Of a DNA stretch of 64,000 nt, positions 1 to 64,000 are shown in pieces (position 1 is the first letter of the stretch; each line of letters starts with the position of its first letter). Origin of the DNA: Octopus sinensis (Eukaryota). The notes beneath the pieces are model-generated. The model was not told where the DNA came from, ran no database searches, and saw only the letters and a program-made list of their open reading frames with translations. Both the position numbers and the translations under genes were made by a program. The stretch spans positions 31,806,001-31,870,000 of the forward strand of contig NC_043001.1 in NCBI RefSeq assembly GCF_006345805.1. Reading direction: 5' to 3'.

Positions 1-256
1 GTCATCATAGGCATTCGTCGTCGTCATCATCATCGTCATCGTCGTCATCATCGTTATCATCGTTATCATCATCATCGTCATCATCATCATCATCATCATC
101 ATCGTCATCGTCATCGTCGTCATCATCATCATCGTCATCGTCATCGAAGTCATCGTCGTCGTCATCATCATCGTCATCATCGGCGCAAGAAGAGAAAGCA
201 ACAACGGTAGCAGTGCAGTTGCATCAGTTTATAGTTATAACAACAATACAAACACC

Positions 257-288
<32 letters not shown>

Positions 289-740
289 CAGCAGCAACAA
301 TAACCACCAGCATCACGACAACAACAATAGCAAGAGAAGCAATATGTGCAATAGCAACAGCAGCAGCAGCAGTAGCGGCGGCAGTAACAGCAGCAGCAGC
401 TGCTGCTGTTTCTGCAGCAAGCAGCTTGGGTACAGCGGCAGTGGTCGATGGTGGCGCTGATGGTGGTGGTGGTGGTGGGGAAAAGCCAGAGTCAGACAGA
501 GAGGTAGCAAGTGCCTGGTGTTGCTTGTTGTTTTCATCGCCGTGGTGATGAAGTGGAGATGGTAGTGGTGGTGGTGGTGGTGGTGGTGGCGACGGTCTGG
601 ATTGTTGCTTATGGTGATGTTTTGGTGTGTAATTGTTGTTGTTGTTGTTGATATTGTTGACAGTGGACAAAATTGATAGTCGACGGTGACGTTGACGATA
701 ATTGCGACGAAATTAACAACAACAATAACATTATTATTAT
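1..740. repeat. Mosaic trinucleotide low-complexity tract (CAT/CGT, CAA/CAG/CAC, then TGG/TGT)
   Basis: Runs of catcgt, caa/cag/cac and ggt/gtt; 18-bp palindrome cagcagcagctgctgctg at 391-408, where the strand composition flips. Confidence 0.9.
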
Positions 741-771
741 TGTTTGTTGCTTATATTATTGTTATCATTAT

Positions 772-1305
772 TGGCTGAGTTAGTAGCGCATGGCCATCAA
801 AGTGACACTGGGGTACAAATATCCAAAGCCCAATATACCCATCATGACTACCCGTTTGATAAGGGTACATCAGGCGCATTTATAACAGCCTTATGTGCGC
901 GACACGGTGACCTGATATCAAGATAAACAGCGCATGACCTTGCAGGTGGAGCCCAGTTGGAATTTTCTTCTGGTCGAGAAGCCCATCCCACTGAAAAGAT
1001 CCCTGAATAAGGGATATAAATCTAAATTTTCCAGAGATGAATTGTTCAAGCCACAAAAAATACCTCTCAACACATGGCTATGATGCTCCCCAACTTACTT
1101 CTGCTCATAACCAGAGATGCACATACCGTCAGCTGCTAAGGGACATACTCAACTGGTTATGGTCAAACAACTGATAGGCAAATCTGTGTTATTGTGAAGA
1201 ATATTTGCTGTAGCCCATCTTTTAGAGCAAACAAAAACAACTACATGACAACACTTCCAGTCACTTAAGATCAAAAGCCATGAGAGCCACTACATCAGGA
1301 CATTA
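772..1305. mobile_element. Unclassified ~0.55-0.6 kb non-coding interspersed element embedded in microsatellite, copy 1
   Basis: Collinear similarity with 1634-2069 and 29853-30345 (gccatcaaagtgac...gcccagttggaattttctt...gatgcaca...gaatattt..tgtagc); ATT repeats on the left. Confidence 0.75.
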
Positions 1306-1633
1306 TAATACAACAGTACTGTTCAACTTTTGGTAGTTTCAGGCAAATTTCTACTGCTTCACCTGCTGCACATCCATGTTGCTGTGGTGTGTGCAGCATT
1401 GAGTGTTCTTTTTTGTTGGAAATGTGCAAACTCTTCCCGGCAATATATTGCATCAGATTTTTTTGAGGTGTGGTGCAGTCATTTGTTGTATTAGAATTTG
1501 TATTGTGTGTGTAAACCGTTGGGTAATCGGATTGCTGGTGGTAGTTTATTTCATTGGATATTTACTGTATAGAGTTTGCCTTGGGTTTGAGGATTTTGTT
1601 TAGGTTGTTGTTATTATCATTATTATTATTATT

Positions 1634-2066
1634 GGGCGAGAGAGCAGAGCGTGCCATCAAAGTGATACTGGGGTAAAATATACGAATACCAGTATACCCA
1701 TCACCACTACATGTCTGATAAGGGTATACTAGGCACATGCATCACAATCATATGTGTGCGACATGGTGACCTTGCAGGTGGAGCCCAGTTAGAATTTTCT
1801 TCAGGTCGAGTAGCCCATCCCACTCAAATAGTCCTTGAATAAGGATTGTTTAAGAGGTAAATTATTCAAATTCCCCCCACTAATTCTGCTCGTGATCAGA
1901 GATGCACATATCGTAAACCACCGAAGGATATGCTCAACTGGTTAAGATCGAACAACTGTGGTATTGAGCAGAATATTTACTGTAGCCCATCTTTTATACC
2001 AAGACAAAACAATATACATGATAAATCAGAATCCATGAGAGCCAGTGCCTGGTACTGCATCGGGGC

Positions 2067-2069
<3 letters not shown>
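1634..2069. mobile_element. Same unclassified element, copy 2 (internal deletions), between (ATT)n tracts
   Basis: Same motifs as copy 1; (att)n at about 1610-1633 and 2067-2129. Confidence 0.75.
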
Positions 2070-2130
<61 letters not shown>

Positions 2131-2284
2131 TCCTTCTTTCTTCAAATTATCTTCCATTTCTCGCCGAGTGTTTTCCATACACCTAGGGCAGAGAAGGGCA
2201 TTGTATGCATTCCCAGAATACACACGCAAATTCACAGGTAAAATATGTATTTAAAAAAATTAATAAATAAATAAATTAATGAAT

Positions 2285-3710
2285 GGATGTTGTTTTCACA
2301 GCGATAATGCTCTTCTCAGTACATGAGTCGTTCCAGTTAATAAGAGTTTTGCACTTCCTGTAGGGATGGTAAGCCTGGTATCATTTTCAAATAGGTTTCA
2401 GTACCTTTTTTTTTTTTTTTATCATTTTTAGAGATCCTGCAATCACTGATACTGTAGTCGCCTTGAGATGCCACATTTTTTCAATTTCTATTAGAAAGTC
2501 TTTATATTTGCTGATCTTGTCAAATTCTTTCGCCGCTATATTGTGATCGCAAGGAATACGTATGTCAATTAATAAACACACCTTTTTGGTCTGATATTTT
2601 ATAATAATATCCGGTTTATTAGGTTTTATAGTTTTGTTGGTCTGTACGGGGAAGTCCCATAGAATCGACACATGGTCTCCCTCAGTCACAGCTTCAGGAT
2701 GGTGTTTATACCATTTGTCAGTGGTTTTGATTTTATAATGCCGACACATTGTCCAGTGTATATACCAGCAGACTCTGTCATGTCTTGCTTTATATTCTAC
2801 AGGTGCTAAGACTCTACACCCTGAGATTAGGTGGTCTATTGTTTCAATCTCATCGTTACAGAATCCGTATTTTGGGTCAGCTCCATTTTTTTATCACATT
2901 GGCTTGGTAGTTCCGGGTTAATAAGATTTGGTCTTGAGCAGCTAATATGAAACATTCACTCTCTGCTTTTAGCCCTGAGCTTCGTAACCATTGATGCGTG
3001 TGTTTCTGGTCGACATCAGCTTGTTTGCTACGGGCCACATACTTGCCACAGAGAGGTTTCTGTTCCCATCTGCTAGCTAATTTTTCATGTGCTTTTGTCT
3101 TTGCAATTAATTTTCTTTTCTTTGCAGCTGCAGTTGGCGCATTTCCTTCAGCCTGATCAATCTGGTGGGTATCTAAGAGATCAGTAGTGAATTTTTTGCT
3201 CTCTTTCAGAATAGAGTGAAGTTTTTTCGGTATTCAATGTTTTTCAACAAGTTTTAGCATCCAATTGTTGGTTGTTTCAAGGTATTTGGCCAGTCCGATT
3301 GTGGTGGTTTTGTACGTAAGTTCAAGCTGGATCAAACCTTGTCCTCCCTGAGCTCTGGGAAGGTAAAGACGATTCACGTCTGCCTTTGGATGGTGCATCT
3401 TATTACAAGTCAGTAGATTGCAGATTTTTCTATCAATTTTCATTATTACATTGGTATTCCAGTTAAGCACACTGATGCTATAAAGAACAACTGGGACTGC
3501 TAAGGAATTTATGGCTAACACCTTATTATACGCATTCAGCTCAGACTTCAGGGCTGCTCGAACTTTTCTATAACATTCCTTCCTAACCTTCTCTTTCATG
3601 CTTGCATGCTGGATACTAGAGCCTTCATTTATTCCTAGGTATTTATAGGTTTGTTCCTACTCAAGTTCCTTTATTACTGTTTCGACAGCTAATTCGATTG
3701 AACTATGGAC
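2285..3710 (-). mobile_element. 5'-truncated, degenerate non-LTR retrotransposon with restriction-like endonuclease (R4/Dong-like)
   Basis: Minus-strand YKYLG; RLYLPRAQGGQGL (ORF 3234-3599); zinc knuckle xGFC..ETIDHLISGC and RHD; RLE ILWDFPVQT..KPDIII..CLLIDIRIP..KISKY (ORF 2387-2749); ends ..HVLRRALSL*. Stops and frameshifts present. Confidence 0.85.
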
Positions 3711-3834
3711 TAATAATAACAATAGATAGTACGGTAAACAGTAGGTATTAATGAAATATACTGTCAGTAAAAGACTCTGCGACACCGGAACAAAAGTACA
3801 GGTATTTTAACAATAAAAAGGATTCACTTATTTC

Positions 3835-3970
3835 ACCATACATATACACAAGGCTTTGAGCGGCCCGAAGCTCTAGTAGAAGACACTTGCCCAAGGAACC
3901 CCGCAGTGGGGCAGAACCCGGAACTATGCGGTTGGTAAGCAAGGTACTTACCACACAGCCAGTCCTGCGC
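3835..3970 (-). mobile_element. tRNA-headed SINE family A, head only
   Basis: Reverse complement gcaggactggctgtgtggtaagtacc...ccgggttc...cttgggcaagtgtcttctactagagcttcgggcc matches the other family A copies. Confidence 0.8.
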
Positions 3971-3972
3971 TT

Positions 3973-4109
3973 ATATATATACTCATACACACATACATAC
4001 ATACATACATACATACATACATACATACATACACATATATATATGTCTGTGTGTCTGTCTATCTATCTATCTATCTATTTGTCTCTCTGTCTATCTATCT
4101 ATCTATATC

Positions 4110-4165
<56 letters not shown>

Positions 4166-5017
4166 CTATCTACACACACACACACCACACACATACACAC
4201 TTTCACATGTCCATAGGAAAAAAGTTGTATCTATCTCGCACCTTAACAAACATAAACACCATTAGAGAGGAAATATTAAATATACATATTTACATCTTCG
4301 AAATGATTGTATTTAAGTACGTATCAGTCAACGAATCAATCACTCAGCCAATCACTTCTTCAATCAGCCAATCAATCTATTTCCATGTGTATACTGCGTG
4401 AATATGTATACACATAGTTGTACACATACATATATGTATGTGACTGTTAGCCTGCATGCAAGCGATACATCGTTGTTTTTATTGTTTTATACACTCACAC
4501 GAAATAAAATTTCTCTTAAAATTAGATCAGTCATCAGAGACAAACACACATGCAATGTAACATATACGTGCATACTTATCACTCTGTTATGTCACTTAAC
4601 GAAGGCAGTTTAACTTCTGTCTTCATGAGAACATTATTTCATGCGTTATGGAGCTGAACGCACGCTACGTGGGATTAACAGCGTTAGGTCTTCTATATAC
4701 TTTAAACTTGAAAGCAGTGGCTATTCTGCGTGTCTAACATCAAAATAGTAGCTATTTACTGAATTATATACAGGTATATACAGGCTTTCATTCATTAAAT
4801 CATATTTATAATGGACTGGAAATCAGTGACATTTCGTTGTTAATAAATATTTATAGTTTTAGTCAACCTACGTATAGCCTATCTTTCCTACATAAACTTA
4901 TATCCACACAGGGACACACATGTACATTGCCCCACACAAATGTCTATGTGTGTGTGTGTGCGTGTGTGTGTGTATATATATATACATATATATATCTATA
5001 TACATATATTTATGTAT

Positions 5018-5052
<35 letters not shown>

Positions 5053-5115
5053 GATATATATATATATATATACACACATATATATATATGTATACACACA
5101 TATATATATGTATAT

Positions 5116-5156
<41 letters not shown>

Positions 5157-5300
5157 TATATATGTATATGCACACATATATATATATATGTATATATACA
5201 CACATATATATACATATATATATATATATGTATATACACACACATATATATATATGTACATACACATATATATATATACATATATACATATATACAAGCA
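3973..5300. repeat. Compound microsatellites (CATA)n,(CTAT)n,(CA)n,(TA)n with short unique spacer
   Basis: Direct inspection; source of the [12 protein letters not shown] ORFs. Similar tracts recur throughout the window. Confidence 0.95.
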
Positions 5301-5389
5301 TGAACATACACCTGCGCGCGCATGTATACCTACGAAGTACTATTATTTATATATTTCTCCGTAGACTGAAAAAAGAATGTGATGGACAG

Positions 5390-5430
5390 TAATAATCGAT
5401 TTTCGACCCTAATTAGTGTCTCATCAGAGG
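5390..5430 (-). ncRNA. Hammerhead-like core (minimal type I), stem I 3' strand not pairing
   Basis: Reverse complement: CTGATGA GAC actaattagg GTC GAAA ATCGAT TA; canonical core, palindromic stem III. Confidence 0.5.
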
Positions 5431-5667
5431 TGTCTCCATCACTTGATCAATCCCAGAAAAATAAGCAACCTGTCTATTTATATATTACACTGCAATACAA
5501 GTTTCAGTGAATTGCAGACACCAATTCTCATAATATAAGTGTTTAACTCTTATTTAATACCAATGATCTGTCAGTGTGGATTCCGATCCTAACAGTGCCA
5601 AACTATGATAGAACTATGTAGTAGACAAACACGGCAATTTAAGTATTTCTCAAAGTATTGAAAAAAT

Positions 5668-5714
5668 GATGAACAACTGTTTTCGCCTCGAATTGAGGCC
5701 TCCTCAGAAGTGTC
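5668..5714 (-). ncRNA. Hammerhead-like core (minimal type I), stem I 3' strand not pairing
   Basis: Reverse complement: gacactt CTGAGGA G GCCTC aattc GAGGC GAAA ACAGTTGT TC. Confidence 0.5.
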
Positions 5715-5724
5715 TAGTTTCAGA

Positions 5725-6456
5725 TGTATGTATGTCATTATTCAATTTTATTTCAAGATTTCTTGCCAATAGAGAAAGAGTCGGTTTCTAACCTAGATTC
5801 AAGGCTATTTAATTGGAATTTCAACAACATCAACTGGGCATTTTTGTATGCATGCTTGTATGTATGTATGTATGTATGTATGTATGTATGTATGTATGTA
5901 TACTCTTTTACTCTTTTACTTGTTTCAGTCATTTGACTGCGGCCATGCTGGAGCACCGCCTTTAGTCGAGCAAATCGACCCCGGGACTTATTCTTTGTAA
6001 GCCCAGTGCTTATTCTATCAGTCTCTTTTGGCGAACCGCTAAGTGACGGGGACGTAAACACACCAGCATCGGTTGTCAAGCAATGCTAAGGGGACAAACA
6101 CACACACATACATATATATATATATACATATATACGACAGGCTTCTTTCAGTTTCCGTCTACCAAATCCACTCACAAGGCATTGGTCGGCCCGGGGCTAT
6201 AGCAGAAGACACTTGCACAAGGTGCCACGCAGTGGGACTGAACCCGGAACCATGTGGTTGTTTAGCATGTATGTATGTATGTATGTATGTATGTATAGAT
6301 TTGTATGTATTGTTTTATGTATACATTCTCATGCATAAAGTTGCATGTCTGGACATGCGCAGATATACTTAAATGTTAAACTTCTGGTAAATTTTACAGA
6401 GTTTTACAGATCCAGTGATGGCTTGGATCTGTAGTCTTCGAATCAGCTTTCCCCTT
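5725..6456 (-). mobile_element. RLE-type LINE 3' end (ORF terminus 6293-6456 plus distal tail 5725-5848), split by a family A SINE
   Basis: RGKLIRRLQIQAITGSVKLCKIYQKFNI* on the minus strand; tail gaaattcc..tagaaaccgactctttctctattggcaagaaatcttgaaat is the same as at 44508-44620. Confidence 0.75.
5905..6262 (-). mobile_element. SINE family A (near full length)
   Basis: Head, internal (TA)n and tail ..gcttgacaaccgatgctggtgtg..ggcggtgctccagcatggccgcagtcaaatgactgaaacaagtaaaagag. Confidence 0.9.
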
Positions 6457-6475
6457 TGTATGTATGTATGAATAT

Positions 6476-6700
6476 GTGCTGGCATAATCGTTAGCATGCC
6501 GGGCGAAATGCTTAACGGTATTTCGTCTGCCGTTACGTTCTGAGTTCATTTTCCGCCGAGGTCAACTTTGCCTTTCATCCTTTCGGGGTCGATTAAATAC
6601 GTACCAGTTACGCACTGGAGTCGATATAATCGACTTAATCCCTTTGTCTGTCCTTGTTTGTCCCCTCTATGTTTAACCCCCTGTGGACAATAATAAAAAA
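6476..6700 (+). mobile_element. SINE family B (CORE-like body)
   Basis: gccgggcgaaatg..ttctgagttca..ccgccgaggtcaactttgcctttcatcctttcggggtcgat..gtacc..tttgtcccctct. Confidence 0.9.
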
Positions 6701-6769
6701 GTATGTATGTATCTATGTACGTACGTATGTATGAACATGTCCATATTTGGATGTTTTGTTCTATGTATG

Positions 6770-6900
6770 TGTTGTCATGCGTATAGTTACATATCTAGAC
6801 ATGCACATGTATACATAAATGATAAACTTCTGGTTTTACAGATTTTTGTAGCTCCAGTGATTGCTAGGATCTGTAGTCTTCGAATTAGCTTTCTCCTGTG
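6770..6900 (-). mobile_element. RLE-type LINE ORF terminus in (TATG)n
   Basis: RRKLIRRLQILAITGATKICKT on the minus strand, homologous to 6293-6456. Confidence 0.7.
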
Positions 6901-7145
6901 TATGTATGTATGTATGTATGTATGTATGTATGCATGCATGTGTATATGTATGTATGCATGTGTATATGTATGTATGTATGTATGTATGGTATGTATGTAT
7001 GTATGTATGTATGCATGTGTGTATGTATGTATGTATGTATGTATGTATTACATATGTATCTATAGGCACAGAACTTCGCGCGGTTTTGGATTCAGTTTTA
7101 CTTTCATGTACCTTGTGCGAGTGTCATACGTTATGGCCTCTAGTT

Positions 7146-7432
7146 CAGCACTATTCAAAGTGGTGGTCCATGGACCGGTGCCGGTCCTCGAGCAAGCATC
7201 TGCGATTTTCCAGAGAAGAAAGAAATATTATAAAATGCTTATAAGATGCTTATGTAATATTGTATTATTTGTCCACAAAATAAATATAAGATAAATTATC
7301 AACTTTTATTATATTCATTATATATATTGTTTCAGGTATAAATTAATATTACTAAGAAATATTTCCGGTCTTTGGGACAGTAGGGGGAAAAAAACTGCTG
7401 GTACGCCACATCAGATAGTTTGAGAAGCACTG
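7146..7432. mobile_element. hAT (Charlie-like) MITE inserted into an old family A SINE
   Basis: Ends CAGCACTATTCAAA / TTTGAGAAGCACTG; 8-bp TSD ctctagtt (7138-7145) / ctctagtc (7433-7440); the flanks rejoin to SINE A internal sequence. Confidence 0.75.
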
Positions 7433-7781
7433 CTCTAGTCGATCAAAGCCTTGTGAGTGAAATTTGGTAACAAAAACTGTATAGAAGTATGCTGAATAAA
7501 TGCATACGTACATTTTCATGCAAACATACATACATACTTGCATACATGTATGTATGTATGTATGTTATTATAAATATGCATACATATATATATATATATA
7601 ATATATTATATATATATAAACATATTAATATATATATATATATAGATATATATATATATATAAATAAATGAAAGAATGGAGTTGAACGACGAATTAACAA
7701 AATTCCTTTATTTTATTTTCGACATATGTTTCGAAGGCTGAATTATCCATAATAAGATAATTCATTCAACTACTCAATTAT

Positions 7782-7838
<57 letters not shown>

Positions 7839-8313
7839 GCACGTATGTGTGTATATATATCTTTTATTTTATATATATACATGCATACGCATATAAATGT
7901 ATGTATATATATATATATATATATATAATTATATATACATAAACACACACACACAGACATACATACACGCGTGTGCGCGCGCGCGCGCGCGCGCGTGTGT
8001 GTGTATTCTAATTTTGCTTAGGCATAGCGATTGTAGTAACCAGCTGTTAGAACTCAGAAGTATGCTGTAGATTAAAGAGTCAGGTGAGTACAGAGCGTAA
8101 TATCAATTAAGGAATGATAAAAGAAATATTACGTAATTACTTTCATTAGCTATACGATATTGCACAAGCACTCAGCTCTAACTGCAAAGCTTCTTATAGC
8201 AGAAACACTTGTATGCTAATCAAAAAATGTCTACATACCTGCCTACCTACCTACCTACCTACCTACCTACCTACCTGCTTGCCTGCCTCTGTGTCTATCC
8301 GTCTATCCATCTA

Positions 8314-8349
<36 letters not shown>

Positions 8350-8545
8350 CCTACCTACCTACCTACCTACCTACCTACCTACCTACCTATCAACCTACCT
8401 ACCTACCTACCTACCTACCTACCTACCTACCTGTCTCTCTATCTGTCTGTCTCTCTAGCTGCTTGTCTGCCTGTGTATGTGTCTATCGATCTATCTATCT
8501 ATCTATCTATTATATTAATGAAAATAACACTCAGACACTCACACC

Positions 8546-8580
<35 letters not shown>

Positions 8581-8589
8581 CATACACGA

Positions 8590-8620
<31 letters not shown>

Positions 8621-9581
8621 AATACACACACACACACAAAAATGCTTGAATCAAAGATGGAGACAGGAAATTGAAACCGGACGCTTCGTAAATTAAATAT
8701 AACTACTGAGTAAATTGTTTTATTTTACAGACTTGATGTTTTAGCAAAGAAATTCTGCTTACACGAATGTACTATTTTTTAGCGGAGTTTGTATATTTTC
8801 TGATATGTAATTTCAATGCTACTTTGCTACTTTTAATATCTGTAATAAATATTATTCTATCTACCTACACTAAATTAAATCTAATATATCCAGGTACACC
8901 TTAGATTAAATCTAAGGTATCCGGTTTTAATCTAAGGTGTATCTGCTGAAGAAGACTTCGCCTAGCAAATTATTTTATTTGCTAAATAAAGTCTGAAACC
9001 ATTGGTCCAGGAATTAGATGGTAAATGTTTTTATTTTTCATCCCCTTCGAAATTTTATCCCTATTAGTGGTTTGGAATTTAACTGTCTTCTCTAGCGTAG
9101 AAGGAGCCGAAATTGCGAGGATAATCTGGTGCTTGACTGAAGAACGAAAACTTCGAAAGACTCGTCCTTGTTTTTTTTGTATCGTCTATCTGGATGTTTT
9201 GTTGTCCCTTTTGTATCACCTAGCTGTCCTGATGTTTTGCGTTCTTAATCGTATAGTTTCTTCGCTTCGACCCCGTTCCACAGCGCCTCTCGAAAATGTG
9301 TACGACCACACACATGGAGATATATAAGATACATTCCCGTGGTCTTGTGTACTCTCGTATTTACACAACATCTGGTATTATACCGAAGGGAGTGTGATCA
9401 TAAGTGTTTATGTATGTTTGCATGCATGTATGTATGCATGTATGCATGCATGCATGTATGTATGCATGTATGTATGTATGCATGTATGTATGGATGCATG
9501 TATGTATGTATGCATGTACATATTTAAATACATACATACACACACACGCGCACACACACACACGCGCACACACACACATAC

Positions 9582-9619
<38 letters not shown>

Positions 9620-9625
<6 letters not shown>

Positions 9626-10168
9626 TATGTCAGGTCACTTTTGAGTGCTACTGGTAACATGTAACCAAGTACAACCTGTTGCCTGGTCGGGTCGTTGGCG
9701 ACTAAACCGGCAACCTCACCAAGCTTACTTGGTGAGGAGGGTGTTTATTGGACACCCTGCTGGATGAAAAACAAAACCCGTCAAAGGGCGGAGGAACTCT
9801 TGAGAGTCAACGGCCATCCAATAAATGTCTTAAGGCTGTATCATGCGCGGGAACATAGAAATAATCGGACTGAATACACGATCGCGCGGTTAAACCATTG
9901 GTAGTGAAGGACTCCTAGCCTTTGTTAGGGCATCCTTCTAGGAGAAGGCAACTCAGGTAACTGGGATAACTCAGCCATAAAACCTGCGGCTCAGTGGTTA
10001 CCGATGATGTTGACTTGTTCTTTTCGGATTATGGCTGCTGTTACTTAGTGAGTGGGATTGACAAGTGCACAGCCTTTCCTCACTTTAAAAAAATTCTTCT
10101 TGCACAGGCATTGCACGATAACAACATTGATTAAGCTTCGTGCAATGGCCATACTCGATAACGAGGGG
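9620..10168 (+). mobile_element. GC-richer, hairpin-rich ~550-bp element between (TA)n tracts; resembles a LINE 5'UTR or non-autonomous element
   Basis: Sharp compositional contrast; (TA)n on both sides; stems at 9678-9713, 9714-9737 and about 10109-10147; no ORF homology. Confidence 0.4.
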
Positions 10169-10173
10169 GCAGC

Positions 10174-10224
<51 letters not shown>

Positions 10225-10363
10225 GTAGATATATGTAAATGTATGTATGCATATATGTATGTATAAATATACATACACGCACACACCCACATGCACATAT
10301 AGGTTTGATGTATATGTGTACACACACATACACACAAACATACACACACACACACACACACAG

Positions 10364-10461
<98 letters not shown>

Positions 10462-11205
10462 CAGACACCACAACACAACACAAACAAACAAACAATTTTC
10501 CTCATTTTATTCAGATGATGTGACCAAGAAGGTCTTGAAATGTTAATGGACCTCGGAAAGCTATTGGTCAAAACTAAGTATAAAAACAAAACTGAGAAGG
10601 AAATATTAAAAAAATAAAAATAAAACAAAAAAGATAAAATCGTTAATAAAATACATTAAAGACAAGCACATCAATATAAGAAGTTTGAATGTAAAGCTGT
10701 CCCTAATATATACATATACAAATACACACACACACACATACATATATATACAAACACTTAATGTGTTTATGAATATATATATGTGTTTGTGTATGTACAA
10801 GCATATATATATGTATATCTGTATGTATTTGATTTCAAGTGTGATGTGAACGTATATGAACGCATTCAGACAGTCAATAAGTTAACCGGTCATCAATAAG
10901 AGCTAAGCAAATAGTAACAAACGTTGAAAAATTGCACCCGCCATTTTTCCATTGCCTCTTCTTCCCGTCAATGAATGTATCGTCTGGTGCAGATGCAGTG
11001 CAGACGGTAAAAAAAAATATGGTGTTATAAAGGGCTATTAATGATGTATAGCGGCGGGGTCTGCAATGAATGGTTGAGGGTTCATAATAAATTGAAATCA
11101 AATCTTTTCATAATGCTGCAGCTGCTATTTTTTGTTTGTTCTTATTGCACCTATTCGTACCAACGGGAAATGTTCCTGCTGTGGTTGCTGAGTACGCTTC
11201 GGCTG

Positions 11206-11275
<70 letters not shown>

Positions 11276-11293
11276 ATCTATCTATATGTATAT

Positions 11294-11340
<47 letters not shown>

Positions 11341-11417
11341 CCCACTACCTACCTATCTACTTACCTATCTATCTATCTACCTACCTATCTACTTACTATC
11401 TATCTATCTATCTATCG

Positions 11418-11469
<52 letters not shown>

Positions 11470-11912
11470 GTCTGTCTGTCTATCTATCTGCGTGCATCAC
11501 TTGCTCTTTTCCTCTCTCTTTACACACACACACTTATTATTTTAAAGCAGCGAAATATGTACTGATGTGTTGACTTTATACTGAGAGCAGAGTCCAATTT
11601 ATTTTGATGTGATGATCAAGTTAAAAAGGACATAAATAAATAAACACACATACACACACACACATACGGGCGCGCGCAACTCTTTTAAGAACGGTAGAAC
11701 ACCAAGCAGATAAAGCTATAACAAATAGTATGAAAACAGCTTTAAAAGCCTTTTTAATAGAAAGACGAAGGGTGCTTTCAACTTTTTCTATCCAAAGTTA
11801 TAGCTTTATCTGCTTCGTGTTTCACTGTTCCCAATAAGTTTTGAAATTCTTATTACCTCAAACACTTACACACACATATATGTATGCATATCTGTACATA
11901 GCTATCTATCAC

Positions 11913-12014
<102 letters not shown>

Positions 12015-12023
12015 TATAAATAA

Positions 12024-12056
<33 letters not shown>

Positions 12057-12089
12057 GAGAGAGAAAGAAAGTGAGAGAGAGAGTGTGGG

Positions 12090-12146
12090 AGAGAGAACGT
12101 TAATTATACGGATAAACAAATTAAATATAACATGTTCGGTTTGATA

Positions 12147-12181
<35 letters not shown>

Positions 12182-12895
12182 TATATGGGTACAGGGCGTA
12201 ACCAACTGTGTAAACAACATGAAGTACGAAAACTAACGAGTTAAATACGCAAACAACGAGAGAAAAAATGGAAAACAGGACAAATAACACAGAGAACGAC
12301 TGCCTATCTACTTCTCATTTCGAGCATTCAACGACAGTATGAGTCTTCGAAGACAGTTGCTTTCATAAATACCAAAATACAATTTTGGATTTATGGAGCG
12401 TCAAAGTTGGAAACAAAAACAGGACAGTGGAGACATACAAGGAAACCAAACGAAAACAAACATGGATAGTCGTTAGACCAGAACGAGAAGAAAATAGTGA
12501 ACGCCGGGAGAAATATTTTCTTTGAAAAGAGAAAACGATAGAAGAGAGAGATAGATAGAAATAGAACAGAGAGATAGATAGAAGACGTCCAGTCCTTTGA
12601 ACGATGTGAAGGAAAAGAAAGATGGTCACGTGTGAAAAAGAAAGATGGACGATGGTCACATGTGAACAAAGAGAGAAAGAAAAAGAGAAAGAGGGAGAGA
12701 AACTGATAGAAGACGGTGAAGGGGAAAAGGGGAATTAGAGAAGGATGGGGCGGAAAACAGTATAGAGTAGAGTTGCATCGAAAAGGTTAAGATAAACTTA
12801 CTAGGAAATGGATGCGTGGTGTTCAATTAAATAATAATATAAATAATATATATGTATGTATGTATGTAATATATATATAATATATATAGAATATA

Positions 12896-12928
<33 letters not shown>

Positions 12929-13200
12929 CATTATATATATATATATATATATAATATCTATATATATATGGATATAGGACGTCAACAACTGTGTAAACAA
13001 CATGAAGAACGAAAACAAACGAGTTAATATATATGTATGTAAACAGAGAAAATAAAGACCGGAGATTTTCAGACAACGAATATGTAAGTATGAATATATA
13101 GATATTTAGATCAAACTTACACACCGTACAAATGACAGGAGAAATGAAAGGGGACTCCAACAGCTGTTTCTAGGGGCTCGGAAATCCATCATAATGTTGG
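12090..13200. mobile_element. Two related (TA)n-flanked fragments (about 12180-12300 and 12965-13060) of a Penelope pLTR-like repeat
   Basis: Shared caactgtgtaaacaacatgaag.acgaaaac.aacgagttaa; resembles the other TA-flanked units; no intact ribozyme. Confidence 0.45.
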
Positions 13201-13660
13201 TTGATATAGTTCATCAAAATATGCAGCCAGAATCTAAGTTTGAATCATTTGAGCGCTACAAGCGTTTTCTATTTCGAGGATCTCTGGATCTCATCAGTTG
13301 ACTATATATATATTATCATCATCGTTATCATCGTTTAACATCATCCTTCCATGCTGACACGGGTTGGACATACACACACACATATATGTTTATGTGTGTG
13401 TTTGTGTATATTTATGTGTGCGCACACACACAAACATATATACACAAGCATAGACATGTGCTCTCACATATATAAATAAAGAAGGTGAGCAAGTCGAAAT
13501 TTCGAAGTTCCTTTCAAAATTTTTTCTTGCAAAAGTTAATGTGTCGTACAAAAAATTGAGTAATCCTTCACGTTAATCTTGATTTTATATATATATATAT
13601 ATATTACTTGACATATATGCAAGCATTAATACCATCTATCTATCTATCTATCTATCTACA

Positions 13661-13715
<55 letters not shown>

Positions 13716-14002
13716 GTTTGTATGTATGTATTTATGTATGTACATATGTATATGTACTACATAGTTATCAGTTCCGTTATAAACAAGTGTAATCAGCAGA
13801 ACAATTGGAAATAATAACTGAAAATAAGTATATTTTTTTGAATGGAGTGAAGCAGAGGTTAACATTTTATTTCTTTTTGATATCACAGTACAACATGACC
13901 CTCTCCAACTTTTATTTCTTATCAGCTTCGTTATAATGTCAAGTCAACGTGCTATCTAGCTAAATTGCATACACGCTATAGATTTTCGTTACTTGATGAC
14001 GA

Positions 14003-14400
14003 CGGCACGTAGCCTAGTGCTTAATGTTCCCGACTGACGACTCATAATGCCGGGGTTCTGAGTTCAAATTCCGCCGAGGTCGACTTTGCCTTTCATTCTT
14101 TCGGGGTCGATTAAATAAGTACCAGTTACGGGGGTCGATGTAATCGACTTAATCCGTTTGTCTGACCTTGTTTGTCCCTTCTGTGTTTAGCCCCTTGTGG
14201 ATAAAGAAATAGGTATTTCGTATGCCGCTACGTTCTGAGTTCAAATTCCGTCAAGGTCGACTTTGCCTTTCATCCTTTCGGGGTCGATAAATCAAGTACC
14301 AGTTACGCAGTGGGGTCGATGTAATCGATTCAATCCCTTTGTCTGTCCATGTTTGTCCCCTCTATGTTTAGCTCTTTGTGGGCAATAAAGAAATATGAAA
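14003..14400 (+). mobile_element. Tandem partial family B SINEs
   Basis: ttctgagttcaaattccg..aggtcgactttgcctttcat occurs twice (about 14056 and 14233), each followed by the B tail. Confidence 0.85.
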
Positions 14401-14409
14401 TTGTGACAT

Positions 14410-14448
<39 letters not shown>

Positions 14449-14775
14449 ATACACAAATGCACACACACGCACACACACATACACACTTATACATACACAT
14501 TCGTATATACACATACCAATATTGCGTACATCGATGAAAATTGTGTATTAAACCGTAAAAAAACCCGAAGATTTTCCATTACTTCTGGATTTTCAAATTC
14601 CGCGGATTTTCATGGTACAGTCATACGTTCAGTCAATCAGCAGCATCGCCACAAGAATATGATAACCCTATAAAGTAACTGGTCAACTGCGATATCCGCA
14701 TTGTGTTGTTGAAGTCAAAGCTGTAGGTACCAGCAGATAGCATAATTTACAAAAGAAATGTTAACATTGCATCAA

Positions 14776-15161
14776 TACTAGCAGTATAGTCCGGCGTTGC
14801 TCGGGTTTGTTTCGACCCATTAGAATTGAAATTCTTGAAAATTTTGCGTTATGTAGCTTGATATTCTCTTTAAGTGAACATTTTTCTGGTTGAAATACAC
14901 AGAAAAATGTTGACACAGCAGTCAAAAAATCGTAAAAAATAGGGATTTTTATAGAAAAAAAGTACCTTTTTGATGTAAATAATTTTTGGTCTTAACATGG
15001 TCCGCTTTGAAACTTTTCTTCTACGGAAGGAAGAGCAAGCCTTCTTCTATCATACTCTCAATTTTAGTCAACTTGCGCCGCAGGGTCTCGGAGGAAATAG
15101 TGTTAGTTGAAGGCTACCAAACCTGCCATACACAGACAACTTCAGATTTATATATATAGAT
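14776..15161 (+). mobile_element. Non-autonomous Helentron-type (HINE/DINE-1-like) element
   Basis: 5' actagc..ccggcgttgctcggg; 3' acagacaac..ttatatatatagat; mirrored by 63366-63880. Confidence 0.7.
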
Positions 15162-15324
15162 TTACTTGACGTAATATCTAGAATTATTGTCTTTGATCCA
15201 GCTGTATAATATGCAATCATAAATATCTCTGTGTTTTGTATCAGGAGCTTCGGTCGGTTTTCGACAGATTAATCAGCATAAAATATTCAATTAGTCAGAA
15301 AAATGTCAACATTATATTATAATA

Positions 15325-15556
15325 CTGGGTTGGCCAAAAATTACCTGACAGTAAATCAAAACTATATTTAATTCCAAGGTTTACTTATGCTTAACAACTG
15401 AACGGATTCAATAAAAGCATCTAAATATGAAGCCTCATGAAAATTGTTCAAACTGAAGTCCTTGAGCGACACATTTTTCCATTCGAGTCAATGCAGAATT
15501 ACAGATAGTGTTTATAGAATTTTGATTTACTGTCGGGTGACTTTTGGCCAACCCTG
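15325..15556. mobile_element. Tc1/mariner MITE
   Basis: ~35-bp TIRs c[t/a]gggttggccaaaa.t.acc.gacagtaaatcaaaa, TA at both ends. Confidence 0.85.
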
Positions 15557-15606
15557 TATATTTGATGTATCAGTTATTAGTTAGGTTTTTGATCAACTGC
15601 AAGTTT

Positions 15607-15993
15607 GGTGGAAGCACTCCGTCGGTTGCGACGACGAGGGTTCCGGTTGATCCGATCAACGGAACAGCCTGCTCGTGAAATTAACGTGTAAGTGGCTGAG
15701 CACTCCACAGACACGTGCACCCTTAACGTAGTTCTCGGGAATATTCAGCGTGACACAGAGAGTGACAAGGCCGGCCCTTTGAAATACAGGTACAACAGAA
15801 ACAGGAAGTAAGAGTGAGAGAAAGTTGTGGTGAAAGAGTACAGCAGGGACCACCACCATCCCTGCCGGAGCCTCGTGGAGCTTTAGGTGTTTTTCGCTCA
15901 ATAAACACTCACAACGCCCGGTCTGGGAATCGAAACCGCGATCCTATGACCGCGAATCCGCTGCCCTAACCACTGGGCCATTGCGCCTCCACA
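15607..15993 (-). mobile_element. tRNA-headed SINE family D, tail type 1, with TSD
   Basis: Head ggaggcgcaatggcccagtggttagggcagcgg..ggtttcgattccc; 12-bp TSD aactgcaagttt at 15595-15606 and 15994-16005. Confidence 0.9.
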
Positions 15994-16324
15994 AACTGCA
16001 AGTTTAACGTACTAGTGAGCACTCACTGAACGTATGGACATTGAAATTTTTGATTAGGGTTATATACCCAACAAGTCTATGATAATTTTAGATTGTCCCC
16101 GCACTTGTTATTCTGTATCGGCAAGAGAGCATAGGGCTTATAGTCAAACAAGTAATCCTGTAAATTAAAACTTTTGTTTGTCTCATGAGCTTCATTATAG
16201 ACAAAGTTACATGATCTTTAGTTAGCATTTAAATTATAACATAACTAGTATTTATTATTCTGTCGTGTGAGTTTGGCATGATCTCTCTCTGTCTCTAACT
16301 ATCCATCTATTTTTATTTCCTCCC

Positions 16325-16570
16325 TGCCTGAGGTTACCGTGGTCTGTAGGCTTTTCTTCCCACGGATAAACCTAATCTTGTTTGTTACTTTCCCCCCAAA
16401 AAAGGTTTTTTCCATCTGTGATACACGATCCCTTTTGATCGTTTTTTTTCCCCGATCCCTTTTGATCGAAATTTTACATTTGTTTCCTTTTTTTTTTACC
16501 TTTTCCATCTTTGAAAAGAAAAGCTCTACATTTGTAATTGTCCCCTCTGTGTCCATCCCTGTGTGGCCAG
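16325..16570 (+). mobile_element. Pyrimidine-rich repeat family E (also about 20355-20510, 36395-36480, 36640-36895)
   Basis: gaggttaccgtggt..ccacggataaacct..gatcccttttgatcgaaa..aaaagaaaagctct..ctgtgtg..ccctgtgtg recurs four times. Confidence 0.75.
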
Positions 16571-17741
16571 TCTGTCGTAATTTTGGGTTGATTCCTTAGA
16601 TAAAACATAGTGACAGGTAATAATTCTAGTCAATACGAAATATGGATTTTAGGATTTTAATGTGTACAAACTACGTAAAAGAAGTTATTACTACAGCCAT
16701 AAGACAATGTGACCAACGATAATATTATTCAAAATGTTCAACAAGCTTCCTGTTCAGCGTTAACATTAAATTTAGTTTAGTACAAGGCAGAAAATAAGCT
16801 AATAGTTTGTAGAATGACGTAATGATTTTAACATAAAGTAATACATTAGAAAGAAGGCTGTATGAAGTTTAAAGCGTTGACAATTAACGTTTTCGCTGTA
16901 GAAACAGTACAGAAAACATATTTTATCACGGAACTGTCAGAATTGAAATACTGATTCATTTACTGAACTACGTGCCGTATATTGAGGAAACTAGCTAAAT
17001 ATGAAGTAGTTTGTAAAGCCACTGTTTCTGTAACGTCAAGATAACGTTGTGAAGCAAAAATGCAGTCGTCATTGTGAAAAGTCAATATTCTTCTGTACCA
17101 GGAGATCTGCTATCTTCCTGGACTCTCGGAGTAAGACCGGTAAACTTGAGTGAAAATGCTGTAATGTCACACTCTAGTTCTGCTCTCTTCTGCTAGTTGG
17201 TCTCTCGTATCGTAACACTATTAAATTTGAGTGAACAGGCTATATCACAAACTGATACTGCACTATTCTGCAGCTATTGACCAATACCGTCTTTCAGATA
17301 TCTGGTTCTGTTACAACTGCTAAACTGCTACGTGTTCTGCTACGAGCCAAGAAATTTCATCTAATAAACAATATTCTTTGCTAACTTCGTTTCCTATTAA
17401 CCATAACTATGTCATCAGTTTAAGGTGTTTTCAAACTTTTGTTGGTTTCAATGTTTCTTGATTGACTAAAGCATGACAACTTTTCAATGTCCGATTAATC
17501 AGAACTTCGTTCGAGGTGGTACTTCAATCTCGGTCGGTTTCATGCAATAAAACCTAGATATTATTTAGGCGAAGATTATCATCGTTACCAATGAAAATAA
17601 TATTAGACATATCTTATACTTTTCTTCTGCTATCGTACCAATGAGACTATTTATCATCGATGTTGCAAGTAAATTGAAGATTCACATTCGATCTCCTATT
17701 TGTCATGAAATCATCCATCTATCCATCCATCCATCCATCAT

Positions 17742-17806
<65 letters not shown>

Positions 17807-18892
17807 GTATGTATGTTTGCCTACCTTTATTTCTATGATACAAATTATTATTATTTTTTTTAATACAAATACATACATACATACATATACAAAGACACAC
17901 ACTCATAGATGTATACATATATATATATATATATTATATATATTATATATATATATATATATATAGATAGATATAGATATATACGAAGGGCTTCTTTCCG
18001 TTTCCTTTTAGCAAATCCACTCACAAGGCTTTGGTCGTCCCAATGCTATAGTATTGAGCATTCATTCCAACGTTCTACATTTACACACACACACGCACAC
18101 ACACGCACACATACACATATACACACACATGCCAAAATATAGGTATTTCAGATAGATAGCCGTTTCGTAAACTTCACGTTGTACTAATTTCAGTACACGA
18201 AATTATACGTACATGTGTGCAGCAATGTGTATGCTCATAATTATACAACCCAATAATATATTCACAAATGAATACAGATAACTCATACGATAACTGGAAC
18301 ATCATAGTTGCATTTACGATACGAGTTGAATCGCAGATGGAACTGTGATGTTCCGTTGATCACGAAGGATTAACAAAGACAGCCACCCAATCGAAAAGAT
18401 TCTCAACAAAGGCAAAATTCACGCAAGGAAAGAAAAAGATGCAGATAGCTAAATGTGAAAACCTTTGTTGAGGGATATGGAAAATAGATATACGGAGAAA
18501 ACAAAAATATTCACAAATGGGAATGAATTAAAGGCTAATGCAAACATGAACTGCATATGTAAAAAAAATAGCTCATATGCTGCATCACATGCTCACATCG
18601 CAAAGAGAATTATATCGACCAAACAGAATCAAAATTAATAGATCAGGCCCGGGCACATAAACAGTAAATCAAATATTTATCTCATAGAAATGCTCCGTGA
18701 AGTTAACATCGACACATTTGTCTAAATAGAAAACTGAAAGTATTCCCATTTTTAAAAAATAAAGACAGAAAATGAGCTGCTACGAAAGGCAAAGGAAGTA
18801 TATAATATAAGAATTCTAAATCCGGAACTCTACTGGAAAAACTCAACGCCGCTACAAAAAAGAAGTATGCCTTATATGGATTGTCTTATATA

Positions 18893-19123
18893 GGCGGCGA
18901 GCTGGCAGAAACGGTAGCACGCCGGGCGAAATGTGTAGCCGTATTTCGTCTGCCGTTACGTTCTGAGTTCAAATCCCGCCGAGGTTGACTTTGTCTTTCA
19001 TCCTTTCGGGATCGATAAATTAAGTACCAGTTACGCACTGGGGTCGATGGAATCGACTTAATCGCTTTGTCTGTCCTTGTTTGTCCCCTCTGTGTTTGGC
19101 CCCTTGTGGGTAGTAAAGAAATA
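18893..19123 (+). mobile_element. Full-length family B SINE with perfect 20-bp TSD
   Basis: tatatggattgtcttatata at 18873-18892 and 19124-19143. Confidence 0.95.
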
Positions 19124-19224
19124 TATATGGATTGTCTTATATAAAGTGTACAAGAAAGTTGAAAATAGCGAAAAGTCCTCAACAAAACATGAAAATTTCC
19201 TTCCCTAAGATTTATACTCTTTTC

Positions 19225-19459
19225 TTTTTTTTTTACTCTTTTACTTTTTCAGTCACTTAACTGCGGCAATACTGGAGCACCACCTTAAGTCGAGCAAATC
19301 GCCCCCCTCCATGACTTATTCTTTGTAAGCCTAGTACTTATTCTATCGGTCTCTTTAGCCGAATCGCTAGGTTACGGGGACGTAAACACACAAGCATAGG
19401 TTGTCAAGCGATGTTGGGGGGACAAACACAGACACACAAACATATACATACATACAGAC

Positions 19460-19492
<33 letters not shown>

Positions 19493-19675
19493 ATATACAT
19501 ATATACATATATACGACGGGCTTCTTTCAGTTTCTGTCTACCAAATCCGCTCACAAGGCTTTGGTCGGCTCGAGGCTATAGTAGAATACACTTGCCCAAG
19601 GTGCCACGCAGTGGGACTGAACCCGGAACCATGTGGTTGGTAAGCAAGCTACTTATCACACAGCCACTCCTGCGT
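19225..19675 (-). mobile_element. SINE family A, full length
   Basis: Complete head-(TA)n-tail architecture. Confidence 0.9.
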
Positions 19676-20156
19676 CTATGTTAATCTCATTTCGAAAACT
19701 TTTAAAAAAATAATTAGAATAATTTTTAGTTTAAAAAAAATTCTTCCTTCATATAAATATATTCAGCAAACTGAGATTTCATTTTCTTTAAAAAAAAGTC
19801 TATTAAAACTCTGCCACGCTCGTATAATTCAAAGCGAGAGTAAAGGTACTCACTACAGAAGTGTATTGCAAATGTTCATTATACTGCTGATATTACTCCC
19901 TGTTGTAAGTCAGAGACTCTAGTATCTTGACCGTATAACTGGTGCATTATACATAAGTCGTAATACAGACAGACACACGCACGCACACACACACACACAC
20001 ACACACACGCGTAATGAATGCGTGTTTACATGTATAAAAATGATGAGATGGGCGCATGTATACATACGCGCATACACACATACACTCATGCTTTCACATT
20101 CATATTTTTTTTATTGCTTGGGAACATAGTTACCAGTAGAATGCTATTTTATCTGC

Positions 20157-20234
<78 letters not shown>

Positions 20235-21286
20235 CCCCTTTTTTCTTTTTTTTCATTTCTCTTTTCTTTTGTTCCTTTTCCTTTTCTTTTTTCTTTTTCT
20301 TTTTTTCTTTTTCTTTTTTCTTTTTCTATTTTAATTATTTTTTTTTGTTCTTTTCTTCCCTTTTACGATCCCTCTTGATCGAAAACCTACGCCACCCCCT
20401 TTTTTTGTTTCTTTTGTTTTTTGTTTTTTTCATCCCCCAAAAGAAAAGCTCTACCTTGTAACTTGTCCCATCTGTGTGCAGCCCTGTGTGGCCAATAAAG
20501 AAACTTATCTATATCTATCTATCTATATATACATATACACAAAAATACATATGCATACCTAAATATATGCATTATTTGTACATGTAGATGTATATAATAT
20601 ATTTTGCATATACGCATAAATATATGTATGTATATACGTATACATGCATGCATGCAAATATATAGATTGCTTCGATATTTAAACAGATACATTGATGCAC
20701 AGATAATACTGGAATCGCTATTCAGATTGACAGACAGATTGACAGACAGACAGCTGCAGAGATAGACTAAAAGATAGATTAACAGGCAAGTTGTTATGCA
20801 ACTACCCTCGTTGAAGTAGAGAAAGCGAGGCTATACTACTTCGTCATAAAATAGACTGCACGTCTACGTTTTAACTGATATTAACTAAATGTACCTTGTT
20901 GCTATAGGTTTCCGACAGGAGTCTTTAAACAGCAAATGTTATCTCTGTATCAGTACATATTTCTGTGAAATATGTTAGCTTGTATTGAATGTAGACAGAC
21001 GTATAGCAAAATGCTTCCGAATCACAATGAAATAGCCTCAACAGCAGCAAGTACAACAACAACAGCAGCAGCAGTAGTAGTAACAGCAACAACAATAACA
21101 ACAGCAATTGTAACAAAACATCAAAAACTTAAGTAGCAGAAATAAAATACTGATATTTTTACATGATATATATACAGACAAGTAAAAGGATGAAAATATT
21201 GGGAAAAATTAATAATAGTGATTTTATTTATAAGCCAAAAGAGGCCAAGACGTTTGGGCTTAGCACCAAGATGAAATATAAAATAT

Positions 21287-21404
21287 AAATAAATGCGCCC
21301 TTTTAAAGCCTAGCCAGGCTCATGGGCCCGTTTTCCCGGTTTCTATGGCGTATGTGTTCCCCTGCTGGACGGGACGTCAGTCCATCGCAGCGTTACTCAT
21401 TTTT
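21287..21404 (-). mobile_element. 3' half of SINE family C (V-domain-like) at the array's left edge
   Basis: Near-identical to 49553-49669 (ttttaaagc.tagccaggctcatggg..ccggtttcta.ggcgtatgtgttccc..gtccatcgcagcgttactcatttttg). Confidence 0.9.
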
Positions 21405-24400
21405 GCCAGCTGAGTGGACTGGAGCAACGTGCTTGTTTTTATGCCAGCTGAGTGGACTGGAGCAACGTGCTTGTTTTTATGCCATCTGAGTGGACTGGAG
21501 CAACGTGCTTGTTTTTATGTTATGCCATCTGAGTGGACTGGAGCAACGTGCTTGTTTTTATGCCAGCTGAGTGGACTGGGCAACGTGCTTGTTTTTATGC
21601 CATCTGAGTGGACTGGAGCAATGTGCTTGTTTTTATGCCAGCTGAGTGACTGGAGCAACGTGCTTGTTTTTATGCCATCTGAGTGGACTGGAGCAACGTG
21701 CTTGTTTTTATGCCAGCTGAGTGGACTGGAGCAACGTGCTTGTTTTTTATGCCATCTGAGTGGACTGGAGCAACGTGCTTGTTTTTATGCCACTGAGTGG
21801 ACTGGAGCAACGTGCTTGTTTTTATTTATGCCATCTGAGTGGACTGGAGCACGTGCTTGTTTTTATGCCAGCTGAGTGGACTGGAGCACGTGCTTGTTTT
21901 TATGCCATCTGAGTGGCCACTGTGAGCAACGGAGCAACGTGCTTTTGCCAGCTGTTTTGATGCCAGCTGAGTGTGACTGGAGCAACGTGCTTGTTTTTAT
22001 GATGCCAGCTGAGTGGACTGAGCAACGTGCTTGTTTTTATGCCGGCAGTCTGAATGCCACTGAGTGGGACTGTGAGCTAACGTGCTTGTTTTTTATGCAA
22101 TGCCAGCTGAGTGGACTGGAGCAACGTGCTTGTTTTTATGCCATCTCTGAAGTGGACTGGTAAGCACGTGCTTGTGTTTTCTTGTTTTTTTATGCCAGCT
22201 GAGTGGACTGGAGCAACGTGCTTTTTTTTATGCCATCTGAGTGTATCTCTGAGTGGACTGGTTTGGAGCGAGCTTGTGCTTGTTTTTATGCCAGCTGAGT
22301 GACTGGAGCAACGTGCTTGTTTTTATGCCATCTGAGTGGACTGGAGCAACGTGCTTGTTTTTTATGTTTATGCCAGCTAGTGGACCTGGAGAGCAAGAGC
22401 AACGTGCTTGTTTTTATGCCATCTGAGTGGACTGGAGCAACGTGCTTGTTTTTATGCCATCTGAGTGGACTGGAGCAACGTGCTTGTTTTTATGCCATCT
22501 GAGTGGACTGGAGCAATGTGCTTGTTTTTTATGCCAGCTGAGTGGACTGGAGCAACGTGCTTGTTTTTATGCCATCTGAGTGGACTGGAGCAATGTGCTT
22601 GTTTTTATGCCAGCTGAGTGGACTGGAGCAACGTGCTTGTTTTTATGCCATCTGCTGATGGACTGGAGCAACGTGCTTGTTTTTGCCATCTGAGTGGACT
22701 GGAGCAACGTGCTTTTTTTTATGCCATCTGATGCCATCCATGAGTGGACTGGAGCATGTGCTTTTTTTATGCCAGCTGAGTGGACTGGAGCAACGTGCTT
22801 GTTTTTATGCCATCTGAGTGGACTGGAGCAATGTGCTTGTTTTTTGCCATCTGAGTGGACTGGAAGCAACGTGCTTGTTTTTATGCCATCTGAGTGGACT
22901 GGAGCAACGTGCTTGTTTTTATGCCATCTGAGTGGACTGGAGCAACGTGCTTGTTTTTTATGCCATCTGAGTGGACTGGAGCAATGTGCTTGTTTTTTAT
23001 GCCAGCTGAGTGGACTGGAGCAACGTGCTTGTTTTATGCCATCTGAGTGGACTGGAGCAACTTGTTTTTGCCATCTGTTTGTTATTTTATGCCATCTGAG
23101 TGGACTGGAGCAACGTGCTTGTTTTTATGCCAGCTGAGTGGACTGGAGCAACGTGCTTGTTTTTTATGCATGCCAGCTGAGTGGACTGGAGCAACGTGCT
23201 TGTTTTTATGCCATCTGAGTTGGAGGGAGCAACGTGCTTGTTTTTATGCCATCTGAGTGGACTGAGCAACGTGCTTGTTTTTATGCCAGCTGAGTGGACT
23301 GGAGCAACGTGCTTGTTTTTTATGCCATCTGAGTGGACTGGAGCAACGTGCTTGTTTTTATGCCAGCTGAGTGGACTGGAGCAACGTGCTTGTTTTTATG
23401 CCAGCTGAGTGGACTGGACAACGTGCTTGTTTTTATGCCAGCTGAGTGGACTGGAGCAACGTGCTTGTTTTTATGCCAGCTGAGTGGACTGGAGCAACGT
23501 GCCTTGTTTTTATGTATGCCATCTGAGTGGACTGGAGCAACGTGCTTGTTTTATTTTTTTTGGCCATGCTGAGTGGACTGGAGCAACGTGCTTGTTTTTA
23601 TGCCATCTGAGTGACTGGAGCAACGACGTGCTTTGTTTTTTTATGCCACTGAGTGGACTGGAGCAATGTGCTTGTTTTTATGCCAGCTGAGTGGACTGGA
23701 GCAATGTGCTTGTTTTTATGCCAGCTGAGTGGACTGGAGCAACGTGCTTGTTTTTATGCCAGCTGAGTGGACTGGAGCAACGTGCTTGTTTTTATGCCAG
23801 CTGAGTGGACTGGAGCAACGTGCTTGTTTTTTTATGCCAGCTGAGTGGACTGGAGCAACGTGCTTGTTTTTATGCCATCTGAGTGGACTGGAGCAACGTG
23901 CTTGTTTTTATGCCAGCTGAGTGGACTGGAGCAACGTGCTTGGTTTTATGCCAGCTGAGTGGACGGAGCAACGTGCTTGTTTTTATGCCAGCTGAGTGGA
24001 CTGGAGCAACGTGCTTGTTTTTATGCCAGCGAGTGGACTGGAGCAACGTGCTTGTTTTTTATGCCAGCTGAGTGGACTGCAGCAACGTGCTTGTTTTTAT
24101 GCCAGCTGAGTGGACTGGAGCAACGTGCTTGTTTTTATGCCAGCTGAGTGGACTGGAGCAACGTGCTTTTTTTATGCCAGCTGAGTGGACTGGAGCAACG
24201 TGCTTGTTTTTATGCCATCTGAGTGGACTGGAGCAATGTGCTTGTTTTTATGCCAGCTGAGTGGACTGGAGCAACGTGCTTGTTTTTATGCCTCTGAGTG
24301 GACTGGAAGCAACGTGCTTGTTTTTATGCCATCTGAGTGGACTGGAGCAACGTGCTTGTTTTTATGCCATCTGAGTGGACTAAGCAATGTGCTTGTTTTT

Positions 24401-25842
24401 ATGCCAGCTGAGTGGACTGGAGCAACGTGCTTGTTTTTTGCCAGCTGAGTGGACTGGAGCAACGTGCTTGTTTTTATGCCAGCTGAGTGGACTGGAGCAC
24501 GTGCTTGTTTTTATGCCACTGAGTGGACTGGAGCAACGTGCTTGTTTTTATGCCAGCTGAGTGGACTGGAGCAACGTGCTTGTTTTTATGCCAGCTGAGT
24601 GGACTGGAGCAACGTGCTTGTTTTTATGCCAGCTGAGTGGACTGGAGCAACGTGCTTGTTTTTATGCCAGCTGAGTGGACTGGAGCAACGTGCTTGTTTT
24701 TATGCCATCTGAGTGGACTGGAGCAATGTGCTTGTTTTTATGCCAGCTGAGTGGACTGGAGCAACGTGCTTGTTTTTATGCCAGCTGAGTGGACTGGAGC
24801 AACGTGCTTGTTTTTATGCCAGCTGAGTGGACTGGAGCAACGTGCTTGTTTTTATGCCAGCTGAGTGGACTGGAGCAACGTGCTTGTTTTTATGCCATCT
24901 GAGTGGACTGGAGCAACGTGCTTGTTTTTATGCCATCTGAGTGGACTGGAGCAACGTGCTTGTTTTTATGCCAGCTGAGTGGACTGGAGCAACGTGCTTG
25001 TTTTTATGCCAGCTGAGTGGACTGGAGCAACGTGCTTGTTTTTATGCCAGCTGAGTGGACTGGAGCAACGTGCTTGTTTTTATGCCAGCTGAGTGGACTG
25101 GAGCAACGTGCTTGTTTTTATGCCAGCTGAGTGGACTGGAGCAACGTGCTTGTTTTTATGCCATCTGAGTGGACTGGAGCAACGTGCTTGTTTTTATGCC
25201 AGCTGAGTGGACTGGAGCAACGTGCTTGTTTTTATGCCAGCTGAGTGGACTGGAGCAACGTGCTTGTTTTTATGCCAGCTGAGTGGACTGGAGCAACGTG
25301 CTTGTTTTTATGCCATCTGAGTGGACTGGAGCAACGTGCTTGTTTTTATGCCAGCTGAGTGGACTGCAGCAACGTGCTTGTTTTTATGCCATCTGAGTGG
25401 ACTGGAGCAACGTGCTTGTTTTTATGCCATCTGAGTGGACTGCAGCAACGTGCTTGTTTTTATGCCAGCTGAGTGGACTGGAGCAACGTGCTTGTTTTTA
25501 TGCCAGCTGAGTGGACTGGAGCAACGTGCTTGTTTTTATGCCAGCTGAGTGGACTGCAGCAACGTGCTTGTTTTTATGCCAGCTGAGTGGACTGCAGCAA
25601 CGTGCTTGTTTTTATGCCAGCTGAGTGGACTGGAGCAACGTGCTTGTTTTTATGCCAGCTGAGTGGACTGGAGCAACGTGCTTGTTTTTATGCCAGCTGA
25701 GTGGACTGGAGCAACGTGCTTGTTTTTATGCCATCTGAGTGGACTGGAGCAACGTGCTTGTTTTTATGCCAGCTGAGTGAACTGGAGCAACGTGCTTGTT
25801 TTTATGCCATCTGAGTGGACTGGAGCAACGTGCTTGTTTTAT
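21405..25842. repeat. 38-bp minisatellite, ~115 units, consensus GCCA(G/T)CTGAGTGGACTGGAGCAACGTGCTTGTTTTTAT
   Basis: Head-to-tail units with no spacers; 4438 bp/38 = about 117 nominal units; indel-rich before about 24500 and clean after. Confidence 0.97.
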
Positions 25843-25960
25843 CGACCCTGAAAGGCTAAAAGGTAAAGTTAACTTCGGCAAAATTTCAGCTCAGAGCATA
25901 AAGAGCCGGAAGAAATGCAGCTAAACATTTTGTCTGATGCGCTAACGATTTTACCAGCTC
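25843..25960 (-). mobile_element. Diverged 5' half of a family B SINE at the array's right edge
   Basis: cgaccctgaaaggctaaaaggtaaagttaacttcggcaaaatttcagctcagagc..ctaaacattttg..gctaacgatttaccagctc aligns to reverse family B copies (33145-33372, 47361-47610). Confidence 0.8.
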
Positions 25961-25966
25961 ATCACC

Positions 25967-26037
<71 letters not shown>

Positions 26038-26057
26038 CATAACAACAACATATATAT

Positions 26058-26250
26058 AGGGAGAATTCACGAAAAAAAAACAAAAGACGAAGACAGGTGG
26101 TGTACAAAACAAACAGATGTATTAGTATAACGCTCAGGAATTGAAAAAGTATTTTACGTTTCGAGCGTACGCTCTTCTACAGAAAGGGACACAGAAAAAA
26201 CAAGGAGAGAAACAAGGAGAGAAAAAAATGTGTGTAGTGGCTACCGATCT
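26058..26250 (-). mobile_element. (TA)n-flanked Penelope pLTR-like unit with hammerhead-like motif (26152-26185, A6U core)
   Basis: Reverse complement: TTT CTGTAGA A GAGC gtac GCTC GAAAC GTA AAA; same unit at 39455-39630 and 59297-59510. Confidence 0.65.
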
Positions 26251-26258
26251 ATCATGTA

Positions 26259-26307
<49 letters not shown>

Positions 26308-27269
26308 TACATACTGCTTAAGTTGAATTAGGTCTTCATGGCCCCGTTAACTTAACCATCTTACAACCAGTATTCGAGTAAAACCGAAAGCACCACTTAC
26401 CACCTTTTAAGAACATTTGAGGTTCAAATACTCCGACGTCTTAATGATATTCATAAGGATATACCCCCAACATCTTAAGGCTATATATTCGATATAATTT
26501 CTTTATCTTAATTTTAATTAAGAGAAATCTACTTTCTGCAGGTGGTTTATATTCCGAACGTAATTGTCTAAGTGTCATTACAACTTCTGAAAATATGTCG
26601 CACCACTGATGCATAATTTTGTTTAATAAATGCTTGATTTTTCAGTGAACAGAGAAAGCTTCTGTTCATCTTCGTCTGAGCTCTTTATTTTCTTGTGCAG
26701 GAATTTCGTTGTCATTTAGAAGAAATTGTTCCTCTTTACCCGGTTTCGTAGTTTAGTGATATGTCTTATCTTTTGTGATTTTCCTCCTTTTTTTTTACCT
26801 TTCGTACTTTTCTCTGTGATATTTCATCCTCATCGTACGATGAAAGTTTAGTACTTAAGGTTGGTACTGTTAGAAGAGAAAGCATCTGTTCATCTATATG
26901 TGATAGCTGACCTAAAGGTATTTCCTTTGTTATTCCCAGAGTTTTGACTAGTGGTGCACGAAAACTGGGTTTGTTGTTCGCTGACTTCCATAATCTGTTA
27001 TCCGTGACTTTAGATATATGTCCACAGGTTTCCTGTGACTCGTACAGCTAGGAAAACTGTTATCTTTCTTTTGTTTCCGAAATTTCCATTTCACAGTATG
27101 TATGTGTCAAATATGTGTCATAAACATAGATTCTCACGTATGTGACAATATGAGTTAATAAACAATATATTGCTTTCTTTGGGCCATTTGTAAATATTTT
27201 CGGGCCAGTCCACATAGATATAAAAGAAAGTTTTCTATCAGTAATATTTTCATAGAATTTATCTGTATT

Positions 27270-27755
27270 CGATATCTTAGAACAATCGGCGTAGCGCATG
27301 GCAATGGCCGCACCGACGACCGACAGAGACTGACAGAATCATTGTAAACAATAACAGTTCTGCGATAGTCCCTGTGGTAAACTGCAGGAAACAGTTGAGC
27401 CTTCACAGACGCCACTATTGGCTACACAACTTGACTTCTGTCATTTAGGATGTCATACTACTAAGCAATTCACCGAGTTTTCCAATTATACTGACATCAC
27501 GAACTTTGTGGTAAGCTATCCGACGATCCACTTTGCTGAAAGACTCTGCAAAGTTCACAAACGACGTTATTTGATTGGTTGAGCGGCTGCTTTAGCGTGC
27601 AGTCATAATACTGTCGCAGTTTTGTGAGACAGCGTTTGCCTGGATAAAAACCATGTTGAGTTTTACTTAGTAAGTAATTTTATGTTAGCAACGTGATCAG
27701 TTTTCCCTTGATGGTTCTTTCCATGACATTGCTGATATGTGAAGGCAGAGATATA
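27270..27755 (-). mobile_element. Degenerate CR1/L2-type reverse transcriptase fragment
   Basis: [35 protein letters not shown] and a YADC remnant of YADD; many lesions. Confidence 0.75.
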
Positions 27756-27769
27756 GGTCGGTAACTTTG

Positions 27770-27877
<108 letters not shown>

Positions 27878-28094
27878 GCTGTCTGTCTGTCTATCAACCT
27901 ACCTACCTACCTACCTACCTACCTACCTACCTACCTACCTATCGACCTATCTACTTACCTACCTATCTATCAGTCTAGCTACCTGTCTCTCGATCTACCA
28001 GTTGATCTATCTGTCTATCTGTGTATGTGTGTGCGTGCTTCTAAGTGTGTAAGTGTGTGTGCGTGTGCGTATGTCCACGCGTGCATGTATGTGT

Positions 28095-28205
28095 GAATAA
28101 GAAACCATTACTCGAAAAATGTCATGAGTCTGCCAAACAGCAGCTGCTATGTGTCTATGGAATTTCAAGTCTCTATTAATGATCACACCAAGACACTCCA
28201 ATTAA
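28095..28205 (-). mobile_element. CR1/L2 post-RT fragment
   Basis: CLGVIINRDLKFHRHI, resembling the DLGV...L.F..HI motif. Confidence 0.5.
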
Positions 28206-28604
28206 TCAACAGCTTTCTGAACATGTCTCTTCATTTCGTAAAAGTAATATAGATATTAATTAATTAATTATCCTGCTAGTGTAGTTCAAAGAATATATTT
28301 CTTTATATTAACAGCAAACATGGACACTAAATATAAAGATAGACAGGATATAAATAGGATAGAAATCGAGTATCAGACAGGTCTAGAAATCATATCGCTT
28401 TGTTTCCGCCATTTTCACCACGTACGTATTACTACAACAGGAGCTTAGTCGTGCTGTATAGTACTTCATATTGCCATACGAAGAATTAGTATATTGGAAT
28501 AACTTAGTACGCTTTGATGACATCACCAATCTCATCAATTTCCTTTCATCTAAATGATCTTTCTCTATCTCTTTCTCTCCTCCTTCACACATTTGCAAAA
28601 AGGC

Positions 28605-28636
<32 letters not shown>

Positions 28637-28793
28637 ATGTGTGTGTGTGTGTGTATACATACATAAATATAAGTATATATATATGTGTGTATATATATGT
28701 GTGTATATATGTGTATATATATATGTGTATATATATATGTGTATATATATATATGTGTGTGTATATATATATATATGTGTATATATATATATG

Positions 28794-28840
<47 letters not shown>

Positions 28841-29147
28841 CTTTATATAAGTATTTACTATGTATGTATATATGCATGCATGTATTATGTATGTATCTAT
28901 CTATCTTTCTATCTATCTGTATCTATATGAATACACACACACACCACACGCATAAATATGTGTATATATACACAAACATATGTGTATATGTATGTATGCG
29001 TTCCTATATATGCAGAAATGTGTTCAAAAGTTGTTTGCAGACGAGTGAAAAAGGACCCAATATATTACGTAGAGTATATATAGAGTATATTTTAAACTGA
29101 ATTACTGAGTTTTACTTAATAGTGATCCTCAGACATATTGCTTTCTT

Positions 29148-29198
<51 letters not shown>

Positions 29199-29852
29199 TT
29201 TAGAAAAAAGTTTTTAGAAATCTTTGATATAAAGAAATTTTTGATTTAGTCACAAAAAGATTTTCCTAAAAATTATAAGTTTGATGAAAGATTTTTTAAA
29301 ATGCAGATTAACGCAGATACAATGAAAGGATAGTTTCGAAATAAGCGCTCATATTAAATAGTCATTGTCTGCCTCAAGTCTTAAATACTTTGTATATATT
29401 TCTCAGATTTGAACTGTCCTTTCAATTCTGAAACCCATTCCTGGATACCAACTTGGGCAATGTAGTTTTTTTTTTTGTGTGGAAATCATGAGTTGTCCAT
29501 GTGACACGTTTCCCTTCATTGTACCAAGAGAAAGGTAAAAGCTGACAGTAGGTAACAACCGTGTCGTTGCAGGCAACCTCGCAATGTAAAGATTCGAAAG
29601 AGACATGGCATTTGTCCAACGCTATAACAATTCCATTCCTTGGCTGATACATTATTTTATCAACCCCCGACATTAAAAGTAAAATCAATGAAATTTGAAC
29701 TGTGGATATAAAAATACTAACCGTAACAAATATAGCAATTCCTTTTACCTGGCGGCTTGATGACTCTACTTATGCACCATCGTATACATGTATGTATGTA
29801 TGTATGTATGTATGTATGTATGTATGTATGTATGTATGTATGTATGTATGTA

Positions 29853-30345
29853 TGGAAGAGCAGCATGTGCCATCAAAGTGACGCTGGGCTATAACTATAC
29901 GAAATCCAATAAATTCGTCTGATAAAGTTACACCCCAGGTACATACATCCCAACCATATGCGCGCGACATGGAGATCTCATACCAAGATAAACAGAGCAT
30001 GACCTTGTAGCTGAGACCCAGTTAGAATTTTTTTCAGGTCGAATAGCCTATGCCACCAAAAATGTCCCTGAATAAAGTTTGTCTAAGGAAAATGAATGAA
30101 ACACTCATGTTTTCGGTGTTGAATTATTCAACCCTTAAAGAATCTTTCTAAACACATGACTATGATGCTCCCACTCTACTCTTGTTCTTGATCAGAGATG
30201 CACAAACCGTCATCCACCAAGGGACATACTCAACGGGTTATTATCAAGCAACTGACAAGGTAATCTGTGGTACTGAGGAGAATATTTGCTGTAGCTCTTT
30301 TAGACCAAAATAAAACATATATTAGCACTTCTAATCAGTTAAGAG
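29853..30345. mobile_element. Unclassified microsatellite-embedded element, copy 3, in (TATG)n
   Basis: Collinear with 772-1305; (gtat)n on both sides. Confidence 0.75.
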
Positions 30346-30421
30346 TAGATGTATGCATGTATGTATGTATGTATGTATGTATGTATGTATGTATGTATGT
30401 ATGTATGTATGTATGTATGTA

Positions 30422-30895
30422 CGTCTCTTCTATTTTTTGATTATTATAAATCTTCCATTGAAGAGGGAGCCGGTTTCCAATAAAGATACACAGCTGCATC
30501 TTTGGGATGTAGTTAACACAGACAAATTCACATTCGGAACTTGAGAAAAGTCTTGTATATTTTTACTGTTCCACTCACATATTGCACTTATAATGTACGA
30601 ATTAGCCGGTCGGTTTCTCTTACTGAAAATCCCAATTTATCCAAATTTTCCTTTAAGCGTTTACTAAAAAACCTAGTCTTCCAATTATTATTGGCATGAA
30701 TCTAAATTCATAGTTTGGATATATATATAGAAGCTGGAGGTTTCGAAGCAGTTGTCCATAGATATCCTCTTTTTCTTTGATTTTCAAAGAGATATTTATA
30801 TCTGTAGGACAGCTGATCTCTATGATGGTACATACCTTTGTCCCTCTGTCCCAAACAACAATATCCGACCTGTTAGGATTACATTTGACAGAAAT
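30422..30895 (-). mobile_element. RLE-type LINE 3' fragment ending in (TACA)n
   Basis: NRSDIVVWDRGTKVCTIIEISCPTDINISLKIKEKEDIYGQLLRNLQLLY..GTVKIYKTFLKF. Confidence 0.8.
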
Positions 30896-30937
30896 TTTGT
30901 CAAACTTCGATGAAGGGTTTTATTTAAATAAAACCCT

Positions 30938-30983
30938 TCTCCGATGAAGGGATATAATAAATATCCTGGAAACAGCTGTAAGA
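30938..30983 (+). ncRNA. Degenerate hammerhead-like motif (CCGA core)
   Basis: TCT CCGATGA A GGGATAT aataa ATATCCT G GAAAC AGCT GTA AGA. Confidence 0.45.
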
Positions 30984-33144
30984 CCTATTTATAAATGTTC
31001 TAAAATCTTCGCAGCTTTGGCTTTTTATCTCATTCTGAAAACATTTATATATATATATATATATACATATACACTAAAAAACGACTTAGCAAATCCTATC
31101 AGATGGTGCTATTAAGTTAGGCATGGCCTGGTCCAGTCTTTGGTCGAAACATATCTAAGTTATCTAAGTATAGGCATGTATATAATTTATCTGTATATTT
31201 ATATACATATATATTTTCGTAATATGTATGCATAAAGACACATACACGCATCTCTGTGTCTATACATATGTATGCGTGCCTATGTGTGTATGTGTGTGTG
31301 TGTACGTGTGCGTGTGTGTTACTGGAAACCTTAATATAAGATGGTACAGATCGAAATGTAAATTCTTTTTTATATTATTCAATAGACTTTGACTGTCTCT
31401 GTAGCTAATGCACAGTGATGACTGACTATATCGCACAGAAACACACAGGTATATACATACATGGATACCTACCTACATATAAATACCTAGATACATTAAG
31501 TAGTTATTTCATTGAAGTAGCATTTTACAATGAAGTTGCTATCAACCATTGATCATCAGCATTGAATAAATACTTAGGTATGCTGTTATTTTAGTCGTTC
31601 AGCTGATATAACTAAACACTTTACTAATGTCTCTTATACTTAACACCAATCACAACTAAATTTCTAGAATAAGTGTTGTTCTGTATATCAAGTTATCTCC
31701 AACAAATGTTCGTTTCTACGAATACATCTTTTCGTCTTCCTTTTCCAACCTTCTCTCTTTCTTTCATGCTCATCATTCTTTCTTTCTTCTTCTCTTTCCT
31801 CTCTATTTTCTTTCTTCCTCTCTATGACAACAGAGATATATATCAGAAGATCGTTCATAGCATTTGCATGTACTTTGCCAGTCGATAAGTCTGCATAGTT
31901 ATAGTGTATTATTTCACGACACCGATGAACGTCGTATTATGAAATGCAGCCTCTTAGCCAGCAAACCCTGCACTCTGCTTTCAATTTCCGTTTTTTTTAT
32001 CACCTTACTAATATAGTTAATATTATACAGAAAAGAATGAACGTCATTGAATCTCAAGTGCTCATCACTTCACAATTACGAGGCTTAGTGCTTGCCTAAT
32101 AAACCATCATACCATACATTGCATTACAGCCGCTTCTCTTTTGCATCTCACTCCCACTTTCGAACTTAGTCGGAATCATTATTACTTTTATGTTTTTCTT
32201 CCGAGAGTCAATAAAATGAGCATCATTTATGTATTAAAGCATCAATTTTACGGACCAAACTATTTAATTCTGAATCTGGTAATATTAAGTGGTTGAGAAA
32301 CAAATCTATATCCCTTGGATAAAACACTAGGTCAAACCTCGAAGACATATTAGCTAGTCTCTTGCTATGCAAATAAAATTAAATATGTTATCTAAAAGAC
32401 ATAATGGAATTGTTATAATAGAAAAAATTTGATTATCACCCGCGTGTAAACTGACTTGTTCCGCGCATGCGCGGTCATTAAGCCTACATTTTTTCTTCTT
32501 AAATGAGGAAATAGACCACAAAAAGATAATTCTTCGCGAAAGCCAACCGATTTCAGTGTCTCTTGAACTGAACACCTCAAGATTACGAAACACTGTTTAA
32601 CTGTACGTAGTATCATTCCTTGCAGTACTGAGGTATTTCTATACAGTTAGGTATAATGGGCTAGTGTGTTAAATGCCTTGCTAAAGAGCTCAAATCTGCA
32701 TCAGAGACAGAATGTGACCCGTTCAAAATTTCAGTTGACTGTTTGTCTCTCAGGAACTATTATAATAGAAACCTTTGACATACTATATTGTACAAACACT
32801 CCTTTCAAGAAGAACTGAACCATTTGTGGTGGCTACTGTGGTGACACTTTGTTTTAAAGTTGGAGACTGTAGCGTCAAAACGGCTCTCCCAACCTTTAAT
32901 TGGTAAAAAATTCGACGCTTTGTTTACTCAAAATAATTGAGGAAATGAGTGAATTTACAGAACTAATCACAAATTCCGCCTTGAAGGGCAAAAATATAAC
33001 GGAGATACGGTGTTCCTCACAATCTTTGGCGCTTTATGCGATACATGGAGCAATATTTTTGAATATAAAACGAGACATCCGATCGACTCGAAGCGAACAT
33101 ATTGCTTTAACCACCACATCATCATCATCATCATCATCTATTTC

Positions 33145-33372
33145 TATTTCTTTACTACCCACAAGGGACTAAACACAGAGGGGACAAACAAGGACTGACA
33201 AACGGATTAAGTCGATTACATTGACCCCCGTGCGTAACTGGTGCTTAATTTATCGACCCCGAAAGGATGAAAGGCAAGGTCGACCTCGGCGGAATTTGAA
33301 CTCAAAACGTAACGGCAGACGAAATACGGCTACGCATTTCGCCCGGCGTGCTAACGTTTCAGCCAGCTCGCC
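33145..33372 (-). mobile_element. Family B SINE inserted in (CAT)n
   Basis: Full reverse copy; ccacatcatcatcatc on both sides. Confidence 0.9.
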
Positions 33373-33649
33373 ACATCATCATCATCCTCCTCCTCCTCAT
33401 CATCATCTTCATCATCTTCATCATCATCAGCAGCAGTAGCACCACCACCACCAACACCACCACCACCAATAACAACAACAACAACAACAACAGCGACAAC
33501 AATAAATATGGATACAATTGAATGCCTACTCATTGATTAATTATAGATATTTTAATGTGGTCGATATTTTTAAACGAATGCCAACTATTTATAAAGGGAT
33601 TAAAGTAAATCAGTTCAAATCTCGTAATAATTGACAAATTTGATGAATT

Positions 33650-36050
33650 GCATCATTTTACGTGAAAACTGAAGGAAATGGAGGAACGAAAAAAAACTTT
33701 ACATATCAGGTCAATGGAAATTCTAGAACAATTATACAGAACAATACGTTTAGTATTCTTAAGTAAATCCGAGCAAAATGGATATCAAAGAAACAACAGA
33801 AATGATGAAGATATAGCAAGATTAGTGTATTTAATTAAAAGCCAAAAATGGCCAACAATGGAACAAAATACTTGGTTACCAGAAAATTTTGCTTTTTAGA
33901 ACATGGTTAAAACACAATAGCAAAGCAGAAATAGATGAACGTTCGATGACTTCACCATAGTTTTTTTTTTTACGAACACTACAGATAAAATTGATTTGGA
34001 ATGAACCAGGATGGCAAAAATGTCTAAGGAGAAACCTCATTAAACCAAACAAAGATGGAAATAGAAGTGCTAAAATTGAGAGCATCAAGGAATAGATAAT
34101 AATTCAGAACCATCGATGAACAAATATATGCTGAATTCAATAAAATAGAAAACAAGAAAAAAAGCAGATGAATTACTTACAGACAAAGTTTAAAAACTGG
34201 GGGAATATAAACCTGAAGAATTTGACTTGTTTCAACGCTGAGAAATATCTGGTTTCACAATTATGAAGCTGAATTCAAAAGCAGCACAATTTCAAAAACC
34301 TGTTCTTGAAGATCTGAAGAAAATAAATGGGAATAAACCTGTGCAGAAGCGGTCAAGCAGCTTTTAGAAAGATCAAATTATAAGGGTTTGGAACAGTGCA
34401 GAAAAAAAAAGGTAAAAGAAAATGGCCATCTTCAAAATTTTATGTCAATCGTTAAAAAGACATAAGTAACACCCGAATAGGTCAATAACAAGAAATGATT
34501 TTCAAGATAGAAGTATCAAGTTTTCTTCAACAATGAAAAGTAATCAAATAGATAGCTTTGAAACTTGTCCAAGGTGCACAGAATCCGAATCTCCATTTAA
34601 CAACTTCAGGCGGTTAACTTTGCTGCGAAGAACACAAATAGAACCAGAAATACTGATAATTCAAGGCAAGTTAAAGTAACCGTTTCTAGGCCCTGTACAG
34701 AGGAACAAAAATACCCAGTAGAACCAAACAAATGAACTAACCAAAATAATTAATAATAAAATCATCAAAGACATTAACAATATACACTAATACTAACAAA
34801 AAAAGACTAAAATTTACCACGAACCCTTGGAGATTTTGATTACAATGAAATTTAAGGCCATGTTTCAGAATTATGTTGAAAAAGTGCGGCTCACGAAAGA
34901 ATTATTTGATAAGAATAACACTGACGAATTGCTTGTTTAAACAAATGTAGCTTATATTCTTCACCAAAAGTGAATGTTTTCTACTTTCAATGTGATATCT
35001 TACACCAACAAGGAATTAAGTCAAATTTTATCACTAATGAATACGAAAATATAATTGAATTGAAAAAATTATAGTTACATGACAATTTAAAAAGCCGATA
35101 AATGGAGTACAGTTATATTAGTAGTTAATGAATATCATAAAAATATTTTTATATCTTCCCTGGAAAATATTACAAGGCTAAAAATACAGCCTGCAGAAAA
35201 TTATAAATAATCTTACAGCCTTATTACCGACAAAAATCCGGAACTGCGACTGGAATCAAAGCAACCACAAATTACGAAGCTTTATGCATGGGGTAAACGG
35301 AAGGTACAATGTATTAAGATTCGCAACGCAAACACACAAGTTTTCTATCAATATGACATTGGAAAAAGATTCTGGACTATTGCCTTAATTTAGAGAATGA
35401 AAGCATAGAAAAATTAACTTTAAACTATTAAGTAAAGTAACAAATAATACTATTTAATTTACAATGAAATACAGTCAAGAAACATTGTCAGTTTTAGATA
35501 TTTAAGTAGTGAAAGTCAACAATATAATTGGAACAGACATATGTTAAAAAACCTACATACTCAAAACAATATCTAATCTTTATTTCAATTCGCCCGAAAT
35601 ATACGAAAAATTTAATTTATGCATATTTGTATCCAATAAAATTACTCGTGATATAGAGCTTCAACGACTAAAAGTTACTCTTTTTGAAAGACTTTATCCA
35701 CTAGCTTTTCTTTGCAACTGGATAAATTGTGAATGCTACCATACTCACAATCCTAGAAAAGACCCAAAAAAACCCAGAAACAAAAGCAAAATGTGACGAT
35801 GCTGAAAAATGAAAAAATGGTTGCCAGAATAAATAGGTTTTACTGATACATATTATTTTAAAAGACAAAAGATAACCAAAATCATCAAAAAGAATAATAA
35901 GTGCCCATTAATGATCAATGAGAATGACCTTAAGAAAAGGAATGGCGTTACAAAGAGAACAAATTCAATTTCCCAGGTACATGCATATATCTTTTAGTGA
36001 ACATATATTGATACATATGCTACTAATAGTTAACTAAATTTGAAAAAATT
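33650..36050 (+). mobile_element. Old, heavily decayed Penelope-like element
   Basis: With frameshifts: HWKRFLDYC (about 35355-35390) and LDI*VVKVNNIIGTDI..KPTYSKQYL..SNKITRDIELQRLKVTL (about 35495-35685), paralleling WKRYLDDC and FLDILIKKFNNVIETDIYYKPTDSKQYL of the 38.5-39.3 kb element. Confidence 0.65.
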
Positions 36051-36479
36051 ATTCCCAACACTGAAGTTATTGGACATATGAACAAAAGCAAGGGAATAAA
36101 GAGCTTTCATTAACTGAAAAAACTTTCAACCAGGTTTAAGTATAATTGATTAATATTTAATGAATTAATATTAATATTAATTAATTATAATTTATCGAAG
36201 AACCTCTAATACTTCATTCATTATCGCTGCTATTACTGTTAACAGTAGTCATTTATATATTTCCCTATTGCATTTAATAATATCTAGCCTTGAAATTATA
36301 GCATGGTTCATTACAAAGCCAAAGACTATCTTTACAAATATGAAACCGTTACTTGAACATTCAAGTTTTATCATAAAGATTTCACTACATTTTTTCTTTT
36401 TCATTTTCGAAAAGAAAAGTGCTACATTTATATTTCCTCCCTCTGTGTTCAGCCCTGTGTGACCAATAAAGAAAGTAAG

Positions 36480-36581
<102 letters not shown>

Positions 36582-36918
36582 GTCTGTCTGTCTGTGTGTC
36601 TGTCTGTCTACTTGCAAACAAATGTGGTAACATGTAACATTATTGACCGAGGTTACCGTGGTATTTTCCGTAGGCTTTTCTTTCCACGGATAAACCTTAT
36701 CTGCTCCCCGCTTTACACTTTACATCATGACATTTCTGTGATACTCGATCCCTATAGATCGTTTTTTTCTTTCCCTTTTTTTCTTTCCCTTTTACGATCC
36801 CTTTTGATCGAAAACCTACCCCAAAAAGAAAAGCTCGACTTTGTAATCTGTCCCGTCTGTGTGCAACCCTGTGTGACTAATAAAGAAACATATCTATCTA
36901 TCTATATCTATATATATC

Positions 36919-37263
36919 AAAATTAAGGAATGGAGTAGATAAAAATCTGGGCTAGATATGTTTCACAGGAAGCGGAACCTCGGAAATAGTAATTATCCAA
37001 AACGAGGAGTATATCGCAAGCTTGTCTTCAGTCCAGTGATATCTTGATTACATGAAAGACCGATGTACACATTCACACGCACACAGAAAGGCATATATAC
37101 ATATACCAATAATAAATATATTTTTTAATGTCAATAGTATAATCGATTATCTTTATGTAAATAAAATTCATTTTCCTTTCTTTCAGATAATTACTACGTC
37201 CGTTGTTTCGCTTGCTGTGAAACATATGTAGCCCGGATTTTATCCACTCCATTTCTCAATTTT
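36919..37263. repeat. Foldback element, ~78-bp imperfect inverted arms (36919-36997 / 37186-37263)
   Basis: ggagtagataaaaatctgggctagatatgtttcacag..tagtaattatc vs reverse complement ggagtggataaaatccgggctacatatgtttcacag..tagtaattatc. Confidence 0.8.
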
Positions 37264-37499
37264 GGATTTATATTCGCATACTCAGCAATCCCAGTTGCAA
37301 ATCATGACCTAAGAAATAACTTTTTTTTCAGCTTATCGTACTTCGATACGGGAAAAATTCACAAACAACTGTGCCAATAAACCACTATGCTTTTTAAAAA
37401 TACCTTCTACGGATTGCTTGAAGCTCACTAATTTTCTATACCCCCTTGGTCCTTGGATCTTACCTTTATACACTAATATATATATATATATATATATAT

Positions 37500-39400
37500 G
37501 AAAAAATAAGTCAAAATAGAAAATGCTAAAATAATTTTATAAAGAACATTTCAGTACCGGTTTCAGTCATTTTGAGACCTTTTCAACTGTAACGATTAAA
37601 TAATTAAATTTAGAAAAATTAAAAGAAATGTTTTTTTAAAAGAATATTTGTATAGTGTTCAAATATAAGTGGCATTTTCCTTGTTTCTGCCTTGCTCTGT
37701 CTCTCTTGTTCACACTTGTGGGTTCGAGGTCGTTGTGAATTCTTTTGGGAGTGCCTTGATTGTTGTATTTTGAATGGTCAGTGGCCGCTAGCAGTTCATG
37801 ACAGTATTTCTATTGAAAGGTTTGTCTATAGAATTTGCGTAGGTGTTATACTAAAAAGCATTAGCGATAAAGTTAGGAAGTAGAAGGGGGAGAAGAAGAA
37901 GAAGAAGAAGAAGAAGAAGGAGAAGAAGAAGAAGAAGAAGAGGAGGTAGAAGATGATGATGATGATGATAATGATGATGATGAAGAAGAAGAAGAAGAAA
38001 GAGGAGGGAGAATATGAATGAGTGGCAGTAGTGAGGTGTTGCATGACTTAAAGTTGGCACGCTATGGGTTATAGCTGTGATTGGGGCTGATTTGTAGTGG
38101 ATTCTTAAGAATGTAATATTTGCGTGTGTATTTGTGCTATTCTAAGGCAGAGGGGTATATATCCTTTGTCGTAAACCCGTTCAGAAGGGGCTTATATTTT
38201 GTAATAAAGAGAGTTTCTTTACTTATTCGTTGGCTCGAGGTTGTATTGTCTCTGAATTGGTAGAGGGGGAAAATCCTGAAGTTTGGTGTTTTGTTGTCGG
38301 CGCAAGTATCTATGTGTTGGCTGAAAGTTATTTTTCTGTTTTGGGGAATTTTTATCTGGATCTGTACAGGGCCATTCTTTTACACAAACTATTTTTCGTT
38401 TGGCCTATGTATTGCTCTTGACACCTAGAGCAAGTTAGTGTTTATATCAGGTTCTCCGAAGCACATGTGAAGTTGCTTTTCACTGCAAACCGTTGTCCCT
38501 GTTTGAAGGAGAACTATGATCCTTCAATTAGATAATCGCATATCCCGCAATTTGGTCTTCCACATTTTTTTACTGTCGGCTTCTGTGTTGTAGAGTGTTT
38601 TCGGGCTTGTGTTAGGAGACTTTTCATAGATTTAGGCTGTCTCTTGCTTTTTATGATCATGTGTGTTTGGAGAATTGTGTTCATTCTGTGGTCTTTTTTT
38701 AGCAGGGGTATGTTTTGGAGGATGGTGTCGAAGGCCTCATTGTTGAGAGGGTTGTGTGTGGAGATGTATAGTAAGGGTTTTGGTCGTAAATTTTTCTTTG
38801 ATTTGAGATGTCTGAGTTCTTGGATGTTGAGTTGGAGGGCACGTGGAATGCATATGTCAAAAAGGGAAGGTGGGTAGTTCCTGGTAATGAGAGTATCTTT
38901 TAGTTCTTGTAGTCGTGTGTCTCTGGTGTTTGTATTAGAAACTATAGGGCATATCCTTTTTGCTAGATTGAAGGGGATGTTCATTCTGGTGTGTCTGGGA
39001 TGGCATGAATTGAAAGGAAGATATTGCTTAGAATCTGTAGGCTTATAGTATATATCTGTTTCTATTACATTATTAAATTTCTTAATAAGGATATCGAGGA
39101 AGGGGAGTTGTTGCTGGCTATATTTTATCGTGAATTGGATGTTTACGTCCAGTCCATTTAAAATTGCTTGGAATTCTTTGAGTTTCTCTATATTTTCATG
39201 CCAAAGGATGAAACAGTCATCTAGGTATCTCTTCCAGTTGTTTTCTATGTAGAGGGAGAAAGGGCTGCCATATCTTTCTAGAACCTTACGATACAGACTG
39301 ATTTCTAAATAGCCCATGACTAGGTTGGCAAAGGAGGGGTCATTCGCGTACCTATAGCAGTCCCCGATTTTTGTCGGTAGAAGTTGTCTTTGAAGGCAAA
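37500..39400 (-). mobile_element. 5'-truncated Penelope-like element: RT C-half, GIY-YIG endonuclease and downstream pLTR-like region
   Basis: FYRQKSGTAIGT..; ORF 38514-39317 WKRYLDDCF, LPFLDI, YYKPTD, CHP, CGRPNCGIC; frameshifted NLIYTLTCSRCQEQYIGQT..RM (GIY-YIG); decayed hammerhead at 37552-37590 on the same strand. Confidence 0.9.
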
Positions 39401-39454
39401 GAAGTTATATATATATATATATATATATCTATATATATATATATATTATATATA

Positions 39455-39630
39455 TATGGAGAATTTACGAAAAAAACAACAAAAGACGAAGACAGGTGGT
39501 GTACAAAACAAACAGCTGTATTAGTATAACGTTCAGGAATAGAACAAAGTCTTTTACGTTTCGAGCCTACGACCTTCTACAGAAAGGGACACAGAAAAAG
39601 GAGAGAAACAAGGAGAGAAAAAAAGAGAGA
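39455..39630 (-). mobile_element. pLTR-like unit with A6U hammerhead-like motif (39551-39586)
   Basis: Reverse complement: CTTT CTGTAGA A GGTC gtag GCTC GAAAC GTA AAAG. Confidence 0.6.
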
Positions 39631-39744
39631 AAAAATTAAGGAATAAAGTAGATAAAATCCGGGCTAGATATGTTTCACAGGAAATAGTAATTATCCAAAA
39701 CGAGAAGTATATCGCAAGCTTGTCCAATGATATCTTGATTATAT

Positions 39745-39947
39745 ATGACCGCGTGTGTATCGTTGGCGATTTTCTTCCTCCGTCTTCCCTACCTTGGACC
39801 TTTCCTTTTTCTATGTTTCTGACGAAGAGCTCCGCTCGAAACGTTAAATCCTCCTCCTTTCTTTCCTTTCCAGAGCGTCCAATAATACTATACTTGTTCC
39901 ACGTTCTCGCGTTGTTGTGTTTTCTCTTTGCGATTTCATGTTTGGAT

Positions 39948-39955
<8 letters not shown>
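39745..39955 (+). mobile_element. ~200-bp (TA)n-flanked unit with hammerhead motif (39816-39848, canonical core)
   Basis: TTT CTGACGA A GAGC tcc GCTC GAAAC GTT AAA. Confidence 0.7.
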
Positions 39956-40019
<64 letters not shown>

Positions 40020-40020
40020 C

Positions 40021-40425
40021 GCAGGAGTAGTTGTGTGTTAACTAGCTTGGTTACCACCACATGGTTCCGGGCTCAGTGACACTACGTGGCACCTTAGGCA
40101 AGAGTCTTCCACTATAGTCTCGGTAGACGGAAACTGAAAAAAACCATCGTATATATGTATATATATATATTATATATATATATATATACGTATGTGTGTG
40201 TGTGTGTATGTTAGTGTGTCTGTGTTTGTCCACTCCCGACAACATCTTTTGAAAACCGATGCTGGTGTGTTTACGTCCCCGTAACTTAGTGGTTCGGCAA
40301 AAAGAACCCGATAGAATATGTACTAGGCTTATAAAGACTAAGTCCTGGGGTCGATTTGCACGACTAAAAGCGGTGCTCCAGCATGGCCGCGCTCAAATAA
40401 CTGAAACAAGTAAAATAGTAAAAGA
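40021..40425 (+). mobile_element. SINE family A
   Basis: Head-(TA)n-tail. Confidence 0.9.
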
Positions 40426-40579
40426 GTATATATATACAAATTGAGATAGGGGTTTTGTTATATATTTTTATGTAGTGGTTTAATAAAGTATGTGATTGGG
40501 TATTATCTGGTAGTTGATAAATGATTTAGATGTATTTCTCCATTTTCTTATTTTGTATTAATATATATATATATATATA

Positions 40580-40712
40580 GTTAATCCAAACAAGAAAACA
40601 CAAAAAAACAACAACGCGAGGACGTGGAATAAATATAGTATTATTGGACGCTCAGGAAGGAAGGAAAGAAGGAGGGTTTAACGTTTCGAGCGGAGCTCTT
40701 CGTCGAAAACAC
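40580..40712 (-). mobile_element. Partial inverted copy of the 200-bp hammerhead unit (motif 40676-40710, TCGA core)
   Basis: Reverse complement: GTTT TCGACGA A GAGC tcc GCTC GAAAC GTT AAAC. Confidence 0.7.
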
Positions 40713-40718
40713 ACACAC

Positions 40719-40772
<54 letters not shown>

Positions 40773-40778
40773 TATATA

Positions 40779-40992
40779 CACGAGAAAGTGCTGAAAAGTT
40801 CCTGGGTTGAAGGTTATCTAGAAAGGCCTGGTTAGAGACCTAAACTTTCGAGTTCTTTTACAAGGCGTAGAAAACTGAAAGACCGCTGCAATAAGTGTGT
40901 GAATCTGAGAGGGGAATAAGTTGAATAAAATAATAATTAACTGATCCTCCTGTATTTTTTTACCCAAAGCCAGAAACTTTCCAACACCCCTC
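40779..40992 (+). mobile_element. Mariner-derived MITE
   Basis: TIR-like cgagaaagtgctgaaaagttcctgg / reverse complement gaggggtgttggaaagtttctgg; residual transposase C-terminus KLKDRCNKCVNLRGE*VE*. Confidence 0.7.
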
Positions 40993-40994
40993 AA

Positions 40995-41200
40995 AATGTG
41001 ACCTCGTGTGTACCGTTGACGATTTTTTTCCCTCTGTCTTCCCTTCTCTAGATCTTTCCTTCTCCTATGTTTCCGACGAAGAGCTCCGCTCGAAACGTTA
41101 AACCCTCCTTCTTCCCTTCTATCCTGAGCGTCCAATAATACTATATTTGTTCCACGTCCTCGCGTTGTTGTGTTTTTTTTGTGTTTTCTTGTTTGGATTA

Positions 41201-41205
<5 letters not shown>
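40995..41205 (+). mobile_element. 200-bp hammerhead unit (motif 41069-41103, CCGA core)
   Basis: GTTT CCGACGA A GAGC tcc GCTC GAAAC GTT AAAC. Confidence 0.7.
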
Positions 41206-41269
<64 letters not shown>

Positions 41270-41307
41270 ATGTGTGTGTGTGTGTGTATGTATGTGTGTG
41301 TGTGTGT

Positions 41308-41620
41308 GGAGGCGCAATGGCCCAGTGATTAGGGCGGCGGACTCGCGGTCGTAGGATCGTGGTTTCGATTCCCAGACCGGGCGTTGTGAGTGTTTATTGA
41401 GCGAAAACACCTAAAAAGCTCCACAAGGCTCCGGCAGTGGGTGGTGGTGATCCCTGCTGTACTCTTTCGCCATAACTTTCTCTCATTCTTCTTTCTGTTG
41501 GCCTGCTCGCTTAGCCAGCGGGCTGGCGTCATTTGTAGGCTAAAACAATGCGAAGCGCATTGTGACCAGCGATGTGTAGCAACATCTGAAAGCCTAGTCG
41601 GTCACGGTGATCACGGTGAT
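41308..41620 (+). mobile_element. SINE family D, tail type 2
   Basis: Same head and body as 15607-15993; different 3' end (gcgaagcgcattgtgaccagcgatg..gtcacggtgat). Confidence 0.85.
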
Positions 41621-41723
41621 ATATAATATAATATATATATATGATATAATATATATATGTATGTATTCATATGTATGTAAGTTGTAAAGACGTGCATATT
41701 TTGTATATATGGAAATATATATG

Positions 41724-41773
<50 letters not shown>

Positions 41774-41860
41774 TATATATAGATAATATATATATATATA
41801 TATATATCTAATATATAATATTATATATATACATACATACACACAGATATTACAAGCATA

Positions 41861-41904
<44 letters not shown>

Positions 41905-42364
41905 GTGTGTGTGTGTATATAAATATATGCATGTATGTGCAATATAAAATGTGCATAAAATACACGCCAATTGACTAGACAGATAGACATATAATACGAC
42001 AGATAGATATATGGATTGTTGTGTGCTGCGAATATTTTTTATGACAAGATTGGAAGTCCGATTTACACATTCACACGCACACAGAAAGACATGCATATAT
42101 ATATACCAATATTAAACATATTTTAATGTCTATAGCATAATCGATTATCTTTATGTAAATAAAATTCATAATTTTTCTTCTGATTTTCACAAATTTGTTC
42201 CTCAGCTGTACATATACAATGTCAATTATATTCATTTAAGTTTTGCAATAATAGAGCAGTATATACCGAGCATGTGGCATGATTTAATAGCTGCTTTCTC
42301 ATGAGAAGCTCTTAGTCAAAGTCATAACTATATTGACGCTAACCAAGAAAAGCAAATATTTAGT

Positions 42365-42570
42365 CCGAATGTGACCTCGTGTGTACCGTTGGCGAATTTT
42401 TTTCCTCTGTCTTCTCTTCTCTGGATCTTTCCTTCTCCTATGTTTCCGACGAAGAGCTCCGCTCGAAACGTTAAGCCCTCCTTCTTTCCTGAGCGTCCAA
42501 TAATACTATATTGTTCCACGTCCTCACGTTGTTGTGTTTTGTTTTGGTGCTTCTTGTTTGGATGAACATA
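42365..42570 (+). mobile_element. 200-bp hammerhead unit (motif 42442-42476, CCGA core)
   Basis: GTTT CCGACGA A GAGC tcc GCTC GAAAC GTT AAGC. Confidence 0.7.
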
Positions 42571-42581
42571 TACATTATATA

Positions 42582-42615
<34 letters not shown>

Positions 42616-42669
42616 CTATATATTATATATATATATATCTAACATATATATATACATATATAGATCTAT

Positions 42670-42769
42670 NNNNNNNNNNNNNNNNNNNNNNNNNNNNNNN
42701 NNNNNNNNNNNNNNNNNNNNNNNNNNNNNNNNNNNNNNNNNNNNNNNNNNNNNNNNNNNNNNNNNNNNN
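42670..42769. other. Assembly gap (100 N)
   Basis: N run; true size and orientation of the join are unknown. Confidence 1.
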
Positions 42770-43305
42770 GAAGATGAAGGAGTCGACGGGGATAAGAAGA
42801 GAAAAGAAGGAAAGAGGCGTAGAAACTTCAAATGCATAAACTGATATCGAATGATATAGCTAGATTAGCTTGTCAGAATAGAAAAGGAGTTTCAAAATTT
42901 ATAAGTGTATGCACAGGAGTACACATATATGCACACCGCATATAAAGGCAATCTCGCACAGGCGTGTACACTTGCAAAGCATTCTTATATATATACATGT
43001 CTGGTCCGTTTACGGACCCTGACCCAATACATGTGTACTTACCTACATACAAACATACATACACACGTTCATACATACATACATGTATATAGATACATGT
43101 ATATGCATACACGTACATATGCATATATAAATACATATGCACATATACACAAATATACATGCATATATGTATTATATATACATATACATATATTTATATA
43201 TATATATATATATATAATACGTGTATATGTGTATATAGATGCATAGATATACATACATATATACAGACGTATATATATATTTTGTGTGTGTGTGTGTGTA
43301 TGTAT

Positions 43306-43418
43306 GTCATTATTTAGTTTATTTCAAGATTTCTTGCCAATAGAGAAAGAACCTGTTTTTAACTTAGATCCAAGGCTCCTTCAATAGAATTTGAACCTCA
43401 GCAACAGGGTGTTTTTGC
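43306..43418 (-). mobile_element. RLE LINE distal tail in (TATG)n
   Basis: tcattatttagttttatttcaagatttcttgccaatagagaaagaac..tagatccaaggctccttc. Confidence 0.75.
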
Positions 43419-43889
43419 TTGTATGTATGTATGTATGCATGTATGTATGTATGCATGTATGTATGTATGTATGTATGTATGTATGTATGTATGTATGTAT
43501 GTATGTATGTACGTACGTACGTATGTATGTATATATGTGTATATATATCCTGTGTCCTGGGTATGATTAAATTGCATCCGTGGAGGGACTGGTTCGGAAG
43601 TTCCAGAGTTTTAAAGAATGCGGAACCACTACTTAGCTACTATTGCCCCCATGTCTACTCTGAGCCAGAGTTGTAGCACCTGTTACGGTCACAGTTATGG
43701 GTTAACTCCCACATGAATCATTGTGAGTGAAGGGTTCGAGATTCCTTGTTCTCATCAGAACTTCCTTCTTCGAGAAGGTAAACGCATAAAATACAAAAAA
43801 AAAAAACAAGACAAAAATCAAACCAACCAACCAAAAACCTGAAGTGCAGTTGGGTTTTGGTCTTATAAACCCCTGCCGTGCCACTGGTT

Positions 43890-44260
43890 TCATAGATGAT
43901 TGCGCTAGAAAGTTGGTTTAGTGCTGTGCAGGATTTGCAGGATGTCCTCGTCAAGCTCTACAGATTTTCCAGGACGAAGCTCGTCTTCTAGGCTGTAGTT
44001 ATCGGATCGGAATTTCTGGAACCACCGTTGACACTGGCTTACGCTTATTATCCGATCCCCATATAATGCACTAATATTCCACGCACTTTCTGTTGCATTG
44101 TTGCCTTTATTGAACTCATAAAGCAAAATGTGCCGAATATGCTCCTTTGTCACTTCCATTATAGCTTTGAAAAAATAACTGTTAAAATCGGACAGTATTC
44201 TTCAAAACTTGCACTGAAAATAAATACAATGTAAAATTACTACCTGTTTTTATATCAGGT
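43890..44260 (-). mobile_element. Mariner transposase N-terminal (HTH) fragment
   Basis: MEVTKEHIRHILLYEFNKGNNATES..YGD..SVSQCQRWFQKFRSDNYSLEDELRPGKSVELD. Confidence 0.85.
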
Positions 44261-44507
44261 TGATGCAGGTAGTTTATCCCGTTCCCCTCCGACTTTTAGT
44301 TCATGCAATTGAAAAAAAAAAAAAACCGCATTATTTATGGGATGACCCAATATATATTTACAGCTATCTGCCTACAGCGAAAATGTTTCCGCCATGACAA
44401 AATACAGTGGGAGGGTTTCCTACGGGTTCGAATATGCCTCATGCATATTCGAATTAAGAACAAGCTTATAATTTGTACACATCACTCACTACTTAGCGCT
44501 TCTAATC

Positions 44508-44945
44508 TGTATGTCGTTGTTCAGCTTCATTTCAAGATATCTTGCCAATAGAGAAAGAGCCGGTTTCTAACCTAGATTCAAGGCTCCTTTATTGGAATTT
44601 CAACTTCATCAACAGAATATGTATGTATGCATGTATATATGTATATGTACAGATTTGTATGTTTTATGTATGTATTCTCATGCATATAGTTGCATATCTA
44701 GTCCTTTCTAATTTTGAGAAGCCTAATTTTTCAAGATTGGTATTTAGGCAGTGTGTTACATATCACAGGGCCCTAACAATTACTAGTATAAACCTAAACT
44801 TGTAATCTAGATAGAGTAACTGCAGATTTCTCAATAGTTCAGCATAGATGTTCACTTTTTCACTGATCTTCAGCTTTATATTAACATCTGCTGGGCAGCT
44901 AATTTCTACAACTGTACACAATTTCTTTTCTCTGTCCCATATCAT
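44508..44945 (-). mobile_element. RLE-type LINE 3' fragment with tail, in (TATG)n
   Basis: MIWDREKKLCTVVEISCPADVNIKLKISEKVNIYAELLRNLQLLY, contiguous with the shared non-coding tail. Confidence 0.85.
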
Positions 44946-45189
44946 TATGTACGTACGTACGTACGTACGTACGTACGTATGTATGTATGTATGTATGTAT
45001 GTATGTATGCATGCATGTATGCATGTATGCATGCATGTATGCATGTATGCATGTATGTATGCATGTATATATGTACGCATGTATGTATGTATGTATATAT
45101 GTATGCATATATGTATGCATGTATGTATGTATGTATGTATGTATGTATGTATGTATGTATGCATGCATGTTTGTTTGTTTGTTTGTTCC

Positions 45190-45483
45190 TTCTCGAGCCA
45201 TGCCTGGCTCATTAGGGCCGGTTTCCCGGTTTCCTTAGCGTATAGGTTCTCCACCTGGACGGGACGCCGGTCCGTCGCAGGAGAGCTGCAAGATGCAGGA
45301 GGAAAGAGTGAGAGAAAGTTGTGGCGAAAGAGCCAGCAGAAGTTTCGCCATTACCTTCTGCCGGACCCCACGTGGAGCTTAGGTGTTTCGCTCATAAACG
45401 CACACATCGCCCGGTCTGAGATTTCGAACCCGCGATCCCTCGACCGCGAGTCCTCTTCTCTAACCACTAGGCCATGTGCCTCC
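45190..45483 (-). mobile_element. Chimeric SINE: family D head/body plus family C (V-like) 3' end
   Basis: Head ggaggcacatggcctagtggttag..; 3' ctgcgacggaccggcgtcccgtccagg..gaaaccgggaaaccggccctaatgagcc. Confidence 0.8.
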
Positions 45484-45956
45484 ACATGTATGTATGTATG
45501 TATGTACACACAGACACAGGTGGAACACGGAATGAAATGAGAAATAAGAAGAGCTTCTAACAATGCAGAAAAGTAAAATTGACTTTTGCATTTCGGAAGC
45601 AAAGGCCTAGCTTCAGAAGAATACAGAAAAATGTGAATTTACATAGATGCCGCCACATGAATAGCACAAAGTTTGTGCTGCTTAAATTGTGCATGTGTGT
45701 GTTTATGTGTGTGTTTGTGTGTGTATGTATGTGCCTATATCTCTCCATTTGTTCTCCCCACCCCCACCTACTGCTTGACAGTCATATTCTGCTGTGTTTA
45801 CGTAACCGCAACTTAACGGTCCGGTAAAAAAGATCGATCGAATAAGTACCCTGTGTATATGTATAAAGTGGAAGCAACATATAATTACGGAAAGTCTTTT
45901 CAAACACAGTTATATCAATATTAGTTCATACATCCATCATAGATAGATAGATACAT

Positions 45957-45995
<39 letters not shown>

Positions 45996-46014
45996 CATGT
46001 ATATATTATATATA

Positions 46015-46240
46015 GGCGGCGAGCTGGTAGAAACGTTAGCACGCCGGCGAAATTCGTAGCCGTATTTCGTCTGTCGTTACGTTCCGAGTTCAAATTCGCC
46101 GAGGTCGACTTTGCCTTTCATCCTTCGGGGTCGATAAATTAAGTACCTTACGCAATGGGGTCGATGTAGTCGACTTAATCCCTTTGTCTGTCCTTGTTTG
46201 TCCCCTCTGTGTTTAGCCCCTTGTGGGTAGTAAAGAAATA
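46015..46240 (+). mobile_element. SINE family B
   Basis: Full copy ggcggcgagctgg..gtaaagaaata. Confidence 0.9.
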
Positions 46241-46572
46241 TATAATATATATATGTATGTATATATGTATATATACGTAAATAAATATGTGTGCGTGTGC
46301 GTTTTCCCATATTTCTGTCTAAGTTCAACAACCTATCTATATATATATAGACACAGACTATATATAGATATAGGGCATTGAACTCACAGATTTCTGATAT
46401 ATATATACATATATATACACAAACAGAGAGATAGATAGCTAGATCGATAATGGGCTGAGCTTTCAGGAATTTATTCTTGCCGTTCGCTTTTACTGATTGG
46501 GAGAAGATACTGCCTCATAATTTGTAGCAACTTGAATTATGTACATACAGATACGCACACACTCCCACAGTT

Positions 46573-46611
<39 letters not shown>

Positions 46612-46702
46612 CACACACACATTGCATACATGGAGCCCCACATCTGCAGATACACACTCACATATGCACATACATGCATATACAAATATACCTATACACG
46701 TA

Positions 46703-46889
46703 GGCGTAGGAGTGGCTCTGTGTTAAGTAGCTTGCTTACCAACCACATGGTTCCGGGTTCAGTGCCTCTGCATGGTGCCTTGGGCAAGTGTCTTCTACTA
46801 TAGCCTCGAGCTGACCAAAGCCTTGTGATGAATTTGGTAGACGGAAACTGAAAGAAGCCCGTCGTGTATATGTATATATGTGTGTATAT

Positions 46890-46923
<34 letters not shown>

Positions 46924-47118
46924 ATATATTTGTGTGTGTGTGTTTGTACCCCCAACATCGCTTGACAGCCGACGCTGGTGTGTTTACAACCCCGTAACTT
47001 AGCGGTTCGACAAAAGAGTCCGATAGAATAAGTACTAGCCTTACAAAGAAGAAGTCCTGGGGTCGACTAAAGGCGGAGCTCCACATGACCACAGTCAAAT
47101 GACTGAAACAAGTAAAAA
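46703..47118 (+). mobile_element. SINE family A
   Basis: Head-(TA)n-tail. Confidence 0.9.
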
Positions 47119-47360
47119 TGAGAGAGTATACACATGCGTTCGCGCACATTTGCATGTAACCATACATTAATACATGCATGTATAGTACCAGCGCTACATG
47201 TTAAAACAACGAAGCACTTGTTAATTTCTTGGAAAACCATCAAGGCAGTTGCACTGTTCTTTATAGATATTGCAGTAGCTATTTAGAGCTATGTAAATAC
47301 GGTTGTTGAGGACAGCATTTTGGGTATAAGAACACAATAATGTCAGAAACATTAATATAT

Positions 47361-47610
47361 ATTTCTTTACTACCCACAAGGGGCTAAACACAGAGGGGAC
47401 AAACAAGGACAGACAAAGGGATTAAGTCGATTACATCAACCCCAGTGCGTAACTGGTACTTAATTTATCGACCCCGGAAGGATGAAAGGCAAAGTCGACC
47501 TCGGCGGAATTTGAACTCGGAACGTAACGACAGACGAAATACGGCTACGCATTTCGCCCGGCGTGCTAACGTTTCTGCTAGCTCGCCGCCATATAGCCAG
47601 CTCGCCGCCA
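47361..47610 (-). mobile_element. SINE family B with duplicated 5' end and TSD
   Basis: gc[c/t]agctcgccgccata twice (about 47576-47612); cagaaacattaatata on both sides. Confidence 0.9.
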
Positions 47611-48705
47611 TACTTTAATGTACAGAAACATTAATATAAGCTACTAAACACTCGATCTCTAGTGAGATTCCGTATCAAAATGGTTATTCGTTTTTCTCAA
47701 AGGAAATGTAAGGAATCGAAACAGAACGTGGAATTGAATGTGATACGTTAACGAATTATGTTTGTTACAAGCTTTGCTAATAATGGTTTCAAATTTTGGC
47801 ACAAGAGCAGTAATTTAGGCTGAAGGACTAAGTCAATTACAATGACCCTTGAGCTCAACTGATATTTACGTTATAGACCCCGAAAGGATAAAAGGTAAAG
47901 TCTACCTTGGCGGAATATAAATTCAGTACGTAACAGTGGATGAAATGCCGCTTAGACATTTTGCCCAGCGTATAAACGGTTCTACCAGGTCGCCGTTTTA
48001 ATATTATGGTGATGGGGCGAAATTAAAGAAAATCTAGATGATTAGTTAAGAAAGTACATTTGTACAATCGAGGGACGACCACCATGAATGAAATCAAACA
48101 GAGAAAGAATGAAGCACCCAAGACCATTTTCAGGGCTTTCAAGGCTGGTATTACAAAGAAAGAACTGTAATTCATAGGTTAATATAGACTGTACACTTGC
48201 TTACAATACTGACAACCGAGTGAACTCAGTTATGGGTCTCTATGAGTCTCCATGCACGGTCTCGTGTGCTGGTTCTAAACTGATTGATGGAAACAGAATA
48301 GTAACAGTAACCATAATGTGTCATGTACCACCTGACCTTCTCGCTTACATTTTTTCTCTTCAAAATTTCATTCACAAAGCTCAGGTCGCCCCAAAACTGT
48401 AGTAAAGGAAGATCTTGGTAGTAAAGTAAAATTCTTAAACATACAATCATACCTGCACTCTTCGGAATGTTTCTTTAGGAAGTTTCTTCCTCCAACAAGC
48501 ATCCCAGTTTAGTCATACTTTGTTCAAAACAAGCGGATGTATAGTCTCTGGTTCCAGTAATGGTTGTGGTATAAACTCAAAATAAAAGAGCTGATAGTCC
48601 TGCAAAACACCAGTAGACTATTACACCAAAATGGCAGACCAAATGCCGCTAAGCATTTTGCTCGGCACTTTAACAATTCTGCTAGTTTACCGCCATTTTT
48701 TTTTT

Positions 48706-48872
48706 GTCAAGGGCTTATATACCCCAATATTAGACTATTTTCTTTAGTCAATACACTATGAACGCTTATACTCTTAAAGCTTATTCTATATGTTAAAAAT
48801 AATAAGCTTTAAATGTTCACAGTGTATTGACTAAAGAAAGTAGTCTAATGTTGAGATATATGAGCCCATGAC
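48706..48872. repeat. 167-bp foldback with 58-bp arms (MITE-like)
   Basis: gtcaagggcttatata..ctttagtcaatacactatgaac vs gttcacagtgtattgactaaag..tatatgagcccatgac, about 51/58 complementary. Confidence 0.85.
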
Positions 48873-49552
48873 AGAAAACAATGTGGGTATTAGTACACGT
48901 AGTACACGTGGGAAAGGAAGACACACCTCGTATATCCGCATTAAGTGAGCTAACCGATTACACCAACCTACACACGGATTTTTTTCCCGTTAGATTTTAG
49001 AACTGCGTTAAATAATATCGTTTAAATAATCGGCAATGGTCAGAATAATGAAAAGCTCTTGCTTCTAATGTGATATACTGGTGCCTCTGTAGCACGAATG
49101 TCTGCAAAACACATGCGCACACACTCATATACTCATATGCTCTTAAGTGCATGCAGCACATAGGCCTAACAGACACCAGAAAGACTATATTTATTGATAA
49201 GATGTAAAATGTATGCTCAGTGAATTCTGCTAGAAATAATGCTGGCGTTTCACTGAAAAGAGAAGGTCATCGAAATATTTAAATGTTAAGTACCTATCAA
49301 TGGCAATTGACTGCGTGCCTCTGTGGTAAGTTGTGTGGGCTATAGTCCTATCTCAGTTTTCGAGGTCCCTTTTAGTATTTTATTAATTCTCTCATGTATT
49401 AACAAACAACTCTCATACGATTTGTTTTATGAGTACTACCGCCAATTGCTGCATTATCATTTATCATATACAGTACAAGCCCTTTTATATGGCTTCCAGA
49501 AACCCGGGAATACTGTGCAATATTGTGCTATATACTGTATCCTGTAAAATGA

Positions 49553-49804
49553 AATAAATGTGCCCTTTTAAAGCTTAGCCAGGCTCATGGGACCGGTTTC
49601 CCGGTTTCTACGGCGTATGTGTTCCCCAGCTGGATGGGACGCCAGTCCATCGCAGCGTTACTCATTTTTGCCAGCTGAGTGGACTGGAGCAACGTGAAAT
49701 GAAGTGTTTTGCTCAAGAACACAACGCGTCGACCGGTCCAGGAATCGAAACCACAATCTTACAATCACGGTGCTGGCACCCTAACCACTAAGCCACGCAC
49801 CTCC
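49553..49804 (-). mobile_element. Full-length SINE family C (tRNA head plus V-domain-like 3' part)
   Basis: ggaggtgcgtggcttagtggttagggtg..ggtttcgattcc..cacgttgctccagtccactcagctggcaaaaatgagtaacgctgcgatggactggcgtccc; contains the 27-bp array core once (49670-49696). Confidence 0.9.
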
Positions 49805-50113
49805 ACTTCTGTTTCCTGTACAGAAAAAAAAAACACTTTGTTTTTGAAGTTGGTTAATTTGCAGAGGCTCTGTTAAAAATAACTTTGTTCTTTATTTTTT
49901 AAGTGGACTGATAAAGATTAAACACTCTCTGCTTTAGAATTGTGTCAATTTGTACCTGTATCTGTTAAAGAAAATCATGCTCATACTTTTCTTCGTTTAA
50001 ATTTCATCCTGTAAAACTTTATGCAGTATACATGATGCAGTAAGATATATTTCAAGAATTTTATGTGGATTAATAAATATCAAACAGAGCCTTTATTTTA
50101 TATTTTAAATATA

Positions 50114-51037
50114 CAGGGTGTCCATAAAGTTTCTTTACCATTTAAAAAGATTATTATAAAGGCAGTTGATGAGATATGTTAATCAGATTTATTTTATTTT
50201 AATAATTGTTTATTAAAGTTGTTATTGATATTAAATTTTTGTGTTTCAGATACTCTGTTGATGGAAGGGAGCTGATTCACTGAATCCGTATAAAATGAGG
50301 AAGAAGCATTCCTCAAGCGAGTTTGTTTTAGTGACGAGGCGACTCTTCATGTTTCAGGGAAATTAAACAGACACAATGTGAGAATCTGGGGATCAGAACA
50401 CCCCCATGTGACTAGGGAGCTTCAACGGGATATCCAAAAGTGAATGTGTGGTGTGGAATCATGTGCAATCGAATAATAGGTCCATTTTTCTTCAACGAGG
50501 TAACAATTACAGCAGATATTTACCTCGACCTTCTGACCGAATATGTGGCACCACAACTGATTGATTTACAACTAGCCATCCTTTTCCAGCAAGATGGTGC
50601 ACCACCACTTTGGGGACGACATGTTCGTCAGTTCCTTAATCAAACATTTACAGACCGATGGATTGGAAGTGATGGGCCAATTCCATGGCCATCACGTTCG
50701 CCAGATATTACTCCTTTGGACTTCGTTTTATGGAGTTATGTAAAAGATATCGTGTATCAAACAAAGATACGGGACATTGCTGACTTGAAGCAATGAATTT
50801 GTAATGCCATTACCACCGTTGATGAGACTGTCCTACAGCGAACATGGCAAAAAAATCGAGTACCGTCTTGATGTGCTTCGCGCAACTAATGGTGTCCATA
50901 TTGAGGTCTATTAAATAACAGTTAAAAAAAAACTTTAATAAACAATTATTACAATAAAACAAATCTGGTTAAGATATCTTGTCAACTGCCTTTGTAATAA
51001 AATTTTAAAATTGTAAAGAGACTTTATGGACACTCTG
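50114..51037 (+). mobile_element. Internally deleted Tc1/mariner-superfamily DD41D (rosa/Visitor-type) transposon
   Basis: ~90-bp TIRs cagggtgtccataaagt.. / ..actttatggacactctg with TA flanks; FSDEA..., FQQDGAPP...WPSRSPDITPLDF with 41 residues between the second and third D; DNA-binding domain missing; stop and frameshifts. Confidence 0.85.
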
Positions 51038-51399
51038 TATTTAGATTGTCTCTAGGAAACCGAAAAATCTAGAAATCTGGGACACTTCCACCCCTAAGTT
51101 TGCTGGTTAATTAGTCCGGTACTATATTAATATTTTTATTGATACTACCCTGGAAAATGTTAATCCAATGTTCAATAAAATAAGTTTGGTATTAGATAAA
51201 TTCTGACATTCCATCCCATTTAAATATATTGAAGAAAAATAATTCGTAATTCTGAGTTTATACGTAAAAGTCTTCTTCAACTTCTTGGCAGGTTTGTTTA
51301 GGTTATATTATGCTGATAAGGCCTAAAAAACCGAAACATCAAACCAAATCAAATTTATAGGCAGGAGGAGAGCACAGTGTGTTTAAGCCATGTAAGAAA

Positions 51400-51790
51400 A
51401 GAAAAAAAAAATGTTGCAATATACAGTTTTATACATAGTCGCCGCAGTTGTTCAGAGCCTCTTTGAACAGGGAGTGGTGGGCAGTTGAATGACATTTTGT
51501 GGTAGCTTATTCCACGGGGCTGCGAAACGAACGGAGAATGCGGCCTTCCGCCTGTTGAGTCGAAAGTGTCGGGGATAGAGTTTGCGATCATGCCTACGAA
51601 GACCCCTACCCGGCGCAGGGGTGAAAAACTCTGCAAATGGTAGGTTTACATTCCTGTTGAAGATGTTGAAAGCCAGGATGAGATATCCCTGCATCCTTCG
51701 TCGTTCGAGTGAAGGTAATGCTAGACGTTGGAGACGTTCCTTATACGTAAGCTTAGACAAGCCCGCGACCGTTCGGGTGGCCAGCAGGTG
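51400..51790 (-). mobile_element. CR1-type LINE 3' end
   Basis: LTYKERLQRLALPSLERRRMQGYLILAFNIF..FSVRFAAPWNKLP. Confidence 0.85.
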
Positions 51791-51862
51791 ACGGAAACAG
51801 GTAAAAGAATATAATGAACAAATTGTTAGTTTTCTTCATCAACCTCATCATGTTACTCTTTT

Positions 51863-52215
51863 CTCTTTTACTTGTTTCAGTCATGTGACTGTGGCCATGC
51901 TGGAGCACCGCTTTCAGTCGAACAAATCGGCCCCAGGACTTATTCTTTGTAAGCCTAGTACTTATTCTATCGGAGACGTAAACATACCAGCATTGGTTGT
52001 CAAGCGATATTGGGGGGACAAACACAGACACACAAACATATACACACATGAGTGGCTGTGTGGTAAGTAGCTTGTTTACCAACCACATGGCTCCGAGTTC
52101 AGTCCAATTGTGTGGCACCTTGGGCAAGTGTCTTCTACTATAGCCTCGGGCCGACCAAAACCTTGTGAGTGGATTTGGTAGACGGAAACTGAAAGAAGCC
52201 CGTCGTATATATATG

Positions 52216-52252
<37 letters not shown>

Positions 52253-52460
52253 TGTGTGTGTGTTTGTGTTTGTCCCCCTAGCATTGCTTGACAACCGATG
52301 CTGGTGTGTTTATGTCCCCGTTACTTAGCGGTTCGGCAAAAGAGACCGATAGAATAAGTAATGGGCTTACAAAAGAATAAGTCCCGGGGTCGAGTTGCTC
52401 GATTAAAGGCGGTGCCCCAGCATGGCCGCAGTCAAAATGACTGAAACAAGTAAAAGAGAG
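51863..52460. mobile_element. Family A tail (minus, 51863-52045) fused back-to-back with a full plus copy (52049-52460)
   Basis: Inverted tails of about 170 bp. Confidence 0.85.
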
Positions 52461-53032
52461 TGAAGAGACATACATACATACATACTTTTTTTTTACATTT
52501 GCTCCACAAATGTAAATGTCTAACTTTGTAAAGTTGTCCAGACAAAACAAAAAAAGGAAGAAAAAATCCCAAGAGAATGAGCATGTGTGAGTGTATTTCT
52601 GTGTCCTTGCCATGACATTATGTGAGAAGCTGTAAATGAATGCCACTGTCATATAAGCAGTGTCTTGCATTTCCAATCTTCTGTAATTTAAGAAAAAAAA
52701 AAGAATAAAATAAAGAAAGCATAGTTGTCCTTTACTTGCAAACAGCGACGAAACTTTCCACTGACTTTGAGGTCATAAATCTCAATATTTTTAAAGATAG
52801 GAAATTTGTTTTTGTTGTCCAAATAAAAGGCAAATTTTAATTAAAAATATCTTTATGGACGGTATCCATTACATCACCCGTTGTTTTAATTATTTGAATT
52901 TACGTCACTGGCCTACTTGAGTTAATTCCTCTAGTTCATTATATAATTATTTACATTATTTACATTTGACGGATATTTGTCCTCGTCTTATTTGTTGTTA
53001 GAAATGAGAACCCAGGTTCGAAATTTCCCCAA

Positions 53033-53078
53033 GACACCTGATGAAGGCTAGAGGGTATATCAGCCGAAACGTTGTGTT
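53033..53078 (+). ncRNA. Intact minimal type I hammerhead ribozyme candidate (Penelope-type)
   Basis: GACAC CTGATGA A GGCT agagggtatatc AGCC GAAAC GTT GTGTT: stem I GACAC/GTGTT, stem II GGCT/AGCC, palindromic stem III AACGTT; lies between 50-bp inverted arms. Confidence 0.75.
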
Positions 53079-53259
53079 AACAACAAACAAGATGAGGGGA
53101 AATATCCGTCAAATGTAAATAATGTACATAATTCCTCATCTCTTAACTATAATAATTTTTCACTTATGCAAAATACTTTGGCCAAAACTGTTCGTAATGC
53201 ATTTTTTAAATGCTTATCCGTATTTTTTTTTATCAAATCAAAGATAGGTTCGCTTATAT

Positions 53260-53774
53260 TACCGTAAATCCTCGAGTATAGTCCGCCCTTGAGTATAATA
53301 CGCAAGAGATTTCTAGGGGGCTGTAGCACTGAAAAACTTAAACCTTGTGTATAATACGCACCCCTTTTCTAACTTGAGTCAAGGAGGTCTATATAACATC
53401 CTTGGTTTATAAAAAATGTATACGGTAACGTCCTTTATTATTATTGTATATATAACATAATGTAAACGTGTAGCTTTTTGTGCATTTTGTTTGCAGAAAA
53501 TAAAGAAATTACAGTAATAACGTTTAATAAATGTTGCTTACTGCAAGTTATGGATGATTCTTTTATGACTTCATTGCTCTCAGGCGTAGCTTAAGGTATT
53601 TTCGTGTCTGACATCACAAAATATGTTTGAATAAACATTGCCGGACAGCAAATCGAGACTCAGACATTGCTTAGAAAATAATTTTCATTTTTAACCTCGT
53701 ATACAGTACGCACAAGGAATTTTGACCTTTAAATTTTTGGGAAAAATGCGGATTATACTCGAGGATTTACGGTA
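53260..53774. mobile_element. pogo/Tigger-like MITE with perfect terminal inverted repeats
   Basis: taccgtaaatcctcgagtata / tatactcgaggatttacggta (21 bp including TA). Confidence 0.9.
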
Positions 53775-54214
53775 TGCTGATGAGGTAATCCCTGGCCTGC
53801 AAACAAATTCCTTCTCCAAAACATGTAAATTAACATTGAGAGATTACTTTATAATTTTTGAATTTATTTCTTCCTTTTATTCGAAAGCCATTAAGAACTA
53901 CTGCTAAGGTTTTTCTGTTCTTTCTCGTACTCGGGAATTATAATTATTTAAGAATTTCAATTTTTTTTCTTTTCGTTCTGTTCAATATATCACCTGATTT
54001 GAACATTCACTAGATTCGTCACATATGTCTTGTCGTCTGCTGAGCAAATAAACAACGACAGGTTGAAAGTGAAGGGTTAAGCGTACTTTAGTTTGAAATG
54101 CGTATCCGAAACGCCTTCCTCTTCTCTTTGGGACTTAAAAACTAACTATAAACTCAGTACACGCCTGCCATCGTCTTCAAAAAAAAAATCATATGATTAC
54201 GCCGAAGATGTACA

Positions 54215-54217
54215 ACG

Positions 54218-54260
<43 letters not shown>

Positions 54261-54314
54261 TAATAATAATAAATAATAATAATGGTGATAATGATAATGA
54301 TGATGATGACGATG

Positions 54315-54362
<48 letters not shown>

Positions 54363-54441
54363 GTAATAATAATAATAATAATAATGATAATAATAATAAA
54401 TAATAATAATGGTGATAATGATAATGATGATGATGACGATG

Positions 54442-54479
<38 letters not shown>

Positions 54480-54581
54480 TAATAGTAATAATAATAATAA
54501 TAATAATAATGATAATAATAATAAATAATAATAATGGTGATAATGATAATGATGATGATGACGATGATGATGATGACGATG

Positions 54582-54636
<55 letters not shown>

Positions 54637-54732
54637 TAATAAATTTCTTTAATTTTCAACCAGGGCGACGAAAGAGTAAAGAGATAAATGATGATGATGA
54701 GGAGAAGGAGGAGGATGGTGACAATGATAATA

Positions 54733-54764
<32 letters not shown>

Positions 54765-54900
54765 AATAATAATAATAATGACGATGATGACAACAACAAC
54801 GGTGATGACAACGACGACAACGACGATGATGATGACGACGACGATAATGATTATGATGACAACGACGACGATAATGATGATGATGATTATGATGATGATG
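54215..54900. repeat. (AAT)n/(GAT)n tract with ~125-bp higher-order repeat
   Basis: aaataataataatggtgataatgataatgatgatgatgacgatgat recurs at about 54270, 54397 and 54523. Confidence 0.9.
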
Positions 54901-55414
54901 ATATGAAGAAAGAAAAGAGAAATTAGAGTCCATTGTCCTAGAGCTTTGCTATCTTACTATGTGTTTTCTATGTGATATGCAAATGTTGAAGATGACAATT
55001 TTAAAGAACAGCAAAAAGAATAACAATGGCAACAAAAAGGAAAACAAAAAAAAAACACCCAGTAAGCATAGAGAAACGAAAAGGCAACAATAACAGCAAA
55101 AATGACGATGACAACGGCGATGATGATGATGATGATGACGACGAATACAACGACGACGATGACGACGAGGAACACACACCAGATGAACCACTGAACAGAC
55201 TCGAGATGAGAGTAGGCTTTGACAAGCAAGAACTGTAGACATAGAAAATAAGATACGTCTCACTATGGTGACTGTGGCCGATATTTTATGTTCAGCACAG
55301 CTTCTTATAACAATGCTTCGCTCTTGCATTCACTGGTGTACGTTTATTCGTTCGTCTACGCAGGCATATACATACATGTGTGTATGAGTGTGCGTGCGTG
55401 CGTGTGTGTGTGTG

Positions 55415-55457
<43 letters not shown>

Positions 55458-55524
55458 CGTATATGTGTGTGAGCGTCTCTCTATGTATGAATGTGTCAGC
55501 GTGTGTGCATACGTATATCTATGG

Positions 55525-55574
<50 letters not shown>

Positions 55575-55813
55575 ACATATGGCTACTTTCACACTCTTGT
55601 TATATATATATATTATATATATATATGCACATACATATACACACGCATATACATGTATGTATATTTATTTATATATGTATTATATATCCCTATATGCATA
55701 TATATACGTATATAGATATAAATATATATAACAATATATTTATAAATAAAATATATACATTTATACGATATATATAGAGAGACATATACAAATACCATAC
55801 ATACATACATACA

Positions 55814-55863
<50 letters not shown>

Positions 55864-56374
55864 CACATACACACGCATATGTATATACATACGCACATAA
55901 AGAAGCAATTACTTTGCGGAATAGACTCCTGTAAAGGTACACAGGTACACACACAAACACATCCATACATACATATATATATTCCCAAATATGTAGAAAG
56001 ATACGCAGGTATAAATACACTCACGCTTTCTTACATCTATACATACACATTCACATAAACACACACATACTTGGTTTTATCTCCGAACCAAAATAATAAA
56101 CCTCTTCCCATATTTTCCTTAACGTGAATACATACTTACGTGTTCTACTGGACACCCATCAATTAACCCCTACTCTAATACTTTCTTCGTTTCATTTTCA
56201 AAAGTTGTTCAAAAAATTGCCCCAATATATATTAAGCCTTTTCAACTTGACAGTTGAACCTTTCTATTTTGAAGTTGATTACCGGAAAAAAACCCCCCAA
56301 ACCCCCAGAAATAGGAAGAAAATGTGATATTGTAAATTATTGTACAATCGCGAAAATATTTCGCTTAAATAGGG

Positions 56375-56713
56375 GCAGGCATGACTGTGTGATAAGAAGC
56401 TTTCTTACCAATCATACAATTCCGGGTTCAGTCTCACTGCGTGCCACCGTGAGCAAGTGTCTTCTACTATAGTCACGGGCCGACCAAATCCTTGTGAGAA
56501 GATTTGGTAGACGGAAATTGAAAGAAGCATGTCGTATATATATATATAATTATTTTACTTGTTTCAGTCATTTGACTGCGGCCATGCTGCAGCACCGCCT
56601 TTAGTCGTGCAAATCGACCACAGGACTTATTCTTTGTAAGCCTAGTACTTATTCTATTGGTTTCTTTTGCCGCTAAGTTAAACGATGTTGGGGGTACAAA
56701 CACAGACACACAA

Positions 56714-56754
<41 letters not shown>

Positions 56755-56781
56755 TACACACACACACACACACAAACATAA

Positions 56782-56829
<48 letters not shown>

Positions 56830-56940
56830 ATTTACGACGGCTTCTTTCAGTTTCCGTCTACCAAATCCGCTCACAAGGCTTTGGTCGGCCCGAGGCTATA
56901 GTAGAAGACACTTGCTACTTACCACGCAGCCACTCCTGCA
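56375..56940. mobile_element. Family A head (plus, 56375-56540) followed by an inverted family A copy (minus, 56553-56940)
   Basis: Both heads recognisable and in opposite orientation. Confidence 0.85.
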
Positions 56941-57237
56941 CCTATGCATTGGTCATTAAATTTTTATATAAGTAGCTACCATAAGTTAACGATCAAGCGT
57001 TACGAAATAGTCACAAAAATACCGATGTTATTTTTAGTCGTTGCGTCAGGCTAAATGTGGTGGAATGGCAGAGTTGGTAGCGCCTCACGCAATGTTTGGT
57101 TTTGAAATATCTATTCATACCATACTAAATTCTGAGTTCAAATCTTCACAAGGTCAGCTTTACTTCTCCATCCTTTATTTCGTTAGCCCACATTGCTCTG
57201 TAAAGAGCATAGCGTAGTGACCATTTCATACAAGTGG

Positions 57238-57499
57238 ACTACATTTTTTGATCCAAGGAGAGGGGGTGAGCCAATTTTATATCAACATCTATTTTGATTA
57301 TTTTGGACACCCAGAAGTATACATTTTAATTTTACCAGGATTTGATATAATTTCCCATATTGCTTCTCATTCTTTTAAAAAAGAAACTTTCGGAAGACTC
57401 GGAATAATTTACGCAATACTATCAATTGGACTTTTAGGATTCATTGTTTGAGCACATCATATATTTACAGTTGGTATAGACGTAGATACACGAGCATAC
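57238..57499 (+). pseudogene. cox1: Nuclear mitochondrial insertion (NUMT) of cytochrome c oxidase subunit I, ~260 bp
   Basis: Invertebrate mito code: [20 protein letters not shown][+1 nt][66 protein letters not shown]; TGA=W, ATA=M; frameshift near 57300. Confidence 0.95.
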
Positions 57500-57835
57500 C
57501 TCTTGATTCCGATCAAGAGGGACAGATTACTTTCGTTTCATCCTCCACGCATCCTTTCTAGGTCTTCTTAGGTCGTCCAACTTTCCTCTTTGTTCTCGGT
57601 TACCAGTCTAACACTTGTCTTGCAACACTGCTGGGAGGTCTCCTCGGAGTGTACACGATCCAACTCCTCTTCCCTTCCAGAGTTTCTTGATTGATCGGAG
57701 TTTCGTTTTTTCTATCCCACAGACTTCTGTCAGAAAGTTTGTCCGGCCACCAAATCTTGAGGATGCTGCCGACATTTGTTGACGAATGTCTGTAGCTTAC
57801 ACTTTATGGCTTTGGTGACCCTCCAAGATTCTGAG
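57500..57835 (-). mobile_element. RTE-clade LINE 3' fragment abutting the NUMT
   Basis: ESWRVTKAIKCKLQTFVNKC...SSVARQVLDW*PRTKRKVGRPKKT. Confidence 0.8.
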
Positions 57836-57923
57836 GTTGGAATTTCAGATGTGGAGCGATAAAATAAAGCAAGGATGAAATAAAGGGGTAAATTTAATCG
57901 AGATTTTCTATCATTGCACTCGT

Positions 57924-58130
57924 GGAGGCACGTGGATTACTGGTTAGGGTGCTGGACTCATGATGCATTGTGTTCTTGAGCAAAACACTTCATTTCACTT
58001 TGCTCCAGTCTCCTCAAATGGCAGAAATGAGTAATCCTACGACGGACCGCGTCCCGTCCAGGAGGAGAATTTATACGCCATGTAAACCGGGAAACCGGCC
58101 CTTATGAGTCGGTAGGACTCGAGAAGTAAC
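57924..58130 (+). mobile_element. SINE family C (head partly deleted)
   Basis: ggaggcacgtgg..tgtgttcttgagcaaaacacttcatttcac.ttgctccagtc..aaatgagtaa..ggaccgcgtcccgtccagg. Confidence 0.8.
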
Positions 58131-58481
58131 CCATCTTTGCACTCACCAAAATATGTGACCATATGTTAACATTTAATATATTAGATAACCGATGGTGATG
58201 AGTGACAGAAATGATAAGGCGATGACTTCATGCACTTCGCAATGTGTTCACTTACTTTCTGAGATGAAAAATCTGCCGAATTCCATCCTTCAAGAGTCAG
58301 CATAATATATACCAGTAATATACGAAGGCCAGACGAAAGAAAAAAAGAAACCTCTATGTGGTCACAAAGAAGTCTATGTGGTCGGATGTTCTGCTAGAAA
58401 TAAGAGCTAAATCTCCATCAGACAACAGCTTTCCATCATAAAAAGAATGGTATATTGTATATCACGAGAATGACAATAATG

Positions 58482-58526
<45 letters not shown>

Positions 58527-59096
58527 CCCATACACACAAATATCTTTGTATGTATATATCAATAGCTTACTTTTTTGTTACGGTAAGATAAAAAGTATTC
58601 TATCCGGTGAGAGATAAATATCGTTTTATGTACACAGAATGTAGTTATGAGCTGCTAATAGTCTCATTCATTAGAGATGTGGTCTAGACAGGTTTTTATA
58701 ACTCGCCTAGGGTCTCCAAGTAATCTTCAAGCTCAGAGCGCCTGGCCTATACAGGTTACAAATCAGGACGATAGTACAGAAGAAATCACGAGGAAAAAAA
58801 AGGAGAGGAAGGCGGATGTGAAACGTGGAATGGTGATAAGTCTACCTCTAAATGTATGTATATAAGATTAAATTATGAAGTTGCCCGGAAAGATCTGAGC
58901 GTTTTTAAGCTAAATCTATTAACTTATTACTGAACACACCTGAAACGTAACACAGTTAAAACTTTGGCGTTGCTTGAAGTGGTTGTGCGTCTCTTCTTCG
59001 TTCCTGACTAAAAATAGATTTATCTTTCATTCCGGTTACCCATTATTGACAGTTGAAATGGGTAGCCAAAAAATTTTATATTCACGTTGTAATGTA

Positions 59097-59220
59097 TGTA
59101 TATCATTTTTTTGTTGTTTATTTCAGTATTTCTTTCCAATAGAGAAACAACCGGTTTCTAACCTAGATCCAAGGCTCCTTCATTGGAATTTCAACATCAA
59201 CAATAAGGTATTTTTGTTTG
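59097..59220 (-). mobile_element. RLE LINE distal tail in (TATG)n
   Basis: ccaatagagaaacaaccggtttctaacctagatccaaggctccttcattggaatttcaac. Confidence 0.75.
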
Positions 59221-59257
59221 TATGTATGTATGTGTATTCATGTTTGTGTATATATAT

Positions 59258-59296
<39 letters not shown>

Positions 59297-59297
<1 letters not shown>

Positions 59298-59504
59298 ACG
59301 GGAAGCTTTATGAAAATAAACAAAAGACGAAGGCAGGTGGAATACAAACAAACAATTGTATTAGTATGGCGCTCAGGAATATAAATAAAACAAGTCTTTT
59401 ACGTTTCGAGCCTACGCTCTTCAACAGAAAGATACACAGAAAAGAAACACGGAGAGAAACAAGGAGAGAAAAAACATGCGTGCAGAAGCTAGCGAATCAC
59501 ATGA

Positions 59505-59510
<6 letters not shown>
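59297..59510 (-). mobile_element. pLTR-like unit with A6U hammerhead-like motif (59395-59432)
   Basis: Reverse complement: TCTTT CTGTTGA A GAGC gtag GCTC GAAAC GTA AAAGA (5-bp stem I). Confidence 0.7.
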
Positions 59511-59573
<63 letters not shown>

Positions 59574-59622
59574 TATATGTATGTATGTATGCATGTATGT
59601 TTGTATGTATGTGTATACGAAT

Positions 59623-59836
59623 GGAGGCACGTTGCTTAGTGCTTAATGCTGTTTGCACTCACAATCGTAATATTGTGGCTTCGATTCCTGAACCCCTTGA
59701 TAACTTGTGCTCTTGAGCAAAACACATCATTTCACGTTGCTGCAGTTTCCTCAGTCGGCAAAAATGAATAATACTGTAGATGTAATGGCGTCCCGTCCAG
59801 AATGAGTGGGAGAATACATACGCCAGGATGGACCTT
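59623..59836 (+). mobile_element. SINE family C, diverged
   Basis: ggaggcacgttgcttagtgc..ctcttgagcaaaacacatcatttcacgttgctgcagt..ggcaaaaatgaata..ggcgtcccgtccag. Confidence 0.8.
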
Positions 59837-60146
59837 TGATCCTTTTTTTTCTTTTTATTGATATATTTGTGCATAAGCTTGTAATTATTACCTTTATTAT
59901 CTTTATCATCTTTAATTGATATGATTTTCTTACCGCATTTACTTGACAATGTGTATTTTGTCTTGTACTGGTCAAATCTTGCATGTCATTGGATCTTTAG
60001 AGTAGGCTATTGCATCATTTCCATCACTCTTGTGCTTTCTTTATGTATTTGCATCGAGATACCATGGGTTGTATTAAAAAGCATCCGAGTTGCGAGTATA
60101 CGCCCGAGCACGTGCAAACACATACACTCATACACGCACGCACGCG

Positions 60147-60177
<31 letters not shown>

Positions 60178-60544
60178 GAACATTGTATGTTTGGGTGGAT
60201 AACGAGAATATATGTTATTTGCCTTCCAATGTTTATTAGTATAAAAGAGCGGAAAGAAAGAGAAAAGTGATTCATGTACAATAAAGTGTTCCGCTCAGAG
60301 ATATAATGAAATAACTGACTCATTATTTAGTAGTCCAATATGTTATATACTTTGGTATTCCTTCCGTCCAAAGTAGGAAAGTTTTGCTTATGAAAAACGC
60401 CTAGATAAACTTTCGTACTATTGAATTCTAGGACTTACTATCTTTGGTGATCGAAATCCTGGCTGTATAGCTAAGGCTGTATCATGAAGGTTATAAAATA
60501 TCTTATCTTCACCTACGCCAAACTGCTGCTGCATATTTTTATAT

Positions 60545-60972
60545 AATAATGTTCACTCAATAGTGGAGAACTAGTCCAGAAACCTTGACGTTATCAAAGA
60601 AGCTTGAGAGGCGGTTGGATGGAACTTATACTCGCCTCCTTATGAGAGCTCAAAATCTCTCGTGGAAGCGTCAACCAACCAAAGTACAAATATATGGGAA
60701 ATTACCACCTGTATCATTTCTTGTAGAAGAGTCCAGTTTGTTGGACATTGTTGCAGAGCTGAAAACGAGGTAATTTCTACTATTCTCCTCTGGAAGCCAT
60801 CTGCTCGCGATACCAGAGGGCGCACACTCTCCTACCCTGATGTAATCTCAAGGGATACAGGCATCCAGCAACAGGACTTCCGTAATCCTATGATGGACCG
60901 TGAGGTCTGGCGTAACATGGTAAATTCCATTGTCTTGACCACGGTCGAACAATGATGATGATGATGATGATA
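60545..60972 (+). mobile_element. RTE/RTE-X-type LINE 3' end with (TGA)n tail
   Basis: TLSKKLERRLDGTYTRLLMRAQNLSWK..VQFVGHCCRAENEVISTILLWKP..DREVWR followed by tgatgatgatga. Confidence 0.8.
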
Positions 60973-61339
60973 TATTCCAAGTGAAGTTTGTATCCTCTCA
61001 AAACATCATTTTGTAGATGAGTAAAAAAAATATTCAACAATAAGCTAGAGTTGCATTTCCGCCACAAAACTTATTTCGCTCTCTTCAGCACCTATATTTA
61101 TTACAATGGCATATATTCTTCTTTGAAATTACTAACATTATTCAACTTAAATCAAAACCAGCTACTTTAATACAACCCTTTGTGTTTTCCGTTAACCTCA
61201 CTCTCTTATCCTTATGTCCTACATTAAGAAGTAAAATATTTCTCATACACGCCCTTTCCACGAATAATATCCCTCAGTGCATTTCTTCCACCTTCCAACC
61301 CTTAAAAGCACATTCTGAAAATCAAGCGAATTAACTTAC

Positions 61340-61404
61340 CCAAATCTTCCTATATCTTCAAGAAAGACCTTCAGAAGCCATGAGCATTGCTCTTTCTCCG
61401 CAGA
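61340..61404 (-). CDS. Candidate 65-nt internal coding exon of an unidentified host gene (SAEKEQCSWLLKVFLEDIGRF..)
   Basis: Reverse complement: ttttgttcatttgttatttgtatattttAG | exon | GTAAGT; exactly one of three frames is open; non-repetitive context. No homology recognised. Confidence 0.45.
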
Positions 61405-62201
61405 CTAAAATATACAAATAACAAATGAACAAAATTAATAAAGATTTCTTATATAAAAACATAGCTTTCACAATTACATGTAAAGAGATGAAATTGTGTG
61501 ACGTCCACAGTTTTTGCTGTGCAGTAAAGACATAAGTGAAACAGAAAATACATTGTGAATTCAATTCAAATGGAGCTTACTGTCATTTATGATGAAACAT
61601 GGTAGAGTTAGTCCTTTAAATTATTAACTATGTGTATTGATTTCATTAGCTACTCATGCTGCTTATAGAGCAAAGTGAACTGGGAAATAAGGCATATTGC
61701 CTCTCCAAAGATATTAGAAACTATTGTAAGTTGTTGGAACTCCAGTAGATCATCAGAAACGATGTTACACACTTTATTACTTCGGAGATAATGTTTAGTC
61801 AATGATGCAAATAGTAAACACTGAATATACTTGAAACTTTTATCAAGGTTTGTTTAAAACAAAATCAAAAATAAACAAACAAACTTCCCTTCTATCAGAC
61901 TAGAATTTCAGAATTCTCTAGTTTTGAAGTCCTCAAAAATGACTTACAAACTATCAAAAAACAATATTTATGGAAAAATGCTACATAATGACATTTTCAA
62001 AATTAAATAAACATCATTTTTTGATTAGAGTAACATCCAACATCCTAGAAAACTAGGTTAGCATCTGAAAGGCTAGCTCCACTCTTCAGGACCAGAAAAT
62101 ATCTCACCCTCCAACAGCAGCTGAGGCTCCAACCTCAAGTGAGGTCCACACTTACATACATACATATATACATACATACATACATACACACACACACATA
62201 T

Positions 62202-62247
<46 letters not shown>

Positions 62248-62603
62248 TATATATATATATGTACGTGTGTGTGTGTATATGTATATATATCCTTAAATTT
62301 CAATTATGTGAAACGTTTTTGAGTGTGCTCATAAAAAGCTCCTGTGCTATTTATTTCGGTTACTGCCTATTATTCCCATCTTCCAGAGTAATTTTATGGG
62401 ATGGTAATTCGTCTGGTGCCGCTATAGCGAAGGATGACTATAACAAGAATTTTTGAACGGAAATTTAATTCATTGCTACGTACGTATCCACAAACCACAT
62501 ATTTCTGTTGCTGTGTTCCCCATTCATGGAAACGTATGTAGCAATGCATTGGAGGATTTGTGAATTTCCATTCAAAAGTCCTAGTATATATATAATATAT
62601 ATA

Positions 62604-62643
<40 letters not shown>

Positions 62644-62675
62644 GTACACACATACATGAGTATTATATATATATA

Positions 62676-63095
62676 GGCACAGGAGTGTCTGTGTGGTAAG
62701 TAGCTTGCGTACCAACCACATGGTTCCGGGTTCATTCCCACCGCGTGGCACCTTGGGCAAGTATCTTCTACTATATACCCTCGGGCCGACCAAAAGCTTG
62801 TAAGTGGATTTGGTAGACGGAATCTGAAAGAAGCCCGTCGTATATGTGTGTATATATATATATATGTGTGTGTGTGAATATGTTTGTGTGTCTATGTTTG
62901 TCCCCCCCCCCACCATCGCTTGACAACCGATGCTGGTGTGTTTACGTCCCCGTAACTTAACGGTTCGGCAAAAGAGACCGATAGAATAAGTACTAGGCTT
63001 ACAAAGAATAAGTCCTGTGGTCGATTTGCGCTACTATAAGCGGTGCTCCAGCATGGTCGCAGTCAAATGACTGAAACAAGTAAAAGAGTAAAAGA
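62676..63095 (+). mobile_element. SINE family A
   Basis: Head-(TA)n-tail. Confidence 0.9.
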
Positions 63096-63365
63096 TATAT
63101 ATACACACACGCACGTACACACACACACGCACCCCCCCCCACGCGCACACACACACACACACACACATATGTATACAGGTATACATACATGCATATATGT
63201 GTATGACACTATCAAAGGGCAATTTTCCAAAAAGAAGCGATCTTAATTTTTTTAACATACAGAATTTATTAGATGCAGTACTAAAAACACTTGGAAAGCA
63301 TTCCAAGTGGGTTATAATCAAAGCAATGATTTAAACGTCCAATCAGCAAGACGAATACATGTTAT

Positions 63366-63880
63366 ATCTATATATATAAAACTATAGTTGTGTGAGTGTC
63401 TGTCTCCTACGATTTAGATTCCTAACTCCTCCCACATTTTGCGGTGCAGTTTAACCAAATTCGGGTATCTTATAGTCGTGATTAATATCGAGCCTGTCTG
63501 GCTATTAGCGCGCGTCTACGATGAGTCTACGATTTTAAAAATAATTTAACATCATTTTTTATTCCATTTTAATGCATAATCTTTCGTGTGTCGATGGCGG
63601 CGGAGTTGGCGTCCATGGTCACACCTGCACCTGTTTGCTTCTCCTCCTTCTTCCCTCCCTCGTGAAGCTGTGGGGAAGGGAGTTTAAGGAAATCAACGTC
63701 GTAATGCGTTGTCAAGGAGACCAGCGTTCTTTTAGAACAACGACTTCATGGCTTGAAGACACCAAAACAGAAATGGCTAAGAAAGCCCGAATTGGCATCT
63801 ATAAAGGAAGTAACTCTCTAAAAATGCTTATATAGTTATTTCCCTTACAAACACGAGCAACGCCGGGCGATACTGCTAGT
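63366..63880 (-). mobile_element. Non-autonomous Helentron-type (HINE-like) element
   Basis: Reverse complement starts actagcagtatcgcccggcgttgctcg and ends ..tttatatatatagat; same termini as 14776-15161. Confidence 0.7.
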
Positions 63881-64000
63881 TCTTTCTAATTCTAACAGAG
63901 CTTCATAATTCAAATGAGGTTAATTTTGATACAAAATTAATTTTTAAAGGATGTTAATGTTCAAATAAGATAAGACATAGGCGTGTTCTATAAACTAAAA

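What the first reader, a model, noticed from the sequence alone, without database searches (positions are those of the whole stretch)
21287..25960. 4.4-kb minisatellite grown from the junction of a chimeric SINE, with both parents visible in the window
Seen: 27 of the 38 bp of the unit (gccagctgagtggactggagcaacgtg) occur once, exactly, inside the full family C SINE (49670-49696). The remaining cttgtttt(t)at matches family B cttaatttat|cgacccc (about 33248, 47460). The left flank of the array is the 3' half of SINE C and the right flank is the 5' half of SINE B, both on the minus strand. In sense, the locus reads B-head, then (ataaaaacaagcacgttgctccagtccactcagctggc)x~115, then C-tail. The unit boundary falls on a motif both families share (B gATAAATTAAGT/CAC; C gcAAAAATGAGTAA), and there is GTG microhomology at the C/B switch. 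Inference: a template switch between two SINE families at their shared motif created a duplicable junction, which then amplified by slippage, unequal exchange or rolling circle. This looks like a satellite caught soon after birth.
Basis: partly seen in the sequence, partly recalled or inferred. Interest (0 to 1): 0.8.

Follow-up and report, generated by a model that had tools for sequence, protein, structure and literature searches.

The report
Minisatellite born at a SINE-in-SINE junction
A 4.4-kb run of about 115 copies of a 38-base unit grew from the seam where a young octopus SINE abuts an old, decayed SINE of another family. It is a tidy but ordinary example of mobile-element DNA turning into a tandem repeat.

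Summary
A 38-bp tandem array occupies 21405-25842 (113-116 units). 27 bp of the unit match the full family-C SINE at 49670-49696 exactly. The other 11 bp continue the B-like SINE head on the right flank. The left flank is the C 3' half (94.5% identical to the full copy). So the unit spans a B-like/C junction, and the array arose after that junction formed.

The proposed origin is only partly supported. The two halves differ about ten-fold in age. The C tail has about 3-4 private changes in 140 bp and keeps its CpGs. The head is only 70% identical to the B consensus, keeps 5 CpGs against 16, and has a mutated B box. Directly after the C tail lies a weak remnant of the B 3' end, followed by the same 9-mer (TATTATTAA) that precedes the head.

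The better reading is a young, 5'-truncated CORE-type SINE nested in an old resident B-like SINE. The 37/38-bp seam was then duplicated and expanded by slippage or unequal exchange. A one-step chimeric retrotransposition fits less well.

SINE- and transposon-derived tandem repeats are a known kind. No octopus genome could be searched at DNA level, so whether this locus is unique remains untested.

The parts
21405..25842 (-). 38-bp minisatellite, 113-116 units. Sense unit: ATAAAAACAAG + CACGTTGCTCCAGTCCACTCAGCTGGC. Recurrent variants are G5T, C24T and G18C, numbered on the + strand unit GCCAGCTG...
   Evidence: TRF; wrap-around alignment; 27-mer scan
21264..21404 (-). 3' part of a young family-C (CORE-type) SINE. 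It covers the end of the CORE, the body and the A/T-rich tail, and runs without a break into the first unit's 27-mer (to 21431).
   Evidence: 94.5% identity to the full copy; about 3-4 private changes in 140 bp; CpG 9 versus 8
25843..25966 (-). 5' half (tRNA-like head) of an old, decayed B-like SINE, complete at its 5' end. B homology continues through ATAAAACAAGCAC into the last unit (to 25830).
   Evidence: nhmmer E=3.2e-23, B profile positions 3-138; 70% identity to the B consensus; CpG 5 versus 16; B box GAGCTGAAATTTT versus GAGTTCAAATTCC
21223..21248 (-). Putative remnant of the 3' terminus of the same old B-like SINE: TTGGCCTCTTTTGGCTTATAAATAAA versus TTAGCCCCTTGTGGGTAGTAAAGAAA.
   Evidence: 19/26 match. 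P=0.03 against the whole B 3' half and P=0.0012 against the last 46 nt, from shuffles of the 106-nt flank. Alignment with seven B 3' ends. Weak and post hoc.
21209..21217 (-). Candidate target-site duplication, downstream copy (sense TATTATTAA).
   Evidence: Same 9-mer as 25967-25975. A match of at least 8 nt occurs in 33 of 1206 control pieces of the window.
25967..25975 (-). Candidate target-site duplication, upstream copy. It directly abuts the head's first base and forms the edge of the perfect (TAA)23 run at 25968-26036.
   Evidence: Sequence; TRF
49547..49806 (-). Full-length family-C SINE, the reference parent, holding the exact 27-mer at 49670-49696. It is flanked by a 14-bp target-site duplication (49533-49546 and 49807-49820, 12/14 identical).
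   Evidence: CORE similarity to the MIR core, score 17.5 against a null of 8.3 +/- 1.3
47357..47591 (-). Family-B SINE, a young reference copy. Others are at 33142-33376(-), 18891-19126(+), 46013-46243(+) and 6475-6701(+).
   Evidence: nhmmer and BLAST
47819..47996 (-). Another old B-like copy, used to judge the age of the array's head. A 5' fragment of a further copy lies at 48630-48695(-).

Best explanation
The proposed history has four steps.
1. An old tRNA-derived B-like SINE sat at this locus on the minus strand. Its candidate target-site duplication is TATTATTAA.
2. Much later a copy of the active CORE-type SINE family C landed inside it in the same orientation. The C copy was 5'-truncated within its CORE domain and joined to the B-like sequence at a CAC microhomology. 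About 50-60 bp of the B-like middle was lost.
3. The seam read ...GGGTCG|ATAAAACAAG-CACGTTGCTCCAGTCCACTCAGCTGGC|AAAAATGAGTAAC.... It carried two A-rich motifs 37-38 bp apart. The 37/38-bp segment between the bars was tandemly duplicated by replication slippage or a microhomology-mediated duplication.
4. The duplicate then expanded to about 115 units through replication slippage, unequal sister-chromatid exchange or gene conversion.

The array has no indicated function. It is a by-product of nested retrotransposition plus tandem-repeat dynamics.

What is shown: the junction origin of the unit, the seamless flanks, the age difference between the flanks, and the homogeneity of the array. What is inferred: the order of events, the truncation and deletion, and the mechanism of duplication and expansion.
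For: - Unit composition and seamless flanks.
- Age contrast. The C tail has about 3-4 private changes in 140 bp and its CpGs are retained. The head is 70% identical to the B consensus and 62-64% to three other old B-like copies, a star-like pattern. It has 5 CpGs against 16 and four changes in the B box.
- A B 3'-terminus remnant directly follows the C tail (P=0.0012 in the restricted test). It is followed by the 9-mer that also precedes the head (joint shuffle P=0.0002, post hoc).
- C is demonstrably mobile and young. The full copy has a 14-bp target-site duplication.
- 5'-truncated SINE copies and SINE-next-to-SINE insertions occur elsewhere in the window, at 14055-14397.
- Only 9 singleton substitutions occur in 4,438 bp of array.
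- Literature. TE-derived minisatellites and the two initiation models (flanking 5-10 bp direct repeats, or slipped-strand mispairing) are described in PMC3389668. SINE-derived satellites whose terminal units extend into SINE sequence are described in PMC10702118.
Against: - The B 3' remnant is short (19/26). It was found after looking for it, and the whole-flank test is only P about 0.03-0.06.
- The 9-mer is low-complexity and borders a (TAA)n run.
- No target-site duplication of the C insertion itself is visible, so a target deletion has to be assumed.
- The head could in principle belong to an unsampled B-like subfamily with a different, CpG-poor master. Only about 105 kb of octopus DNA was available (the window plus L001 and L002).
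- The A-rich direct repeat is imperfect (6/8). It predicts a GGCAAAACAAG boundary rather than the observed GGCATAAAAACAAG.
Confidence: 0.65

Rival explanations
1. During one retrotransposition event the reverse transcriptase copied C RNA from its 3' end. It then switched at a CAC/GTG microhomology to a B-type SINE RNA, producing a chimeric SINE. The junction of that SINE later amplified.
For: The two parts have the same orientation. A 3-nt microhomology sits at the switch. The head reaches its exact 5' end. Template switching is the accepted route of module exchange between SINEs (PMC4758252).
Against: Both halves would then be the same age, yet they differ about ten-fold in divergence and in CpG retention. 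The head's B box is mutated, so it does not look like a copy of a Pol III-active master. A B 3' remnant and the repeated 9-mer lie outside the C tail rather than directly flanking it. No other copy of the junction occurs in the window, L001 or L002.
Confidence: 0.17
2. The array belongs to a dispersed family. This could be a mobile composite SINE-VNTR-SINE element (SVA-like) or a pre-existing 38-bp satellite present at many loci. This locus would then be one copy, not the birthplace.
For: This cannot be excluded, because no octopus genome could be searched at DNA level. In squamates, SINE-derived satellites often occur at several loci (PMC10702118). The sense strand of the unit has no T4 run, so Pol III read-through is conceivable.
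Against: Both ends of the array run in register into the parental SINE sequences. The head is decayed and its promoter box is damaged. Nothing similar was found in the other 60 kb of the window or in 42 kb of O. vulgaris and O. bimaculoides DNA. There were no protein-database ORFs from such arrays and no hits in the three DNA collections, although those collections are not expected to hold octopus DNA.
Confidence: 0.07
3. Assembly artefact. The array, or much of its length, comes from mis-assembly or a noisy long-read consensus across a much shorter repeat.
For: The left half shows many indels (109 and 55 inserted bases in the two left quarters, against 8 and 0 in the right quarters) but almost no extra substitutions. 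That is the error profile of an unpolished long-read consensus.
Against: Unit variants (G5T, C24T, G18C) are organised in blocks along the array. Both flanks are unique and join in register. An assembler does not invent 113 phased units. At most the copy number and the small indels are unreliable.
Confidence: 0.06

Closest known systems
SINE-derived satellites (sSats) of squamate reptiles (Vassetzky et al. 2023, PMC10702118)
   Same: Both are tandem arrays whose unit is a piece of SINE sequence. The terminal units extend into SINE sequence up to the element's end, and homogeneity is high in long arrays.
   Different: There the unit comes from one SINE family, is usually longer, and occurs at several to many loci. 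Here the unit is 38 bp, spans the seam between two different SINE families, and is known from one locus only.
TE-derived minisatellites in human (Ahmed and Liang 2012, PMC3389668; Jurka and Gentles 2006 on Alu-derived minisatellites, as cited there)
   Same: Both are minisatellites seeded inside transposable elements, more often young ones. Initiation is proposed to occur by slippage between short flanking direct repeats or by slipped-strand mispairing, followed by polar expansion.
   Different: Those units lie within a single element. Here the direct-repeat motif pair exists only because two elements were juxtaposed, and it fits the boundary imperfectly.
Satellite seeding by double or nested TE insertion (McGurk and Barbash 2018, PMC5932611)
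   Same: In both, insertion of one element into or next to another creates a junction that becomes the substrate for tandem expansion by unequal exchange.
   Different: In Drosophila the repeated unit is a whole TE plus target-site duplication, from two insertions of the same family. Here only a 38-bp seam between different families was amplified.
SVA (SINE-VNTR-Alu) composite retrotransposon of hominids (my own knowledge; mentioned in PMC3389668)
   Same: The architecture is similar: SINE-like 5' part, a VNTR of roughly 35-50 bp units, then a SINE-like 3' part.
   Different: SVA is a mobile family with thousands of copies. There is no evidence here of mobility or of further copies, and the 5' part is a decayed dead copy.
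CORE-SINEs, including the octopus SINE of Ohshima and Okada 1994 (called OR1 in PMC4824008 and OR2 in PMC4758252)
   Same: Family C carries a CORE-like central domain. The unit's 27-mer lies in that domain.
   Different: This describes the parent element, not the array. I could not compare C with the published OR1/OR2 sequences.

Membership tests
Minisatellite | Head-to-tail tandem array with a unit of about 10-100 bp and an array of roughly 0.5-30 kb | tested here: met
   Period 38, 113-116 copies, 4.44 kb
SINE/TE-derived tandem repeat (sSat-type) | The unit is homologous to SINE sequence | tested here: met
   27/38 bp are identical to family C at 49670-49696. The other 11 bp continue the B-like head.
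SINE/TE-derived tandem repeat (sSat-type) | Terminal units extend into SINE sequence up to the element's terminus | tested here: met
   Left end runs into the C tail (94.5%). Right end runs into the B-like head, to its first base.
SINE/TE-derived tandem repeat (sSat-type) | Satellite-like behaviour: several loci, high copy number, subtelomeric or heterochromatic location | not testable with these tools
   No DNA-level search of an octopus genome was possible. None were seen in the window, L001 or L002.
Chimeric retrotranscript made by RT template switching | The two fused parts were inserted in one event, so they have equal age at the locus | tested here: not met
   Head about 30% diverged, CpG 5 versus 16. 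Tail about 2.5% diverged, CpG 9 versus 8.
Chimeric retrotranscript made by RT template switching | One target-site duplication directly flanks the 5' end of the 5' part and the tail of the 3' part | tested here: not met
   The only repeat of the head's upstream flank (TATTATTAA) lies 47 bp beyond the C tail. It sits behind a B-type 3' remnant. The evidence is weak.
Chimeric retrotranscript made by RT template switching | Same orientation, with microhomology at the switch point | tested here: met
   Both parts are on the minus strand, with a CAC overlap. This is equally expected for microhomology-mediated 5' joining of a truncated insertion.
CORE-SINE (parent family C) | Conserved CORE central domain | tested here: met
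   Local alignment to the MIR core scores 17.5 against shuffles of 8.3 +/- 1.3 (maximum 15).
CORE-SINE (parent family C) | tRNA-derived head with A and B boxes, and insertion with target-site duplications | tested here: inconclusive
   A 14-bp target-site duplication (12/14) flanks the full copy. The head looks tRNA-like by eye (GGCTTAGTGGTTAGGG ... GGTTTCGATTCC). ARAGORN calls no tRNA in the window and Rfam finds nothing.
Minisatellite initiation by flanking short direct repeats (Haber and Louis model, as described in PMC3389668) | The founder unit is flanked by direct repeats of 5-10 bp | tested here: inconclusive
   AAAACAAG and AAAATGAG lie 37-38 bp apart (6/8, sharing AAAA). The observed boundary GGC|ATAAAAA is not the one simple slippage between them would give.
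SVA-like mobile composite (SINE-VNTR-SINE) | Many dispersed copies with variable VNTR length and their own target-site duplications | not testable with these tools
   No octopus-wide DNA search was possible. The head's promoter box is decayed, which argues against activity.

The most novel reading that the evidence does not exclude
The B-like-head / 38-bp VNTR / CORE-SINE-tail composite is not a one-off. It would be the founder or a member of a mobile, SVA-like 'SINE-VNTR-SINE' family, or of a spreading young satellite in Octopus. That would give a dated, parent-resolved example of satellite or composite-retrotransposon birth in a cephalopod.
Probability: 0.07. Interest if true: 0.6.

Novelty: new member of a known kind. 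Interest (0 to 1): 0.3.

Why it matters
Most satellites and minisatellites are too old for their origin to be read. Here both parental sequences, the seam and the array are all legible in one locus. It can therefore serve as a worked example of how nested retrotransposon insertions seed tandem repeats.

It is also a candidate hypervariable marker in Octopus. It does not change current understanding, because TE-derived and SINE-derived tandem repeats are well documented. No function is indicated.

Tried and rejected
1. Exact 27-mer scans (G/T at position 5) of the metagenome, prokaryotic-genome and viral collections gave 0 hits. These collections are not expected to hold octopus DNA, so the result says little.
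2. A protein-route search for other arrays used a 113-aa read-through translation of the + strand consensus. There were no hits at E<=1e-3. The minus-strand translation was not searched.
3. Sampling octopus DNA through homologues of the window's Penelope-like ORF gave L001 (O. vulgaris) and L002 (O. bimaculoides). Each holds one B or B-like copy and no array. The yield per look-up was too low to continue.
4. An origin of the unit from C alone was rejected. The 11-mer matches the neighbouring C sequence only 4/11 without gaps. The array abuts GGGTCG exactly where the B-type ATAAA motif begins.
5. Hairpin-driven instability was rejected. Unit dimers fold no better than shuffles (z = -0.8 and -1.1).
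6. The remainder of the B-like element was sought among the strong hits. The only nearby B 3' fragment (20457-20504) is on the opposite strand.
7. Literature searches for an octopus satellite of this sequence, or for the sequence strings themselves, found nothing relevant.
8. Rfam and ARAGORN on the window found nothing.
9. Pfam on four TE-like ORFs found nothing.
Full report
**What is there**

TRF finds one long array at 21400-25840, with period 38, 116.1 copies and score 4601. A wrap-around alignment to the consensus GCCAGCTGAGTGGACTGGAGCAACGTGCTTGTTTTTAT resolves 113 units between 21405 and 25842.

The 27-mer GCCAGCTGAGTGGACTGGAGCAACGTG occurs 87 times at up to 3 mismatches, where none is expected by chance. 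Its single occurrence outside the array is an exact match at 49670-49696.

That site lies inside a full-length SINE on the minus strand, 49547-49806 (family C). The element is flanked by a 14-bp target-site duplication, 12/14 identical.

**Flanks**

The left flank, together with the first 27-mer (21287-21431), is 94.5% identical to the 3' half of that C copy.

The right flank (25830-25967) matches the 5' half of the window's B SINEs. nhmmer gives E=3.2e-23 over B profile positions 3-138. Identity is only 70-72%, whereas the B copies are 86-95% identical to each other.

In sense orientation (minus strand) the locus reads:
- B-like head ...CAGGGTCG,
- then ATAAAACAAG-CACGTTGCTCCAGTCCACTCAGATGGC,
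- then about 112 further units, ATAAAAACAAG-CACGTT...GGC,
- then AAAAATGAGTAACGCTGCGATGG... to the C tail.

The 11-mer is the continuation of the B-type motif GGGTCG-ATAAAttAAG-yAC. It is not collinear with C, matching only 4/11 without gaps.

The unit is therefore a junction sequence, and the array must post-date the junction. The one correction is that the head is B-like rather than a member of the window's B family.

**What the parents are**

Family C carries a CORE-like central domain. Its segment TGTGTTCTTGAGCAAAACACTTCATTTCACGTTGCTCCAGTCCACTCAGCTGGCAAAAATG aligns to the CORE of mammalian MIR with a score of 17.5. Shuffles give 8.3 +/- 1.3 with a maximum of 15.

An octopus CORE-SINE has been known since Ohshima and Okada 1994. 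It is cited as OR1 in PMC4824008 and as OR2 in PMC4758252. The unit's 27-mer lies in the CORE.

B is a tRNA-like-headed SINE. A 90% identical copy is present in O. vulgaris (L001).

**The two halves are not the same age**

I polarised the differences between the array's C part and the full C copy with three diverged C-like copies. The array's C part shows about 3-4 private changes in roughly 140 bp and has 9 CpGs against 8.

The head looks very different:
- It is 70% identical to the B consensus.
- It is 62-64% identical to three other old B-like copies (47819-47996, 48630-48695 and L002:15568-15751). Those are themselves 60-66% identical to each other and 71-76% to the consensus. This is a star-like pattern of independent decay.
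- It has 5 CpGs where the consensus has 16.
- Its B box reads GAGCTGAAATTTT instead of GAGTTCAAATTCC.

A chimera made in one retrotransposition event from two active SINE RNAs should have halves of equal age and a head close to a functional master. Neither holds.

**A remnant beyond the C tail**

Directly after the A/T-rich C tail, on the same strand, 21223-21248 reads TTGGCCTCTTTTGGCTTATAAATAAA. The last 26 nt of B read TTAGCCCCTTGTGGGTAGTAAAGAAA, which is a 19/26 match. Shuffles of the 106-nt flank give P=0.03 against the whole B 3' half and P=0.0012 against its last 46 nt.

Five bases further on comes TATTATTAA (21209-21217). The same 9-mer directly precedes the head's first base (25967-25975), where it has grown into a perfect (TAA)23 run. 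A match of that length occurs in 33 of 1206 control pieces of the window. The joint shuffle P is 0.0002.

These tests were made after seeing the pattern. They count as supporting evidence, not proof.

Together with the age contrast they favour the following history. An old B-like SINE, bounded by a TATTATTAA target-site duplication, received a young C copy in the same orientation. That copy was 5'-truncated in its CORE and joined at a CAC microhomology. About 50-60 bp of the B-like middle was lost.

5'-truncated SINE copies and back-to-back SINE insertions occur elsewhere in the window. At 14055-14212 and 14212-14397 lie two truncated B copies. Each is closer to the consensus (96% and 92%) than to the other (90%), so they are independent insertions.

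**How the array grew**

The seam placed two A-rich motifs 37-38 bp apart: ATAAAACAAG from the B-like element and CAAAAATGAG from the CORE. This is the configuration of the flanking-direct-repeat model of minisatellite initiation, as summarised in PMC3389668.

The fit is imperfect. The motifs share AAAA and 6/8 positions. Simple slippage between them would give GGCAAAACAAG, but the units read GGC-AT-AAAAA-CAAG. The founder duplication therefore had breakpoints TCG|AT and GGC|AA, with at most 1 nt of microhomology. The five-A form (38 bp), rather than the head-proximal four-A form (37 bp), is the one that was amplified.

Single-strand folding of unit dimers is no better than shuffles (z -0.8 and -1.1). 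Hairpins are therefore not indicated as a driver.

**State of the array**

Apart from three recurrent variants, only 9 substitutions occur in 4,438 bp, about 0.2%. The recurrent variants are G5T (41 units), C24T (11 units, a CpG to TpG change that nearly always occurs on G5T units) and G18C (6 units, mostly near the head end).

The array is thus far more uniform than the roughly 2.5% divergence of its own C flank. Either it expanded recently or it is continuously homogenised.

The left part tends to alternate G and T units. The right part is mostly G units.

Inserted bases fall from 109 and 55 in the two left quarters to 8 and 0 in the right quarters, with no matching rise in substitutions. 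Two explanations are possible: real slippage debris in an older left part with polar growth at the head end, or long-read consensus noise. I cannot tell which. Copy number should be treated as approximate.

**What could not be done**

No tool here searches an octopus genome at DNA level. The 27-mer scan of the metagenome, prokaryotic and viral collections found nothing, as expected. A translated consensus of the array found no predicted protein.

Two octopus loci fetched through a Penelope-like ORF of the window hold B or B-like copies but no array.

So does the decisive comparison with the orthologous site in other species.

**Comparison with known systems**

Several close precedents exist:
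- SINE-derived satellites with terminal units running into SINE ends (PMC10702118).
- A limpet satellite derived from a Nin-SINE (PMC11121367).
- TE-derived minisatellites, which make up about 23% of human minisatellites (PMC3389668).
- Satellite seeding by double or nested TE insertion (PMC5932611).

The present case is a new member of that kind. Its particular feature is that the amplified unit is the 38-bp seam between two different SINE families, with both parents still legible.

**Verdict**

Interest is modest.

Noticed in passing
window 25968-26036: A perfect (TAA)23 microsatellite directly abuts the 5' end of the B-like head. It looks as if it grew out of the TATTATTAA target-site duplication, whose other copy (21209-21217) stayed short.
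   Followed up: partly
window 21405-25842: Every unit carries an E-box. It is CAGCTG in the consensus, and the common G5T variant turns it into CATCTG, which is also an E-box. That gives about 113 E-boxes in 4.4 kb. No test of any regulatory meaning was made.
   Followed up: no
window 21480-23650: The left half of the array is rich in small and partial-unit indels but has almost no extra substitutions. The right quarter (24735-25842) is nearly perfect. This could be polar growth or long-read consensus noise.
   Followed up: partly
window 14055-14397: Two 5'-truncated family-B SINE copies lie head to tail (B positions 71-235, then 51-236). Each is closer to the consensus (96% and 92%) than to the other (90%). 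They are independent insertions, not a tandem duplication.
   Followed up: yes
window 47577-47614: The B copy at 47357-47591 has an 18-19 bp duplication of its own 5' end (gctagctcgccgccatat / agccagctcgccgccatac).
   Followed up: no
window 38514-39317 (-): A 267-aa ORF is a fragment of a Penelope-like retroelement. Its homologues in O. vulgaris, O. bimaculoides, Argonauta hians and bivalves carry PF26215, GIY-YIG (PF01541) and RT (PF00078) domains. A direct Pfam scan of the ORF itself returned nothing, which I cannot explain.
   Followed up: partly
window 50440-50796 (+): A 118-aa ORF looks to me like the C-terminal part of a mariner/Tc1-type transposase. The Pfam scan gave no hit.
   Followed up: partly
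window 49533-49546 and 49807-49820: The full-length C SINE is flanked by a 14-bp target-site duplication (TACTGTATCCTGTA / TTCTGTTTCCTGTA, 12/14). This indicates a fairly recent retrotransposition.
   Followed up: yes
window 47819-47996 (-), 48630-48695 (-); L002 15568-15751 (-): Old B-like SINE copies share GCAAAATG.TTAGCGGCATTT where the young B family has GCGAAATGCGTAGCCGTATTT. This suggests an older B-like subfamily, present also in O. bimaculoides. The young B family was seen (90% identity) in the O. vulgaris locus L001.
   Followed up: partly
window 1-64000: The window is saturated with microsatellites (144 TRF rows, including long TA, TCTA, TGTA and AAT runs). It has no Rfam or tRNA hit and no obvious host exon.
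   Followed up: no
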